64,000 nucleotides of DNA from Eledone cirrhosa (taxonomy: Eukaryota). Under the pieces are notes generated by a model. That model was not told the origin of the DNA. It searched no databases and saw nothing but the letters and a program-made list of their open reading frames with translations. Numbering within the stretch: position 1 is the stretch's first letter; every line of letters starts with the position of its first letter. Location of the stretch: assembly GCA_964016885.1 (NCBI GenBank), contig OZ024740.1:238886001-238950000 (forward strand), in the 5' to 3' direction. Position numbers and translations under genes: made by a program. Positions 1 to 64,000 of this stretch are shown piece after piece.

Positions 1-1093
1 ACCACCTTACGAGGTGCCTAACAGAATAACTTTCTTTCTCGGAAAGTCGTACAAAAACCTGATATGAAATGCCATCATTGTTGGTTTACCAGATCAATAT
101 AACAGCTTTGGCAATTACATTTTTTAACTGGTGATGCTAGAATTAACCGTTGTTAACAGTCCGCTCAACTTTGACCTTTATTTCTGAACTAACTCCGTAC
201 AAAAAAAAAAAAATAATAAATGAGTCAGAAGGACTCTTCAGCAGTGTCAAAGACATGACAACCTCTTTAGTGCTGGTTCCACAATAAAATGCACTTCGTA
301 GAGCATGAGATTGGTTTGTAAGTGAGATGCAGGACCCTGACTCACTTGAACACTTGGAATGTGAGAACAAGTGAAATGCAGTCCACCAGTCAATGTGAAA
401 GGTCAGTAACTCCACTTGAGTACTGGCTTGGTCAGTAATGACCTGTCCAACCCTTGTTAGCAGAGAAAAACGGATGTTAAATGATGATGATGAAAATTAA
501 AACAACTGTTATCTCTTTTATTAACTCGGTTCAGGGATAAAAATTAAATTCTTGTTTTTTTTTACTTTTTATTCAGGGAGGAAATGACTACCTGTGATCC
601 TTTTCAGGGCCTCTGACACTGGGAGGGAGATTTGACCTAAATACTTATAATAGAGTGGCTCTACTAAAGACACCCAAGGGTCAAAGTGGTGCTTTTAAAC
701 CATGCGATGGATTAAGTCTACCACCCAATTAGGCCACAGCGGGATTTGAATCCAGGATATAAAAAGCTGGAACAAATACTTCAAGGCATCACTGATGTGC
801 TAATAATTCCATTAATTTTCAATCCTAGACTGGTAATTTATTTTATATACTTCAAAATGATTAAAGGCAAAGTTGATCTCGATGGGATTTGAATGAACAT
901 CACAGGGTATTTTTTCCTGTGCTGTTATGACGCTGCCAATTTTCAACCTGTAATTTTACAGTTTTATCAGACTTTGGAATTTTCTGGGGGGTGTTTTGCC
1001 TGTTTACTTATTTTAAACATAATCTAGTGTCACCTGTGTAACTGTATGTTGCTACATATTTATATGCATGCTGCTGTTGTTTTTCTGTTGTAG

Positions 1094-1226
1094 CTCAACA
1101 GATATTGCTATTAACAATGGAGATGATACTGATGACAATGAAGATATGGATTATGATTCTAAAGACCAAACTTCAAATGATCCTCGGAGTAAACCGAAAT
1201 ATTTAGAGAGGGTTGGGTCGTACACT
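1094..1226 (+). CDS. ZC3HC1: ZC3HC1/NIPA-like nuclear basket zinc-finger protein, first in-window coding exon (upstream exon not found)
   Basis: Acceptor ttttctgttgtag at 1081-1093. Encodes ...DPRSKPKYLERVGSYT, resembling vertebrate SKEAFFSRVETF. Ends at the U12-type donor GTATCCTTT (1227), phase 0. Confidence 0.85.
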
Positions 1227-3827
1227 GTATCCTTTGATCATTATCTTTTTCTTTTTTTTTTTTGGGAGATCAGTGGTGGTGTCTAATAACCCTTTCGTTA
1301 CCATATTTCTAATGAAAGACACTGCTTATGATTTCAAATCAGATATTTGGTGGGATTTTGTAATATAACTAATTTTCTTATTATTAAGCTGGTGTTTTGT
1401 GATATAAATAGAATCGCACAAAAAATATTTAGAGTTTTTAAGAGTTATGTATACTTATAAAAAAAATCGTTTTATTAGTACAATTAGTATAGTTTTCCAA
1501 ACAATTGGTTTAAATTAAAGTTAATTCTGATGGAAGGTTTTTAAATAAATGTAAACACTTCAAAATGGGTAGTTTTGTATTGTGGTCACCTCGTACAAAG
1601 TAACATTTATTTTCTTTGACATCCAACTGTTCCTAACAATACACACATATATACAGTATGGTTTTTATAAAAATGGAGATTTGTTTGTGTGTTGTGCATT
1701 TATACTTATACATGATTGAAAATAATTTTATTCTAAAGGTGGGTGATAATATTAATTACTAAGTATGAATGGATGACCATCACTTGAAGATTTATGTAAA
1801 ATTGGATGCTTAAAATTTAATATGCATTCATAAGCATCTATTTCTCTCTTTTCTCTCTCTATCTGTCTGACTGTATGTATCTATATATAGCTAATAATAT
1901 AAGGACGATTTGTGAGGCCTTCATTACGTTTATTGATTGGTGACACGCATTTCGCTACTGATCAGCTCAAGGTTCGGTCTGTATCAATCTGGCCTAACTC
2001 TGGAATCAAAAGCTCATTAGACCTCTGCTGTTGTATTGACAGAATGAACATATAAATGTCTAACATTTCGCGTTCATATGGTGGTCAATTTATGTTGTTT
2101 TGATTGGTGGTTTAGCTATGAGGAATGTTTTGGCATGTGTGGTGGTGGTGGGCGGGGGGTGGGGTGGGGGTGAGCATAGTGATGAGATAGTGGTGAGGAG
2201 CGATGGTTGATGTGAGTTGTGGGGTGTGTTTTGGCTTGCCATAGACATGTCGGCGTGTACGTGGTGAGGTGGAGGGGCTGTGCATGATAGGACATGAAAG
2301 AATGCGGTGTTGTACTAGGGGTAGGGGGTTTCTGCTAGTCATCAGTTTGTCACGGAAGAGTGAGTGGACATAGGGGAGAGTATATAACAAGGGTAATTGG
2401 TGGGAAGATCAAGTTGGTGAAGTTATACCAAAAAATCTCAAGCTCAATGTGCTTCAATAATCAGCAAATAAAACAAATTTATTCATCCATGGTGTAATCA
2501 TTAAAATATTGGGTAAACAAATCTCTTTTATTGTATGAGTGTAAGTACACTGAGCATTTAAATATTAAATCCAGGAATTTAAGTTATTTTAAAAAATGTC
2601 TTAAATACCTTCAGAATTCCTGGATTTATTACACGCATTTATATATAGATGTATATATCATCATCATCGTTTAACGTCCATCTTCCACGCTAGCATGGGT
2701 TAGACTTGTTTGTCCCACTTGAGGCAAGTTGGGTCGGGTGACCATGTCTCGCTCGTACAGGACTATTTGTCTGGTTTTCTACTGCTGGATGCCCTTCCTA
2801 ACTCCAACCACATTTACAGTGTGGACTGGGTGCTTTTTGTTGTGCCACCTACATGACCACTTTACAGTGTGGGCTGGATGTTTTGTGGTGCCAACATAAC
2901 TTTACTGAGAAAGGGTGGTGTGGGAGGAAGGTGTAGAGGTGAGGGGCATATATATATTTACACACTGTAAAGTGGCCATGTAGGAGACACAGTAAAAAGG
3001 CTCCCATTCCACACTGTAAATGTGGTTGGCGTTAGGAAGGGCAGCCATCTGTAGAAAACCAACCAGGAACAGTTCATCCGACCAATCTTGCCTCAAGTGG
3101 GACAAATATTAAATGATGATGGATATATATATATTTTCTTTGTTAGCGGGGGCTACCGATATGTTTATAGTGTAGGTTTTCATATACACCCCTATTATGC
3201 TTAAATACTGTCTTAGTGTTAATGCCAATTAATTATAACCAGCCAAGTTCACACTATATGCAAATTAATATTTCCAGCTGATATTTTCTATTTGCTATGC
3301 AAAATTCTATATAGATTCTAGTCTATTTCCATGACAGTACTGGTTAACAAATCTTGAAACAGTGTTGTCTGGCATTCTTGACCCAACTGACAACCCTGTG
3401 ACATGTTTATGGAGAAAAATAATTTTTACGTTATGAAAATATAAGTGAGGCTACCCATATGTTTATTGTATATAAACATATAGTATATGTTTTCATATAC
3501 ACCTCTATTATGTTTGAATGTTGTCTTGGTGCTACTGCCAATTTATATATGTATATTTAGGCAAACCTTTAGATGTAGTTTATCATTACAGCTTAGTCTC
3601 AGATGAACTCTGATTCAGCCAATCTTTGACCAAGGGCTTTCCATTGGTCTTAGAATGTCTAATGTGTCTTCCATTGAGATGATAGGTGTGATTTGCAGAA
3701 AGTTTAGCTGCTACTTCTAGCAAGTTGAGTGACTACTTCGAGGTTCTTTTTGTTGGCTAATCTAACCTATGTTTTCTTTTGTTTTATTTTTATGATAAAT
3801 GTCATTTTCTCCTTAACCAAATCAAAG
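1227..3827 (+). other. U12-type (minor spliceosome) GT-AG intron
   Basis: 5' site GTATCCTTT. Branch point TCCTTAAC at 3810-3817, ~10 nt before the AG (3826-3827), with no polypyrimidine tract. Joins the two exons in frame. Confidence 0.92.
2658..3120. repeat. Inverted pair of short RTE-tail (Ceph-SINE-like) repeats
   Basis: 2658-2880 (-) and ~3005-3120 (+) share gctggatgcccttcctaac / gttaggaagggcagcc and (CAT)n/(GAT)n tails. The family recurs at ~250-492, 7905-8060, 9660-10000, 15975-16290, 27185-27470 and 29740-30020. Confidence 0.75.
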
Positions 3828-3978
3828 GTTAGGACTTGGTTTGCTAAACCCGTGTCTTTATCACCGATGATCTGTGCTCGTTATGGTTGGCAGAACACAG
3901 ATGTTGATATTCTTCACTGTGTTTGTTGTAAAGCTGTTCTCTGTGCCAAGTTGCCAGACTCTTCCAAATATGAATCCT
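3828..3978 (+). CDS. ZC3HC1: ZC3HC1 exon, first C3HC zinc finger (CxxC half)
   Basis: VRTWFAKPVSLSPMICARYGWQNTDVDILHCVCCKAVLC matches the NIPA motif W.gKP..LSP..CA.YGW....C..C...LC. Donor GTAAGT at 3979, phase 1. Confidence 0.95.
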
Positions 3979-4964
3979 GTAAGTATAGAAAACTTTAATA
4001 TTTAATTCATTTCCAGATGAACACTAATTGCTCACCAAATGTAGACTCCATGTGTACATATCACCCACTCCACTGTTTCCTGATGTAGAGCCTACATTCT
4101 CCAGGTGTACACTTCACACCCCACTACATGTACATTCCATTCTCCCCCTCTAAATGTACACTTCACATACCTCTCAAGGTGGATTTTCTAACCCCCTCTA
4201 GAAGTGCATTGCACCCCTTTTCTACATGTACATTCCACTCACTACTCTGTGTACACTCCACACTACCCCTCTTGGTGTCCACATCCACCCCCTCTTAATG
4301 TACACTCCACCCCTCTCTAGATATACTCCCTACACTCTCCCGATATACACTCTGCACCTGCCAAATATACCCACCACACCTAGATATACTTTACAGTTTC
4401 AAGATATACACTCCACACTAGATGTATTCTACTCACTCACTAAATGCACACATTGCAAACAGTAAAAAAGTAATCATATGCAGCTATCGAAAATTGATTT
4501 TATTTTTTTATTTGCATGTGTATCTGGTTGAGACTAGATACACCATTTCCTTCATCATCTTCATTTCACATCCATTTTACCATGCTACCATGGGTTGGAT
4601 TGGGTTGGCACAAATACCGAATTAAAGATAGCGAGCTTCGTTTTTATGCCTACCTCCTTTCTTCTGATTACTGAATGCTGAAGCTGGCACTTTACAACAC
4701 CAGCTCCTGCAATTCTTGCACTTAATTCATCCTCCTGCCTTCCATCACTCGTGAACACAGCCCCGAGATACTTGAACTTCTCTGTCTGCTTTACATGTAG
4801 AATTCACTGCGCAGGCTTCCTTGAGGAGGTGAGTGTCTCGGCTTTCGCAGCACTGCTTTTCATTCCAGCCATGCAGAACTTGGCATCAAACTTATCAAGT
4901 GCAAGTTGGAGATCACCTTCTGTCAAGTTCAGTAACACCATCATCATCATCATACTTGCAAGGG

Positions 4965-6900
4965 TGGGACGGGTCTTCCTCTACTACGTCTTCCTTCAAC
5001 TGGCATTTCTTTATCCAGCGGTCATCCTCCATGCGCATCACATGTCCATACCATTGCAGTCTTCTCTCCCGCACACTACAACTTATCCCTCTTAAACACA
5101 GTTTCTCTCTCAACACATCCATGCTTGGTCGTTCACGCACATTGACGTTGCACATCCAACAGAGCATGCTTGCCTCATTTCTCTCCAGCCGTCGCATATC
5201 CTCTGCAGTTGCTACCCATGTGTCACTAACATGCAGCTCACACAGGCATCATATAACCGGCCTTTCGTACGCAGGGAGAAACCCTTCGTCAGCAGAGCAA
5301 GCAGCTCCCTAAATTTCTTCCAACCCGTCCTTATTCTAGATACTATGGCCCCGGAACCCCCCCCCCCCCCCCCCCTCCCATGCTAATCTGATCACCTAGG
5401 TACCGGAAGCTTTCAACCACTTCTATAGAACCCACCTGCATTTGAAAAATGTGTCTATCAATGCGACTTCTACTGTCTAATTTACCTGTACATCTACTGC
5501 ATACATATTTCTCCCTTCCTGTTAGTTTGCCTGTTATCCCACTACATCTTTTGTGTACCCAAGATCTGCATTGTGTACATTTTATAGAATTTATGCCAGT
5601 TCCTTTTCTGCATATCGAACATGGTCATTTCCCTGACGAAATCAGAGTTTTGTCCTCTTTTCTACTCATCAATACTTTTGTCTTAGCTGGGTTCACTCAG
5701 TCCTCTTAATTCCAACTGCTGTTTCCATAGCCAGAATTTGTTCTCTAACTCCTCTACTATTTCTGCTATAAGAACAGATCGTCAGCATAGAGAAGTTCCC
5801 ATGGGCAGCTAGTCTTAAACTCCTCTGTTATGGCTTGGAGGACTATAACGAACAAGAGCGGGCTGAGGACCGAACCCTGATGTAATCTGGCATTCCTCAC
5901 TAAACTCCATTCCTACCCTCACTTTACTGACAGCACCTCTGTACAAAGCTTGCACTGTCCTCACAAGCCATTCCTCAACACCTATTTTCCTTAGAGACCA
6001 CCAGATGACAGATCGGGGTACCCTATCAAAGGCCTTCTCTAGGTCAACAAAAGCTAAGTATAGTGGCTTATTCTTCTCTAAGAACCTCTCCTGTAGTTGT
6101 CTCACTAAGAAGATGGCATCTGTTGTACTTTTCCCAGACACAAACCCAAACTGCATCTCATTTAATTTGACCCTTTCTCTAATTAGTTGCACTAATATCC
6201 TTTCTGTCACTTTCATAACCTGATCCATCAGTTTTATACCCCTATAATTGCTCCTCTCCAGAGCATCCCCTTTACCTTTGTAGCAATTTATGAGAATACT
6301 GCTGCACCAGTCTTTGGGTATGACACCGCCATATATAGCCTGATTGATGATGCGTGCAACCAGTTTAGTGTCTACATCCCCTGTTGCCTTCAGCATCTCA
6401 GCAACTATCCCTGACCGTCCAGCGGCCTTACCATTTTTCATTTCCTTAATCGCCTCTTGGACCCTATATTCGTCAATCTCAATAGCTGGTCCCTCTGTTG
6501 GATTTACTGGGGGTAATTTCTCTCTCTCCCATTCGTTCTCCACATTCATCAGTCCCTCATAATGACATTTCCAGGCCTCCTTTTTCCTGATCATTCTTGA
6601 CACTAAGTACATGGGCATCATTCCGGACACATTTATCTCCAACAACATCCTGATTTGCACTGACACACTGCCTTGCAATGCAGAACACTGCACGTCTCTG
6701 ATCCTCCCGTCGCAGAACATTGGCAAACCTCCTACTCTCAGCCTCCCTGCGTGCTAAGTACACCTGGCGTCTAGCTTCTCTCTTAACGGCTTGTATCCTT
6801 CTCTACTCCCACCATTTTTCCAAGCGTTACATGCTAGTCTTTTGTCTCTAATGGTTCTATCTACCGTGCTGTTCTACCACCAGGTCACTCTCTGTCTGGT
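4965..6900 (-). mobile_element. RTE (BovB-like) LINE, degraded RT, intronic
   Basis: ORF 5815..6726 has YKGKGD...NYRGI...QFGF...FVDLEKAFDRV. YADD at ~5780. C-terminal LQWYGHV.RM. Confidence 0.95.
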
Positions 6901-7890
6901 TATGTCAATCCTGTTCATATAAATAATGAACAGGAGAGATGACAGTATGCACTCTTGGTGGAGTCCAACTCCCATATTGAATGGTTTTGATTTTAGCATC
7001 ATTTATCCAAACACAAATACTCGGGCATTCTTATAGAGACATCAGGGCATCAAGGAGCTGACTATCGATCCCATACTCCTGCAGAATCTTTCACAGCAGG
7101 TCCCGAGAACACGGTCATATGCCCTTTTAAGGTTGACAAAACAAGAATATACCTCTTAGCAATATTTCCATAATTTCTTGAAGACCTGCCGCAATGTAAA
7201 TATTTGGTCGGCTGTGCTGCATCTCGAGTGAAAACCACACTGTTCATCAGCTTGCTTGGACTCAACAATTTCCCTGCATCTCTTTGCCAGACACTTAGCA
7301 TAGACTTTACTGGGGAGGCTTAACAAGGAGATCTCTCTGTAATTGGAACAAGTTCAAGTATCTCGGGGCTGTGTTAATGAGTGATGGATGGCAGGAGGTT
7401 GAATTAAATACAAGAATTGCAGGAGTTGGTGCAGTAATGCTCTAGTTTCAGTAATCAGAAGAAGGGAGGTAGGTGTAAAATCCTAACTCACTATCTTCAA
7501 TTCAGTTTCTTACCTATGGTCATGAATCTTAGGTGATGACTGAAAGAATACAAACGGCCGAAATGGGATTCCTCCGAAGGGTCTTTGAAGTAACGTTACT
7601 CGATAGTGTTTAGCTCAGAGATCAAAGAGTCACTTCCAGGCAGAGCCGCTACTTCTCCAAATTGAGAGATCACAGCTCCGATACTATGGGCATATGGTTA
7701 GAATGTCTCAGGAAAGAATCGCTGGACAGATTTTACTGGCAAAACCAACTGGCAGGAGACCCAGGAGTAGACCTCGAGCAAGATGGTTGGATAACATCCT
7801 TGAGTTTGGCTGCTTCTGACAGGATCTGCTGGAAGGAGTGTTTGAGGACTCTGTGCCCACGACCCTTTCAGAGAGAAGTGGGTGAAGAAG
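6901..7890. mobile_element. Second RTE family with 5' inversion (6901-7350 on -, 7350-7890 on +)
   Basis: Minus part gives GVGLHQ.C.LS.LLFIIYM. Plus part gives KFKYLG...AEMGFLRRV...LRYYGH. Ends in gaagaagaag. Related pieces at 4610-4930 (-), 10275-10651 (-) and 39010-39706 (+). Confidence 0.85.
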
Positions 7891-9000
7891 AAGAGCATGG
7901 ATTAGACAAGTTGTCCTGTTGTGAGTCAAGTCAGGTCAGATGACTGTCTTGCGCATACAGAACTGTTTCTGGTTTGGATTCTATGGCTGGATGCCCTTCT
8001 TAATGCCAACCATATTTACAGTGTGGACTGGGTGCATTTTGTGGTGAAACCAAAATGGCTACTTTACAAGGTGAACAGGGCGTTTTTGTCATGTCACCAA
8101 CCTGCCTATTCCACAAGGTGGACCAGGCGCCTTCTATTGTGCTACCAACAAGTCTACCTTACAGGTGCCGTCTGTGTGTCACCAACATGACTACTTTACA
8201 GGGTGGACTGGGTGCTTATTATTCATGTCAACAGCACGACCACCTTGCCAGGGGAACTAGTTGCTATTTTGTCATGTTACCTTACCATGAGGGCTAAGTA
8301 CTCTTTTGTCATAGCATCAACATGAGTACTTTACATGATGGACTAGAGGCTTTAGTGTCACCAACATGACCACCTTACAGGGTGGACTGAGAGCTATTAA
8401 CCATTGACCATTTCAGTAGCATTCTGGGAGAATGTGTTCATCTTTCCAAGCTTGTTATCAAAAGAGGTGTGTCAGATGTAAAAAGTGGAGATGGCATGTG
8501 TAGGGTGGGTGCTTAGCTGGTGATGGGTGGAGTGTTAAGACGTGGAAGGTGTATGAAAGAGAGGGGGAGAAGTTGTGCGTAATAGAGACTACTAGATGTT
8601 GCTTCATCTTGTGCATATGGGAAGGCGGGTCTTCTGCAGTACTGTATGGATGGGGGGGGGGGGGGGGGGGCAGAAGTGGTGCATACTAGAGGCCACTAGA
8701 TATTTCTACATCCCGTTCATATGGAAGGGGGGAAGTGGTGCATACTTGAGGCCACTAAATGTGCTACATCCTGTGCACATGGGAGGGTGGGTCTTCTGCA
8801 GTACTGCTTAACACCAGTGCTCTCAATCACATACTAGTCATGTAGGAGCTGCATCACATACTAGTCATGTAGGAGGACAGTGACTCAGAATAAAGACTAA
8901 TACAAGGACACCTTTGTCTTTGCAAGGATTGTTATGGACTCTTGCTATTTTCATGTGTGTCTGTATATATACTAAGATGTGCCTTTCTGTTTATTTCCAG

Positions 9001-9084
9001 ATAAAGAATTCTGTAAGAAACTGAAGAAGTCCCTGATTACATCCCATGAAGCATTGTGTCCGTGGCCATCTAATCCCAGTCCAG
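9001..9084 (+). CDS. ZC3HC1: ZC3HC1 exon, first zinc finger HxxxCxW half
   Basis: Acceptor tttccag. (Y)KEFCKKLKKSLITSHEALCPWPSNPSP resembles vertebrate ELKKALCTAHEKFCFWPDSPSP. Phases 1/1 fit the neighbouring exons. Confidence 0.93.
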
Positions 9085-9280
9085 GTTTGGAAATTATATT
9101 TGGTTTCTTTAATATTTACTTAGAGGATTGTTGTTGTCTCCTGTTAAATTGTTAGAGGTTACCAACAGCTGTATTAATAGTGCCTGTCTTATCACCTTAC
9201 ATTCATATAAGGGAGGAAAGCATATGAAAATTATGTTGTATCTTAATTTTCTGTTTCTTAGTCATCATTATAAGTATAAG

Positions 9281-9470
9281 GGCGGTGGATTGGCAGTATC
9301 GGTAGAGGGTCGGACGCCATGCTTTGACGCATAGAGTTACGGTCCTTGCCATTCTGAGTTCAAATCCTGCCGAGGTTAACTTTGCCTTTCATCCTTACGG
9401 GGTCGATAAAATAAAGTACCAGTAATGCACTGGGTAATTGCTGGCCTTGTGCCTAAAGTTGAAACAATTA
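9281..9470 (+). mobile_element. tRNA-derived SINE (~190 bp) with TSD
   Basis: A box TGGCAGTATCGG, B box GAGTTCAAATCC, core GCCTTTCATCCTTACGGGGTCGATAAAATAAAGTACCAG (Meta/MESC-like from memory). TSD attataagtat. Confidence 0.9.
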
Positions 9471-10274
9471 TAAGTATGTGACTTAAGATGTTATGTTGTT
9501 TATACATTTATTTTTTAATACTTCCCTACTGTTTCCATATCCATTGACATTTCTGTTTCTGTATACTGTAGGTCCTCAGTATATGCTTTTCACCCTTTTG
9601 GAAAATAAAAAAATAGATGAATAAATAATTAAACTAATAATAAGAATAATAATTATAACGAGGACCCTTCAGTCATGTCAAGGACATGACAACCTCCCTT
9701 GTGTTGGTGGTCTACATGATAAATGCACTTTGTACATGCTGTAAAGTGGTTGATGATAGAAAGGGCATCCAGCCATAGAAATCTTGCCAAACAAAGGGTT
9801 GGGAAGAACCTCAATCTTGTCAAAGGCATGACAACCTCTCGTGCACTCGGTGGAAGCTGAGACCGCACATAAGAGAGACACTGATTCCTGGCCTGCCTGG
9901 GAGATCAGTGACTCTGCTTCAGTACTGACTTGGCCTGTGTGGACCTGTCCAACCCTTACTAGCAGGGAAAGCAGATGTTAAAACAATGATGATGATGTTG
10001 ATGGTGATGGTAAATGCAGTGAGAGATCCTTATTTACATGATGATAGTCATAGCATGATATTTTCACTAATGTTGGTCTTGAAAAAAAATGAGAAAATCA
10101 AGTGTAACTTGCTTATCTATTTAGAATATATTCACACTTGAAGTATATTACTGGTACTAAAAAGAAAATGTTAATGATGGAAAATTTCTATAACATACCT
10201 GTTTGAATTTGAATGAACTGTTTTTGACTTGGCAGGAAATAAAATAAATTGGTAAAATAAAAAATTGTTTCTAT

Positions 10275-10651
10275 TTCTTCTTCGTTTTTGCCCACTTATT
10301 CCTGAGAGGGTCTTGGGGGAAGAGCCCTCAAACACTCCTTCCAGCAGGTCCTGTCAGAAGCAACAATCTCCAACTGACCCAGCTGGATCCCCAAGCGTGA
10401 TCAACCAAGCTCAAGGATGTTATCCAACCATCTTGCTCAGGGTCTACCCCTGGGTCTCCTGCCAGTTGGTTTTGCCTGTAAAATCTCCAGCTATTGTTTC
10501 CTGAGACATTCTAACCACATGCCCATAGTATCGGAGCTGTGATCTCTCAATTCAGAGAAGTAGCAGTTCTACCTGGGGTGACTCTCTGATCTCTGAGTTT
10601 AAGCACTTTATCGAGTAACATTACTCCAAAGACCCTTCGGAGGAATCCCAT
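10275..10651 (-). mobile_element. RTE 3' fragment (same family as 7350-7890)
   Basis: Reverse-complement similarity to 7560-7890; cttcttc tail. Confidence 0.85.
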
Positions 10652-10962
10652 TAAGTTTTCTATGATTATCTTCTTATTTCTCTCTCGTTTAAAACAGAAA
10701 AAGAGAGAAAGAAGGAAGAAGCTAATCACTGCCATAATCATGTCTAGAACTAAATATGAAATTTGAAAATATGAGAATCCTAGACTAAAATTGAGTAAAA
10801 TACCCCTAGAAACAGGAAAAAAAGTGGTTAGAGGCACCTTCTACTGATATTTTACCCAATTTTAAAGCTATTATTTATTAATTGACTGTCACATTTTCAA
10901 ATTTCAAATCTAGTGCTTTGATAATTCATAAGGTTTAAATATGAAATGTTTCATTTCTGTAG

Positions 10963-11093
10963 AGTATTATGCAATGATCAACTGCCACAACAAAGACAAA
11001 GTAATTCAAGGATTTTCTAGCAGAATCAACAAACTGGTAAAGTTGACTGAAGACAAATTGCCAAATGTCAACATGGATAAATGTAATGAGGAG
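10963..11093 (+). CDS. ZC3HC1: ZC3HC1 exon
   Basis: Acceptor tttctgtag, EYYAMINCHNKDKVIQGFSSRINKLVKLTEDKLPNV..., donor GTAATG. Phase-compatible (1/0). Confidence 0.85.
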
Positions 11094-12105
11094 GTAATGA
11101 TCTCTATTTCAACTCTCTTCTTCAATATCATTTTTGATAGTAGTGCTGTAATAGCAAAAGAAATAAAATATATTTTATCTCTTTTTTTAAAACTTAGTTC
11201 TAGAGTGAAGCAGCCAGATGACATATTTGTTAACATAATATATTTTCTATAACAAATAGCTTACTTCCAATGTCATTGAATATAGATGCAGTATAGCCCA
11301 ATAGTTAAGATGGTCACTTCACAACCATGTGGTTTTGGGGTTTGATCTTACTGCATGGCATCTTGGGCAAATGTCTTTTAATATAGCTCTGAGCCAACAT
11401 AGAGTGAAATTGGGTTGACAGAAACTGTTTGGAATCCTGTTAGATAGATTGTGCCTGTAAATCAAAGGACCAGCCTCATAACACACTGTCATGCTGAATC
11501 TCCCTGAAATTTACATTAAAGGTACATGTGTTTGGAATACTCAACCATTTACTAATTTAAAAAGTAAGCCATTCCATTAATCGAACAACTGGAACATTCA
11601 TTGAAACTCCAGAAAACCCATTTATTTAATGTCATTATTAAACTTTGAAATTTCTCATTGATTTTTTTCCCCTTCATTTACAATAATAATAAATAATTTA
11701 TCATTTGAGAGTTAATCATTAACTTCTTTTAGAGATTTCATAGTAATAAGAAGTGGTGGTTGGCTAATGTTAAGTTAGGTATTTGATTCACAGCTTAGTT
11801 CAAGTGACAGATGGCTTTATTTACTCTTCTTTATATTTTTTTAAATGATTCCATTCACTGTGTAACTGACCATGCTAGGGCACCACCTTTAAGAATTTAG
11901 TTGGTTATACTAGCTCCCAGTTCCTTGTTTGTTATGTCTCTAGAAGTTTAACTCATTACAGTTCTTTCGGTCATACTGATGCACTGTTGTAATATTATTT
12001 CAAAATTCTGTTGAATGCTGTAGTATACTTATATGATGTTGATAAATATATTAAATTATTTTTAATATATTTTAAATACTTTTTATTTTTACATTCATTT
12101 TATAG

Positions 12106-12227
12106 GTAATCTCATTAGATTTTTGGAATAAGTTGTGTGAAATCTTTGTTGCCAAATTCAAAGAATCTGATACAAAACCTAACTTTGGCAAATTAATACC
12201 GCTTGCTGTCTGTGGTTGGTCAACAAG
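12106..12227 (+). CDS. ZC3HC1: ZC3HC1 exon, start of second (Rsm1-like) finger
   Basis: Acceptor ttttatag, VISLDFW...LIPLAVCGWST (the conserved L.VCGW motif), donor GTTAGT. Phase 0/2. Confidence 0.9.
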
Positions 12228-13459
12228 GTTAGTTCTGTTATCTATACATTGCTTCGGCTGATGTCCTTTACTCAATTTTAGAGAAAGAGATTAAAAAACA
12301 ATACATGTGAATTCCAGTTTTTAGAATAAGTACACCATATCCCTCCACATCGTAAGAAGTAACTAAAAGGGTTACCATCAGGAAAGGCATCTGGCTGTAA
12401 AACATTGTAGCAAAACATTCCATCCAACACATGCCAACATGGAATGGTAGACATAAAAATGATGATGATGGCAGTAGATACATATTAGTTATTGTCGGTC
12501 AAGCAGGCCTGTGGTCAAATGCATTCCACTTACAATCATCTCATCTTCTTTTTTGACATTTTATCTAGAATTACACTATCCAAAGTGTCCTAATTTTTAA
12601 GATGGGATTTGAGGGAAATTTGGCTGCTATATCTAACAGGTTGAGTGATCATTCATTAACTCCCCTTTTAAGGTTGGCAGTCACTACTCAGGTGTAGTAA
12701 CTACAATCAATAGGAGATATTATCATTCTTGTTATGTATAGTTGAGTCAAAACATTAGTCTTTCATGTTTTCTTACAGTCATCTTCTGCTAATTCTTACC
12801 ACTTCAAGTGGTGAACATTATAGAAGGTAGACATTTGAGCTAGATACTCTAATATTATGCTGAGGTCAACTGGGAATATTTGCTATCAATATAGCAGGTG
12901 TTTTACCCTAAGATTAATAACTCCTCACCATGCCCTGTTATAACACCTGAGTATCAGATAAACAACTGCTATTAACATCCTTTATTGCATGAAATGCAGA
13001 CATTCTTGTGACTGCATCACATTAAAGTCTTTAGCTTACTGAAAATATTCGTGACAATCTCCACTAGTAAAGATAATATAAATATTTGAATTAACCAAAC
13101 TGTTTTTAGATGTTTTCTGCTAAATCATTACTGGATGCTTAAGAACAACTAATATAGACTGTTGCCTACTTTATGTTGTCTTACAAACTATTCACTTAAT
13201 CTCTGTTTGTCTTTAGTTATTCTGGCCAAAATGAGGAGTTTCCATGTCCTTCCTAACTAAAGAGTAAAGATGACATGATGCAGGAGTGTCAAATTAACTA
13301 CTAGTTGAGTAGATTAGAGGTTAGTGGTTTGTGGTACCACAATCAAATCTGATAATGATTAAAATAGATTAGCTACCAAATGCATTGTTTTGTTTTGTTT
13401 ATTTATGAAGACGACAAAATATGATCCTGGTTTTAAAGTTATTTTATATGTATCAACAG

Positions 13460-13643
13460 CCAGATTGAAGATGTAATTGTCTGCAAATACTGCCAACGTC
13501 ATATTGCTCTGTGGAATTATGTTCGAGTTGCAACATCACCTAATGTAAATGGACACGTGTTCACAAAAACATCCGAGACTCCACCACATACGAGGAAAAG
13601 AAAGAAGTCTAATAACACTGTAACTGAAAAACGTGTTAAACTT
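13460..13643 (+). CDS. ZC3HC1: ZC3HC1 exon with second CxxC and a basic NLS-like stretch
   Basis: DVIVCKYCQRHIALWNY (compare I.C..C.R.VGLW), then RKRKK...KRVKL. Donor GTAAGT at 13644. Phase 2/0. Confidence 0.92.
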
Positions 13644-14831
13644 GTAAGTATCCATTATTGTAACATGTTCGTAATGTGAACTTTATATAATTTGATGTTA
13701 TTTCTGTGTGGTTTGTAATTATTAACAGATACTTCTAGGATTTACTGTTTAACCCTTTAGCATTTGCATTACTCTATATTTACTTTTGTATTTTCACAGT
13801 AAAAGCTTTACCTCACATAATTATCATACATGATATGGTATCTATGAGATTTTGGTATTATTTATTTTGGGAACAATACCTTAACATCAGTATAAACATC
13901 CGGTTACAGCCGGTTTGAACAGAAAGAGGTGAGAGAATTCTGGCTGGATATGGCCAGTTTAAATGCTAGGAGGAATCAGACAGGTTTGTTCCTATACAAG
14001 GATCAAGAGAGACAAAAAGATAAACTATTTTATTACCGGGAGAAATAACCTAGAATATTACAAGTGTCAGTTTATTATAGAAAGTGATTATTCATTATCA
14101 ACATCATTGTTTTTATGTCCATTTGCCCAAACCTGCATGGATTGGACGAGATTTTATTTCATGCAGCTTTTCTATGGCTGGATGCCCTTCCTGGTGCTAA
14201 CCTATACTTTATTATTTTAAGTATGGTGTATATTGCTGACATTTGTCAAACTGCTAGGCTGTAGGACATTGTTTTTGAGGAATATACATAAATGTCACTA
14301 CTTTACTTGTTTTCAGTGTGGAGACGCATGCAGCAACTGATACACACACACACACACATATAATAGGCGCTCTGCACAGTCTTCGTCCACGAAACTCACT
14401 CATAAGGCACTGATTAGCCCAAGGCTAAAGCAGAAGACACCTGCCCAAGCACTATGCAGCAAGATCAAGCCCATTTGGTTGTGAAGTAAATTTCGTAACC
14501 ACACAAACTGGCCTGCAATATTAATTTATAATCTTATTAACAATTAATCAACAGCCATAATTGATTCTTCAATAAATTCATTAGCTATAGTTTGTGTTCA
14601 GACCTAAAAAGGGGATGGGTGCTGCCGGGTTTAAAGTGCCCAAACCAATGCATATGTCATGATGGCACTCCTATGACGCCATCAGAAGTTACAGGTCATA
14701 GCTAGTGCAGGCAATGATTTAGGTAAATTGAAGGAAGTTGGACAAAGTATTTTGTTCATGGAAAGTATGTGTATGTCTGTTGTAGGGTTTGAACTTGTAC
14801 TTTATAATTTTTTTGTTTTGTTTTATTTCAG

Positions 14832-15092
14832 AATATAAAAGATAGTTTAGACCCTGTTTCTGAACACCGCAGTTGGTGTCCATGGGTGAACATTGAATCA
14901 TGTGAAACTGCAAAGGTGCTAGAAATGGAACTAAATCTGTTAAATGATGCAATGGAAAATTATACTTCAGGGACCATCTCTCCAAATTCTGGTCAGGATC
15001 CGTCTTCAAAAAAGAAAAAGGTTGCTTGGGTGGAGACTTGTAGTATATTGACAGAATATTTTGGTATCTCTGGTTCCAACAGTTCTGAAAAG
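14832..15092 (+). CDS. ZC3HC1: ZC3HC1 exon, second finger HRxWCPW half
   Basis: Acceptor ttatttcag, SLDPVSEHRSWCPWVN (compare FDP.SQHRDWCPWVN), donor GTAAGC at 15093. Phase 0/0. Confidence 0.94.
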
Positions 15093-16365
15093 GTAAGCCA
15101 TGTCACAAGTGCCAATAAATTGTATTTCATCATCATCATTATCATTTAATGTCTTCTTTCCATGCTTGCATAGGTTAGATGAGCTGCCATGTTATGAAGC
15201 CAGACATGTCTGGTGACAATGCCCTGTTCATATGCACTGTTTTTGGTGGTGCTGGTGGTGGCAGGGGAGCAGTTTGGTGGTAAATTGGCATTTGTTAGAG
15301 CTTAGGACAAAATGCCTTGCAGTATTTGTTCTGGGTCTCTACATTCTGAGTTAATCTTCTGCTATGGTTAAATTTGGTTTTTGTATTTGATAAAATAAAG
15401 TATTAATCCAAGGTGGTCGATTGGCAGAATTGTTAGTGCTATGAACGAGAAGCCTTGTAGTATTTGAGTTCTTTGTTCTACTTGTGTAGCAGACTTAATC
15501 TGTCTCCCAGTTTAACACTGCCACCTGGCACTTAGATGCTTTTAGTAGAGTCCATTCTGTTGGAAGTATTTGAGACAGATCTCCAGTTTAAGGGCACCTA
15601 CCTCTGACCTTGAGGAAACAGTAAATAAATGAATGTAACACAATTAATAAATATGACTGACCTCTAGGCCTTCAGTTAAAATTCTTCTGCAGTTATTCTA
15701 CCATTCCTTTGTGTTAAATTATTCTATTTTACTCTGTCTGAATGTAAACAGTTGCCACTCTAAGCAGTTAAAAGAGCATCCATCTGCTTCAGGAAACATT
15801 ATACAAATGTGAAAAGTTTCATCTAAACTAAGCTAGTATGGTAAAGTAGATATGATAAAGTAGATATGATGTAGCTTTTTTTAAATCTCTGAACACATCA
15901 TAAACTGGCTGTTGCCATAGATGAGTACATTAACTGGAATGTACATCTATATGAAGAGTACTTTTAGTGGCGAGAACTCTTCATTCATGTCAACAGCACA
16001 GCAACCTCTCTAGTGTTGGTAATCTACATTATAAACACACCTGTACACGCTGTAAAGTTGTTGGTGGTAGGAAGGGTATACAGCTGTAGAAAACCTGCAA
16101 AAAAAGTGTTGGGAGACTCTTCAGTAATGTCAAAGACCGCACTAGTGCTGATAAAAGGCACGCAGTAGAATGTGAGATGTAGGCTCTTGGCCCTTCCAAG
16201 CGGTTGGTGGCTTTGCTTCAGTACTGACTCGGTCTGTGAAGACCTGTTCAACCCTTAGTAGCAGAGAGGACAGATGTTAAATTATGATGAAATCAATGTT
16301 AAATCTTGTTGGCTGAGAACTAATTCTGGAGAGAATTTTACTCACAAAGGAATTCTTTTGAGATA

Positions 16366-16882
16366 CTAAGCATAAGAGGAATCAAATGTTGTGTACACGA
16401 GAGGAGATTGCGTTGTTATGGACATTTGATGCGTATGAAGGATGACAGTTGCATAAAAAGGTGCAGAGCACTAAAAGTCAATGGAAGCCTTGGAGTCAGG
16501 AGACCCAAGAAGACCTGGAATGAGGTGATAAAAACTGACCTTGCCCAATTGCACCTCTCAAAGGCGTTGACACCCGACAGAGACCTCTGGCGTTACGCAG
16601 TAATACAGAAGACCCGAGTTCCCACGGGCACAAGCTGAAGCATATAGACAATATGCCCCCACGCCCCTTCCACTGTAAAGTGCTTGTGTAGGTGTCACAA
16701 CAAAAAGCACCCAGTACTCACTGTAAATGAGGTTGGTGTTAGGAAGGGCATCCAGCTGCAGAAACGAGCCAAAATCAGTCCTGTATGAGCAAGACATGGC
16801 CACCTGACCTAGCATTGCTCACAACAGGACAACCAGTCTAACCCATGCTAGTGTGGAGACATTGACGTAAAACGGTGATGAT
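16366..16882 (+). mobile_element. RTE 3' end with UTR and (GAT)n tail
   Basis: RCYGHLMRMKDD...RPKKTW. Homologous to 24540-25090. Confidence 0.9.
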
Positions 16883-18079
16883 GTGAATTAGGTTCTATGT
16901 TTTGGTTTCATAATATTAATATTAGCATCACTGTTATTGATTTAACTGAGGGATCTACATTCATTTGTTCTCTCACATTTATTGCTAACCTACAGTTAAG
17001 CTTTAGTCTTCCTCTGACCTCTTCTACTGTTATAATCACTTTCTACATTAATCATTATTCTCTGCTAACCTCTTCTCTTCTTCTTTAGTTATATCTCTTC
17101 AATATTTCAGATAGAGCATTGATTACCCCAATCTTCAGCAATAAGTTGGTCTACTTTGTTCTCCTTCATGACAATGTGGTTTACTCTGTTCTCCCCCATG
17201 ACAAACTCTGCTCTATTCTATTTCTTGACAGTAATATCCACACTTCTTCCTTTTTTTGGAGGTGTTGTATATATTTATTTTTGAAAGAATTGTTTTAAAT
17301 CACTCTTTCTGTGCTGAAAAGGTGAGGCAGTCAGAAAAATGACTATTAGAGTGAGTTTACAACACAAGTCTATTTTATTGTATGACAGTCAAGAGGGAAA
17401 ATGAATGGGTTGAATTCATAAATACATTTTTGATCAATAGAATTATCTTTTTCATTGTTTGGGAAAGATGAAATATTTGGAAAAGGACCATTTTATGTGT
17501 GATGGCTTTGTTCCTTACATCTTTAATGCTTTGCATTCTTGTATTGTTTCATAGTCTAATATTTTCATTGCAGTTGAGTGTATATATTTGTTGGACTTAT
17601 ATGAAATAAAGTATCTTGCTGAAGGACATAATGCACTCCCGACAATTAAACTGATGACTTTAGGATTGTGAGCTGAATACCTTAACCACAAAGCCATGTG
17701 TTTTTAGACTCACCTGATTAAAGAAACAATTTTTAATACTGTAAATAAACCCTATTGTACAGCTGACCATGTTATTCTTCAGAGAGTACAGTAACATAAC
17801 TTTCTATTGTTCAGTCTTCTGTGTCTGTACATTTTCCAAGCTCTAGGTGTGAATATTTGGTCAACTAGTGTTCAGACTGGAGCTGTGGACCACATTCAAA
17901 AATTTACTACCACTAGAATCTGTGCTATGCCTCTATTTGCTGTATGAAGTCTGCCTACAGCTGCAAGATACTTTACAATGTTTCTCTGCCTCTCTTTGCA
18001 TTCTATACTGTGTGTTTCTATTTCCGCACACTATTCCTATTTTACATTTTTGTCCATTTTCTTTTTATTGTACTTTTAG

Positions 18080-18955
18080 ACCTCCCCATTTTGTCAACTG
18101 CGCCATGTCCGTAACCTACTCAGTATGTGGTCATCCCCCCAACAGCCTCCACCAAAATCAAAGTTTGTTGTAGAACCAACAGTCCCTCCTGCGAAAGACC
18201 CCCAACCACAGAAGTCTTTTCTTTCATCATCTAAATCACAAGATAAAAGCACACCTCCAAAAAAAAGCGTGTCCTTGCAGAAATCACCAGAAGCTACAGC
18301 AATCGTTACACCACAAATGACCAGAACTGCTCAGTTACTTGGCCCTATCATTGCAAAAAAATTTTCTGCTTCAGATACAACTAAAATTAATTTAGATGAA
18401 ATTTTATCTGCTAAATCTGCGGCAGTAGCTGCCTCTAATGCTGTTAACACTGTTATTAAACACACTCCTCCAAATAAAGCAAGTATCTCTCCAACAACTA
18501 AAAACACTCCAGTTGCAGTTAATTCTGTTTTTATGAAAACTGCTCAAGCTGGTAAATCAGCATATTTTGCTGAGACCATTCCAAAAACATCAAATAATAA
18601 AAATCCTACCCAACAAACTGTCAGTTCTGGTGCTGCAGCAACCACTTGCTCTGGATTAAATTCACCAGCTATAGGTGCAAATACTCGTTCAGTTAGTTCC
18701 CACACTCCTGGTTACAGTGGTACTATGGCTACTGCTCGCCATGGACCAAATACATCCAACCTAGGTGCAAATACACGTTCAGCCAATATGAATAGTCCTC
18801 TTCATACTGGTGCTATGACAACTCGGAGTAACAGTGGAACTCCTCTTCGTTTTCCCAACACACATCCTCAGCGAGGTATGATGACCCGAATGGCACAGAA
18901 AGCTCATCAACAGAACTTTCAAAGACAACAACAGAAGTGGCGATGGACTAACTGA
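18080..18955 (+). CDS. ZC3HC1: ZC3HC1 terminal exon with long S/T/P/N/Q-rich extension
   Basis: Acceptor tacttttag at 18071-18079 is in frame with ORF 18125..18955. TSPFCQLRHVRNLLSMW resembles the usual C-terminal helix. Stop TGA, with AATAAA at ~19004. In-window exons sum to 646 aa without a frameshift. Confidence 0.8.
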   Translation, partial: TSPFCQLRHVRNLLSMWSSPQQPPPKSKFVVEPTVPPAKDPQPQKSFLSSSKSQDKSTPPKKSVSLQKSPEATAIVTPQMTRTAQLLGPIIAKKFSASDTTKINLDEILSAKSAAVAASNAVNTVIKHTPPNKASISPTTKNTPVAVNSVFMKTAQAGKSAYFAETIPKTSNNKNPTQQTVSSGAAATTCSGLNSPAIGANTRSVSSHTPGYSGTMATARHGPNTSNLGANTRSANMNSPLHTGAMTTRSNSGTPLRFPNTHPQRGMMTRMAQKAHQQNFQRQQQKWRWTN

Positions 18956-19221
18956 GTCAAACATACTTCATTCTAATTTAATTAGAGATATCTATCATTG
19001 CTAAATAAATTTACCTGTCTAATTATCTCGATTAAACCACCATTCTCTGCTTTCACTGATGTCACATCATTCCTTGTTATCCAGAATCATTGTATACTTT
19101 AAAATTGTTACTTAACCAATTTTAAGATATAAAATTTAATTCTTCATAAATTTTTGTCAATTTTTATTTTTTTTTTTATTTATTGATTTCAAAATTATAA
19201 AAAGATTTATATTTCTTTTTC

Positions 19222-20400
19222 CCTAAAGAAACTAGGTGTTGAGGAATGGCTTGTGAGGACAGTGCAAGCTTTGTACAGAGGTGCTGTCAGTAAAGTGAGG
19301 GTAGGAATGGAGTTTAGTGAGGAATTCCAAATACAAGTAGGAGTACATCAGAGTTCGGTCCTCAGCCGCTCTTGTTCATTATAGTCCTCCAAGCCATAAC
19401 ACTGGAGTTTAAGATTGGCTGCCCATGAGAACTTCTCTATGCTGACGATCTGGTTCTTATAGCAGAATCAGTAGAGGAGCTAGAGAATAAATTCTGGCTA
19501 TGGAAACAGCAGTTGGAATTAAGAGGACTGAGAGTGAACCTAGCTAAGACAAAAGTGTTGATAAGTAGAAGAGAGGACAATACTCTGATTCCATCAGGGA
19601 AATGGCCATGTTCGATATGTAGAAAAGGAACTGGCATAAATTCTATAAAATGTACACAGTGCTGATCTTGGGTACACAAGAGATGTAGTGGGATAACAGG
19701 CAAACTAACAGGTAGGGAAAAATAGGTATGCAGTAAATGTACAGGGAAATTTGACAGTAGAAGTTGCATTGATAGACACATTTTTCAAATGCAGGTGGGT
19801 TTTATAGAAGTGGTTTGATAGCTTCCGGTACCTAGGTGATCAGATTAGCATGGGAGGGGGGTGTTCCGAGGCCATAGTATCTAGAATAAGGACGGGTTGG
19901 AAGCAGTTTAGGGAGCTGTGTCCTCTGTTAACAAAGAAGGGTTTCTCCTTGCATACGAAAGGATGGTTATATGATGCCTGTGTGAGATGCGCGATGCTGC
20001 ATGGTAGTGAGACATGGGCAGCAACTGCAGAGAATATGTGATGGCTGGAGAGAAAAGCAAGCATGCTCCATTGGATGTGCATGAACGACCAATCATAGAC
20101 GAGTTGAGAAAGAAACTGGGTATAAGAGGGATAAGTTGTGGTGTGCAGGAGAGAAGACTGATGATATGGACATGTGATGCGCATGGCGGATGACCACTGG
20201 GTAAAGAAGTGCCAAGAAATGCCAGTTGAAGGAAGACCATGAAAAACATGGGCGGAGGTGGTGAGAGCAGACCTCAGATCGCTGAAGCTCATGGTGTAGA
20301 TGACGAAGGACCATGACAAGTGGAGAGATGCTGTGCTGAATAGGACTCGTCCCACTCTTACAAGCAGGGAAAAGCAGGCATAAAATGATCATTATGATGA
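19222..20400 (+). mobile_element. RTE LINE 3' half, degraded, just downstream of ZC3HC1
   Basis: Close reverse-complement match to ~4990-5990. YADD region at ~19440. Confidence 0.93.
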
Positions 20401-21708
20401 TTTATTTTTTAACCCCAGTTATCATTCCCTTAGAGTAGATTAAGAAATTGAGTTGACAGTTACTCAACCGGTTTAATGCAATTTTTCTAAACTTCACTTA
20501 TTGCTAAAATAATTTAAAAATATTTCCTAAACTTTATCTTTGTGTTTTTCACTATATTTCAGTTAGTTGATTCTCCTACCATCTCAATGTGCCTTTATCC
20601 AACACACATGCTCTTTATTTTAATTCAGGGTTTGATTCTGAGCTTAATTTCCTACACAAGGCCAAAAGTTAAGATATTACCTAGTTATTTATCATGCTTG
20701 ATTCAGTTTGTCTGACTAAGCAAAAAAGATGGATTCCAACAATCTTAACCAATATATATAATTCCTGTAGCATCTAAATTTCATTCTAAACTACTGATAT
20801 GCACTTTAAATCCATAATTGAGCCTATGACCTGGACTGCTAGAGTAAGAAAAGTAGTAAAATCTTTGATAACTTTAAATGAGTAGAAGACCTGCATAACG
20901 TTAATGGAAGATGTGTGAGTAATGTTTAAGCAGTGCTACATTGAATGAAACCATCCATCATTCCATGGTACTATATAACCTATATTGACATGAGGCAAAT
21001 GGGTCTATATTAAGTTTCACTATTTTAATCTCATTAATAATTTTACTTAATCTAAATAGTATTCAGATTTCAAATTTTCCTCAAGATAATTAATTTATGA
21101 ACCCTCACAAAATACTCAGTTATTTCAACAGCTATACATTATTATGTAGAGTGCTATTCAAATCCCACCGAGGTTAACTTTGCCTTTTATCCTTATGGGA
21201 TTGATAAAATAAAGTACCAAAAGTACCAATAATGCACTGGGGTAATTGCTGGCCTTGTGCCAAAAGTAGAAACAATTATTATGTAGAGTGCTATTTAGAT
21301 TGGTTATTTCATTCTCAAGGGTCACTGGACTTTTCTTAATGATTCTTCATTTGTTTCAACTACCATTACCAACATCATCTCCTCCACCACCAAACCTCCC
21401 CAGTTATTGCATTGTCATTCATAATTCAACCTCCAATAAACCCACCCAATGTTATCAAGTGATAAATATATAATAAGAAAAAAAGAAAAAAATTACAAAC
21501 AAATCAATAATCAAATTTATGAAAACAAATAAAAAAATTGATTGGTTTAAGATTGTTAGAATATTTTAAAATAGGTTTATTTCATTCTTATTAGTAATGA
21601 TTGAGGTTTGAGTAAATTGTACAAAATTTATATGTCAAAGTTTAGAACTTACAAAAGTAACATTGTTTGACAGTTTTCACTTTCTGCTGCTATTATTTTT
21701 CAAATAAA

Positions 21709-21898
21709 AGCGGTGGATTGGCAGTATCGGTAGAGGGTCGGACGCCATGCTTTGACGCAAAGAGTTACGTCCCTTTACGATCTGAGTTCAAATCCTGCCG
21801 AGGTTAACTTTGCCTTTCATCTTTACGGGATCGATAAAATAAAGTACCAGTAATGTACTGGGTAATTGCTGACCTTGTGCCAAAAGTAGAAACAATTA
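21709..21898 (+). mobile_element. tRNA-derived SINE with TSD
   Basis: Same family as 9281. TSD attatttttcaaataaa. Confidence 0.9.
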
Positions 21899-22004
21899 TT
21901 TTTCAAATAAATGTGAAATATGTTGATTTGTAAAAAATCACAATAGCAATTTGTGGAAGATATTCTGAGAGTAAAGTAATAATACATTGGGTGTATGTAG
22001 AAAA

Positions 22005-22231
22005 TTAATTGTGTTTTGTCAGGTGAGGAAGAACACATGGTATGTTGCCAACTCTTTTCTCTACTTTAGCAAATGGAGCTATACAGGTAGCATGTTTGTG
22101 TGAAAATATTTCTGGCGGATAACTTGGAAAGTCAATACGATATATTGTGTTATATGTATCAACATCAGTATTCTTCTCTTTTTGCCATTTCTTACTTAAT
22201 GAATCGAGTAGGCCAAATTGTGTTGGGGTTC
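22005..22231 (-). CDS. CFAP107: CFAP107 exon 3 (not in the ORF track)
   Basis: Acceptor ttttctactttcag. GTPTQFGLLDSLSKKWQ...TIYRIDFPSYP...HN* continues the PPTNYGL motif. The three exons total 735 nt, or 244 aa. Confidence 0.88.
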
Positions 22232-23645
22232 CTGAAAGTAGAAAATTTCAACTCTTTTGTTACATATTTTTAATGAAAAACACTACCCATGATTTTCAAT
22301 TAATTTTTGAAATAATCAAAAATTTCTCATTATTGAGCTGGTGTTTAGAGTATAGCTTAAATGTTCTTACATAAAGTTATAGTGGAGGTTTTTAGATAAA
22401 TATAAACACTTTTGTATCAGAATTAAGGGAGCAGCTTCAAAGATTTTGGTATAAAAGGGGTTAATTTGAAGCATTAGAGTTGTTTTATAGTTTCGTTAGA
22501 TCTGGGGTACAAATTGGGAATGTAGAATATCAAAATTCTAATTTAGAAATTCATAGATATATGATTTATTTACTTTATATTGCAATACGTGAACAACTGC
22601 ATTGCTGATTACTGACTTTCAATGATCCAATCCCCACTTTATTGTATCTTTCAAGGAGATGTTACTAGCTTTCCTCACATATTTACATTTTTTGCCAATA
22701 TACACTGGCAAAAAATATACACATATACAATAGACTAGCAAACTGAGGCCATAGCAGAAGATTGTTGTCAAAGTTCTGTGGGATTGAATCTTGAACCAAG
22801 TGATTGCAAAGTGAACTTCTTAATGCCACAACCACCACACTTTGTTTTACCATCCTATCCCTCTATTTCCTCCATTACATTCATATTCATACTGCCTCCT
22901 CTTTCACCCTCTTGATCATCACAGCCTCGGTCACATTTGCTTAGTAATAGTGTAGAGAGGCTTCTATAGTCATATCAAGAACATGACAACCTCTCTAGTG
23001 CAACATTAAAATGTACTAATATACACTGAAAAGTAAAAAACCATGCCAAAAATGGAACATATGAGTGAGACATGGTCCTCTGATCCATCTAGGTCAGAGG
23101 ACCATGTCTCCAAATAAAATCTGCCAGACCAAACCATTATAAAATGCAGTAATCTTAAGACTTTTCTTTCAATTCACTAATCTTGCATGATATGTTTACA
23201 TTGGTTTTGTTTCCGCTAACAAATATTTTCCTTAATAAAGGCTTGAATATCATATTTTGTTTGCGTTTTCTTTTTTTCACTAAGTATGAAGGCTCACTAT
23301 TTGAAGTAGTACTAAATGGAAAGTATATACTTTTCGATTGGGCATTAAGTTGCATAAGTAAAATGGCAACATTAAGAATTGAAACCTTGTCACAGTCTGT
23401 ACACTGAACTGTTGCTATGTAACAAAATCTTGTTTGTTGTTATGCATTTCTTGTGTGTGCCACATTTTCAAACATATGTTGTTCCATTTCATTCAGGGTT
23501 GATCTTTGTTTTATCTCAGTTACAGTATTTAAATCTAGCTTTTGACACTTGACACTGCTGGATTGAGTGGTCCTGTCTAAAGGTGTTGAAATCAGGAAGA
23601 TATCCATAGCCAACTAATGAAAAGAGATTTATGTTATTAGTGTTT

Positions 23646-25090
23646 TCAGAAAACTAGGATAGGAGTAGATGAATGGCATGTGAAAGCTGTACAAGCCAGG
23701 TATAGGGGAACAGTCAGCAAAGTTAGGATTAGCAATGACTATAGCGAGAAATTTAGCGTACAGGTTGGTGTCCACCAGGGCTCTGTTCTTAGCCCTCTCC
23801 TGTTCATCATAGTTCTGCAGGCAATAACGGAGGAGTTTAAGACCAGATGCCTATGGGACCTCACACTTATAGCTGAATCTATGGTAGAACTAGAGAAGAA
23901 ATTCCAAACTTGGAAGCAGGGACTAGAAAGAAAGGGTCACAAAGTCAACCTGACAAAGACTAAGGTCCTTGTAAGTAGACGAGAAAACAGAACCCAGTTC
24001 CCCTCAGGGAAATGGCCTTGCTCAGTATGTAGGAAAGGTGTAGGTAGGAACTCCATTCTCTGCCCCAAATGCAAACAATGGGTACACAAGAGATGTAGCG
24101 GGATCTCAGGAAGCTTAACTAAGAATGTAGGCTTCACATGTCGCAGCTGTGCTGGGACAGCAAGCAGCAAACAGCCACAGGAAACAAGTACCACCAAACT
24201 CTGGGAGGGCTCTGTAGAAACACTAGACAGCTTCTGCTACCTAGATGACCAAATTAGCAGCGGAGGTGGGTGTTCGGAAAGTACAAAAACTAGGGTAAGA
24301 ATGGGATGGAAGAAGTTCAGGGAGCTACTGCCACTGCTAGCTGCAAAAGGCTTTTCCCTCAAAATGAAAGGCAGACTGTATGATGCGTGTATCCGAACAG
24401 CAATGTTACATGTTAGTGAGACCTGGGCGCTGTCTGTGGAAGACTTGTGTAGATTAGAAAGAAACGAAGCCTGCATGCTCCGATGGATGTGTAATAGTAA
24501 CATACGCGAACGGCAAAGCATAAACGAATTGAGAGAGAAACTGAGAATAAGAGGAATCAAATGCTGTGTGCAGGAGAGGCGGTTGCATTGGTATGGACAT
24601 GTGATGCGTATGAAGGATGACAGCTGCTTAAAAAGGTGCAGAGCACTAGAAGTCGATGGAAACCGCGGAGTGGGGAGACCCAAGAAGACCTGGGACGAGG
24701 TGATAAAAGCAGACCTTGCCCAATTGCACATAGGACCGTGACCTCTGGTGTCACACAGCAATACAGAAGACCTGACCCCCCCATGGGTACAAGCCGAAGC
24801 TGAAGCATATATAGCATATAGACAATATGCCCCCACACCCTCCCACTGCAAAAAAGCACCCAGCCCACACTGTAAAGGGAACGTGTAGGCACCACGGAAA
24901 AAAAGCACCCAGCACTCACTGTAAATGAGGTTGGTGTTAGGAAGGGCATCCAGCTGTAGAAATCAAGCCAGAATCAGTTCCCGTATGAGCAAGGCATGGT
25001 CAGCCGACCGGACACTGCCCACAACAGGACAACCCGTCTAGCCCATGCTAGCGTGGAAGAACGGACGTAAAACGGTGATGATGATGATGA
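23646..25090 (+). mobile_element. RTE LINE 3' half in CFAP107 intron 2
   Basis: ORF 23680..24741 has GVHQGSVLSPLLF with the YADD segment deleted, a Cys-rich insertion, and LHWYGHVMRM. (GAT)n tail. Confidence 0.95.
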
Positions 25091-25189
25091 TTCGTTTTTC
25101 TTTATCATCATCCCTACACATTTTTCCAGTCATTGTTCAATTTCTTTAATGTATCATCATCATCATCATCATTATTTTATGTCTTCTTA

Positions 25190-25378
25190 AGGTGGTTGAT
25201 TGGCAGTATCGGTAGAGGGTCGGACGCCATGCTTTCCAGCATAGTTATGTCCCTTTACGATCTGAGTTCAAATCCCGCCGAGGTTGACTTTGCCTTTCAT
25301 CCTTACGGGGTCGATAAAATAAAGTACCAGTAATGCACTGGGTAATTGCTGGCCTTGTGCCTAAAGTAGAAACAATTA
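25190..25378 (+). mobile_element. tRNA-derived SINE with TSD
   Basis: Same family. TSD attattttatgtcttctt. Confidence 0.9.
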
Positions 25379-26380
25379 TTTTATGTCTTCTTTCCATGTT
25401 GGCATGGGTTGAACAGGTTATCATAATCTGAGACTAGACAGGTTAGGAGGACTATGCTTTGTTCATACATTTCATTTTTTGGCATGATTTCTGCAACTGG
25501 AATCCCTTCCTAACGCAAAACGTTTCACAGGGTTTACTGGTTGCTTTTTATTGTAGTACTAGCACCACCAGAGTGGACTGGATCTATTTTATTGTTACAC
25601 CTGCACAACCACTTTACAGAGTATAATGGATGCATTTTATCATAGCATCAGCAATACCATTTCACAAAGTGCACTAGGTGCATTTTATGGCACCAGCACT
25701 TCTACTTTAAAGACTACTGCATACATTTTATTGTGGCATCAACACTACCACTTTACAGTATATAATGGATGCATTTTATCATGGCACTACTACTATCACT
25801 TTAGATTATACTGAGTGCATTTTATTATGGCATCATACATATAGTAATGACTTAATTAAAAAGAAAGAGCAACATCCATGCCCCTTTTCAGGGTCTCAGT
25901 GACTGGTGGGAAGAAATTGTCAGACAGAGAGCTGACCCAAATACTTGCATCAGAGTGGACCCTGCCTAAAGACACCCAATGGTTAGGTGTGAAACCAAAC
26001 AATGGAATAACTCTATTATTCAAGGAGAGAAACAGGAATGATCCGTCTAGCAAAATTCCACATACAAGGCTTTGATCAACTTAAGACCATAATACAAGAA
26101 GTTTACCAAAGGTGCATACATATACACACATATCACAGACCAGTCAGTACTTAAATGAAGCCACTGACCTTCAGGTGGTTTGAGAGCATACATCCTGTTT
26201 ACATACATTCTTGTACTCTATCAATTGGTCCAATGGGTTAGAGATTTGACATATGAACCTATACTCTACTGAGTGCATTTTACCTTGGCACCGTGCAGGC
26301 GAGGCATGGTCTCCCGACCATTCCCACATCAAATGGAACAAAACCGCCTAACCCATGCTAGCATGGAAGATGGACGTTAA

Positions 26381-26420
<40 letters not shown>

Positions 26421-28007
26421 CCAATACTAGGGAAGTTGTCATGTCTTTGACATATCTGAAGAGTCCTCCTGACACATTGTTTGGAAAATTTTCTGTAGAT
26501 GGATACCCTTCCTATCATCAACCACTTTACAAAGTGTAGTGAGTGTGTTTATCATGCCGATCACCAGCCTTAGGGAGGTTGTTGTGTCTTTGACATTGAT
26601 GTGTGTAAATAAGCACTAATCCCCAATGAGTGATGCTTAGCTCTGGTTTCATAGTATAAAACAGATGAGAGATAAATCTGTCTACTCTAGCCTGTATAGA
26701 ACACCAGTCATTCACGGATAGCACCTGGTGGCAATTTGCTATGAAATTCTCAACAGGTAGGGAAACAGAAACAATGTAAAATACAGTATTCTGTTGAGAA
26801 ATTCAATGAAATGTCTGTAGCAGAATTAGAACTAACAAGCTATGAGCAGGTAGTGCAATAATCTATCCACTCAATCAAATATATGTTTATGTGTACACAC
26901 ATCATCATTGTGCCAATGTACAAATTCTCTTCTCCACAAGTTTTACAAACTACTTTTCCATCCCTCAGATGAGCGTAATGTTCCATGACATCTAAATATT
27001 TATAGATGAATAGAATTGTGAAGGAAAATATAGTTGAGTGTCCTTCCTAATGTTAACCTAATCATTCTACTAGAATCAGGCAAACATTTATGGTCAGGAC
27101 TGTTTAGGGCTCAGCTTTCATTGGAGTAGAGTTTGAAAAAAGCCAGCATGTTAGACTCACATCAAATTTATTTCAATTAGGTCTCTCATCGTTTAACGTT
27201 CACTTTCCATAGCAAAGAATAGACGGGTTGTCCCATTTGAGGCAAGTTGGGTCAGGTGACCGTGTTTTGCTCATATAGAACTGTTTCTGTTAAGATTTCT
27301 ACAGCTGGATGCCCTTCTTAATGCCAACCACATTTACAGAGTGTGCTGGTTGCTTTTTGTTGTGACTCCTACACAACCACCTTACTGTGTGGGCTGGGTG
27401 CTTTTTGTTATGACTCCTACACAACCACCTTTCAGTGTGAGCTGGCTGCTTTTTGTTGTGACACCTACACGACTATTAAGGGATAATGTATGCATAGAAA
27501 TGTCACACTAAGTGATTAAAACCAATGATGGATGGGGTAGCTATTGAGGAAATATATCTAACATATGCTAGCATAACTGTTAATTTCAAGATGATGGTGA
27601 AAATACAAACTGAGATACAATACTTTGGAGATCTTTAAAAATGTTACCAGAGCTAAGGAGAAAGTCTCTACATGGCCACTCGACCAACAGCCAAACCTTT
27701 CCCAAACCACATTCTAGTCTTAAAAATGATATATAGTCGGGAATGTACTATTATTGAAAAGACAAAAAAAATAAGACAGTGTGGTCGTGACTTAAATAGG
27801 TTTGCTTGAACTGTGATGACTGGGTCTAAACAATAACAACGGTAATGATGTCAAAGACTACAACAAATAATTTTACTCTTACAGAGAACTATGCAACTAC
27901 GTTTTCTAATAACCAACCATCTCTATAATACAGTCTTTAAAATAAAAAGGGTATAAAGGGATTGATTATACATGGTTGCTGAAGCAGAAAAAAAAATTAA
28001 ATTTTAC

Positions 28008-28284
28008 CTAAACAAGGATGGTCACTCTTTTCTGGAATCCAGGCATCGTGTATTAAATTCCAGTTCCGCAATGTTGGTAAGTTTTTCTCTCTCCAACGTT
28101 GGTTGTAATCCTCATCATATGTCGAAATCTGATTATTATTATATATCTCCATGTATTTGGATATAAGACTGGGAACACCTGAGCAGCATTTCAATTTATT
28201 CACAATAGCTTTACTTTTGTCTGCTAAATATGTACTTGACATGGGTCTTAGGTTTTCTGCCTTATTAAATTGGTCTCTATTCCA
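28008..28284 (-). CDS. CFAP107: CFAP107 exon 2
   Basis: Acceptor ttccctttcag. ISTYDEDYNQRWREKNLPTLRNWNLIHDAWIPEKSDHP resembles ISTYDDHYN...LPPLRTWN...WLPEKSDFP. Donor GTAAAA, phase 1. Confidence 0.92.
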
Positions 28285-28373
28285 CTGAAAGGGAAATGTA
28301 TTTACTCTATAAATATACTGCACAAAGTTTACACACACATGTACATTGTTGTTAGTATTATTTCAAACCATTA

Positions 28374-28818
28374 AGGTGGTAGAGCATTGAATAAAATGCT
28401 TTGCAGCATTTAGTGACAGCTTTTTATGTTCTAGTTTCAAATCTTTCCGAAGTGGATTTTGTTTTTTATCCTCCTGGGGTAAATAAAATAAAGTACTAGT
28501 AAAGTAGTAGGGTTGATATAATCGACTTTCTCCTTTCCACAAATCACTGGCCTTGTGTCTAAATTAGAAATCATTATTTCAAACCAAAAATGGCGGTTGA
28601 TTGGCAGTATCGGTAGCGCATTGGACACCATGCTTTGCAGCATAGAGTTTCAGCCCTTTACGTTCTGTGTTCAAATCCCGCAGAGGTTAGTTTTGCCTTT
28701 CATCCTTACAGGGTCGATAAAATAAAGTACCAATAATGCACTGGGGGTCGATTTAAACGACTTTCCCCTTCCCCAAATTGCTGGCCTTGTACCTAAATTA
28801 GAAATCATTATTTCAAAC
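28374..28818 (+). mobile_element. Two tandem tRNA-SINEs (older + younger)
   Basis: Units at ~28374-28575 and ~28592-28810. attatttcaaac is repeated at all three junctions. Confidence 0.85.
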
Positions 28819-30243
28819 GATTAGTTTCAATGATAAAAGTCTAAATAGCAAACACAAGTTCTCAAGTAGATACTGTTAATATACATATCTACTGAGATAG
28901 TTAACTCTATCAAAACTGAACATTATAACTAATATTTAGTTTAGCTTTATTTAACAGCTTTAACCTTTTTGATGGCAACCCATCTGAGACTACGTCTGCT
29001 TTTATGGTAAAAAAAGAGAAATTCATTAGTTTTAAAAATAAGAATTCTTCAAAAATTGATAATTTTACATAAGATCTTTAATATTATGTTATGTTCCAGA
29101 CAAACATTAATTAATATTGAGTTCTGCCACCGACACAATCTCACTCATTTTTGGAGAGGGTGTCATTGATTTACTTCACTCTAGTATTCAACTAGTATTT
29201 ACTTTATCAGCATCAGAAAGATGAAAGGTAATCTGATCTTGGCAGGATTTGAACTCAAAACTTAAAGTGATGTAACTAAATACCATAAGGATTGGCAGAA
29301 CCCATCACTATCTTATAGACAGTACCTTATTTGTTATATAAAGCAGATTGTACTAAAATAGCATTTTACTTAAACACTTCAAATTCTTGATTATTTTCAA
29401 AATTTATTTCAAACATTTAGGCACCATTAGAAAAAGGAAAAAGTTAAATTATTTGCTAAATTTTCTGTTTGACTTATTTAATATATTGTATACTGGAAGG
29501 AAAGAGTGTAAATGTTGTCAATGCATTGTTACTGGACAGCAGAAAATAAATGTTCACACTTCACAGTTGTCTAGTTCATATTAAAACTAGTATCTACTTG
29601 TGAAAATATTTCTCCAACATATCAAGTCCAATCAAGAAGATATGTATGATACTGTGAAATGAAAAAAAAAAAAACCCAACGTTTTGGTCAAATCATCTGA
29701 TTTAAGCAAATGCTGACCACCACAGGAATTCAAGATATTATCCACATTGGTGATAAGAAGGGCATCAAACTATAGAAAACATGCCAAACAATGGGTCAGG
29801 AGGACTCTTTAGCTGTGTTAAAGACATAACAATCTTCCTAGTGGCGATGCCACGATGGTGCACCCTGTAGACTGTGGGAGCATTCGTAAGTGAAATGTGG
29901 GTCACCGGCTTGTCTGAAAGGTCAGTAGCTCTGATTAATTACTGACTTGGTCTGTGATAACCTGTTCAACCCTTGACAGTAGGGAAAATGGACGTTAAAT
30001 GATGACAGCAATAATGATGATTTACAAATCCCACCACATTTATCACACACCCATAACATACTTTCTCCCATCCTATCCACTCTCACATTGTCCTTTTAAA
30101 TCTCACCACATCGTTGGCAGTAATATATAGGCGAGAGGTTTAGGAGGAGGGATACATTGTATTGAGATAGGGTATTAAAACGTGACGTAGAAACAATTTA
30201 AGAAACAATAACTTATTCTATCGTGTATAAGTTCAAAGCTTAC

Positions 30244-30474
30244 CGACATTCTATTCTCGACCCAGTTTCCAGTCAATACTAAAGGAGAAAATACCTTCTC
30301 CAGCTTCCAGCTGGGACTATTAATATTTGTAGGTGTCGCATAGTTAAGGTCTACAGATTTTTTAAAGTACATGCCACTGGGCTGACAAATATTTATGTCC
30401 CTTAAACTTGTTGACATAGGTGGCAGGCGATCAACTTTGAAATTAAAAGGATAGTCTTTTTGCTTTAGATTCAT
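30244..30474 (-). CDS. CFAP107: CFAP107 (C1orf158-like) exon 1; exact start ATG uncertain
   Basis: SPSWKLEKVFSPLVLTGNWVENR resembles vertebrate TPSWQIETKYSTKVLTGNWMEER. Donor GTAAGC at 30243, phase 0. Confidence 0.85.
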
Positions 30475-30608
30475 GGCAGTATTAATAATCCTCAATACAG
30501 TCTTCTTGGTAGTGATTTATTTTGAGAATCGTTAAATACTAATTATATTTGAGCAATCTCTCTTTACGAAAATATAAAACGTTAAATGTTTTCCTGGTGT
30601 TTGGAACC

Positions 30609-30621
30609 GTTGCTCAGCAAC
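30609..30621. promoter_or_regulatory. RFX X-box-like palindrome upstream of CFAP107
   Basis: GTTGCT-C-AGCAAC, ~135 bp upstream of the first ATG of a ciliary gene. Confidence 0.65.
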
Positions 30622-30952
30622 AAAGAAGAGAACGTCATATTTCTTATTAATCTTGGAATGCGGTGATATAGCAAGTTTGTGATTAGCGTAATAAATTTAA
30701 AGGACATTGGGGGGGGGGGGGGCATTTGGCAACCTCCAGCACATTATTTATTTATTTTTACTTTGAGATAATTTGGTTCTTCTTGACATGACACAGTGGT
30801 GTGAAGTAGATTAAGATTTTTCGAGTATATTTTAATAGAGTATGTGGCTTAGAATCATGAGATAAGAACATAGACCGCAGTAATTCTAACGATTGGGGGA
30901 GATTAATGAAAAAAGTTACAAAACTGGATCAGCTTTTGTTAATGTGTACATA

Positions 30953-31089
30953 CAGTAGCTTAGCTGGAGGGGGACGCGGGGACGAGGAACGGGGCGACCC
31001 GCCTTGGACGACACTTTTATGGGGCAGTACTGTTGGGTCTGATGTAGGCTATAAGCTGCAGCATAGTATTATAATTGTACACAGACTAG

Positions 31090-31135
<46 letters not shown>

Positions 31136-31478
31136 AACATACGTTAACCTTGGTCTTCCTCTTCCAGTGTGTCCATGTAGGGGCTCCCACAGGAGCACTG
31201 AGTGCAATGTCAACTCTGGATGTCGGTGAGCATGTCCAGCTAACCTAAGGACAGACACTGGTCTGTTGGAGACGCAGGACATGGCAGCGATAATGAGGGA
31301 CAGAGACCGCTGGAGAGAACTCGTCCATGGATCTCGGGAATTTTACCCGCCTTATATATATATATATATATATAAAACTTTAACAGTGAGTCACTGAGCA
31401 ATATCTATTTTTGTTGCGGCCCGGGGACGGCAAACTGAAAGGCTGCCCCGGGCGGCAAACACTTTAGCTACGTCACTG
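30953..31478. mobile_element. hAT-like MITE containing a nested RTE 3' fragment
   Basis: Imperfect TIRs CAGTAGCTTAGCT / AGCTACGTCACTG. Flanks tgtacata / tgtgaata match 6/8, consistent with an 8-bp TSD. Internal HGHTGRGRPRLTYVD fragment between (TA)n runs. Confidence 0.65.
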
Positions 31479-31487
31479 TGTGAATAA

Positions 31488-31760
31488 TAATTGTTTCTAC
31501 TTTTAGCACAAGGCCAGAAATAACCCAGTACATTACTGGTACTTTATTTTATCGACTCCGTAAGGATGAAAGGCAAAGTTGACCTCGGCGGGATTTGAAC
31601 TCAGAATAGAAAGGGCCGTAACTCTATGCGTCAAGGCAGGACGTCCGACCCTCTACCGATACTGCCAATCCACTAATAATAATAATTGTTTCTACTTTTG
31701 GTACGAGGGCAGCAATTACCCACTGCATTACTGTTACTTTATTTTATCGACCCCGTAAGA
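31488..31760 (-). mobile_element. tRNA-SINE plus 3' half of a second copy
   Basis: Reverse complement of the 9281 family. Confidence 0.85.
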
Positions 31761-31761
31761 C

Positions 31762-34700
31762 ATTAAGGACAATACAGGACGGTACAAATGGGCATTTCTG
31801 CGTGTAAAAAAAAAAAACAGAGGATGTAACAAAAAAGAAACAATGATAAATTCCCCAATAGGGGGGAGACTTCCGAGGGACATTCGTGGAGAAAGCCCAT
31901 TAAAAAAGCCACGGTGACCCTGACCACCAGGGCAAGTGCCCTCTTCCAGTTTTCCACCTTCAATTTACAGGCACATACTCAGAGTAGGCCCATTCACTCG
32001 GGACATTCTTGCCTCTCTCACCCATCTTTCAACAAAAAGCTGGGAAGAGAGCACTTCCTTCTCTACCCTGATTTTCCTTTTCAAATGAAATTTGAAAAAG
32101 TTAATCAGGGCATCACCGAAGAGGTAAGTGCTCGTCTTCAGCCCTTTCAGACGCGTCCACCATACTATCTCTTTCGCCATGGCCACCAGACAGATACAAA
32201 CTGCCTGCCCTTCCCGGCTAAAGGAAGAGGGCGGGGCAATCCTCACGATGGACTCGGCTGATAGCCGGATCCGTTCTACACGCGACAGCAGGTGTTCGAC
32301 ATAAACCCACAAGTCAGCAATGCTCGGACACTGGACGGGTGCATGCAGGACGGTTTCGTCGCCCTGCGCGCATCTCGGACATGCCCGGCTGACGGCACTT
32401 CCATGCCTGTAGAGTTTATCCCGTACTGGCAAAGCTCCTCGGTAGCACTGCCAGGGATTTCTGGAAATTGTCCATAGGTCCCGGCCCGAAAGTTCTTCCG
32501 AAGAGATTGGCTAGTTGATTTTCGTTGACGCCTAGAGTTTCCGCAAGTACGTCGTCGCTCTTCCCCTCCACTAATCCTCTATAGAACGCCAAGGTGGAGT
32601 TTCCACCGATCACATTGCCCGACTAGTCGAGGGCTGTGAGCGCCTGAAGACATTCCAGTCTCCAAGCGCTCCCTCTCGGTCTTCGCTTGACCCAGGACTG
32701 CAGCTCCGTCAAGGAGACGAGCTGGGGAAAGACGCGTCTAGCAAACGGCGACCACACCTGATCACCGTCGAGGTGGAGATGTCGTAGCCTGAGCGCGTGT
32801 CTGCGCATCATCAGACACGGCACACCCAGCCCTCCACGTAGCGGGTGTTGACAGCAGATGGACCACCTGACCATCGGAGCGCGTCCCTTCCACAAAAAGC
32901 GAACGAGCAAACGCTCCAGTGCAGTCAGGCGAGGCTTAGGACAAAGCACGACGGTCAGGCGGTACTATATGACGGACGCGATATACGCATTCGCCACCTC
33001 CGCTCGACCTTTCTGGGATAGCTTCCTCTCTGCCCATTTCTGGGTGAGAGAAGCCAACCAGCTCGTCACCTTCTCCCAGTTTTTGTCCGTCTGGAGGTCT
33101 GGACCGAACTAGACCCCTAGCAATTTAACCGGTCCTTCCGTCCAGCGCCCGACGACGCTGTTGGCCGGCATGGACTTTCCTCTCCAGGTGCCGAGCTGCA
33201 GGCCCACCGAATTTTCCTGGTTGATCATTGCTCCTGTCACCGCTTCGTATTCTCTTAGTGTAGTGCCGATCGCCTGGATGTGTTTGGCGTTCGACACCAT
33301 TACGGTGACATCGTCCGCATATGCTGACACGGATCTTCCGCATCCCAGTTCGCGCGGGACCCCCCTTCAATGTCTCCAGTTTGTGCAGTAATGGCTCGAG
33401 AGTCAATACGTACGAGAGGGACGAGAGGGGACATCCTTGGCGGACCGAGCGCATGATGTTGAACGGTTCCGAAATGTGACCGTTCACTCTCACCACAGGG
33501 TAGATGTCGCTGTGCATGGCAGCAATCCAGCCTCTGAAGACGGGCCCAAAGCCAGCCGCCCTCAGGACTACCGCCAGATAACGATGGTCGACCCTATCGA
33601 AAGTTTTGACTGATCTAAATTGATCAAGGACCCACCCATGCTAGGTTTCCTAGCTACCCGCTCCACGATGTATAGCATAAGGTGGAGGTTGTCGTGGATG
33701 GATCTGTCTGGAATGGCGTATGTCTGCGCCTCTCCCACCAGACCACCAACGACAAGCGCCAACCTCTTTGCTAGCACCTTGGCCAAAATCTTGAACTCTG
33801 TGTTTAGCAGAGATATAGGCCTGAAATTATCTATGTTATCCCCCTTGTTCGGATCCTTTCTCAGCAGCGCCACCGCTCCTCGGCTCACAGAGCTTGGAAT
33901 TCTCCCGTTGTTTCCAGTTGCAGTAGACGTTCGCCAAGAGATCCCCGAACAAGTCTGGCATCTGTACGTAAAGTTCATAGGGCAGACATTGAACGGCTTT
34001 CGTCCCCTCGTGTCTGAGATCACGCACCCTAGCTCTAACAACGCAGCCTTCGTGCTTTGCATGGAAGAATTGGTCAAGGGCCAATTTCGCCGCAAGTACG
34101 CTTTACTAAGCGCCTCGAATAATTTTCTAACTAGTTCTTCCTCTGCTCTATTTTTCTCTATTGCTAAAGCCTTACTAAACGTAATGGACTCTATTCAAAT
34201 CGCTCTTTTCAGAGCAAACCACCATTTGTTGTTGACAATGGCCCCCGTCAACGCTCGCATAACTAATTCCCTAATCCGGTCTCTGTAGGCCTTGCGCGCT
34301 GTTAATGACGAGTTTAGCTTCCAGTAGCCGGGTCCCTGTCTATGAAGCCTATCTAAATCAACCTCACAGATCACGAATTTGTGGTCCGTGTAGTCGACTA
34401 TTTTGAAATGTGGACAGCCTATGCTAGACCTATCTATTTTCCTACAAAATACCCTATCTAGATATGATCTGGATGACCCGATGCGGTTTGACCATGTCCA
34501 CATTGGCACATTCGGGAAATCCAGACGGTACCTGTCAGACAGTTGAAACCGTCTGAGCAGGTTTGCGAGGCTTTTACACCCTCCTCCCCTATCCGCTAAT
34601 ACCACACATTCCCAGCGTGCATCTAAGATCCGGTTCCCGTCGCCCACTAACACTAAAGAGCGGGACGTTCCAAGAAAGGTCTCCAGACGCCGGAAGAAAA

Positions 34701-35860
34701 TCAGGCCGTCCTCCTCCTGTCGGTGCATAGACGGCCACTAGCCTGAAAGCTTGCCCGCTTTTTTGAATCTTCTGGATGTTTTTGATCCGCTTGGATCAGG
34801 AGCTCCATTCCAGATCCGGACCAGTTCTCCTGTTTTACTTTGATCACCTCGATCATTTTGTGAGGACGGCAGCCATCAGCCAGGGAATTTCAATGGCCGG
34901 CGGAATCTGGGTCACCCTGATTCTTACCAGCCTCTGACCACAATAGCTAGGGACGTGTGTGAACTCGTCACTTTTTAATGGGGCCATGGAGTGCTCTCTG
35001 GCTTCCTGTGGGATTCCAAAGAACACCTCCACGGTTCCATATTTTTGTCCACGTCTGATGTGGGTTTTTTGAGCCCACACATATCCCAAAGCTTTTTGGA
35101 TCTGAGACTTGGATGCCCACTCCATTCGGCATGTTTTTATATTTATTATGCGAAATGATACAGTACATAGGCGCCGATGCTCCATGGTATTTGTGGGGGG
35201 TGGGTGGGGGTGGGGGTGGGGGGCTGACCCTGTAACCATATCTTTTTACCATTCGCTTGGTTTCATTCAGTTTTTCTTGGCTTACCTCAATCGTTTCGTT
35301 TTTGTTCGCCGCTTTAGCAAAAGACACATTTGGTTTTGCGCTGTTGTTGTTATTCTTATTGTTATTGTTGTTGCTGTTGTTATTGTTATTTTTGTTATTA
35401 TTATTTTTCGTTTCAGTTGTTGTTGTTGTTGTGGTGGTGGTGTCAGTGGCGTTCGGCGTGGAAGAATACATTTTGGGAGAATCCATTTCGATATGACGAG
35501 ATAATAATTTATTTTTGTTTCAGTTGTTGCTGTGGTGGTGGTGATGGTATCAGTGGTGTTGGATGTACTCTTCGACATTGTGGTGGTAGAGATGGTGGCT
35601 TTAACACCTGCAGACATTGGTAATGGAGGGAAATCCATGTCTGCACGCGACAAATCTAAGTAACTGCCACTGTTGCTGCTGCTGTTAGCGAAAAATATTT
35701 CTGTCTTGGCAAACGTAGCAAGGTTTACAATGGTGCTGGTGGGAGATGTTGGTCTGTTAGAGCTGCTGTCAGCAGATTTGGGTAGGCGAATGCCGTCCAT
35801 GTTTTTGTTTTTCAAAGAAATTGTTTGTTTGACAAAATAAAGTTTAAATTTCGGGATCAA
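31762..35860 (-). mobile_element. Tx1/L1-clade LINE, degraded (ORF1-like region, APE, RT, zinc knuckle)
   Basis: APE end (SYLDRV...TDH...GPGYWKLN), RT (FRPISLLN.E.KILAK, VRQGCPLS, AYADDV), C-terminal CPRC...ETVLH...C. Upstream low-complexity ORF1-like frames at 34853-35860. Confidence 0.92.
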
Positions 35861-36329
35861 GGCCCCAATATTATTGAGTGCCCTTTTCAGAAAGCAATAT
35901 ATGTGAACTTATAAACACTTACCAACAAAAGTTTTCCATAACTGGCAATCGAAACAACTGAAAACAACAAACCTTTGTGGAGCTCACGATAATACGATTT
36001 CCTACGCAAGTCGACAATCATAATAGTAATTATAATATGTATGAGTAGGACAGCAGTCGTTGGGTTAAAATTATCAGAGAACGGTTGCAATTCCACCATA
36101 GTGTTCGAGAATGTCTTATATTGTTTTAGTTTACAAGCTTTTAATTTGTAATAATTTGTGCGGTTAATGGTATCAACCAATATGTTATTGATGTAGATTA
36201 GAAACAGTACGGAAAAATTAGTGAGCCCCGGGGAAAACTCAAGTTGATAGATATGAATGTCAAAAACAGAAGTTCCCAAATGCAACTTTAAAAGAACATT
36301 TTTCTTTGTCAGATATAATCGTACTGATT

Positions 36330-37212
36330 CTCCAACTTGGACTAGTTCCAGCAGGGAGTTGGATGAAGCTCTCCTACGATGGAGTGAGTTGGGCTTGTCT
36401 GTTACTGACAAGGTGGAGGACAGACGAAGTCAGAGAGCTTGGGACAGCATATAATCGAGGGCCACCTTTAACTTCCCCTTCGACCAGTCAGATCAGTTTT
36501 TAAGATGCCGCTTACTGTCTGCCAGCGCCAAATACTCAGATGACTGGGCTGATATCCTACCCGTGGCAAACGTTGGCGTCCTACTCAGCTTGGACAAACT
36601 TCGTGTTTCCATTGCCCTCAGAGGGGGAGCCGACGTCTGTACGGGTCTGAGGTGTCGATGTGGAAAACTCCTCGACTCCAAAGGCCACCACGGTCTTTCT
36701 TGCCGCCTGAATGCCGGTCGCTTCGCGCGCCACACGGAGTTAAACCTCATTTTCAAGAAAGCTTTGGCTCGGGCAAACATCCCCTCAATTTTGGAACTGT
36801 CTAGGTTGTCCAGAATTGATGGGAAAAGACCTGGCGGCCTTACTCTGTGCCCCTAGTCGAGAGGCAGGTGTCTTATCTGGGATGTCACAGTGTCTTATCT
36901 GGGATGTCACATGTGCTTCTTCCCACATCCCGGATGCTGTGGTTAGGGCGAAACCCACATATTCCGCAGCCGAAGGGAACAACATCCTAAAATATCGTGT
37001 TCTGTCGGCCAACTACAGTTTTCAGCCTGTGGCGTTCGAGACGTTTGGTGGGAGTCGGGCTACTGACTGCGAGATTCCTATCGTCACTGGCGGCTAGCCT
37101 AACAAAGGTAACTGGCGATGCTCGTGAAGGCGCTTGGCTGTTTCAGCGCATCAGCCTCGCCATCACCCCAGGTAACACCACGAGCATGCCGGCTTGCCTC
37201 AGAAATTATTAG
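36330..37212 (+). mobile_element. CRE-like non-LTR retrotransposon C-terminal (zinc knuckle + restriction-like endonuclease) relic
   Basis: CRCG...HGLSC...RH..LN, KRP(G)GLTL.P, LIWDVTC, KY..L...F.PVAFETFG, LFQRISLAI..GN. Confidence 0.85.
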
Positions 37213-39009
37213 AGATGTTTCCCAGTGCTCCTCCCGATACTGTTATCTTTTGCTCTGGTAGCGGCTCGGTTGTCCACCCCTTTCGACTGCCTTTTGTTGT
37301 ATATGGTCCTTGATGTGTGTGCTAACCGCTTGTGCTTTTTTCTTTTTTTTCTTTCTTTTCCATTTTTTTTTTGTTTCCCCTTCCCTTCCTTTTATATTAT
37401 ATTTGTTTGTGCTTTCGTTTTGTAAGCATTGTATTATTATATTTCTTTTTATGCAACTGTGATTAAACAGTATACGTGGAGGCTACATTGAAAAATAACT
37501 TTATTAATGTTTTCTTTACTAGTATTGAATGTATTTTCAAATAAAATTCGTTTGAATGTTCTAGCGTTTTCTTTTCATACCGAGTATTAGAGATTATTGA
37601 CCCGACCACGTATATCAGTTTTTTTTTTTTTCACATTCTTAAAGGCAAAAGAACATCGGTCTTCAGAGGCAACTGCCTAAAATACTAACTAATTGCGCTT
37701 TCACTAAATGGTGAAATCAGTAAAATCCTGCCCTGAATGTAATTCGAATTCATAATCCTGATTTACCATTCGCGTATGCTTAGCATAAACATGTTCAACG
37801 TTAACGAACTATGTATGAGATTACCTTAACAATGTTGCTTTTAAAAATCCTATTATTACTATTTTATGTAGCGGGCATGTATCTATCCTTATAAGGTAAC
37901 AATGTCAATCTCCTCATAGAAATGGTTGTATATAATTTTAATAGTAATAAAGTTACAAACGAAGAAATTCATTTGTGAAAACCAGGCCATTCCACTGTAA
38001 AATACCGTCGTGGTTTCACTTGGTGGGTCACATTTTAACGAGGTATTGATAAAATGTTAGTTTGGCAATGGGCTGGTTGCCTGATGGATTTGTTCATCTG
38101 TAGTAGTAGTAGTAGTAGTAGTAGTGATGAAGTGCGAAGTTGATAAGTGAGTAGCTTGTTGGTCGAGTAATGGCAAGTGGGTAAGTGAAGTATGTCTCAA
38201 GGAAACAAGTAGTTGTACTCGCTTGTTGTGGTGTGAAGTGATATTACCATGGTGAAGATAATTTCCCCAAATCACATGGATAAGAATTAACAAATCAACA
38301 AAACACTGCTAATTTTAATGTTTTTATTTGTTACATAATTTACTTCAAAATCACGTGTAGCAATGAACAACGGAAAAGGATGCATGTATAGTTGTAGTGT
38401 GTTATGTGTATGACTGTAGAATTCTAAATTAGTAAATTTCTAATCTGTGTGTTGACGATGTTGGTAGCAAGATTAAATTAGTGCCGATTCCAGCAAGGCT
38501 GGCTTGCGAGTGTGTGTGTGTGGCTACATTGCAATGTTGACTAAACAAGCTGTCTGTCTGTTGCAGAGTCGAAAAGCAAATTATCTTCGGGGATCAAAAT
38601 CTTTTGTATATATAAGGATTAGGTTGCCCAGAAACATTAAACAGATGGCCTTTAGAACTGTCCTCTTTTCGGACAATCTAATGCCATAAACGTCCTACAA
38701 GAGAACATTATCTGTTTGTGGCTCTAAGGTCATATGTCAGTCTTTTGGTGACCGTGTGTGGCAGATTAATAAAACTATCGTGGGAAAAATATGTCGAGGT
38801 TTCGCTACATTTTGCGCCTACCAGCCACTCGGCATCCAAAGCTCTATGGTATCAGGGACACCGAAAATGAGAAAATAGAATAAGGGCCACCCAGGAACAC
38901 ATGACGCCGAATATTCCAGGAATCAGTTGGACAGTTGCGGAGAGACCTGTAAAGATTGCTACCTTGTGCATCTTATAACACGGGAAACGCTAAGACTAAG
39001 ATTAAATGC

Positions 39010-39706
39010 AATTGCGATGAACGTGATCTCCAGCATGCGCTTGATAGGTTTGCTGCTGAATGCTGCACAGCAGGAATGAAAGTGAGTGCCGTGAAGACTG
39101 TGCAGTACACTCTACATGTGAGTGGAGTTCCACTGACGCAAGGTTCACGAGTAATGGAAGGCAGGAGGCTGAATTAAGTACAAGAATTGCTTGTGCAGTA
39201 ATGCGTCAGCTTTAGCATTCGGTCATCAGAAGAATGGAGTAGATGTAAAAAGCTAAACTCGCTATCTTCAGTTCGGTGTTCGTGCCTACCTATGGTCATG
39301 AATCTTAGGTAATGTTCCAAAGAATACGATCGCGAATACACACGGCCGAAATGGGATTCCCCTGAGGGGTCTTTGGAGTAACGTTACTCGATAGAACGTG
39401 TAGCTTGGAAATCAGGGAATCACTCCAGGTGGAGCTGCTACTTCTCAAAATTGAGAGATCACAGCTCCGATATTACGGACATGTGGTCAGAATATTTAAG
39501 GAAAGCATCGCTAGACACATTTTACGGGCAAAACCAGCCGGCAGGAAACCCCGAGCAAGATGGTGGTACAATATCCATGAGCTCGGCTGGCCCCGCTCGG
39601 GGATCCAGCCAGCTCAGCTGGTGACGGCTGCTTATGACAGGACCCGCTGGAAGGTGTACTTGAGCACTCTACACCCCAACCAAGAATAAGTAGACAAAGA
39701 AGAAGA
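39010..39706 (+). mobile_element. RTE 3' fragment
   Basis: DLQHALDRFAAEC...IERSQLRYYGHV. gaagaaga tail. Confidence 0.85.
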
Positions 39707-40204
39707 TAATGGATACATTCCTTAACTGTTGTATTTTGAATTCAAGAGCAAACTATGTGTAATATCTTAGGGTTTTCGACTGGATCCTATTCATTATAAT
39801 AACTTTGTGTAAACGAACTTTATGTACAATTTACCACATCACAAGAAGAAAAATATGAACATCAAATACCAACGACAAACAAACAAGAAACGAACATTGG
39901 TATCGACCCGTGATGTCCAATCCGTAGTTATTGACTTAATTTGAAGGCTATTAACAGCAAAAGATTGATCTTAATAATTAGTATCAACTCGAGACATGAT
40001 AATAACCTGTAATAATATGTAGTGGACAGTTAAAGAAGAGCGTTTAAAGATATGGTTTAGTTAAGTGTCAACTAACGTTTTCTGTGCGTATTGCTTGTGT
40101 TTGAGTGTGTATGGCAACATGAATGGACATGTTATTCTTATCTATAGACATCTTTTCCAATTCCACCTCGCCCGTCCCTTCAATCTGTCTAATTTCTCAT
40201 TCTT

Positions 40205-40240
40205 TCTTCTGATGAAGGACCAGCGTCCGAAACGTTAAGA
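40205..40240 (+). ncRNA. Minimal hammerhead motif in a dispersed pLTR-like repeat
   Basis: TCTT-CTGATGA-a-GGAC cagc GTCC-GAAAC-GTT^-AAGA. Second copy at 60084-60119 (+), decayed copy at 60728-60763 (-). Confidence 0.75.
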
Positions 40241-40392
40241 CCCTCTTCCTGCTATTTCAAGCGTTAACCTAATATATTTCTTCCATATACTGTACCGATT
40301 GTGTTGTTATTTCTGTTTACCTTTTACACACATACACACACACATATGTATATATATATCTATATATATAATCTATATATATGTGTGTATAT

Positions 40393-43319
40393 ACAAAAAT
40401 TCTGCCTAAGAAAACTCATACAACACCTACACCGCACGCTACAACATCACATACGGACTATCTCCAGCCTTGTACCACAACTCGCTGAAACCCCAGAACC
40501 TCTGTCCAAGGTCATCTCCGCCACTATAGACAGGTCATACCACCACCGCCGAGACTACGAGAAAAAACGCCTAACACAAAAATTTCTCAAACTCAGGACG
40601 GCCAACTGTCTTAACAACATCCCAACGCCAAACACCAACAGAGGCGAACAATACGTTACCAACACCGAACCTAGCGGCACCCCGACCAACAACACACCTG
40701 ACGCAAAACACCTCGTCACAGACTTGACAGGATCCCTCTCCCGAGAGGAATTAGACCTCCTCAGCCTGGGTCCCAAGTTCATATTGAAACAGAGACTGGA
40801 CGACAGACTATGGCTCGACATAGAAACGAATTTCTGTCGAGCTGCCTACCAACTGAAATGGATATCGACTCTCGACAACAACACCACGGAATCCACCACA
40901 CCCAGATTCCCGATATACCAACTAGATCGCCCACTCTATCCACCGCCCGCCAACCGCGAGCTGGAAGATAAACTCTCGAGACTAAAACATTCCGTATTTA
41001 ACATCTTACGGAAACAGAAGAAGATGGCCCCTAACCTCTCCAGGACACAACAACTCGCCCTGAAGAACCTACGGAATAAGGAACTTATTTACTTACCATC
41101 CGACAAAGGTAAAGAGTTCTGCGTCATCTCTCAAGCCACATACAATAACCTAGCCTTCGAACACCTAAGCGACAGTGAACTGTACACAGTGATCCCGGAC
41201 ATGACCGCAGCCCAAATCGAAAAACAGACCAACTCCATTTGGTTCGATATCTGTAGGAGAAGACAACTCCCGAATAAAATTAAACTCAACTACACCACTA
41301 GAAATAGCAGACTGCCCACTTTCTACCACCTCATCAAGACCCACAAGAATAGCACTAAGACGCATATAAGACCCATCGTCTCTAGCATAGAAGGACCCCT
41401 ATACAAAATTTCCTGGCTTCTCTCCCAGGTCCTCAAGCCTCTACTCTCCACCTTCCCCGGACATGTCAGTAGCTCCGACGAAGTTATACGTAGATTACAC
41501 CAACTCCAGCCAGAATAACTTAAACTTAATAAATACGCTTTTAGCCTCGACGTTGTCTCCCTCTACACTACAGTCCCCGCTCACCCAGCTGTCGATTTAT
41601 TGACGGACTGCGTGGTCGCAGAGAACATCCACTGCTACGGCCTCCACCCGACGGACATACACCAACTTTTGTCCTTCACGGTAGACAACACGTACTTCAC
41701 CTTCCACCACCACACATACAGACAGACAACAGGATTACCCATGGGATCCAGCCTCTCTGGCCTGCTGGCCATCACTTACATGAACCAGCTAGAATGCCGA
41801 GCCCTCAACACCTGCCATTCCCATGCCTTCTTCACCCGATATGTAGATGACATACTCATCCTTACATCATCCCGTGAAGAGGCAGAGAAAATATACACAA
41901 CATTCTCCAGCATGGACGCCAGTATAAAGTTCAGCATTGAACACCCCGATGACCGCGGATCCCTATCCCTGCTGGACTTCCAACTCAGGGTAACAGAGGA
42001 AGGCAACATCCACACCTGCTTCTATAAAAAATCCGCCAGCAGGGACCTGTTCGTACATTTCAGATCGGCCCTCCCACTCGGTGCCAAGTTCGGATACATA
42101 AAGAACGAACTGGCACGTATCAAGAACAAATGCACCGACGCCAGAGACCGAGACACACACACCACACATTTCCTGGAAGTACTCAAACTGAACGGATACA
42201 CGACATCCACCACAAACCGTGCCAGAAAGAACAGAGGACACCACACCCGAGGCACTAACACTTGCTTCCTGAAGCTCCCACACTTCAGTGAAGAAACAAC
42301 AACAGCCATCCGCAGAGCCATCAGACGAGAAGGTCTGGATATTCAACTGGCCCATTCGGGTCCTTCTTTGCGTGGACGGCTAGCTAAGAGACACTCCACC
42401 AGACATGACAACTGCTGCAGACTAGCCAACTGCCCCATCAACGACACAGACCTATGCCACCAGGCTTACGTAGTTTACAGACTAGAGTGTGACAAATGCA
42501 ACAACTTCTACGTAGGTAGCACCACCAGACCACTCCACATAAGAATAAAAGAACACCTCAATACTAACGCTTCCTCATTTAAGAAACACCTAGTTAAATG
42601 CAAAAACACTGATAAAAACATAACAGTTAGGATAGAAACTAAAGAAAGAAACCTCGGTAATCTTAGAATCAAGGAAGCACTCATTATAGATAGAACACAT
42701 CCACCAATCAATAATAGACTAGAGCTCAACACCCAATTTATAACCTGATAGGGCCTCTAGCCCCACTTTACACACCCCACACACACGCACGCACACCCCC
42801 CCACTTATTCTCTCTCACACATACACACACAAAACCAGTTCTAACACCAGATAACACCTACCCCCCACTTTTACGATTAGACCTATCTTCCCACACTCAC
42901 ACACACACACACACCTACACCTTCATGCTTTCTCCCACACACATATACAGGCACGCATATAAAATTTACATAACACAACAAAAACATAAACAAACCCCTC
43001 TTAAAGGGAGACTACTCTTTACCCACCTAATTTTAATTCTTTGATATTAAAGTTAGAACTCTATACTATTTCCGGTCAGCATAGCTTCATTGGAAATTTA
43101 GACGCTGGTCTGAGACTTTTACTTCCCTCCGAAGAAGAGATATTATCTCGAAAATTAAGGACATTTAAATAAATTCAAGGTGAAAGACTAATTCTCACCA
43201 ATATCTCTCACTATTGCATTCTTTTTCTATGTCCATATCTGCATTGTCTTGGCCTTATTACACATATTCTAACGTTTATACCTCATTACACAATGCTTCA
43301 AGTGAACTATAACCTCCTC

Positions 43320-43322
<3 letters not shown>
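40393..43322 (+). mobile_element. Penelope-like retroelement, 5'-truncated, RT + GIY-YIG, single in-frame stop
   Basis: ORFs 40301..41518 and 41600..42748 are one frame broken by TAA at 41516-41518. Motifs PSDKG, FYHLIKTHK, IRPIVS, LDVVSLYT, GLPMGS, RYVDD, and VVYRLEC...FYVGST...RIKEH (GIY-YIG). 3' non-coding tail with hammerhead. (TA)n flanks. Confidence 0.95.
43126..43160 (+). ncRNA. Variant minimal hammerhead in the 3' pLTR of the Penelope-like element
   Basis: CCT-CCGAAGA-a-GAGAT att ATCTC-GAAA-ATTA-AGG. Core reads CCGA instead of CUGA. Lies ~380 bp after the PLE stop codon. Confidence 0.6.
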
Positions 43323-43364
<42 letters not shown>

Positions 43365-43402
43365 CTATATATATGTGTGTATATATATATATATAATCTA
43401 TA

Positions 43403-43476
<74 letters not shown>

Positions 43477-43511
43477 CATACATACATACATACATATACA
43501 CATACACACAC

Positions 43512-43546
<35 letters not shown>
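43322..43546. repeat. Compound (TA)n microsatellite; others at 31093, 43746, 44370, 54142, 55990, 59062, 60207, 60590; (CA)n at 53537, 63447
   Basis: Directly visible dinucleotide runs. Confidence 0.97.
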
Positions 43547-43743
43547 AATTTTAGTACAGCATTGACGAAGCTTTAGTATACGGCCAAGCTAGCGTATATG
43601 CATAATCGGTCTGTAGCTTTAGCACTCGGATGAGGTAAGACCCCAGAGTAATAACATTACATTCAGACAGCTTAGCAAATCAGATATAGTAGTCGGCAGT
43701 CCAACCGCATTACCAGAGCAACGAAAATACAGGAGCCAGGAAA

Positions 43744-43805
<62 letters not shown>

Positions 43806-43808
<3 letters not shown>

Positions 43809-44368
43809 ATGTCTGTCTGTGTAAATCCCTAAAACTCGAGAAGTACCCGACCGATTTTTTTCAAACTTTACACATGCGTTACTTATTTCTTGCCCTAGGG
43901 CCCGCATTAGGCGAAAAACCGCATTTAAAAGGCATTTTTAGGCTTTTTTGAGGGGTAACTTAAAGATTTCCTCGAAATTTGCAGCACGCATTGCTGTGGA
44001 CAAAAAAAAATTCCGATTCCATTAATGGTTTCTAGGAAATTTACCAATTAGCATTGGGCATTACATGCTGTGTTGCGAATCTATAAAACTCGAAAAGTAC
44101 CTAACCAATTTTCTCCAAATGGAAGAAAAATCATACTCTAAGATATAGTACGCTTAAAGAGTATCCAGCTGATTTTCTTCAGATTTTGCACATGCATGCA
44201 GATGTTTCACAATTCGGATCTGCTGGTGTTCTACGTTTCCAGTAGATGAGCAATCATTCCCTGAGAATAAGGGAATTCAAAAAGTACACAGCTACATTCC
44301 TCAATCTTTGCATATGCGTGTTGCTATTTCACGTTTCCTACCCTGTGCAACACCGGGTCCTGCTGCTA

Positions 44369-44370
<2 letters not shown>
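43806..44370 (+). mobile_element. Non-autonomous Helitron-like element
   Basis: 3' hairpin-like CCCTGTGCAACACCGGG followed by CTAG-T (44366-44370). 5' gtctgtctgt repeat and a duplicated taaaactcga..gtacc subterminal motif. Flanked by (TA)n. Confidence 0.7.
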
Positions 44371-44441
<71 letters not shown>

Positions 44442-45605
44442 GGTGATTAACACGGATAAGCGATATAATAGGTTTCATTTCAAGCATTAACATATGTTTC
44501 ATCGCTTAATATGCAATTAATTATGTCTTGAAATCGCTATCGTCAATAGTTATTGGTTATTGCGAAATTCGATTTTAAATACACAAAACAATGCAGTGAC
44601 GAGGCGAATTATCAAAATACTGATCATGGAATCTGCCACTCAATGATTTTATACCAAATAGCATAAACATCAAGATGACGAATAAAATAAACTGAGAGAA
44701 AATTATATACTTGAGGAGTAATAAAAGATTGGAATAACACAAAGAAGGACAGGGAAGCTTAAATATATATATATATAAGAAATAAAAAATAAAAAGTGAA
44801 AAAATAAAAAATAAAAAATAAATATCATCGAGTACATTAAGTATAAATATTTTTATAAACACAATCTCAAATCCCATAAGAACTGAAACTATAATAAAAC
44901 AATTGTATACCTTACTTGTAACGTACGTAGATTATATCGTTACTTAAACGGCTATAATAGGGATTAGAAACATATCTAAATAAACATACGAATTACTTTT
45001 GGACACAGTGTAATGAAGACATTGTTATACACATATAAACCTACGCTTTTCTTAGGTTTATTTTCATCAAAATATAATGTTTATCCAGTTAAATATCCAT
45101 TAAATTGAGTTTAATGTATTTCAATTAATTACATTTAATGAATTTAAAGTTGCATACTTTGATACGGGCTCTGGCTCGGGTAAATATCCCCTCAGTTCTG
45201 GAACCGGTTGGTTTGTAGCGAAATATGTCCACACCTTGACCCCTGGGTGACATTTAACGGTCAAATTCTGGGTTACCTCCTATTTGGGGTAAACAAGTCT
45301 ATGCGTGGGCGATCTCTCGAGATCACCCAGGCCGGGAACAGAGGAAGCGACAGATATAAATAGCCTGTCTTAGACCAAGCAAAAGGCAGATCAGAGCAGT
45401 TTCTGATAGAGTAATGATGTAAAACATTTGTTTTCTACAGACCCCTTGGCTTTGACTACTACCTTGTTGCTACAACTAATGAACCATCTCTTGCCACTCT
45501 CTATTTCAGCATAACAAAATAACAGCAAAAAATCTTTTATGATTTGTAGTAACCTTATTCTTGTATACATACACATGTGTATATAGACAGTATAAAACAT
45601 AAATT

Positions 45606-46080
45606 TTAAAAACTTGATTCAGTGGAATGATATGATGGGGCCTCTCCCACAGCCCCGGCGGACAGAATGGAGAAGGCGTTTCTCCGGAGGACAGCAAGGG
45701 AGACGCGCTGAAAAAGCCACTCCAACTCGCGGGGCTCACACCTGCGGCTGGCCAGCTCAGCGCCTATGTTGGTGAGTAGGGAGGTAGCCCTAGGGCCGAG
45801 GACACCAGAAGTCTCCACTGCCAAGGGTACAATCGCAAACCTGTCGGAGAGCGACCGGTATTTGAAGAGTTAGGCCTCTTCAGCCCGACGTGCAGCAGAA
45901 CCTGGGTTAGTCGCAGGCTACACCAGCTGGGGAAGAGACCAGACGGTCTTACCCCTTGACCCTGGATAAAAGGTGTGTCTCTTTTGCTTCCTCTCACATC
46001 ATGGAGGCCACGGTGAATGTGGGAGGTCACTTTTGTAGCAGGAGTTGCCTCCCTTGTTGTGACACTCACATCCCCAATAG
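45606..46080 (-). mobile_element. Rearranged CRE-like RLE relic
   Basis: AVETSG.LGP...LFQRVSLAV.R.NA on -. RPDGLT segment inverted on + at ~45930. Confidence 0.75.
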
Positions 46081-46115
46081 ATTAACGCTCTCTAGACAGG
46101 AAGTAGAACCCTTTC

Positions 46116-46443
46116 TGTAACTTCCGGTCAGAACTATAAAACTAATAACGTTAAGCTCCCTATCTCTCATTTGCCCTTCCGGCGCCTGGCCTTCGCCAGG
46201 CGTCTTCTGCCAGCCGCGTTCGCCTGGCAATCAAACGGTAACTAATAACTTTGCTTCATTCTTTCATCTATTCATTGACATATCAACTATACTGTTCTAT
46301 ATATCCACAAATTGTTAATTAAATATTATACTCTCAAACCACGTCTCTTTGTTACATTTATACAACCCAGTATTTTGTTATAAGTGGTGACCCCGACGTG
46401 ACACGAACACGCAGCAGTTCATTGTTATAAGTGGTGACCCCGA
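46116..46443 (+). mobile_element. LTR remnant followed by tRNA-Trp primer-binding site
   Basis: TGGTGACCCCGACGTGA (46385-46401) is complementary to the 3' end of eukaryotic tRNA-Trp. Preceded by TGTAAC...GTTATA. LTR left boundary uncertain. Confidence 0.65.
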
Positions 46444-47409
46444 AAAAAATAAAAAAATAGCAGAATCTGGTGTTGTGTGAGTAACATTACGAATACACAG
46501 CAAATTTTATTGACAAACTGAAAATACGCAGTCAAAGAAATGAACACACGCACATGTGAAATTTTCGTCCAGACAGACTCTTTTTCCCTCACGCATCCAC
46601 TAACTGTCGCAGTTCACTGTATATATATATGTTTCTCGTTTCTTACAACGAACACTTTAAAAACAAACAAAAAAAAAACAAAAAAGAAATTGATTTTTTT
46701 AAAAACATTTCAACAGGAACATTTATTTTCGATGAATCTCAACCATCGCCTTTTTTTCATCGTTTTCTTCATCGTTCAAGTTTTTTTCAAAAAAAAAAAA
46801 ATTGAACTCGCCATATTTGTTATACTAAATGAAGCCTTTCTTTCTTTTTCATCATTGTCACTTTCACACACACATTTTTCAAAATGGCTGCCAACGACCT
46901 GTTGCACTATCATTTTCGCGCCATTTTCTCGCGCATTAGAAATTTTTTTTTTATTTCAACTTAACCTTGTTTTGGCATGTGTAGGCAGCAGGATTTATCG
47001 ACTCACAGAGATAGCCACACGCCATGAGATAACGTTTCTCGTCAAGGATTCTCCAGCCTTAAGCTATATTTTCCTATTTGCCGGTTTATAAATTTACCAC
47101 GTAAATTTGCCGTTGAAAACTGCGCATTTATTCAGAATGCTTATTTCTTTGGTCGCTGGCCTCTTGACCCTTCCAGGTCAACGCATTCTCAACATCGACC
47201 ATCAACTTCGGCTGTTATTTCTAGCACTTTGCGCAACTCATTACAAACCCAAATGCTGTCAAAATTCAACACATACACACATATATCTCTATTACTTAAT
47301 TATATAAATATTTCACATGAAAATATAGAATCAGATATAGAAAGATAATATTAAGCTAACACTTAGTGTGTCAATCGGTCACACATCATAAGGAGTGCCG
47401 GAGCCTCAC

Positions 47410-48115
47410 CTCTAATACTTTTTGAGGCATGTCAACACAGTGGTAGCATTACAGCGAGTGATAACGAAGCTAAGGTGCTGGAACATTCAAGGACCCTCAC
47501 AAGCATCACATGATACCTCGGTAATGCGAGCTGCAAACTATGACAAGAACTTCGTTGTCAGTGACGCAGCTCCTCCAAATGACTCGAATGCCACAGGGTG
47601 GAAACATAGTTTTTATTTAAAAATAATTATTCCGTTCGGCTATGGAAGTGACCCCCACATCCAGGACGTTGAAAGGAACGAAAGAGTCAATGGCTGTGGC
47701 GTCGTAAATGAGACATCTATCTTTTACCCAGGGACAAAGGGTAAGACCATCAGGTCTCTTCCCATCAACTCTGGGCTATCCAGCTGACTCCAGAATTTAG
47801 AGGATAATTAACCGAACCAGGGTCCGCTCATTAATTAAGTTTAGCTCTGTATAGAGAGCGAAACGGCTAGCATTCAGGCAGCACGACAAACCACGAACAC
47901 TTGTGGAATTGAGGGACCTACCACAGCGACATTTCAGACTCCCACGGACATCGGCTCCCACTCTGAGTGCAATGGAGTTGTAGGGTTCATACAGACTGCG
48001 TAGGCCACCGATGTTGGCTACGGACAATGCAGCAACTGACAAACCTAGCTCCCTCCACTGTAGTAGAGCTTGAACCATCTCCCTGTTGGAACTAGTCCAT
48101 GTTAGGGCATTAAAG
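47410..48115 (-). mobile_element. CRE-like RLE relic (family of 36330)
   Basis: ALRVGADV...CRCG...GLSC.LNA.RFA..TELN, homologous to 36563..36856. Confidence 0.8.
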
Positions 48116-48164
48116 TCCGCCTCTGAGTTTTCTTTATCAATTTTTTCCCTCGTTTTTTGTTTTG

Positions 48165-48505
48165 TTTTTCGCGTGCTACAAAGTAATGTTACCTCCGAAC
48201 ATACTGCAAAGGACTTTTTCTCCGGAAAATGAAGGGAGAAGAGGGGGACCCTCGGACTTTTCACCTCCCTCCGTCGGGGTTAGTATTAGAGTTAGGGTTA
48301 AGGTGGGGTAGTGGTGAAATGTCCGAGGGATCCCAACCCTCTTCGGGGGAAAATGTCCATTGTAGCACGTTCGGGGGATATTAGTTGATAACACTCAAAA
48401 AATTCTGAAGAAAAAATGATAAAGAAAAGTCCGAGAGTCCCATTTTTTCCGAGTAAAAGTCCTTTGCATATTAGGAGGTAAGTTTAATTAATAGCACAAG
48501 AAAAA
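48165..48505. mobile_element. MITE-like element with long imperfect terminal inverted repeats
   Basis: ttacctcc..tgcaaaggactttt..cggaaaa..ctcggactttt mirrors aaaagtccgag..ttttccg..aaaagtcctttgca..ggaggtaa. Internal ttaggg-like repeats. Confidence 0.55.
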
Positions 48506-48939
48506 ACCGAGGTTATAAATTATTTCCCACTGAAATCGGTGGGGGTGTTTTTCTATAAATTTACTCTGATATCTACATAAATTGGTTTGGAACTCAGAAT
48601 GCATTAACTATAAATAATATATACAATATAACACGCTATTGTTGAGCACAGAAATATTAAATGATTCTTAAAAAATAGTGCCTAAATTATAAATCGTTAC
48701 ATAATAAATAGTAAAAGTAACGTTCATGGGCAGAGTGCTATACAGGTTTTCTTAGGATAAGTTTTGTAAATTCTTGTGAGCAAATATCTAAAACAAAATC
48801 ACGATATAGTAATAGAATGATTCAAATGGAAAAATGTTTTATCATATCAGTTTCCTGTTTCTTTAGGAGAACTGTTATCGAATAAAAACTGGAAACGTCT
48901 TCGGTCTTGTTCAAATCAATTAATCACTTTTATTGCAAA

Positions 48940-49004
<65 letters not shown>

Positions 49005-49535
49005 CCGTTTTACGTCCATTTTTCCGCGCTAGCATGCGTTAGACGAGGACAACTTGTCTAACCCATGCTAACGTGTGGCCAATGTTAGGTCAGGTGATCA
49101 TGTCTTGCTCATACAGAACTGATTTTGGCTTGGTTTCTACAGCTGGATGCCCTACCTAGCACCAACCCCAGGGTACTTTTTGTCGTATCGCCAACACAAC
49201 GACTTTACAGTGAGGACTGGGTGTTTTTTTTATCGTGAAACCTACACGTTCATTTTACAGTGGGAGGGGGCTGGGTGCTTTTTTATCATGACACCTACAC
49301 GATCACTTTACGGTGGGAGGGTGGCATACTGTGTGTGTGCTTCAGCTTCGGCCTGTGCCCGTGGGAAGTCGGGTCTTCTGTATTACTGCGTAACGCCAGA
49401 GATCTCGGTCCTGTGTCATCACCTCTGAGAGGTGCAATTGGGCAAGGTTAGCTTTTATCACCTCATCACAAGTCTTCTTGGGTCTCCCCATTCCAAGGCT
49501 TCCGTCGACTTTGAGCGCTCTGCACCTTTTTATAC
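48940..49535 (-). mobile_element. RTE 3' end with long (GAT)n tail
   Basis: CIKRCRALKVDG...GRPKKT. (CAT)n at 48940-49003. Confidence 0.9.
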
Positions 49536-50494
49536 ATATTTTATACAAAAAAGTTCTTAAAAACTTTGAACTGTCAAGAATATTTGACAATTTATAATAT
49601 TCACTTATTTAGAATTCATGAAACAATAAAAGAAAGGAAAGGAGGGAATGGGTTAGGATTGTTAAGCAACGAAAGAAATGAGGAAGGTGAGAGGGTGGCA
49701 GACTCTACACCTAAGTTAGAGCGGTGTTTCGGCTGCGCCCCGCGGAAAAATGGCAAAGGCATGGCTGCAGACAGTAGCCCTACATCGCGGGGCTTCTTCA
49801 TGCACAGTCCAAATAAATATTTATCTAGGTTCTGACCCTTCTCATGGTGTTGGGGAACTTCTCCACTATTCAGGTTGTTACGAATAATATTAGTGCAAGA
49901 AGTATATCTTGTCAAAACAGATAAGCGAGCTTGAACAACACCTGAAGTCTTTCTTTACATCCACCATCTTGTTCTTTCCTTTCTCATCAAATTTTAAACC
50001 TAGTGACTGCTTCAGCTTCTACGTTTCCAGTTTCATATACGTTAATGATCGTTCCAATCTGCTACGGTAATGATCTTCCCAATTTGCTTCGTCAATTCTT
50101 CCTTTGTAAACTTTACCATTTGTAGTGGATGAAGTGAATAGGTGTTACAAGTTTGCTTATTTTCACCAGCAAATCTATCTCCCACTTATGCTATGCTACA
50201 TATGTATGTGTAGCGGATAAGTGGTATTCTTTTGATGGGTGTTTGTTGAAAATAATAATGCCATGATTGAGTTGTTAACAACGTTTATTTTATAATAACA
50301 ATATTCACTTTGAACATCGAGTAATAATATTTATGACATGAATTATCCCTACAATATTTTGCTGACTAACTTCTACGAGTTAGCGTAAATGCATGTATCA
50401 CAGAAAACGATATAGTAAAAGTTGTGTTGTATCTTACAGATACAACATGACAGGAAAAATAGAATGAGCGTAGAATGTAAACAATATGAACTTA

Positions 50495-50528
<34 letters not shown>

Positions 50529-52661
50529 CTATTCTTAGAATACATTATTGTCGTAGTAGTAGTAGTGGTCAATCTGTCAGGCAGGCATGGCTGGCTGTCT
50601 GGTTGTGTCTGTGGCCGAGAAGGTGACAACCAGTATGGGCCAGGAGAGAGATAGAGTGAAAGGTCTGCTACATCGTGAACCTTAACACGGACTGCTTGCT
50701 TCGGTCTCTCTGGCCTTTAGATTCCTTAACTCCTTGTATTTATAATAGTGCTATAGTTAGAAGGATGTATATATGAGGTTGATTTATGATCAGCCATGTG
50801 GATATTGTCTCCCAGGAAGCTGGGATTAGAGGTCAAGTGGAATGTACGTTTATCATCGTTGACTTGAGAACTCTCCAATAATGGGTGGTCCCAGAGGCGA
50901 GGAACCTCAGATTCGGTTTCGATAGGAGTATTCCGTTATAGGTATGGTCCCATAACTCCTGATAGAGTCGTAATGATGCCGTATTGACATACGGCGTTTC
51001 TTGAGCATTTTAAATCTGGCGGAACCCATCCCTCTCCAGGCTTGAGTACGGCAGATTTCTTCCAGAGAAAGATAGAAAGTGAGAGAGAGGAAATGAGAAA
51101 GAGATATAGAGGAAGAATCAACCCCAGTACTAGAATGGTACTTTTTTTTATCGACCACAAAAGGATGAAAGGCAAAGTTGATCCCGGCGGGATTTAAACT
51201 CAGAGAGCAGAGAGCCGGACCGAATGCATAAAACATTCTATCTGACGTTCTAACGACTCTGCTAATTCGCCGCCGTATGCCACATATACTGATATATAAA
51301 AAATATTCTTCTATAGTTGAGCATTGGAACGGCATTTCTTTCGATCACATTGTCTGGGAATGGTTAGTTCAATGTCCAGTTTTGCTGCCAGTTCAACTTT
51401 TGATTAAAAAAAATCTCTAGATTATTCTCATGTGGCCATGGAACACAATTAAGAGCTCCTGAATATGATTATACACATTCATTACATCTAGTTGAACTGC
51501 TTGGATAGCTTGTGTTATAGATTCCAATCGTATCGACTAGGTTAAAATCATTATCAGACAGACGAGAAAAGTTTGGAGGAGCCTGACCTCTAACCAAGAA
51601 GTTCTCAACTCCTTTGGTATCACATCTGACCAAGGTGCACATGGCTGCTCCAGTGACTCAGCTCCGCATTCATTCGTGGTAGTGCTGTGTGTGTTATAGA
51701 TATCTACCGTGTGTTATAGATATCTACCGTTGATAAAGCCTTTCGAGCTTTTAATACAGCAATTTAAAAGTAGTAACTAGATCTGAAATCACGGTATCAT
51801 GACACCAGTATCAATATAATGCAATGTAATGTGATCAACTTAATATAAAACTACAAGTCTCGGTACAGTGAAAATAATGTCTTAGTATAAAATCGATGCT
51901 GAGAAACAAAATTAAGATAAGCAAAGTCAGATCAATATTTTTAACCAATAAGTAAACATTTCGTACCTTAAAGTCTTCCGACATTGAACAACTGGATATA
52001 AAACAGAAAAGACGTGTTGTCACAAAGAATTCTTTCTGAAGTGAATTGCTTGTAACTGGTCGACTTGGCGACTGTAACTGAACTGATATGACGTGAGAGC
52101 TGCAGGTTATATTAGTATAAACCAGAGGAGGTCGCAACAGAATCAGAAAGATAAAGTAACATTGTTTAGAGGGAAATTAGATACGAAATAAAGCTCTCTA
52201 TATAAAACTAAAGGAATTTTGTAGAAATCAATGAATATTATGCTATTGATAACAACCAAATTTAATCAATCACTACGGATGCAGCCCGAACCGAATTAAT
52301 AACCATTACTGGTTTTAATGTTCTCTTATTTTTTGCTTATAGCATGATAAAAAATGTAAATAATATATACACTTAAAAAAAACAAAAACAAAAAAGAACG
52401 AACAAACAAAAAAACCCCCCAAAAAACCAAAACAAAAAAGAACCAACAAACAAAATAAAACCCATAAACCATATGAATTACCAAAGCGTTGAGAGTGTCC
52501 GAAATTTCATAATGTGAGTCTTAAACGCAGAAAATAACCAATAACAGTCGACCACGAGATAGAATAGTTAAGAAAATTGTATAAATTACCCATAAGAGTT
52601 GGGGCATCTCTGTTCACTTTTTCTCGCCACTAAAAGAAAATTTATCTAATTTTTTCAACTA

Positions 52662-53040
52662 TAATTGTTTATACTTTTGGCACAAGGCCAGCAATTATCC
52701 AGTGCATTACTGGTACTTTATTTTATCGACTCCGTAAGGATGAAAGGCAAAGTTAACCTCGGCGGGATTTGAACTCAGAATGGCAAGGGCCGTAACTATG
52801 CGTCAAAGCATGGCGTCCGACCCTCTACCGATACTGCCAAATCCACCAAGTATGATTGTTTCTACTTTTGGCACAAGGCCAGCAATTATTCCAGTGTATT
52901 ACTGGTACTTTATTTTATCGCCCCCGTAAGGATGAAAGGCAAAGTTAACCTCGGCGGGATTTGAATTCAGAATGGCAAGGACCGTAACTCTTTGCTGCAA
53001 AGCATGACGTCAGACCCTCTACCGATACTGCCACCCACCT
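52662..53040 (-). mobile_element. Two tandem tRNA-SINEs
   Basis: Two full units in reverse complement. Further older copies at ~660-900, 21160-21280, 51120-51275 and 62445-62545. Confidence 0.88.
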
Positions 53041-53530
53041 CACCAACTATAATGATCGGCTGTTACATCAGTTATTTTTCTGTGTTTGGGTCTCTCACAT
53101 CTAAAAAACAAAACAAAGCAACAAACTTTCCAACGAGGTGTGTGAAAATTCTTAATGGTCAATATATCCCATACGAAAGCTTGAAATAGCTGAATAGCAT
53201 TGAATTAGCAATAGAAAGATAAAGTTTCATTATTATAGAAAATGTTCAGACCACCGCATTGAATAAGCAACTACAAAGTCATAACTTATCTAAAGTTTAC
53301 AGAATACTTGAACGACAAGCTGTTTTCGTTAGGAAATGTGCCAAAACATGAATCAAAACAAAAAATAGACTGGTATAAGCATGCAGAGATTCTATAAAGT
53401 TACATTGTTGCCATGAGTTACTTTGAACTTACAATTATTTTACAGACCAAGATGTATACATACGGGATATTGGTGATTGTATGATGAGGCTGTCGCCCAC
53501 CTTACCATAGCTTGAGGGGCATGTATACAT

Positions 53531-53649
<119 letters not shown>

Positions 53650-53713
53650 CTCTCTCTCTCTCCCTATATATAGTTTTGCGAGGTTTTTTATAGGAAATCG
53701 AGTGTCGAAACAA

Positions 53714-54138
53714 ATATTGTTATACTTGGGAGGGTCATATTTGTGTAATATTGCCAGAATTAATAACAGAACACACTCAATGTTTGGTTGGTTTTCGCCT
53801 TTCGCTTCTGTGTCTTTTAAAATAAATAAATAAATATATAGACAGACTAAATAAAAATGGCGTAGACATACAATGTAACGGGAGAAAACAATAGCACCAC
53901 TGACGATGTTGCAGATGTGCAACGAAAGAACTTTGATAAACTATATATATGTGTTTGTGTCTATATTGTATCTGTATTATTTTTGACCGTCGGTCAGTCA
54001 ATGGCAACATTGAGGACCGAATAAATTAGATTACCGATATAAAAGACACAGAAGCGAAAAGCGAAAACCAACCAAACAGTGAGTGTGTTCTGTTATTAAT
54101 GTTGGCAATATTACACAAATATGACCATCACCAAGTAT

Positions 54139-54146
<8 letters not shown>
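53714..54146. repeat. Inverted repeat (~106-bp arms) enclosing a hammerhead-like motif
   Basis: 53714-53819 is the reverse complement of 54040-54146. 53890-54140 is repeated directly at ~58640-58872. Confidence 0.9.
53897..53936 (+). ncRNA. Hammerhead-like motif, weak stem I
   Basis: CTGACGA-t-GTTGCA gatg TGCAAC-GAAAG-aa-CTT. Homologue at 58645-58684. Confidence 0.6.
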
Positions 54147-54215
<69 letters not shown>

Positions 54216-54418
54216 TATGTACACGTACATACATATATGTATACCGACGTACAGTAGTATGTATATATATATATACATACATGCACACATATATATATGC
54301 ACGTATGGATTCACCGAACATTTATTATAATGCTCGGTGTGTTTGTAAACAAACATCCCGTATTAAGCCGTAGTGTCTAGCAACCACCGTTGCTCGTTTG
54401 TTCAACACTGACAAAGGA

Positions 54419-54461
54419 ACGCTGTACTAGTTTCAAGCTTGTTAGCTATCGTCAGCAACGT
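54419..54461 (-). ncRNA. Type I hammerhead ribozyme (inverted array copy)
   Basis: Reverse complement of 55008-55050. Confidence 0.88.
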
Positions 54462-55007
54462 ATACCTTCCTGCCAGATTGTTGAACGTATATACTTACCT
54501 TATGCATATTGACGGCCGAGCAGCCCAATATGCACATCGAGTGGGTTAATCGGCCGGGTGCACCGAAAACGATAAACGGAAAAAATGAAACGATATTTCA
54601 TTTCCCACTCTTAGTACGGCTGTTACTTAAATATAAGTATGTACACGTACATACATATATGTATACCGACGTACAGTAGTATGTATATATATATATACAT
54701 ACATGCACACATATATATATGCACGTATGGATTCACCGAACATTTATTATAATGCTCGGTGTGTTTGTAAACAAACATCCCGTATTAAGCCGTAGTGTCT
54801 AGCAATACATATATGTATGTACGTGTACATACTTATATTTAAGTAACAGCCGTACTAAGAGTGGGAAATGAAATATCGTTTCATTTTTTCCGTTTATCGT
54901 TTTCGGTGCACCCGGCCGATTAACCCACTCGATGTGCATATTGGGCTGCTCGGCCGTCAATATGCATAAGGTAAGTATATACGTTCAACAATCTGGCAGG
55001 AAGGTAT

Positions 55008-55050
55008 ACGTTGCTGACGATAGCTAACAAGCTTGAAACTAGTACAGCGT
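55008..55050 (+). ncRNA. Type I hammerhead ribozyme (array copy)
   Basis: ACGTTG-CTGACGA-tAGCT aaca AGCTt-GAAA-CTAG-TA^-CAGCGT. Intact core, stem I pairs, palindromic stem III (ACTAGT), GUA cleavage triplet. Confidence 0.88.
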
Positions 55051-55429
55051 TCCTTTGTCAGTGTTGAACAAACGAGCAACGGTGGTTGCTAGACACTACG
55101 GCTTAATACGGGATGTTTGTTTACAAACACACCGAGCATTATAATAAATGTTCGGTGAATCCATACGTGCATATATATATGTGTGCATGTATGTATATAT
55201 ATATATACATACTACTGTACGTCGGTATACATATATGTATGTACGTGTACATACTTATATTTAAGTAACAGCCGTACTAAGAGTGGGAAATGAAATATCG
55301 TTTCATTTTTTCCGTTTATCGTTTTCGGTGCACCCGGCCGATTAACCCACTCGATGTGCATATTGGGCTGCTCGGCCGTCAATATGCATAAGGTAAGTAT
55401 ATACGTTCAACAATCTGGCAGGAAGGTAT

Positions 55430-55472
55430 ACGTTGCTGACGATAGCTAACAAGCTTGAAACTAGTACAGCGT
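55430..55472 (+). ncRNA. Type I hammerhead ribozyme (array copy, +422)
   Basis: Identical to 55008-55050. Confidence 0.88.
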
Positions 55473-55758
55473 TCCTTTGTCAGTGTTGAACAAACGAGCA
55501 ACGGTGGTTGCTAGACACTACGGCTTAATACGGGATGTTTGTTTACAAACACACCGAGCATTATAATAAATGTTCGGTGAATCCATACGTGCATATATAT
55601 ATGTGTGCATGTATGTATATATATATATACATACTACTGTACGTCGGTATACATATATGTATGTACGTGTACATACTTATATTTAAGTAACAGCCGTACT
55701 AAGAGTGGGAAATGAAATATCGTTTCATTTTTTCCGTTTATATATATATATATATATA

Positions 55759-55938
55759 TATATAGCTTTCACCGTATTTTTAACTAAAGGAATTTTAGCT
55801 TGATAACGGGGTTTAGAACCCTCAGATAAATGGAAAAAGATGAACGTCAATACTCATCTTTTCCCATTTATCTGAGGGTTCTAAACCCCGTTATCAAGCT
55901 AAAATTCCTTTAGTTAAAAATACGGTGAAAGCTATATA
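55759..55938. repeat. Near-perfect palindrome (~85-bp arms, 10-nt loop)
   Basis: gctttcaccgt...gaaaaagatga-acgtcaatac-tcatcttttcc...acggtgaaagc. Confidence 0.95.
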
Positions 55939-55983
55939 TTTTCTAATTTCAAACTCGCTCACTGTTTCAAAACATACTTGCCA

Positions 55984-56066
<83 letters not shown>

Positions 56067-56819
56067 GCTATTGGTTATAATAATTGATATCACCAAGACT
56101 CATGTCGAGTCACCATTTTAGCTGTTGTTTCTAATAATAGATATCACCAAGACTCATGTCGATTCACCATTTTAGCAGAAAGACATGATAGTAATATCGA
56201 CAACGAGTAATATAATAATGATGTCAACAAGAGAAATAAGAGATGAGATGTATGTTTATTTGTTATAGCACAAAGTAATGTTTGTTGAACTGGTTAGTTA
56301 AAGTTAACCATAAAAAGGTTATAAAAGGAATGTGGCATTGTGCCAGGCCCAAGGAAGGCCGACAGGCCAAAGTGCAAATCTCACCGTTACATATTGTTTG
56401 TGCTTGCGGAGCAAAAGAAGAAATGCTGTTTACTTTAGCATGGTCAAACTGCAAGAGAGAGATTTCTGAGCTGACGCGGGAATGTTTCCTTCAGGGCGGG
56501 TCGAGATACATTCTCCTACGCTGGCGGCGATTGGCTGAACTGAGCCAAACAACGCACGGAGAAATGTATCTATGAGTCCTAGGAACGTAGGTCACTACAA
56601 TACCCTTCCTAGTCGCAAGACGATATATAAAATTGAATCAGCAGGAAAAATGCTGAAAGAGCTCATCAATGAAAAAAATTGAACAAAAGAATGCATGCAA
56701 GAAGAAAAATGAGGCGCTGTGTCAAATGACTAGCTGTTTTGCTATTTATGCGTGGCCACCAGGGGTCTAACAGAAACGGATAAAGTCTGACATGGGAAAA
56801 GTTGCTGTTCTTGCATTAA

Positions 56820-57025
56820 ATGTTAGCTGTTATGGTAAGTGTTGTACCAGAGCTGTGGATGAAACTGTTATGGTAGTTTACTAGTAGCTGTTGTCAATGA
56901 TGGTGCTGTTCATGCTTTACCAGAGCTGTATAGCTGTTATGGTAAGTGTTATACCAGAACTGTTATGGTAAATGTTATACCAGAGCTGTATAGCTGGAGC
57001 TGTTATGGTAAATGTTGTAGCAGAG
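56820..57025. repeat. Degenerate minisatellite (agctgttatggtaagtgttataccagagctgt)
   Basis: About 5 imperfect units, immediately 3' of the minus-strand PLE. Confidence 0.8.
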
Positions 57026-57099
57026 CTGGCAAGAAGATGATGGGTAGGCGAGAAATTGTCGGCCTCCCAGATGAATTGCCGGAAGTGCTAGGCAGCCAT

Positions 57100-58600
57100 G
57101 AAAAAATATGACTAGTTGCTTTGAAAAGAAAAAAACAAGTTGAATCTGTAGAATTAAGTCAGTATTGTTTGTTTGGGTATGGTTGTTGTTGTTATTCCAT
57201 TCGCTTTTTCTGTTTAACTTTGGTTTTCTAAGCTCTATCTCGCTTGCTTCTCTGATTTGCCTACCTGTTGGGTCATTTCTATGTTTAGATATTATTTTAA
57301 TTTCTATGTTGTCTATATTACCGTCATGTCTTTGTCTGGCGTGTTCGTTTTGTACTGAACCGTTTTTTTTTTGTACTTTTAATTCCACCCAGTGCTGGTC
57401 TATTCTTTCTCCTATGCTTCGAGCTGTTTCACCTATGTATGTCGTTGCCATGTTTCTGCAAGTACCGTCTGTACATCTTATGCTATAGACTACATTTCTA
57501 GTTTTACAGTTTATCTGGAGGTTCACTTTACATATAACGCATTTCTTATTAGTACAGTGGGTTTTCTTAAAGGGGTATGTTTTGCTGATCAGGGATTTTA
57601 TGGTAGTTCCTGGCTTTTCTACCACTTTAATCTTTAAGTGGGTCTTTCTTAGGGCCTTTCTACATTGGTTAGCTAATTTCCCCCAGTGGTAGCATCCACG
57701 AACATGACACTCTGGTATCTCTGGTTGTCGTACTATGAGGTGGCTTTCCCTATCATATGTTTAGTACTATCTAAGTTATTCCATGATTTGCTTCTGTATA
57801 ATGGGCAAATTCCTTTCATGTCCATTTCTATGAGGGTCTTATACTTCTCAGTGGCTCGTTTGTATACTGTGATTCTATATCTTTGGTTGTAGCCAGAGAA
57901 CTGCATGCGGTTGATGAAGTGTTGGATGTATCTTTCCCTTTCAGTGGGGTCGCACATGCGGGACACGTTCTTCATCACTCGTACCAAGTCTGCGATCAGA
58001 ATATTAAACTTAGCACTACTGGACAATGCTGAGTTTTTGAGTATCAAGTATTTGGAGGCCATAGTTTTAGCATAGTGTGAGTGGAGAATTTGGGCCCTCT
58101 CGTCTATAGTGTTAATCCAGAGTTCCGTGTCTAATACAGGTAGTCTATTGTTAGGATGTTTGGAAGGGTAGTCAACAGTTACAGTTATACACTGGTGTAT
58201 GGAGTTAGCTATCTACTGGATGCTTTCCATTGTGCTATATTCTAAATCATGTTCATTAGTACTCTCGTCTACGTAACGAGAGTACATGACGAGGTCTATG
58301 GAGCTCTCTTCAAGGAGATATTTTAGTCTCCTTTCCCACCATACCATAAACAGATTGGCAACATCACCAGCTATGCTGACGCCAATGGCTGCTCCCTCAT
58401 TCTGGGTGTAGATATTTTCATTGAATTTAAACATATAGCCGTTTTTTCTCATCTGATCATTGTTATGGGGTGTCCGTATGGTTTTGGTTCATCCATTCCA
58501 CTTTTCCATGGGAGTCTTTTTAGCTATTGAGGTTATGGTAGGGGGTTCCTTATGGGTCTACTGGGGCAGAAACAGCTAAGGTCATGGTTATCTAGGTAAC
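57100..58600 (-). mobile_element. Degraded Penelope-like element (second family; Neptune/Naiad-like Cys linker)
   Basis: ORF pieces GAAIG...RYVD, LPVLD, and CTNKKCVIC...NVVYSIRC...YIGETAR...REA (GIY-YIG). Several stops and deletions. Confidence 0.9.
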
Positions 58601-58644
58601 CATACCAACATTACAATACAATAGGAGGGAACATGATAATAGTA

Positions 58645-58684
58645 CCACTGATGATGTTGTAGATGTGCAACGAAAGAACTTTGT
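58645..58684 (+). ncRNA. Hammerhead-like motif (homologue of 53897)
   Basis: CTGATGA-t-GTTGTA gatg TGCAAC-GAAAG-aa-CTT. Confidence 0.55.
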
Positions 58685-59059
58685 TAGACTATATATATAT
58701 ATTTATATCTGTATTTTTAACCGTTGGTCGGTCAATGATAAACAATGATTGCCAAATAAATTAACTATGGAGATATAAAAGATACAGAAGCGAAAATCAA
58801 CCAAACAGTGAGTGTGTTCTGTTATTATTTTTGGCAATATTATTACAACAATATGACCCTCCCCAAGTATAACTACCCCCCCCCCCCCTTTTTATCCCAA
58901 TAACTTATTTTAGTTATTGTTCGCCCTAGGCTGAGATATCTCGTCTCTAACGCGAAGAAATACCTATGATTCCTAGCAGACAACTGACGATGGATATTCC
59001 TCTCTTTCGCCCGTAACTTTTATTTTTCATTATACTTAAATGCAACCACACAGCTCACC

Positions 59060-59122
<63 letters not shown>

Positions 59123-59126
<4 letters not shown>

Positions 59127-59915
59127 CGACTGTGGTCGAAAACAAAGCGAAACGCAATATCTAAGTTATGCTGGCAAGCGCTCCATGGACCAAATAAAGA
59201 CCAGAGCAATAAACATAGGTTATAAAGGCCAAACAAACTGAGATGGCGGTCAAGAAGCCATCAACCACCTAAGCCAAAAAGACGAGGCAAGCCAAACAGG
59301 TCAAACAAAATAATTGAATATTTACCTGGACCCCCAGAAAAGATGGTATAATCCAGTAAAGGGTTTCTGCGACACCTAAATCAATTATACTGCCTGCCTA
59401 AATAATAAGCTTTTGGTATAATGATCGAACAAGGCTGTCACTTCGTCAACAGATATTTTGTTCTACGCCAGCATGCAGTAATATGTAGTAGTAAAGAAAA
59501 ACACGTGTGTAACTCTGCAAGGGAGAAAACCCCAGATTTTGGCAGATGAATTCAGTAAGTGTAAAATTAATGCAATGATTGCAAAAACTGCACAAATCGA
59601 ATTAAGCTCTCGACCGGATAGTTTTTATAATAAACTTAAGCAATTAATCAGTCAATAGAATTATCTAATAAAATTAATTGGTTAATTGCTAGACCCAGGA
59701 GATTAATACAAATATAATTTCAGCGAGATCGAATTTCGGCTGTGGTCGAAAACAAAGCGAAACGCAATATCCGAGTTATGCTGGTAAGCACTCCATGGAC
59801 CAAATAAAGACCAGAGTAATAAACATAGGTTATAAAGGCCAAACAAACTGAGATGGAGGTCAAGAAGCCATCAACCACCTAAGCCAAAAAGACGAGGCAA
59901 GCCAAACAGGTCAAA
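59123..59915 (+). repeat. Direct repeat of ~183 bp, 610 bp apart
   Basis: 59123-59305 and 59733-59915 differ at only a few positions. Confidence 0.9.
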
Positions 59916-60083
59916 GAAAATTTCAAAGCAGCAAAGAAAATTTCAAAGATACGAAAGATTTCCTGGTGGAAGTTCAGGTGTACTCCGGGTTGGTATCCAG
60001 TTTCGAGGTGAAAATCCAATCATAAAATCCAACGAATCTTGAGAGATCCGCGTAAGCGTAGATATATATATTTTCTCATTCTT

Positions 60084-60119
60084 TCTTCTGATGAAGGACT
60101 AGCGTCCGAAACGTTAAGA
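60084..60119 (+). ncRNA. Minimal hammerhead motif (same family as 40205)
   Basis: TCTT-CTGATGA-a-GGAC tagc GTCC-GAAAC-GTT-AAGA. Confidence 0.75.
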
Positions 60120-60203
60120 CCCTCTTCCTGCTATATCAAGCGTTAACCTAATATATCCCTTCCATATACTGTACCGATTGTGTTGTTTTTTCTATTTACC
60201 CTT

Positions 60204-60282
<79 letters not shown>

Positions 60283-60340
60283 GTGAGGTTTTTTTTACAA
60301 ATTGAAAAATAACCGAGGTGTCCTACACGAGTGAAAGTAT

Positions 60341-60585
60341 AAAGAAAAAGAGATGAAATCGAAAATGCAACTGGAGTCTTATTTAAAAAAAAAATATATA
60401 TATTTATTTGGTTTCTTTACCGGTTTCGCAGTTCTTCTGCTTTTCAAAAGTAACCACAGACCCTCCATCTCAACTCTACTTTTGAAAAGCAGAAGAACTG
60501 CGAAACCGGTAAAGGAACCAAATAAATATATATATTTAAAAAAAAAATAAGACTCCAGTTGCATTTTCGATTTCATCTCTTTTTC

Positions 60586-60588
<3 letters not shown>
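60341..60588. repeat. Near-perfect palindrome (~112-bp arms, 24-nt loop)
   Basis: Mirror ORFs 60353..60550 (+) and 60379..60576 (-). Loop at 60453-60476. Confidence 0.95.
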
Positions 60589-60645
<57 letters not shown>

Positions 60646-61049
60646 AAAGGCATATAAATAACAAAGCAAACGACACAGTACAATGAAGAAATATATTATT
60701 TTTACGCTTGATATAGTAGGAAAAGAGTCTTAACATTTCGGACGCTAGTGCTTCATCAAAAGAAAGAATGAGAAATTAAAGAAGAAATAATAAATAGAAA
60801 GATTGAGGAGACGGGCAGGGCGGAAACGGAAAAAATATTTTTAGATAAAAATAACAGGTCCATTCATGTTACCAATGCATGTTCATATTAAATGTAATTT
60901 AGTTTAGTGATAATCTTGTACTTGTTTATTCAATGCGGTGGTAAAGGTCGGGACCTTTCCTAAAACAATAAAACCTTATCTTACTATTCTAATAATGAAC
61001 AAGTCATTAATTTCCTTTCATCTTAAAATGAAATTAATTACTGGTTCAG

Positions 61050-62200
61050 TAATGCTCGGGCACTGAACGAATGGATACTGGGCGGCTTCATCATCCTCAA
61101 TGCATTTCGGACAGGGTACAGTTGCTGGCTGCTCCAACACGTTAACATTTGTAGAATTTATTCAGAACAAGCAATATCTCACCGCATTGCCCGACAAAGG
61201 AATTTTGTAATCTAACCTTAATACCCAGCTTGTAACCTCTCCACAAGAGACGCACAGAATCGTTCCCAGGTCACCATAGCTCATATTCTCTATAGAATGG
61301 GAGAGTAGACTTTTCCCCTACCACATGGCCTTGAGGGCCTTAAAACAATCCAGATACCAAAGGCCTATCCACGGTCAAAGAGACGAGTTGTGGAAAAGTG
61401 TGTCACTCGAACTGTGACCACGCACGTTTTCCGTTGCCGTAGTTCAGGAATCTCTCTAGTTGTATCAGCCACATTAACGGCATCTTTACTCCGCCTCTGT
61501 AATGTGTCTTGGTAACGGATGGATCACCTGACCAGTGGAAACTGTCCCTTTCAAACGAAGTGAAAGAATATATCCTTCAACCCAACCATATATCCTCTCA
61601 GCCCAATTCCGAGTGAGACTGGTCACTCTACACAGTTTTTATCAATCTAGAGGGGTAGTCTGAAACTAGACTCAAGCTCCTCAGTCAAGTAACAGAATCC
61701 ACAGTCATGCACGGGCTGGCCTCTCCAGGTAACGAATTGAAAGCCTACCTACTGGTACTCTTCTAGAATAGTGCTGACCACATCGATTTCTAATGTGTCC
61801 GGCACCATGATGGTAACATCATCCGCCTATTTCTGTCACAACCTCTCTTACCTGCGTAGTAAAGGCTCCAGAGCCAAACATATACTAGAGGCAACACAGT
61901 GCATTATTGACGGATCGAGGAAGCAATGAAAAATTGTTCCGATAGTTGGCCGTTTATTTTTACTTGACAACCAAATACATTACAATGATCCAATCTCTGA
62001 AGATATGACAGAAACCGGTTGGTCTTATGGCAGCTACCAGGTAGCGATAATCTACCCTATCACATGCTTTAGACAGGCCTAAATTGACCAGAGTTCCATT
62101 CATGCCAGGATATAGTACCGACAATGAAATGGGGGTTTGTCGTGCAAAGATCTTCTGGGAATCGTACAGCAGCATTTTAATTCAGAACGTACAAGGCATT
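61050..62200 (-). mobile_element. Highly degraded Tx1/L1 RT relic
   Basis: LSKACDRVDYRYL, a (Y)ADDVTIM-like segment at ~61810-61830, and CPKC near 61110. Confidence 0.7.
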
Positions 62201-62871
62201 TTTGTCCGACGCACTATCGATCCACCCTATCTATCACTATTTCCGTATCTGGTTATGAGAGATTGTTAGAAACTTTCACTTTATTATTCGAAAAATTTTA
62301 AGTAACATGAAAACTCCAGACACATGTTGACTTAACAATCAAAGTAGGTTGGCGTGTCTGAATTAGCAAATATCCATTTATTTTTCTTTAATATCTAGTG
62401 TAGATAGTATCGAGTCAAACTGCTAGAAATAGCTGCCACATAGCAGGATGAAAAGAAAAGTTGACCTCGACGGGATTTGAACTCAAGAAGTAGAGTCAGA
62501 GCAATTACTGCTCACAATTTGCCCGACACTCTAACGACTCTCCCAATATACACCTCTCTGCGGTCTTTAAAAAAAAAAGAAGGGATACAAGAGATAATGT
62601 AATCCTGAATTAAAAAAACAAAAAAAAAATGAGACGTGATGACCAAGACTGGAAAGCCTTTGATCATAGGTCTGCTTGGCTAGAGTTGACCCATGGTTAA
62701 ACAACAAGAAGAGCTATTTATTATATCAATTCACAGCTGGCGCTGTCGTCAGTGTATATCTGATTATCACAGCGGTTTTTAATTAGGACATCTGACACGT
62801 TAACAATATCTTTGAGTCGATAGACAAAATAACTGAATATGGATTGTTTATGTAGCTGCTCAGTTACGAGT

Positions 62872-62945
62872 GCCCCAATAGCTCAGAGGTTTAGAGCACT
62901 GGTCTCGTAAACCAGGGGTCGTGAGTTCGAATCTCACTTGGGGCA
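62872..62945 (+). tRNA. tRNA-Thr (anticodon CGT)
   Basis: Acceptor stem GCCCCAA/TTGGGGC, D arm GCTC/GAGC, anticodon arm CTGGT-ctCGTaa-ACCAG, T arm GTGAG-TTCGAAT-CTCAC. Oligo-T Pol III terminator at 62961-62975. Confidence 0.95.
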
Positions 62946-63441
62946 TCGGCTATTAACGTATTTTTTTTTTTTTTTATTAAAAAAATATGTGGTGTGTTGA
63001 AGAAGTCTATGATATTCGAATAAATAATGATTCATTGATGAAATGAAATTTGATTTGTTAATTCTTTTTGTTGACTTAGTCATATCAAATAACCTAAAGC
63101 GAGAGACCAGTATTAACAACATTTTTCAGTCTTTCTTGACTGAGTTGTTGGAATTGGAAGTTAGTGTTGTTGGGAGAAGTGGAGCACGTAATTGGTTTTA
63201 AACAAATATAGGAAAAAATATTAGGCAATATTCCAAGGTGCACGGGATCATAGGAGTAATTATTCCCCGATGAGAACACAATAATATTTAGAAATATATC
63301 AGAATTGTCGAAAATGTTTATACACAGGTCTATAAAGAGTTCATTCTTTTTTCATAGCTAAGTTATCTAATTATAAAGTGGTAGTTATATCTACTTTAAT
63401 TTTGTCCTAAATTTTCAAATATACGGTGTGTTCTAGCATGA

Positions 63442-63485
<44 letters not shown>

Positions 63486-63499
63486 CACACACACACACA

Positions 63500-63591
<92 letters not shown>

Positions 63592-63689
63592 CATGGTAGA
63601 AATCCGTAGATGAATGATCAAGAAAAACAGTGCTCGATCCGTTAGAAGAGAGCTTATTTAGTATAAACAAAGTTTCATACACTTAACAT

Positions 63690-63737
63690 GCATGTGCTAT
63701 CAATGGTTTTGGGGTCCAGTTATGGCCACCACTGTAT
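63690..63737. mobile_element. Tc1/mariner-like TIR remnant
   Basis: ...gtccagttatggccaccactg-TA. A similar end, ttacttttggacacagtg-TA, is at ~44990-45012. Confidence 0.45.
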
Positions 63738-63784
63738 AATGGAGGAGCCACTTTTAAACCGTCGCTAAGAATTTTAAAATAGAT

Positions 63785-64000
63785 AATAAACCAGAAAGAT
63801 TAACAAAGCATAATACCTTCATTACTCTGAAGGATCACAAAATGGACTTTACAAACGAGAACAGAATTGAGCCTCGCTACTAAGAAGATCTTCGACGAAA
63901 TAAACAAACGCATCACAAGCAGCACGAGCCTCTTACTCTAGAATAACACCACATCGGTTATATCTTGGTTCACACACATCCCATTAAAAGCCAGAGTTAA
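63785..64000 (+). mobile_element. Penelope-like RT fragment (third family)
   Basis: Translates to TFITLKDHKMDF followed by TKKIFDEIN-like sequence, resembling the PLE FITLKDHK motif. Confidence 0.55.

Follow-up and report, generated by a model that had tools for sequence, protein, structure and literature searches.

The window, i.e. the whole 64-kb stretch of DNA that was analysed, displays a two-armed insertion of a 422-nt unit in a host (AT)n tract. An inverted arm and a direct arm meet 5′-to-5′ at position 54805, and three intact type I hammerhead ribozyme motifs are present in the insertion. Unit positions are numbered u1–u422 from one predicted cut to the next, u1 being position 55045. 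The features are as follows.

54143–54213, no strand: left (AT)n target microsatellite
54209–54805, minus strand: inverted arm, u42–u422 and u1–u216, with its outer end at the tail-less "B" site
54425–54455, minus strand: hammerhead core 1, predicted cut between 54425 and 54424
54805, no strand: 5′-to-5′ inversion junction, where u42 (minus) meets u183 (plus) with one base common to both
54805–55741, plus strand: direct arm, u183–u422, u1–u422 and u1–u275, with its outer end at the tailed "T" site
54934–54958, plus strand: four insertion-private variants (u312, u326, u330 and u336), present again at 55356–55380 (plus) and 54511–54535 (minus)
54983–55069, plus strand: hammerhead 2 and extended stem I, core at 55014–55044, predicted cut after 55044
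55045–55466, plus strand: sole complete cut-to-cut monomer, 422 nt, non-coding
55405–55491, plus strand: hammerhead 3 and extended stem I, core at 55436–55466, predicted cut after 55466
55674–55689, plus strand: small hairpin u208–223, with the B end within its loop
55683–55741, plus strand: terminal "tail" u217–275, about 59 nt, between both fixed ends, holding hairpin u243–265
55739–55764, no strand: right (AT)n target microsatellite

The tandem 422-bp units claimed in a preliminary description of this DNA are evident in the direct arm (54805–55741), where Tandem Repeats Finder gives a period of 422, 2.2 copies and 100% matches. That description placed the array at 54211–55740. The direct array is real, however 54209–54805 is an inverted arm with a third hammerhead, which had been missed. 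The inverted arm is approximately 600 nt long (54206/54209–54805) and is identical to the unit at 599 of 600 positions by self-comparison; its outer boundary is ambiguous within 54209–54213 due to AT microhomology. As had been stated, there is no open reading frame of note. The longest ATG frame in a trimer of the unit is 51 aa, and a frame scan of the trimer shows no RT plus GIY-YIG frame, which an autonomous Penelope-like element (PLE) would have. A Pol III B box is also absent from the 422-nt unit. Target-site duplications are unreadable because the target is (AT)n. No host exons were mapped near the insertion, and the sole host gene mapped in the window is about 24 kb away. The insertion is very young.

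A three-exon homologue of C1orf158 (Pfam PF22595) is found on the minus strand at 22011–30474. Per exon it is 59–66% identical to the Octopus sinensis protein, and of the two listed relatives O. sinensis is the closer (65% identity); on this basis the host is a probable octopod. A tRNA gene (Rfam, 73 bits) is at 62872–62945 on the plus strand. Several other elements are present in the window. A near-intact PLE at 40268–42748 (plus) displays the Pfam RVT_1 and GIY-YIG domains, interrupted by a single stop in frame. A hammerhead-like motif in its 3′ region reads CCGAAGA instead of CUGANGA, and the element ends in (AT)n at about 43322; a copy at locus L047 is 91–95% identical. A fragment of a second PLE family at 56975–58212 (minus) has an RT end and an endonuclease-like frame with no Pfam match, and its relatives are at L054, L068, L079 and L117. 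Another two-armed element (53700–54146 and 58638–58873) adjoins the insertion; it has a minimal hammerhead-like motif near 53900, and its ends resemble the 3′ end of the L079 PLE. Directly past the right AT run, at 55758–55939, is a palindromic two-armed insertion of a further family with related copies at L031, L050 and L058. Two-armed insertions are nested at 60069–60778, the outside one belonging to a minimal-hammerhead family and the inside one consisting of long and short 3′ ends of an L169-type GIY-YIG PLE.

A strict type I descriptor gives exactly three matches in the window (55014 plus, 55436 plus and 54455 minus), all within the insertion, and no matches in 50 dinucleotide shuffles of the window. 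The type I hammerheads of the preliminary description are thereby confirmed, as are the positions of its predicted cuts after 55044 and 55466, to which the minus-strand cut of core 1 is added. The motif has CUGANGA, GAAA and NUH together with helices I, II and III, and helix I is open. Helix I consists of six pairs and a long extension, helix II of four pairs above a U.U mismatch, and helix III of one pair and a palindrome. The hammerhead had been called intact. This is correct for the core, which is complete, however the U.U at the base of stem II and the minimal stem III had been left out of account. The extended stem I given earlier is the predicted fold, with −29.4 kcal/mol and a z-score of −2.83. 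The predicted fold of the 422-nt monomer has a z-score of −8.4, which is due in part to the AT palindromes.

The stem II base in the window is U.U and not G-C, i.e. the G10.1–C11.1 pair is lacking. This pair is "highly conserved" but not obligatory (PMC4209133), and the stem II base pair is non-standard in six of nine aligned variants. The axolotl hammerhead HHR_Amex2 also has U.U at the helix II base; its cleavage is weak when alone and improves in a dimer (PMC7229834). The helix sizes of the unit match those of the "canonical" metazoan type I hammerhead, a form thought to require a dimer (PMC4209133). The computed pairing probability of the stem III palindrome in a circular monomer is 0. As stem III has one pair and a palindrome that is unpaired in the circular monomer, cleavage would probably need a dimer. 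In the case of Xenopus retrozymes, eight of nine dimers gave no cleavage in vitro (Li et al. preprint, 10.64898/2026.07.22.740005).

In the alignment of nine variants, which were hand-picked where 90 distinct segments exist in the clade and one of which belongs to another family, 147 of 153 cells are paired. Compensatory change on both sides is found at 12 of 17 pairs and is equalled in 0 of 500 shuffles, a control that is lenient because the structure was drawn from the same nine sequences. Within the family, helix I shows a swap between U.G and G.U with 14 units of each. Covariation across the clade implies selection for the predicted hammerhead fold. Rfam shows no ribozyme match at gathering score, and none among 125 matches at E ≤ 10 over 1,561 nt. 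The Rfam comparison proposed at the outset does give a match to Hammerhead_HH9 when 106 nt are used (19.2 bits, E = 0.0087), however this is below the gathering score of 52. A sister family with a 466-nt unit reaches 38.6 bits (E = 5.8e-9). The Rfam models concerned have a longer helix III than these units. Rfam matches to microRNAs were dismissed, as they are the AT palindrome.

The outer ends of the arms are at u275 (T) or u216 (B), about 59 nt apart, and each passes into (AT)n. B is in the loop of the small hairpin, and T immediately follows a long hairpin on its 3′ side; the two ends of the sister family with the 466-nt unit are at equivalent structural places as judged by eye. Loci picked regardless of their ends gave 39 inversion junctions, of which 27 are B/T and none is T/T or B/B. 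The remaining 12 comprise nine with one non-standard end, one at an edge and two duplicates. Most of the nine appear to be interrupted, rearranged or gapped, judged by their flanks, and L146 may be a T/T exception. All 27 resolvable two-armed insertions have one arm per site, and the chance of this is 0.5^27 if arms choose sites freely at equal odds. In the set selected by tail, 25 of 35 are B/T, and the one B/B call (L086) is an AT expansion followed by the tail. Recurrence of the same two-armed build at 27 of 39 inversion junctions shows that the locus is not an assembly artefact, which had been raised as a possibility.

Endonuclease-bearing PLEs display partial tandems, insert into (TA)n, and have an inverted 5′-truncated copy and a tail at just one of the ends (Craig et al. 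2021, 10.1101/2021.04.23.441226). One such PLE has been shown to nick both strands and to initiate at two internal positions of the RNA, and the sequence that separates these constitutes the tail (Frangieh et al. 2024, PMC11167929). The insertions analysed here share the partial tandems, the single tailed end, the inverted 5′-truncated arm, the AT-rich or (TA)n target and two internal start sites. They differ from these PLEs in that the unit has no coding frame, the tail is about 59 nt compared with 30–40, and the hammerhead is canonical and not minimal. The insertions carry the PLE "tail" signature, and PLE dependence has direct anatomical support. The suggestion that PLE enzymes move the element is thus backed by the 27 of 27 B/T insertions. 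At 60277–60590 in the window, a palindrome of the same long/short build is made by 3′ ends of a coding PLE family.

The unit is not confined to this locus, a possibility that had been left standing. The 36-nt hammerhead core has 1,838 exact copies genome-wide (control 0), and the exact tail-end junction into AT has 3,308. A related-hammerhead pattern, which leaves out the window's own variant, has 20,170 genome matches (control 0), and arrays of approximately 466-nt period are among the 100 of these matches listed. Stretches sampled for analysis were 40 around the first 100 core matches, 60 around tail-end matches, 14 additional ones, 12 of which were taken for the youngest subfamily, and a further 20; contig C1 of the 3.0 Gb genome supplied almost all of them. 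The array at L141 is a single arm of about 20 near-identical units over 8.7 kb.

Many hammerhead types are found in this genome. The sister retrozyme family with the unit of about 466 nt has G-C at the helix II base and a GUU triplet (L057:6100–7400; C1 5738326–5752444), and one of its arms has 31 listed hammerheads. It is a better candidate for a cleavage assay than the family in the window. At L058:4200–7401 a further type I hammerhead family, with the palindrome ACGCGU, forms an array whose period is 310 nt; this is probably a third retrozyme. Several more hammerhead families with an AT-palindrome helix III and a long helix II are at L035, L037, L041, L053, L112, L113, L130 and L133. At L089, L118, L123 and L129 there are insertions of barely more than the tail, flanked by two AT runs.

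By sequence criteria the element is a non-LTR retrozyme: its tandem non-coding units fall within 150–450 bp, each has a hammerhead, at least two are consecutive, and they are dispersed. Metazoan non-LTR retrozymes are likewise non-coding tandem units of 150–450 bp with a GC content below 50%, one type I hammerhead per unit and thousands of copies, in genomes that contain PLEs (Cervera and de la Pena 2020, PMC7229834). Axolotl Amex1 has a one-pair palindromic helix III, as does the unit. Cleavage and circles have been demonstrated for those elements and are predicted for the unit described here. Plant LTR retrozymes have type III hammerheads in two LTRs, unlike this type I, tandem unit. It is likely that the insertion belongs to a young, non-autonomous non-LTR retrozyme family and that this family is moved by PLE proteins.

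The 5′ ends of the arms are scattered (199 ends). In loci selected by tail, the cut-site junction is read through in 84 of 85 cases, and one arm (L091) starts at the cut. One 5′ end at the cut site in 85 is about what the truncation rate predicts (approximately 1), thus there is no visible sign that linear cut RNA serves as a template. The read-through implies that templates are circles or uncut multimers.

The units in the window are identical to one another and depart from the youngest majority sequence in four places, in all three covering units and on both arms. The hairpin is kept despite all four changes. The four-variant haplotype has three matches genome-wide, all of which are in this insertion and on both its arms. 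Contig sets X6 and X7 hold the element with the majority alleles, and X1 and X2 touch only the AT-rich part. As a second case of shared private variants, L038 has two variants in every covering unit on both arms; one of these has 13 genome-wide matches, i.e. eight in L038 and five in single units of older background. The four private variants on both arms together with the read-through fit repeated copying of one template, and for the window insertion this template was probably circular.

Between arms of the same insertion, 472 of 508 diagnostic site comparisons agree, compared with 67% for foreign arms. Such concordance is also expected if same-age copies share a source subfamily. Fully concordant arms are found in only 19 of 32 two-armed insertions, and some of the discordances near an 8-nt insertion are probably alignment noise. 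Clear multi-site haplotype mosaics are present in six older insertions (L061, L062, L098, L099, L130 and L131), with a mid-unit switch in L062, and thus one template is not the rule. L031 has one variant on a single arm only, and the older long arrays L039 and L181 display interleaved unit variants of the local-amplification type. Taken together, these cases indicate that template switching, two templates or later conversion must occur. Rolling copying of one circle had earlier been suggested as a possible origin of the array; this fits the present insertion, however the six mosaics do not conform to it. The B/T rule is still obeyed in L061, L062, L099 and L131, which suggests that it is set by the two nicks. 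As the one-tail rule also holds where the haplotypes of the arms differ (L099 and L131), it would belong to the nicks and not to the RNA.

A-to-I editing was considered as the source of private variants and was rejected. Three of the four changes in the window are A>G, yet there is no genome-wide A>G excess. The youngest hairpin has 617 exact matches genome-wide, 617 when any A→G is allowed and 636 when any T→C is allowed, the A-to-R search being one without a positive control. Array-fixed private changes in the sample number eight, four of them A>G, which is too few for testing editing. Copies of the hairpin at u310–344 with U>C as their sole kind of difference number 19, and there are none with A>G alone.

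A possible cycle may be proposed. The tandem locus would be transcribed, and neighbouring hammerheads would pair through the palindromic stem III and cut, giving 422-nt monomers that a host ligase would close, as in the axolotl and mussel retrozymes. A PLE endonuclease would then nick both strands of an (AT)n target; the target is observed, and the nicking is modelled on the anole PLE. The two nicks would each prime reverse transcription at a different one of the observed end positions, u275 and u216. Each cDNA would round the template a variable distance, and joining of two 5′-truncated cDNAs back to back would produce the anatomy seen. Both arms of the insertion in the window would come from one template sequence, and some older insertions would have used, or switched between, different RNAs. 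On balance a circular template appears to be the main route. The full proposal, in which the insertions are a genomic record of rolling-circle, two-nick target-primed reverse transcription of one circular RNA from two fixed sites for up to about 20 rounds, is put forward tentatively.

The same element and PLE enzymes may instead have used an uncut linear multimer transcribed from a genomic array, with the hammerhead weak or acting later and with no circle. With the anole PLE in vitro, the hammerhead is dispensable and unprocessed RNA is used and is the dominant substrate (PMC11167929), which favours such a template. Long homogeneous arrays, e.g. L141, are possible sources, heterogeneous multimers fit the mosaic arms, and read-through of the cut site is predicted here as well. 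However, neither the window's haplotype nor that of L038 is found at any second locus; the source array would thus be missing from the assembly and would itself need a monomer-to-multimer step. The covariation across the clade, with the selection on the fold that it implies, also weighs against this route. In addition, the 74 inversion junctions include only four recurrent pairs of coordinates, of which two or more belong to the L034 duplications, so that junctions of a source locus are not commonly recopied. An uncut multimer is thus considered unlikely, although it is the strongest competitor of the circular template.

A less probable explanation is that a PLE inserts monomers or short copies, and that arrays and shared variants arise later in DNA by unequal crossing-over and arm conversion. 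This route was proposed by Li et al. (10.64898/2026.07.22.740005), and both the interleaved variants of L039 and L181 and the one-arm variant of L031 are consistent with it. However, both arms are multimeric even in the youngest insertions, where the B/T ends are intact and the units identical or nearly identical, and the identical units of the window share four variants across the inversion. It should be noted that this explanation and that of the uncut multimer share the PLE part of the model, and their odds therefore overlap with those of the favoured retrozyme reading.

In 115 stretches (100 of the family and 15 of sister families), almost all of them from contig C1, the unit is never contiguous with a PLE frame. 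At 30 GIY-YIG loci it is likewise absent from the 3′ region proper of the element, one of these loci having a separate retrozyme insertion beyond an AT run, and in these 30 loci the unit has no homology to a pLTR or 3′ end. Searches by tblastn, frame listing, tail profile and GIY-YIG loci gave no autonomous partner. Since no coding PLE is joined to it in 115 stretches, the element is best read as a non-LTR retrozyme. That the unit is a pseudo-LTR of a coding PLE outside the sample, and the insertions its 5′-truncated copies, is very improbable. In its favour, PLE insertions are mostly 5′-truncated with the same end pattern, and the roughly 115 stretches sampled in a genome of 3 Gb come almost entirely from the first contig. 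However, arms reach about 20 head-to-tail units with no coding sequence, the searches of the stretches and GIY-YIG loci were negative, and the hammerhead is canonical and not the minimal form of PLEs (PMC4209133). The retrozyme reading of the preliminary description has thus withstood the tests that were run, i.e. the element is dispersed, is not the terminal repeat of a coding PLE in any of the 115 stretches, and is not an artefact.

An L169-type PLE was considered as the partner, since alignment of the tail with its 3′ end surpassed 1,000 of 1,000 shuffles. This likeness is not specific and was dropped, because another family scored equally among 23 ends and the register was offset by one tail. 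The 5′ end of the retrozyme is joined, without AT, to an inverted foreign 3′ end at L051:3250–3475, L081:566–743 and L090:3425–3482, and the foreign families in L051 and L081 are coding PLEs. These cases, which may be chimeric insertions, were set aside as evidence, since a deletion between neighbours would account for them just as well and L051 is of the tail/tail type. Most Chlamys PLEs have no hammerhead, and non-autonomous ones such as MRC1 of Chlamydomonas have a 3′ end resembling that of their autonomous partner (10.1101/2021.04.23.441226). The present searches gave no partner of this kind.

PLE dependence of retrozymes has been argued from co-occurrence and pLTR kinship (PMC7229834; 10.64898/2026.07.22.740005). 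Li, Clavereau and Pollet (2026) come to the same conclusion on PLE dependence, with arrays formed from monomer to multimer; they rely on co-occurrence and on homology to pLTRs, chiefly in vertebrates, whereas the evidence here is end anatomy, and homology to a pLTR was not found. In the available text of that preprint the terms "tail" and "target site" are absent and "inverted" occurs only in a reference. The main text of PMC7229834 does not contain "cephalopod", "octopus", "inverted" or "microsatellite", and the accessible part of the review PMC7761336 makes no mention of inverted arms or tails. A search of the open literature, judged by title and the start of the abstract, gave no paper on a retrozyme family of cephalopods, although cephalopod sequences may be among those in the supplement of PMC7229834. 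The element is a young member of a class that is already known, with PLE-type end anatomy and in a host group for which no report was found. The surprise is therefore moderate.

For the re-entry of animal retrozymes into DNA, PLE enzymes and circular templates were earlier proposed from co-occurrence and sequence kinship. The insertions described here give evidence of a different kind, namely a pair of start sites that are exact to the nucleotide, a one-tail rule that is strictly kept, and private variants common to the arms on either side of an inversion. The anatomy gives exact predictions in vitro, i.e. starts at u216 and u275 and multimers from a circle. The family also extends retrozymes, at high copy number, to a probable octopod. 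If the rolling-circle reading is true, this clade of more than 20,000 hammerheads would be a natural test bed for the unproven life cycle of retrozymes.
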